This document shows, piece by piece, positions 1 through 14,127 of a DNA stretch of 14,127 bases. A program made the translations under genes and the position numbers. The DNA is from Azolla caroliniana. Taxonomy: Eukaryota > Plantae > Polypodiophyta. The notes beneath the pieces are model-generated. The model did not search any database. It saw only the letters and a program-made list of their open reading frames with translations, and was not told the origin of the DNA. The stretch lies in the NCBI GenBank assembly GCA_043228905.1, contig JBHGNT010000897.1, positions 1-14,127 on the forward strand, given 5' to 3'. The stretch's first letter is position 1. Each line of letters starts with the position of its first letter.

Positions 1-1699
1 ATAGCTTTTCCTTCGCCTGTATCACGTCCTCCGGCCTCCGCTCGAGTTGCCGAATCCGCGCCGCTAGCAACTCCTCCCGACTCATTTCGTCCTTCCAATC
101 TACCGCCGCCCACGAAGAAACCGTCCGTTCCACCGGCATGATCGGCTTTTGTCCGTACATTAGCTCCGCCGGCATGAACCCTGTCACCGAACTGTGCGTA
201 GTCCGGTCCGCCCATAGCGCGTAAGGAAGGAGTCACGGCCAATTCCTGACCTGCCCACCGCATGCATGCACCAACGCCTTTACAATCGGTCTGTGCCCAC
301 GTTCCACCTTTCCTTTCGCCTCCGGATTGTACGCCGTGGTGAGGGAGAGTTTGACGCCTAGCCGGTCGAACAACTCCTCGGCCTCCCGCGCATCCAGCTC
401 TCCCCGATCCGCCACGATCCTCCCAACGCACCCGTACCGACACACTAATTCTTCGATCAGGATTTGGCATACCGCCGCGGTTGTCTTGCTTTGCATTGCA
501 CGACCTTCCACCTGGTTCGTCATGTCTTCCCGTGCAAGCACCAGGTATCGCATCTGTCCTACCGCCATCGGCATTGTCACCAAGTCCACCATCCACTTGA
601 AATGGACCGTAGGCGGGTAGGTCGGGTGTAGCTCGGGTGTAGCTCGGGTGTAGCTCGTCTCGGTGTCGGACTACGGAGTGCACCTGACAGCTTTCGCAAG
701 TCGTTACGAACCGATGCACGTCCTGGTATAGCCCCGGCCACCAGTACTTCTCCTTTAGCTTCTCGAACGTGGCCCACGTTCTGCGGTGTTCGGCCCATGG
801 GCTCTCGTGGAATGCCGCCAATAGTTTCCTCTGCTCTTCTTTCTTTGCCACTACTCGGAGTGGGATGCCGCCTCTCTTCTTTGGGTGTTTCCATATGCAC
901 CCGTCCCGCATGAAGAATCGGTATGCCTTCCTCCGTATCCGGCTCGCCTCCTCTCTCGCCCATGCTGTGTCTGGCGTCATCGTCCATAGGAACCTCCCGA
1001 TTTGGAGCCACTCCCCGTCGTACCTGCTTTTGTCAAATTTGTTAAGCGCTAGAGTGTTCCATTTCCTTCTTGTCGTTACGTTAGCCGACCTGAAGAAGTC
1101 CTCGCCGACTTCTTCGTCTTCCGAAACCATGTCGTCTTCGTCGTTGAACCTTGCCCTCGAAAGCATGTTGGCCATGGTGTTGTCCTTTCCGGAGATGTGT
1201 CGTATCTCCGGGTTCAGGGACTTAATGTATGCAATCCACCGGAGCATTGCTAGGTCCGGCGTCGCGCATCCGGAAACCATGCCAAGTATCGGCAGGCAGT
1301 CCGTCTCGATAATCACCTCCGTCCGGATCAGATAATCCTTGTCGGCCTTGACCGCCGAAACGACACCCCAAAGTTCGCGCTTAACTTGGGCGTACCCTTG
1401 CTGCCGCTCGCTCAATACCTTCGCCCCGAACCGGATCGGGAATCGTACGCCGCCCTTGTCCTCCTGACTGTTTACCCACCCGATCCCGGTCGGGCTGGAG
1501 TCCACCGTTACGCAGATGGGAACATCCTTGCCGTAAACCGCTTTACGAAGAGTTGGCGCTGCCGTAAGCGCCTCCTTTAGTCTCCGAACCGACTCCGTGT
1601 GCTCCGTCCTCCACTCAAAGCTACGCCCCTTTTTCAATAATCCGTAGAGGGGTTCCGCGACATGTGCGTAGTGCGGGATCCAGATGTGGTAGAACGCGC
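1..1699 (-). pseudogene. pol: Ty3/gypsy pol of host element A, 3' part: RT thumb/connection, RNase H, integrase (HHCC finger and DDE core); runs off the window
   Basis: Minus-strand translation: AFYHIWIPHYAHVAEPLYGLLKKGRSFEW (from 1699), RNase H VDSSPTGIGW...RELWG...ETDCLP, integrase H..H..CESC, then core MVDLV..VADRG..KVERG (ORF 233-592). I found no stop in 658-1699. Lesions: 22-bp repeat-expansion frameshift at 622-657 and TGA at 233-235, after which homology continues (LLPYALWADRTTHSSVTG). RT-RH-INT order is the Ty3/gypsy arrangement. Confidence 0.93.
622..657. repeat. 11-bp tandem repeat (TCGGGTGTAGC x3) frameshifting the integrase
   Basis: Exact copies at 622, 633 and 644, plus TCG. Removing two copies (22 bp) puts the zinc-finger frame and core frame back in register. 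Confidence 0.95.
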
Positions 1700-1764
1700 T
1701 GTCGTGAAGGATTTGCTTCACGATATAAAAATAAACTTGAATATTGTATTAAGTAACATTTGAG

Positions 1765-1818
1765 AGACTTGAACCCGTAACCTCACACACCAAGGATAAA
1801 GCATATACCATTAGGATA
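1765..1818 (-). promoter_or_regulatory. Degenerate tRNA-like Pol III internal promoter (A box and B box), minus strand, in LTR (second copy at 4647-4700)
   Basis: Minus strand reads TATCCTAATGG...AGGTT ACGGG TTCAAGT C. The distance from the A-box T to the T-loop T is 45 nt, which is tRNA-like. Stems are not preserved. Confidence 0.5.
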
Positions 1819-2094
1819 AGTAATTTTCTATAGTTATATTTTTATCACAATACTTATGACATGTGTATCTTCATACATTAGAGCTTAGATGAGCATGATG
1901 GCTATCATGCATCACATGTAAAGCATGTGCGCCAAATGGCAATCATGCATGCCATGCATGCCATGCACCCCCATATCATCATATGCATGAGAGAACCTAT
2001 AAAGAGAGGCAAGGAATTAAGGGATGGATCAAGGGGAAAATAGGGTAATCGATCAAGAGAGAGTGAGAAAATAATACAATCAATTAAAGAAGAC

Positions 2095-2149
2095 TAGCTC
2101 ATTGGGTGGAGAACCTCTCGTTTCGAAGTTGAGGTCGTGGGTTCAAATC
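2095..2149 (+). promoter_or_regulatory. Degenerate tRNA-like Pol III internal promoter (A box and B box) in LTR (second copy at 4975-5029)
   Basis: TAGCTCATTGG (A box) ... AGGTC GTGGG TTCAAAT C (variable loop, T stem, B box). 47-nt T8-T54 spacing and partial D stem GCTC/GAGA; acceptor and anticodon stems do not pair. Confidence 0.65.
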
Positions 2150-2459
2150 AAGGGTCGATAGAGAATGTGTTCAGTTTGTGATCGAGGATTGTAAAGTTGG
2201 TAAAATATTATATTTTTAATATACATCATGTTTATATCATATACTCTTGTTCCTTGAATCATACTTTGTCTCAATCTTCTTTCTAGAATCATCTCTCCCT
2301 CTCTCGCACACACACACATTACTCGTAACTCTTCTTCTTACTATCCTTAACCACTCTATCATCACCATACAAGCCTTATTAAAAGTTAAGTTTCTTCAAC
2401 TCCCCTTAACCTTAGTCCCCGCGACTTCGTCGCACGAACCACAACTACCCCGACACATT

Positions 2460-2477
2460 TGGTGAACCCGACGTGAA
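2460..2477 (+). promoter_or_regulatory. Primer-binding site of element B, complementary to tRNA-Trp
   Basis: TGGTGAACCCGACGTGAA, 4 nt after the LTR; reverse complement of the plant cytosolic tRNA-Trp 3' end (...TTCACGTCGGGTTCACCA) as I recall it. Confidence 0.9.
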
Positions 2478-2494
2478 GGCGACGACGAGGAGAA

Positions 2495-3427
2495 ATGGAG
2501 GAGCAAATGAGGCTTATGTGTACGATGATGGAACGAGTGATGCGGGAACAAGGGATGATGGCAAGCATCGACAAAGTCGTCGACAATATTCTCGCACGAG
2601 TAGGAATCTTCGAAGGTATAAATTTAACAAGATTTCTGAAGATTTATAATGAAGAAATGCTTAAACGTGGTGTCGACGAAGCTGCAAAAATTAATAGCTT
2701 TAGTCGAGTCACTGCGATTGGGCTACAAGAAAGGATCCAGGAGCTACAGAGGGAACATCAGACATGGGTGACTTTCGAAAGAGCATTGCTAAATGAATAC
2801 AACCTCAACGATATGTCAAGGATGACTAGGCGAGCCTTCATGGATTGGGTAGAGTCTAATAAACATTTAAGTGTTTTGGAAGTATTAAAAGAGTTTTCTG
2901 AAAGATTTGAGCAACTAAATGTTAGAGATAGAAATATAATAGTGCCAGATAAAGTCATATTGTTTCTACAAGCTACTAATATTAAAGACAGGAAGGACTT
3001 GGGAATGCTTTTAGAAGATCAAAATAGTCCAAGTGGACTTATCGAAGACTGGGAGGAGGTGAAAAGGGTGTGCGCCCATTTCTGCAAAAGAAAGTTATGG
3101 TTTATGGAGTTGCCCGACAGAAATGATGAAGAAATGGGGAATGAGTCGGGAGAAAAGAAAGTAGAAGAATCACTCTTACACGAATTGGTGAAAGGCATGA
3201 AAGACTTGTCGATCAAAGTGACGAAGCTAGAATCGGGACAAAGCTCGACTTCATCAAGGCAGGGAGGTAGAATGGTCCGAAGGTGTATGTGGTGTGATAG
3301 TATCGACCACCAGAAGCAAGATTGTCAAGAGCATAGGGATGCTCTTAATCATAATAAAATCTATTATCAAGATGGCAAGATTCACTCGACAGAGACTCGA
3401 CAACCACTTCAACTCAACTTTGGGTGA
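2495..3427 (+). CDS. gag: Gag (capsid-like region and CCHC zinc knuckle) of element B
   Basis: 310-aa ORF starting just after the PBS; CMWCDSIDHQKQDC = CX2CX4HX4C. Ends at a TGA that is in frame with the next ORF. Confidence 0.9.
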   Translation: MEEQMRLMCTMMERVMREQGMMASIDKVVDNILARVGIFEGINLTRFLKIYNEEMLKRGVDEAAKINSFSRVTAIGLQERIQELQREHQTWVTFERALLNEYNLNDMSRMTRRAFMDWVESNKHLSVLEVLKEFSERFEQLNVRDRNIIVPDKVILFLQATNIKDRKDLGMLLEDQNSPSGLIEDWEEVKRVCAHFCKRKLWFMELPDRNDEEMGNESGEKKVEESLLHELVKGMKDLSIKVTKLESGQSSTSSRQGGRMVRRCMWCDSIDHQKQDCQEHRDALNHNKIYYQDGKIHSTETRQPLQLNFG

Positions 3428-3445
3428 GGAGGAAGGAAAAAGCTA

Positions 3446-4543
3446 ATGGAAGATGCTGAGAGAGAAACGACTCAAGCGATACAATCCGTGGCAACCTTAG
3501 GATTGCGTGTAGAAGACTCATATGGTGGATCTGGCTTTTGGCAAGATGTGATGGATTATGCAAGAAAAGGGAAGGTTCGAGTGGATGAATTAAAAAGAGT
3601 GGGAGATGAAATACGAAACTTCACTGGATGGAATGATCCAGTAGACGCGCTATCAGCATTCGCCCAAGTGAATGCACAAGATGTACTAGTGGAAAAGAAG
3701 CAAAAGAGAGCTGAGGAGGATGATCCGGCAATGAAACACGAGACACAAGAACAACTTCAGAGAAGAGAGATGGAAAAGATTGCTCATGAGTCGAAAGAAG
3801 CTGATAAAGTAAAAGGGAAGACAAACCCAACTTTTAAGCTTGCTTCGGACACAGAAGTCACGACGGATATAAAACATGTCATGGAAGAAGTTACGAGAGA
3901 ATGTGCAGCAACAAGTCTCCAAGATTTGGATCATGAATCCATCAATATTGTAGGTGTAAAGAAGATAAATGATGTTGGGATTCATGAAGGGGATAGGAGT
4001 CATTATACAAAGAACCATTGGGCTCAAGCAACAACGGAGGCGCCTACAAAAATTACGGAGCAACAGATTCCTTGTATTGCTTTGATAGATCATGGATCAG
4101 AAATTAACATGATGTCATCGGAATGTTGTGCTCAAGGAAGGTGGCCAATCGATAAGAATCATGGGTCGAAGAAAAGAGTTACAACAGAGATGACGGAGGA
4201 TCAATTCGGAGCATGTCCCAGTGTGAAAGCAACAATGGGAGATGTGTCGGTGGATGAAAATTACTATGTGCAAGATGGATCAACCTACCCTGTCATCCTT
4301 GGTCAACCATACATCAGCGTAGTGAGTATGGAAACAAAGGATGGTGAACCATACATCAACGTAGTAAGGATGGAAAGAATTGTGATTAATGATGATTCAA
4401 CTTTCGCGAGGATCAAGAGTCGGGATGGAAGGAAGAAGGGCCATATCTTAACCATGATGCCTAACCATGAAAGAAACAAAGAATGCTTGAGGGGACATCC
4501 AGTTCAGAAACGGAATGAAGAGTTTTTCCAAGACTTTGGATGA
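3446..4543 (+). CDS. Gag C-terminal spacer and retroviral-type aspartic protease of element B (in-frame continuation of gag)
   Basis: ALIDHGSEINMMS (catalytic D-x-G) and PVILGQPY (ILG motif). Same frame as 2495-3427, separated only by TGA-GGRKKL. Colinear with element A's protease region. Confidence 0.88.
   Translation: MEDAERETTQAIQSVATLGLRVEDSYGGSGFWQDVMDYARKGKVRVDELKRVGDEIRNFTGWNDPVDALSAFAQVNAQDVLVEKKQKRAEEDDPAMKHETQEQLQRREMEKIAHESKEADKVKGKTNPTFKLASDTEVTTDIKHVMEEVTRECAATSLQDLDHESINIVGVKKINDVGIHEGDRSHYTKNHWAQATTEAPTKITEQQIPCIALIDHGSEINMMSSECCAQGRWPIDKNHGSKKRVTTEMTEDQFGACPSVKATMGDVSVDENYYVQDGSTYPVILGQPYISVVSMETKDGEPYINVVRMERIVINDDSTFARIKSRDGRKKGHILTMMPNHERNKECLRGHPVQKRNEEFFQDFG
4301..4384 (+). 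repeat. Diverged 42-bp (14-codon) tandem duplication in the protease
   Basis: GGTCAACCATACATCAGCGTAGTGAGTATGGAAAC vs GGTGAACCATACATCAACGTAGTAAGGATGGAAAG (GQPYISVVSME / GEPYINVVRME). Confidence 0.9.
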
Positions 4544-4569
4544 ACTTTGCACAACTAGTGTGCAAGTTC

Positions 4570-4581
4570 AGAGGGGGTGGG
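4570..4581 (+). promoter_or_regulatory. Polypurine tract of element B
   Basis: AGAGGGGGTGGG directly abutting the TG of the 3' LTR. Confidence 0.88.
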
Positions 4582-5335
4582 TGTCGTGAAGGATTTGCTT
4601 CACGATATAAAAATAAACTTGAATATTGTATTAAGTAACATTTGAGAGACTTGAACCCGTAACCTCACACACCAAGGATAAAGCATATACCATTAGGATA
4701 AGTAATTTTCTATAGTTATATTTTTATCACAATACTTATGACATGTGTATCTTCATACATTAGAGCTTAGATGAGCATGATGGCTATCATGCATCACATG
4801 TAAAGCATGTGCGCCAAATGGCAATCATGCATGCCATGCATGCCATGCACCCCCATATCATCATATGCATGAGAGAACCTATAAAGAGGCAAGGAATTAA
4901 GGGATGGATCAAGGGGAAAATAGGGTAATCGATCAAGAGAGAGTGAGAAAATAATATAATCAATTAAAGAAGACTAGCTCATTGGGTGGAGAACCTCTCG
5001 TTTCGAAGTTGAGGTCGTGGGTTCAAATCAAGGGTCGATAGAGAATGTGTTCAGTTTGTGATCGAGGATTGTAAAGTTGGTAAAATATTATATTTTTAAT
5101 ATACATCATGTTTATATCATATACTCTTGTTCCTTGAATCATACTTTGTCTCAATCTTCTTTCTAGAATCATCTCTCTCTCTCTCGCACACACACACATT
5201 ACTCGTAACTCTTCTTCTTACTATCCTTAACCACTCTATCATCACCATACAAGCCTTATTAAAAGTTAAGTTTCTTCAACTCCCCTTAACCTTAGTCCCC
5301 GCGACTTCGTTGCACGAACCACAACTACCCCGACA
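4582..5335 (+). repeat. 3' LTR of element B (754 bp)
   Basis: By eye it differs from the 5' LTR at three C/T sites (2077/4957, 2298/5178, 2431/5311) and one 2-bp GA indel after the TATA box. Confidence 0.97.
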
Positions 5336-6665
5336 ACGCCGACTTTTCCCCGGAGAAGGTGAGCCTTGCGCGCTCTAGTCTTTGCAGCACCTTCTCGCAG
5401 TCATCGATGTGGGACGCCAGGAAATTCCGACATCCGTCCGGCCCGATTGCCTCGTCCCTTTTCTCCACAGGGCATCCCTTGATCGGGATGTTGTCTAAGA
5501 ACGACATGGTGATGTCCGGGATACAATCCCTGAGCACTTTGTTCATCGCGTTCACCATGTGAGCCATTGAGTTCGTCCCTCCTTGTGGCAAGGTACATAT
5601 CCGCACTAGGCCGAGAGGAGTCCGCATCGTCCTAATGTCTCTGCTCTCCACGGCTAGTTGGAACTGATCGTACCTCGAGTACAGATCACCGACAGAATAG
5701 ATCGACCTTCCAGCGAAGGCCTCTGCGAACTCGTCTATGGTCGGTCCGATCCCTGCATTACGGATGGTCACCTTGTTGACCGGTTGTAGGTCCTGGATGA
5801 AGCGCAGTGTGCCGTTCTTCTTTGGCACCGTAAACCACCGATTCGAATACAGGGCACTCGACGGTTCGAGGATGCCCATCTCCACCTTTTGCTTTAGGAG
5901 CTCCATCAACTTCGGGATGTGAGCTCTTGGCACCGGAATCAGGATGAGATTCCACGGTACATGCGGTACCGTGAAGATCACCATCGGTTCGACAACTGTC
6001 GGGTCTACGCACCCGATCTCCTCTGGTGAGAATGCGAAAGCCTTCCCTTGCCTCCTGAGCATTCTCCGAAACCGGTCCTCCTCCGCCGGCAGTAGGAAGC
6101 CGCCCCCACCGACCTTGAGCTCCCATAGCGTTATATCGGTGAACTGGTGCCCTATGCCAGCCGGATTTCGTAAACTTGGGTCCGACGCGACCCCTTTTAT
6201 CCGCTCCTCGCTGCCCTCCGGCAAGGGTGCCGCGATTAGCCTCACCTTCCGGTCCACAGTCTTGTATTTCGTATCAACGCGGGCCGTGCGATCCGACCTG
6301 ATCCTTTCCTCGAAGTCTGCGATGACTTCGTACATTCCCATCGACCCTACCAGAACGGTCCAGTCTTCCCTAAGGTCTTCACCGATCACCTTTTGTAGTT
6401 CGCCCAAGGTGTCGTCAAAAGAGACCGCCTCCACGGTGCCGCTGATGTCCTCGTCGGGGAAGAGGATTCCACATCCCCTGAGCCGCTCCTTCGCTCGCTT
6501 CCTCTCCCTGCCATTGACGCTGGTTATAGTACAACCTCTGCTGTCGGAGAACCAAAATTTCCTACCTATGGTACAGGTCTTCTTCTGTACTGTACATTTG
6601 TGGGGTTCTTCCTTGTTGTCCGGACTATCGCGGCCCCACGCCTTGACAACCCTCTCTAAAAATCC
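5336..6665 (-). pseudogene. pol: Ty3/gypsy pol of element A, N-terminal part including reverse transcriptase; interrupted by element B
   Basis: WFTVPKKNGTLRFIQDLQPVN, GDLYSRYDQ, LPQG, FLDNIPIKG (YxDD-equivalent motif reads FLDN, so probably inactivated), ending GEKSA at the LTR. The frame is open upstream of the called GTG (6434) back to the slippery site at 6665. Confidence 0.93.
6600..6665 (-). promoter_or_regulatory. Putative -1 programmed ribosomal frameshift signal (slippery heptamer and pseudoknot) between gag-PR and pol of element A
   Basis: Minus strand G GAU UUU UAG; pol is in the -1 frame with no stop; downstream complementary pairs GUUGUC/GACAAC and GUGGGG/CCCCAC are interleaved. 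Confidence 0.7.
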
Positions 6666-7110
6666 CCTCGGGTTTCGCTGCCGAGGGCCTCGCGGTTACG
6701 CTCATGGTTTGGTCGCACCATTAGGAACTGGATCGAGTGACGCCCATCCTGGCTCTTGACTCTTGCATAGGCTGAACCGTTGTCCAGCACCTTGGTCTCC
6801 ATCCATGCCGCCGTGATATATGGCTCTCCTAGTATAACTGGATGCGAGGACGTCTCCTGCACGAAGAAGTGCTGGTCGATCTCGACATCGCCGATTTTCA
6901 CCCATACATTCGGACAGGCCCCATGTAGTTCTTCTGTGGCGCGTGTCGTTGCCCGTATCTTCCATCCATGCTTGGTGTACCAACGCCACCACCGGTTCCA
7001 GAACGTTGCCGATCCGTACAGGGGTTTCCGTAGTCGCCCTGGCCCAATGCGGCTTCGTGTAGTGGCTTCCCGCCAGCTCATCTTCCAGGGCTCCGTCTTC
7101 TAGGTGCGTG
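6656..7110 (-). pseudogene. End of gag and aspartic protease of element A; catalytic motif deleted, 5'-truncated
   Basis: HYTKPHWARATTE...EPVVALV, then a frame change at ~6978, then TKHGWKIRA...PVILGEPY...PNHERNRE...DF*. The DHGSEIN segment seen in element B is absent. Confidence 0.88.
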
Positions 7111-7743
7111 GTACTCCACGCGAGAGTGGAAAGGGAATCCGGCAAGAAGCTGAAAGCGATACGAGCGGATAACGGAGGGGAATACCGGGGGCAGTTCCAG
7201 GAGTACTGTCGCTCGAAGGGAATCCGACTCGAGTTTACTGTGCCGAAGACACCGGAACTGAACGGGCTGGCCGAGAGGATGAACCGGACCATAATGGAGA
7301 GGGTCCGGAGTATGCTGGCGCATGCGAAATTACCCAAGGGGTTTTGGGCTGAGGCAATGTCGATGGCGACATACGTGATAAACAGATCACCCTCAGTACC
7401 TTTGGACGGAGACACGCCGCAGAAAGTGTGGACCGGTAAGAAAGTGTCCTACCGGCATCTGAAGGTGTTCGGGTGTCTCGCATACGTGCATGTGGCAAAG
7501 GACCGGAGAGGAAAGCTAGATCCAAAGACCCGGCCATGCATATTCCTCGGTTACGGCGATGACGAGTTCGGCTACCGAGTATGGGACCCGGTCGACAAGA
7601 AGATATTCAGGAGTCGAGACATCATCTTCATGGAGGACAAGACACTCGCCGACTGGGAGTCGGAGAAGAAGGTAAATAGCTCCAAGTCGACCGGTGAGGA
7701 TCCACTCTACAAGGAGCAGTCCCGACCGGCAAGGGACCGGTAG
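7108..7743 (+). pseudogene. pol: Copia integrase (partial core and C-terminal GKGY-type region)
   Basis: IRADNGGEY...PELNGLAERMNRT...FWAEA...FGCLAYVH...CIFLGY...GYRVWD. A frameshift between 7698 and 7740 separates it from the RT frame; the first few codons overlap the junction with element A. Confidence 0.93.
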
Positions 7744-7829
7744 GCCTCGAGGATCCGGCCGAAGACGGTGAAGAAACAGAACCGGCCGAAGAAGATGAAA
7801 ACGATACCGGAACCGGCCCCGATCCCGAA

Positions 7830-9530
7830 ATGGATTCGGATGAAGAAGAATCGGAAGAACCGGTTACCGAAGCTCCGGAACGGAGATATCCTCTAAGAGA
7901 GAGAAGGGCCCCCCGGAGATTTCCGGAACCAGAGCACGTGCTGCTAACCGACGAGGGGGAGCCGGAGAGCTTTGAAGAAGCAAAACATGACACCCAGAGC
8001 CGCAGGTGGTTGAGTGCCATGCAGGACGAAATGGATTCCCTGCATGAGAACCACACATATGAACTTGTGGAGTTGCCGAAAGGAAAGCGGGCACTTCGAA
8101 ACAAGTGGGTGTTCAAGCTGAAACCGGGAGATGCCGGAAACCCCCCGAGATACAAAGCCAGGATCGTGGTGAAGGGGTTCCAGCAGAAGAAGGGCGTCGA
8201 CTTCGACGAGATATTTGCCCCGGTAGTGAAGATGACCTCCATCCGGACGGTGCTGAGCATAGCGGCAAGCATGGACCTCGAGGTAGAACAGATGGACGTG
8301 AAGACGGCATTCCTTCACGGTGACCTCGATGAAGAGATCTACATGCAGCAACCAGAAGGATTCGAGAAGAAAGGGAAGGAGCACCTGGTATGCCGGTTGA
8401 AGAAGAGCCTTTACGGACTGAAGCAGGCTCCCCGGCAATGGTACCGGAAGTTCGACTCCTTCATGACCGACGAAGGGTACCTCAAAACGCAGTCCGACCA
8501 CTGCGTGTTTGTGAAGAAGTTTGAAGGAGGACACTCTCTAATACTCCTCCTGTACGTGGACGACATGTTGATCGTCGGACGGGACCAGGTCAAGATCCGG
8601 ATGCTGAAGAAGGCTCTTCACCGAACCTTCTCAATGAAGGACCTGGGTCCGGCGAGACAAATACTAGGGATGCACATCATCCGGGACCGGAGCAAGAAGC
8701 AGTTGTGGCTGTCACAGGAGAAGTACGTGACGAAGGTGCTTCACCGGTTCAACATGTCGGAAGCAAGACCGGTCGGATCGACCCTCCCGGCAAACTGCAA
8801 GCTGTCCAGCAAGCAAAGTCCCAAGACAAAGGCTGAGAAGGAGGATATGATGAAAGTGCCGTATGCCTCAGCCGTCGGGAGCTTGATGTACGCCATGGTG
8901 TGTACGAGACCGGACATAGGATATGCAGTCGGAGTGGTGAGCCGGTACATGAGCAATCCCGGCAAAGAGCATTGGAACGCGGCCAAGTGGATACTTCGAT
9001 ACCTGAAGGGCACGGCAAACGTGTGCCTCCGATTCGGCTCCGGTAAACCCGAACTCGACGGTTTCACCGATTCGGATATGTCGGCTGATGCAGATACCAG
9101 CCGGTCCACATCAGGGTATGTGATGACGTATGCAGGGGGAGCTGTTTCGTGGCAGTCGAGGCTGCAGAAGACGGTTGCGTTGTCAACCACGGAGGCAGAG
9201 TACATGGCGGCTGTTGAAGCCGGCAAGGAAATAATATGGATGAAGGACTTCATTAGAGAGCTCGGTATCCGGCAGGAGGAGTACCGACTCTACTGCGACA
9301 GTCAGAGTGCAATCCACCTTGCGAAGAATGCGGCCTATCACTCCCGGACGAAGCACATCCAGCGAAGATATCACTGGATCCGGGAAAGGATAGAAGACAA
9401 GGAGTTCGTGCTGACAAAGATCCACACGGACGAGAACGGATCGGATATGCTGACCAAGGTGCTCACACCCGACAAGCTGGAAGCATGCCGGAAGAGGATC
9501 GGATTGGAAAGACATCTCATGCCGAAGTGA
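7830..9530 (+). CDS. pol: Copia reverse transcriptase and RNase H (3' part of a frameshifted pol)
   Basis: YKARIVVKGF, QMDVKTAFLHG, KSLYGLKQAPRQW, LLYVDDML, RPDI, TDSD, STTEAEY, YCDSQSAI, RTKHI. The frame is open from 7698. Confidence 0.96.
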   Translation: MDSDEEESEEPVTEAPERRYPLRERRAPRRFPEPEHVLLTDEGEPESFEEAKHDTQSRRWLSAMQDEMDSLHENHTYELVELPKGKRALRNKWVFKLKPGDAGNPPRYKARIVVKGFQQKKGVDFDEIFAPVVKMTSIRTVLSIAASMDLEVEQMDVKTAFLHGDLDEEIYMQQPEGFEKKGKEHLVCRLKKSLYGLKQAPRQWYRKFDSFMTDEGYLKTQSDHCVFVKKFEGGHSLILLLYVDDMLIVGRDQVKIRMLKKALHRTFSMKDLGPARQILGMHIIRDRSKKQLWLSQEKYVTKVLHRFNMSEARPVGSTLPANCKLSSKQSPKTKAEKEDMMKVPYASAVGSLMYAMVCTRPDIGYAVGVVSRYMSNPGKEHWNAAKWILRYLKGTANVCLRFGSGKPELDGFTDSDMSADADTSRSTSGYVMTYAGGAVSWQSRLQKTVALSTTEAEYMAAVEAGKEIIWMKDFIRELGIRQEEYRLYCDSQSAIHLAKNAAYHSRTKHIQRRYHWIRERIEDKEFVLTKIHTDENGSDMLTKVLTPDKLEACRKRIGLERHLMPK

Positions 9531-9538
9531 AGGGGGAG
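9529..9538 (+). promoter_or_regulatory. Polypurine tract of element C
   Basis: GAAGGGGGAG followed by TT and the LTR's TG. Confidence 0.88.
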
Positions 9539-9540
9539 TT

Positions 9541-10149
9541 TGTTGGGATTACGGTCCCTTCGGATGGGATGGTCGGATGTCGGAGATGAATGCCGACAAG
9601 CCCGGTTTCGGTTTCGGAACCGGATGATGAAGACCCCGACTTCGGAGCCGGATGACGAATGTACCCGGAGAGCGATCCGAATACAGGGACATATCCGTGA
9701 ATATGTCTGCTATGGGCCCCTGAGGCTATAGTTGTAAATAGCCCCAAAGTCATATATGTATAAATATGACTTAGGGCAAACTGTTTTGTTGTTGCTTATC
9801 ATTTTTCTGTTTTTCCACTCAAGAGGAGTGAAGAGGGAGCAGCCGTGAGACAGAGTGAGAGATAGAGCGCGAGAGAGGAAGAGGACGACGCCTCTGTGTA
9901 TTTCCGCCGCCTGTGGCGAGGACAGCGAGCTCAAGGTCGTCGCCTTGGAGCTCGTCATTGTATACTTCTCTTGTATAGTGTTGTTTGGAGTCTTGTACTC
10001 CCGTGGTTTTTCCCATCTAGGGTTTTCCACGTTAATCCCTGTGTACTCGTGTGTTTCTCTCTTTTGGTTTCTATTTTCTGCTGCATTGATCCGCGATTAC
10101 TCGGTTGTGGCCGAGTGAAGAAGGTGAATCGAAGCATCGATTCCCAACA
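9541..10149 (+). repeat. 3' LTR of element C (609 bp; partner not in window)
   Basis: Follows the PPT; 8-bp inverted termini TGTTGGGA/TCCCAACA; TATAAATA at 9759-9766; GT-rich U5-like end; no PBS after it. Confidence 0.88.
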
Positions 10150-10323
10150 AATAGTTTGTCTGCCTGGCCGGACTAGCCTCAACACAGGTGTCTATCCGAC
10201 ACTTCTCCAAAGGGGTGGTAAGGATTGGACGCTAGGTTACACGTGTAAGATGATTACAATTAAGAACAGACGGTAAAACAATACAAAGACACAGATAAAC
10301 ACGCAATAATTACTTTTGTATTA

Positions 10324-10649
10324 CTTACACCCCTATGTATCTACCCCCTCTTGTACTATTTAACCCCCTATGGGGGATGAATGAAAGATGAATGAATCAT
10401 TTCTCTCTATCTATCTCTCTTTTCATCTCTCTCTCTCTCTCTCTCTCTCTCCCCCTCAACGTTGAATCCCCTTGGGAGGGGGGTGGAGCCATTCTAGGCA
10501 CCACCCCCCCACCCCGCAATGCTTGTCAATGCACATGATCTCTCTCACCATCATACTCTTCATCATCTTTGCTATTTCACCATGTCTATCTTCGTCATCG
10601 TTAACCATCATCATCCTTAACCCTAACCCTAACTCTAAAACCTACAACA
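10324..10649 (+). repeat. 5' LTR remnant of element D; contains (TC)13 at 10426-10451
   Basis: Matches 12773-13098 at constant offset 2449 with one substitution seen (GGGGGATG vs GGGGAATG); ends CCTACAACA; does not begin with TG. Confidence 0.9.
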
Positions 10650-10654
10650 CCTTT

Positions 10655-10665
10655 TGGCGACCACA
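10655..10665 (+). promoter_or_regulatory. Putative primer-binding site of element D (tRNA-Arg-like)
   Basis: TGGCGACCACA, 5 nt after the LTR end; matches 11 nt of the complement of plant tRNA-Arg(UCG) 3' end (...TGTGGTCGCCA) as recalled. Confidence 0.65.
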
Positions 10666-12170
10666 ACGGCGGACCCCCTTTGATGAAGAAGTCCAAGAAG
10701 TACAGATGGAGGAATGCATGAATGGCAACAATGGTTGTGCGAGGTTGCGATTAGTGTCAATGTGCGGGTTTCCGATGCGGTTAGCGACAATGTGCGTGTT
10801 TTTGAAAGCGTGGTGCAAGATGCACGGCTGTACAAACTGCGATGCAGTGGGAACCGGTGCCAGCACGACTGGAAAGAGAAGCCCACCAGGAGACTGCAGA
10901 GAAAGTCGCAGTGTGTGGAGCGGAGACCGGCAGGATGTGCTGAGAATGCACAAGAGGTGGTTCTAAAAGTAGCAACACAGAGAGAGTCGGAACCAGAATC
11001 GGAACCAGAACCGGAGCCGGTTAACACCGAAGGGCCGAAGAAGACGGAGGAGATGCAGATGCAAACCAGACATCAACCAATAGTGCTCGAAAGATACGGA
11101 CGGATGCACTAGACAAAGGTGACCAAAAAGACACAAGACACAATAGGATGGGTCAAATGGGCCGAACAGGCGACCACACAGACGGACAGACCAGACACAC
11201 GATTGGAAGACAGTGGGACGACGGCCGGACAGAGCCGAAGAGCGATAGAGACGATTTCCGAAATGCACAGCCACGACAATGGCAACAGCCAAATGATGGG
11301 ACATGGACACCGAAAAGCAACGGAGCCGGCGATGAGGACAGAGCCGCCGAAAAGCGAAGGAGACGATGACAACGATGAATAGCAATTCAAGCGGTCGGAT
11401 AGGCCGGAGAGTGACCATACATGAGCAATCGGAGCGGCCCGAGAAACGACTGGACAACAACCAGAACAGCGACACCGCCGAAAAGCGACAAGAATGGCCG
11501 GAGAACCGACGGCCAGAACGGCGATGACGTTGAAACGACGGGCCGGACAGACAATAACGGCCGAATTTGACTGACTGACCGGACGGAGTCGGAGACACAG
11601 ACAAACAGCCGAGAACGGACGGGCCGAACAGCAACGATTGGAGCGGCAGGATGATGCGGTAGCAGGTGTAAGGACCGGAAAGAGACGGACCACCACGGTT
11701 GGGCAACGGAAATGACGGCGGCAGCACAAAGAAGGAGATGACGTGCAAGCAAAGGGAGAGTGACGGTCGTGTTTCCTCCCTACCCCGAAACACCAAAATA
11801 GAACAAGAAGAAGTGGAAGAAACAAAGGAAGAAAGAGAGAAGATTTGCAGAAGACATCAAACAAGAAGAACTCGCAAAGAAAGAAAGAAGAGAAACGATG
11901 GAACAAAGAGGAAAGAGAAGCACCATTAGCAGTGGAAGAACAGAGAAAAGGAAATGAAAGACAAGAAGAACAGAAGATGCAACGGTTAACACCAAGAAGA
12001 AGGAAGCACGCAAGAGTAGAAGACTAGAGAAGACGCAAAATGTAAGGGGAAAAAAAAAAAAATGTAAGAAAATGAGAAGAAGACAAACAGAAAAATGGAA
12101 AAAATGACCTAAAAGTAAAAGTGAAATTATAGATGAAACCGAAAAACAAGAGAGAGGAAAAAAGAGAAGA

Positions 12171-12286
12171 GAGGGGCATTTGTGAGATTTTAAAAACTTG
12201 AGGTTAGCAAATGAAATTTCAAAACCGTGAGGGTACGGAATGAAATTTTAGAAATTTGAGGGTATAATACATCATTTTAAAAACTC
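12171..12286 (-). repeat. 4 x 29-bp diverged tandem array resembling a Mutator-like (MULE) terminal inverted repeat
   Basis: Units start GAGG at 12171, 12200, 12229 and 12258, with consensus like GAGGGTA...ATGAAATTTTAAAAACTT. The minus strand begins GAGTTTTT. No partner TIR found. Confidence 0.65.
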
Positions 12287-12629
12287 ATCAACTTGAATGA
12301 AATCAATGTAATTGAATCACGATAACTCACAAAATAGAAAGAAGAACACACATACACACAATGTTATTTTAGACCCATGACGAAGTTCGTAAGCCGACAG
12401 AACGAGAATGTTGTGTCGCGGAAAGATTTGCTGACCGACAAAGATGTTCGAGTCAAGCACTCCGATCGAGGGAGTCGATCGTTGAAAGGACCGATGGAAG
12501 TTCCGGTCGAAGAAATATCATCATCAAGGCATGTGGGATCGACGTGCAAGGCACTCTCCCACGGGCGTGCCATATTGTGTTACCCCGTACGAGATTTATG
12601 GAGAGTCAATGTGATGAGCGAGGGTCGAA

Positions 12630-13098
12630 TGTTATCATGATGTTGTTGTGTATGTGTAGGGGACATAAATGTAATTGTGAGTCTATACGTATGTGAACAC
12701 ATGCACACGTGTGTGCATGTGGATGGATACGAGGAGGTGCGAGTGAGTGTCCAGTATGAATGCTCGAGGGGGCTTACACCCCTATGTATCTACCCCCTCT
12801 TGTACTATTTAACCCCCTATGGGGAATGAATGAAAGATGAATGAATCATTTCTCTCTATCTATCTCTCTTTTCATCTCTCTCTCTCTCTCTCTCTCTCTC
12901 CCCCTCAACGTTGAATCCCCTTGGGAGGGGGGTGGAGCCATTCTAGGCACCACCCCCCCACCCCGCAATGCTTGTCAATGCACATGATCTCTCTCACCAT
13001 CATACTCTTCATCATCTTTGCTATTTCACCATGTCTATCTTCGTCATCGTTAACCATCATCATCCTTAACCCTAACCCTAACTCTAAAACCTACAACA
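12630..13098 (+). repeat. 3' LTR of element D (5' boundary tentative: 12630, 12641 or 12644)
   Basis: 12773-13098 duplicates 10324-10649. Candidate TGTT start follows a weak purine tract GAGCGAGGGTCGAA; ends AACA. Confidence 0.7.
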
Positions 13099-14127
13099 AA
13101 TGGAACCTGGGACATGGTTGACGCACCGAAAGGTGTGAAGCCAATCGGATGTAAGTGGGTATACAATGTTAAGTACAACACCGACAACTCGGTCAACCGA
13201 TACAAGGCCAGGTTGGTAGCGAAAGGCTACGCACAGAAGCACGACGTGGACTATCATGAGCTTGGAACGCAAAGATTACGCAACAGTTGTGTAGGATGGG
13301 GTTTGCGCCGTCGAAATCAGACTCTTCTCTATTTGTTCGGCAAGGACAATATGGACCGGTCAGTTTGCTCTTGTACGTTGATGATTTAGTCATCGCCGGT
13401 GCCGACCTTGACGAAATCCGCTGCGTGAAGTCTCGGCTTGCGGCATTGTTTGAAATGATGGATCTCGGGGACCTTCATTACTTCCTCGGGATCGAAGTGA
13501 TCCGTACCCCCGAAGGCATATTGATCAGCCAACGTCATTATGCGCTGAATATGCTCTTCAAGTTCGGGATGACAAACTGTAAGCCCATCTCGACCCCTCT
13601 GGATAGAAACCCGAAGCTTCGCCCAGATTCAGGCAAGGCGTGTGACCCGACACGGTTCTTACAGATTGTTGGAAGCCTCATCTATTTGACTATTACTCGG
13701 CCGGACCTCAGTTACCCGGTTGGCATGATCAGTCAATTCATGTCGCAGCCTACGGCCGAACACTTTCAGTGCGTGCAACGGATACTTCGATATGTAAGCG
13801 GCACGAAAGACATGACGTTGCTATATCGAGCTGGAGTAGCCGAACAGTTAGTCGACTACTCGGATGCCGATTGGGCCGGAAATGACCACGATCGTCGATC
13901 CACATCTGGATACACATTCTCATTAGGAAGTGTGGCGATTACGTGGAGCAGCAAGAAGCAGCCGACAGTAGCATTGTTGAGCACGGAGGCCGAATATCGA
14001 GGGGCGATTGTCGTTACGTGCGAAGTCATTTGGTTGAAACGGATATTACGGGATCTGTAGGTAGAGGTGTTTGATCCGACGATGATCCATTGCGACCACC
14101 TTAGCAATATTCACCTTGCAAAGAACC
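13099..14127 (+). pseudogene. pol: Element E: degenerate Ty1/copia RT and RNase H fragment, a different family from element C
   Basis: NGTWDMV...PIGCKWVY...RYKARLVAKGY...VDYHE, internal deletion/frameshift at ~13260, AWNAKI...LLYVDDLV...TRPDL...YSDADWAG...STEAEY, TAG at 14058-14060, then CDHLSNIHLAKN to the window end. Confidence 0.95.

What the first reader, a model, noticed from the sequence alone, without database searches (positions are those of the whole stretch)
1765..2149. Each LTR carries two outward-facing tRNA-like Pol III promoter modules flanking the Pol II promoter
Seen: plus-strand TAGCTCATTGG...AGGTCGTGGGTTCAAATC (2095-2149, ~95 nt after the TATA box) and minus-strand TATCCTAATGG...AGGTTACGGGTTCAAGTC (1818-1765), both with tRNA A-B spacing but no cloverleaf, duplicated in the 3' LTR. 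Established: Cassandra TRIMs carry 5S-derived Pol III promoters in their LTRs, and TFIIIC-bound B boxes can act as chromatin barriers. Inference: a tRNA-based analogue, in which the modules either drive Pol III transcription or insulate the LTR promoter from the heterochromatin it inserts into. This is the best candidate here for an undescribed system.
Basis: partly seen in the sequence, partly recalled or inferred. Interest (0 to 1): 0.78.

Follow-up and report, generated by a model that had tools for sequence, protein, structure and literature searches.

The report
tRNA promoter boxes in plant LTRs
The end-repeats of an abundant plant jumping-gene family carry two back-to-back, worn copies of tRNA-gene promoter boxes on either side of a predicted ordinary promoter; they are unlikely to copy the element itself and likely serve as landing sites for the tRNA transcription factor TFIIIC, a twist on the already described Helenus elements, though they may be mere relics.

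Summary
Observation confirmed. A/B-box pairs with tRNA spacing lie at +2095-2149 and -1818-1766 and again in the 3' LTR; 0 of 20,000 shuffles give two. The element is a young 3.6-kb gag-protease, pol-less derivative of a Phygy-like gypsy family; a relative with an intact pol frame (L008) carries two tandem copies of the minus module, one in exact tRNA register. So the modules are tRNA-derived and shared across the family, not stray SINE insertions. They are unlikely to make the genomic RNA: each meets a T5 inside the LTR. Evidence for selection is mixed: the plus B box is identical in L005 (11/11) while its spacer is not (20/33), but the boxes are no better kept than the LTR overall (p=0.54) and one subfamily has a mutated minus B box. 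The idea of a tRNA analogue of Cassandra is already in print (Helenus, PMC10886601), and this scan noted tRNA boxes in LTRs of other genomes. New here: long coding elements, opposed self-terminating modules, variable copy number. Best reading: TFIIIC sites bracketing the Pol II promoter (0.45); neutral relics 0.33. No expression or binding data. New variant; interest 0.42.

The parts
1700..2455 (+). 5' LTR, 756 bp, TG...CA
   Evidence: differs from the 3' LTR by 3 substitutions and one 2-nt indel
1766..1818 (-). Minus tRNA-like module: A box 1818-1808, 32-nt spacer with TTG at tRNA positions 34-36, B box 1775-1766
1727..1731 (-). T5 run, predicted Pol III terminator of the minus module (about 100-nt unit)
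   Evidence: function inferred
1906..1989 (.). Cluster of 7 CATGCA/TGCATG motifs, inside the best-kept part of U3; likely Pol II enhancer core
   Evidence: positions; 74-nt identical run 1867-1940 with L005; RY/Sph name recalled
1998..2003 (+). TATAAA, predicted Pol II TATA box
   Evidence: TATAAA kept in L002 and L005; use untested
2095..2149 (+). Plus tRNA-like module: A box 2095-2105, 34-nt spacer, B box 2140-2149; predicted to lie inside the Pol II transcript (R region)
2213..2217 (+). T5 run, predicted Pol III terminator of the plus module (about 130-nt unit)
   Evidence: function inferred
2460..2477 (+). Primer-binding site; complement is the small RNA listed as miR894/gypsy PBS complement; tRNA-Trp identity recalled
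2495..3427 (+). gag-like frame ending in a stop; no Pfam match; relative P0001 (87% identical) is open across this point
3428..4543 (+). Protease-like frame (LIDHGSE motif read directly; no Pfam match); pol absent: about 3.4 kb present in L008 is missing before the PPT
4570..4581 (+). Polypurine tract, same as in L004 and L008
4582..5335 (+). 3' LTR, 754 bp
4648..4700 (-). Minus module, 3' LTR copy
4975..5029 (+). Plus module, 3' LTR copy
1696..1699 (+). Left target flank GCGC (NCGN type)
5336..5339 (+). Right target flank ACGC (NCGN type; one mismatch to the left flank)

Best explanation
The two modules are tRNA-derived A/B-box units fixed in the LTR of a Phygy-like gypsy family, and they likely act as TFIIIC landing sites that bracket a predicted Pol II promoter rather than as the element's own promoter. 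Shown: position, opposite orientation, tRNA register, presence in other family LTRs including a pol-bearing one, tandem duplication of the minus unit in one subfamily, loss of the cloverleaf, T runs inside the LTR. Inferred: two separate captures (tRNA genes or SINE heads; the minus one from a TTG-anticodon, Gln-like parent), spread by the normal copying of LTRs; genomic RNA made by Pol II from the TATA at 1998; TFIIIC binds the B boxes and at most short 100-130-nt Pol III RNAs are made that end inside the LTR; the benefit would be an open, bounded promoter in the CG-rich transposon DNA into which the family inserts.
For: Modules far above chance. 6 of 8 metagenome loci are family LTRs and all 6 carry the minus B-box region. 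L008's second module meets 6/6 A-box, 8/8 B-box and 4/4 non-box tRNA invariants, has a perfect 5-bp T stem and folds with z -2.28; the other copies have lost the stem but keep the box cores. A-box core (T8, A9, A14, G18, G19) kept in 6 of 7 minus copies that cover it; GGTTCAA in 6 of 9. Plus module against L005: B box 11/11 identical, A 8/11, spacer 20/33; boxes versus spacer p=0.037. In 157 contigs of two DNA runs laid on 2070-2200, 10 places varied at 10% or more, 0 of them in the B box (p=0.066 within 2120-2170), and diverged contigs of both runs begin to fit exactly at 2139. Insertion sites are NCGN at 5 of 5 readable 5' junctions (window, L001, L002, L005, L007) and this copy sits in CpG-rich gypsy DNA (o/e 1.17). 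Pol III complexes are barriers in fission yeast, independent of orientation (PMC2040200, abstract).
Against: Boxes are no better kept than the rest of the LTR between the window and L005 (3/22 versus 116/734 differences, p=0.54); the contrast comes from an unusually variable plus spacer (p=0.0007 against the rest), and 15 stretches of 11 nt or more are identical in that pair. Minus boxes versus spacer over four full copies: p=0.074. The subfamily of L002, L005, L007 has T54 changed to C in the minus B box and a weaker plus A box; L004's second unit has lost its A box; L001 and L004's first unit lack C61. Module regions had less contig cover than LTR ends and the CATG-rich core in all four runs (the tool warns that this depth is no copy number). 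The tests are few, post hoc, uncorrected and on related copies. [quoted passage not shown] No binding, chromatin or RNA data.
Confidence: 0.45

Rival explanations
1. The modules are neutral relics: tRNA/SINE heads that landed in an ancestral LTR and hitch-hike because each replication copies one LTR onto both ends. They no longer bind anything that matters.
For: Box divergence equals LTR average (p=0.54); a whole subfamily has a mutated minus B box (3 of 9 copies); A box lost in L004's second unit; SINE insertion into an LTR is the origin proposed for Helenus, Ajax and Cassandra (PMC10886601); box-kept/stem-lost pattern could predate capture.
Against: B box intact across a spacer that is 39% diverged; further spacer variants rejoin exactly at the B box; T stem intact in one copy and lost in others while cores persist; two unrelated modules (only the 8-nt B core aligns) kept in one LTR and the whole unit duplicated in L004 and L008.
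Confidence: 0.33
2. The modules are working Pol III genes whose 100-130-nt RNAs are the product, as with the Pol III microRNA cassettes in foamy-virus LTRs; the RNAs would tune silencing of the element (the minus RNA is antisense to U3).
For: Each unit has A box, B box, an AT-rich upstream stretch and a downstream T run, the parts of plant tRNA genes (PMC11700998, passages); foamy-virus LTRs hold box-dependent Pol III units (PMC3993851, passages).
Against: Predicted transcripts fold no better than shuffles (z +0.40, +0.61); transcribed spacers vary most; T runs of 4 or more are common in this LTR (3 on plus, 5 on minus), so a nearby terminator is expected by chance.
Confidence: 0.12
3. The plus module acts in the RNA, as a tRNA-like handle in the repeated R region for packaging, strand transfer or reverse-transcriptase binding.
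For: It lies about 65-120 nt after the predicted Pol II start, so would be in the genomic RNA (position; start inferred).
Against: No conserved fold; T stem unpaired; the longest match to the PBS complement is only the 7-8-nt T-loop core; cannot explain the minus module.
Confidence: 0.05
4. As in Cassandra and as proposed for Helenus, the plus module is the promoter by which Pol III makes the LTR-to-LTR RNA that is reverse-transcribed.
For: Sense orientation in the LTR; the window's element is non-autonomous; box motifs fit those given for Helenus.
Against: 9 runs of 4 or more T lie between the two plus modules, the first at 2213 before the PBS; the unit would be 2.9 kb against 311-1263 bp for Helenus; gag and pol of relatives need a capped Pol II mRNA.
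Confidence: 0.03

Closest known systems
Helenus / TRIMp3 (Kojima 2024, PMC10886601; parts 1-4 of 6 read, supplement searched for five terms)
   Same: tRNA-derived A and B boxes inside LTRs, no functional cloverleaf, PBS and PPT present, origin likely by SINE or tRNA insertion; Pol III use unproven in both.
   Different: Helenus are non-coding TRIMs of 311-1263 bp with one tRNA-like part; the only plant case is Selaginella (120-bp LTR, 5-bp TSD). Here 756-bp LTRs, a 3.6-kb coding element and a pol-bearing relative, two opposed modules (three likely where the minus one is doubled), T5 stops inside the LTR, and a TATA box between them.
Cassandra (5S-derived TRIM; seen only through PMC10886601)
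   Same: Pol III-type internal promoter carried in each LTR of a plant retroelement.
   Different: 5S type, short non-coding TRIM, transcript runs LTR to LTR; here tRNA type and unable to span the element.
Phygy, non-chromovirus Ty3/gypsy (Neumann 2019, PMC6317226; passages and one supplement row read)
   Same: 4-bp NCGN target, tRNA-Trp PBS in 81%, compact polyprotein; gypsy domain order RT-RH-IN in L008.
   Different: Described from Physcomitrella; no A/B modules mentioned in the passages seen; phylogenetic placement not tested.
Foamy-virus LTR Pol III miRNA cassettes (PMC3993851, passages read)
   Same: Self-contained A/B-box Pol III units with T terminators inside the LTR of a Pol II-driven retroelement.
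   Different: There the RNAs are stable hairpins shown by experiment; here no hairpin, tRNA ancestry, plant host.
tDNA/TFIIIC chromatin barriers of yeasts (PMC2040200 abstract; PMC9540200 and PMC13578239 passages)
   Same: Boxes that could recruit TFIIIC/Pol III at both edges of an active promoter; orientation need not matter.
   Different: Host chromosome elements in fungi and animals; not described in plants, nor, in my searches, as cargo of a plant retrotransposon LTR.

Membership tests
Helenus / TRIMp3 | tRNA-derived sequence with A and B boxes in the LTRs | tested here: met
   L008 copy in exact tRNA register
Helenus / TRIMp3 | TRIM: short (under about 1.0-1.3 kb) and non-coding | tested here: not met
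   3,636 bp with gag and protease frames; pol-bearing relative
Helenus / TRIMp3 | PBS and PPT between two LTRs | tested here: met
Helenus / TRIMp3 | 5-bp TSD in plant and fungal members | tested here: not met
   flanks fit a 4-bp NCGN target, with one mismatch
Helenus / TRIMp3 | LTR-to-LTR Pol III transcript possible | tested here: not met
   9 T runs between the plus modules, first before the PBS; predicted, not assayed
Cassandra | 5S rRNA-derived sequence in the LTR | tested here: not met
   no Rfam 5S match at E<=10
Phygy (non-chromovirus gypsy) | 4-bp NCGN target site | tested here: met
   5 of 5 readable 5' junctions NCGN; the duplication itself is imperfect in the window
Phygy (non-chromovirus gypsy) | tRNA-Trp PBS | tested here: inconclusive
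   complement listed as a gypsy PBS small RNA; Trp identity recalled, not from a call; Phygy row
Phygy (non-chromovirus gypsy) | Gypsy domain order, no chromodomain | tested here: met
   L008 pol: RVT_1, RT_RNaseH, Integrase_H2C2, rve; no chromo family among 6 Pfam matches at E<=0.1
Phygy (non-chromovirus gypsy) | RT/RH/INT phylogeny within the Phygy clade | not testable with these tools
   no reference set of named plant lineages on hand
Free tRNA-SINE family | Copies in unrelated flanks with tail and TSD | tested here: inconclusive
   plus module: 1% (X2) and 6% (X13) of laid contigs run on unlike, and the 15 of 35 loose ends shown read like LTR variants; only relatives 80% alike or more are seen; no whole genome
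Functional tRNA gene | Cloverleaf found by ARAGORN or Rfam | tested here: not met
TFIIIC/Pol III chromatin barrier | TFIIIC or Pol III occupancy and box-dependent block of silencing | not testable with these tools
   needs ChIP and reporter assays

The most novel reading that the evidence does not exclude
A plant gypsy lineage that inserts into CG-rich transposon DNA has captured tRNA promoters twice and uses them as a portable pair of TFIIIC/Pol III chromatin barriers around its own Pol II promoter, tuning their number by duplication: a self-insulating LTR and the first Pol III barrier in plants.
Probability: 0.2. Interest if true: 0.78.

Novelty: new variant of a known kind. Interest (0 to 1): 0.42.

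Why it matters
tRNA-type boxes in LTRs are known from short non-coding TRIMs, where they are thought to be the promoter. Here they sit in long LTRs of coding gypsy elements, where length and T runs argue against that job, so if they are kept by selection they do something else. A barrier role would show how a retrotransposon stays active inside silent chromatin and would give a direct test of whether Pol III factors bound heterochromatin in plants, which a 2026 review lists as undescribed. The natural variants (intact, B-box-mutated, doubled) make the comparison easy. If neutral, the case is a footnote that extends Helenus-like captures to autonomous plant elements.

Tried and rejected
No whole genome is held, so copy numbers and a family tree could not be made. 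ARAGORN and Rfam found no tRNA in the window; in L008 130-379 the T arm matched the tRNA clan weakly (tmRNA, E=0.025, under the gathering score). BLASTN against phages gave only non-significant matches (E 0.2-7), many under annotated tRNAs, and did not name a parent tRNA. Searches for more relatives gave nothing: viral contigs, prokaryote genomes; the rest of the L008 and L004 contigs is not held, so the plus module of that subfamily was not seen. L003 and L006 were dropped as chance bacterial matches of the 20-mer (no BLAST match to the element). No RNA holder listed; X21 laid 0 contigs and X19 one, probably DNA: no statement on expression. The segment labelled TATA was misplaced and is not used. 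Self-priming by the modules rejected. A landing-pad role (other elements inserting upstream of the boxes, noted by this scan in a fungus) has no support in the window: nothing is inserted in either LTR; not tested further. Literature searches that found no report of opposed A/B modules in LTRs of coding plant elements: (listings only, open-licence library; Repbase entries and subscription papers not seen).

Full report
Observation. The LTRs are 1700-2455 and 4582-5335, TG...CA, differing by 3 substitutions and one 2-nt indel, so the insertion is young. A plus-strand A/B pair lies at 2095-2149 and a minus-strand pair at 1818-1766, both repeated in the 3' LTR; these four are the only B-box matches in the window. 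Two pairs arose in 0 of 20,000 dinucleotide shuffles, one pair in 7 (pattern relaxed after seeing the data). TATAAA is at 1998. Neither module is a tRNA by ARAGORN, Rfam or folding. The two modules share only the 8-nt B core, so they are likely separate captures.

The element. After the 5' LTR comes a PBS (2460-2477) whose complement is listed as a gypsy PBS small RNA, miR894 (PMC5846777, passages); that it is the 3' end of tRNA-Trp is recalled. Gag-like and protease-like frames follow, then the PPT and the 3' LTR; no RT or integrase. A metagenome scan with the first 20 LTR bases gave 8 loci, 6 of them family LTRs. L008 holds a 1,158-aa frame with RT, RNase H and integrase, is 78% identical to the window's protease region and 93% at the PPT end, with about 3.4 kb between them that the window's element lacks; the window's element is thus a pol-less derivative. 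L008 is an assembled contig and may merge copies. Junctions are NCGN at 5 of 5 readable 5' ends. A 4-bp NCGN target and tRNA-Trp PBS mark the Phygy clade (PMC6317226, passages and supplement row); I call it Phygy-like, without a tree. The host is a plant by these features; 'fern' comes only from unchecked notes of this scan. The family is abundant: 2,001, 2,707, 1,217 and 1,145 contigs of four runs under four organism codes laid on 1650-2500, a stretch that includes 50 bases of the neighbouring gypsy.

Ancestry of the modules. L008 and L004 carry the minus unit twice, 136 bp apart, and 'go-back' joints and letters between joints in the runs point to similar duplications in other copies. L008's second copy is in exact tRNA register: 6/6 A-box, 8/8 B-box and 4/4 non-box invariants, C-T-TTG-A in the anticodon loop and a perfect T stem, folding z -2.28. 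TTG at positions 34-36 is present in 8 of 8 minus copies that cover it (related copies), which points to a Gln(TTG)-like parent (inference from recalled tRNA numbering). The parent of the plus module is unresolved. For the plus module, 1% and 6% of laid contigs in two DNA runs run on into unlike sequence and the loose ends shown (15 of 35) read like LTR variants, so no free SINE family at 80% identity or more was seen; older SINEs are not excluded.

Are the boxes under selection? For: against L005 (637/756 identical) the plus B box is 11/11 identical, the A box 8/11, the spacer 20/33 (boxes versus spacer p=0.037); in 116 and 41 contigs of two runs 10 places varied, none in the B box (p=0.066), and diverged contigs rejoin at 2139; minus A-box cores persist in 6 of 7 copies and GGTTCAA in 6 of 9 while the T stem has decayed in most. 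Against: boxes differ at 3/22 sites against 116/734 for the rest of the LTR (p=0.54), the plus spacer being the outlier; minus boxes versus spacer p=0.074; the L002/L005/L007 subfamily has T54C in the minus B box; L004's second unit has no A box. The best-kept parts of the LTR are its ends and the CATG-rich core. The samples are small and related, and the tests uncorrected. Verdict: suggestive, not shown.

Mechanism. Pol III is unlikely to make the genomic RNA: nine T runs lie between the plus modules, the first at 2213 before the PBS, and the minus unit meets T5 at 1731; such runs are common in this AT-rich LTR, so they show a limit, not a design. The element most likely uses Pol II from the TATA at 1998 (inferred). 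That leaves TFIIIC binding at both edges of the promoter as the best functional reading (0.45), neutral hitch-hiking (0.33), functional short RNAs (0.12), an RNA-level role (0.05) and a Cassandra-like promoter (0.03). [quoted passage not shown]

Comparison and novelty. This element fails the Helenus tests of size, coding content, TSD and span, though it shares the boxes. Foamy-virus LTRs give a precedent for self-contained Pol III units in a Pol II LTR (PMC3993851, passages). A sugar-beet survey mentions Helenus only in passing (PMC13570524, passages). Six searches (listings) found no report of opposed A/B modules around the promoter of a coding plant LTR element; Repbase records and closed papers were not seen.

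Verdict. Real feature, new variant of a known kind, function open. Interest 0.42; 0.78 if the self-insulating LTR reading (probability 0.2) proves true.

Noticed in passing
window 1696-1699 and 5336-5339: The flanks are GCGC and ACGC, not a perfect duplication, and the gypsy pol into which the element inserted lacks about 45-48 codons (about 140 bp) at this junction relative to L008 pol; other copies of that gypsy continue normally. Possibly recombination between two nearby insertions or a two-site integration.
   Followed up: partly
window 1702-1723 and 2422-2434: Short perfect inverted repeats at both LTR ends (8-bp arms at the 5' end; 5-bp arms near the 3' end); the first 34 LTR bases are identical in all 7 aligned LTRs (20 of them by search design).
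   Followed up: no
window 1906-1989: Seven CATGCA/TGCATG motifs (RY/Sph-like, name recalled) in about 85 bp, against 11 in the 12.6 kb outside the LTRs; better conserved than the A/B boxes. Could tie expression to B3-domain factors.
   Followed up: partly
window 1-1699 and 5336-7000 (minus strand): The element is nested in a GC-rich (57%) gypsy whose pol is 48-67% identical to the AT-rich (40% GC) L008 pol: two related lineages with very different base composition in one genome.
   Followed up: no
window 7063-9530, 10324-13098, 13260-14060: A copia integrase-RT fragment, a second young LTR pair (326 bp aligned, 99.7% identical) with no B-box match, and another copia RT fragment.
   Followed up: no
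L004 1263-1512: This 3' LTR breaks off inside its second minus module, between the B and A boxes, and runs into unrelated sequence.
   Followed up: no
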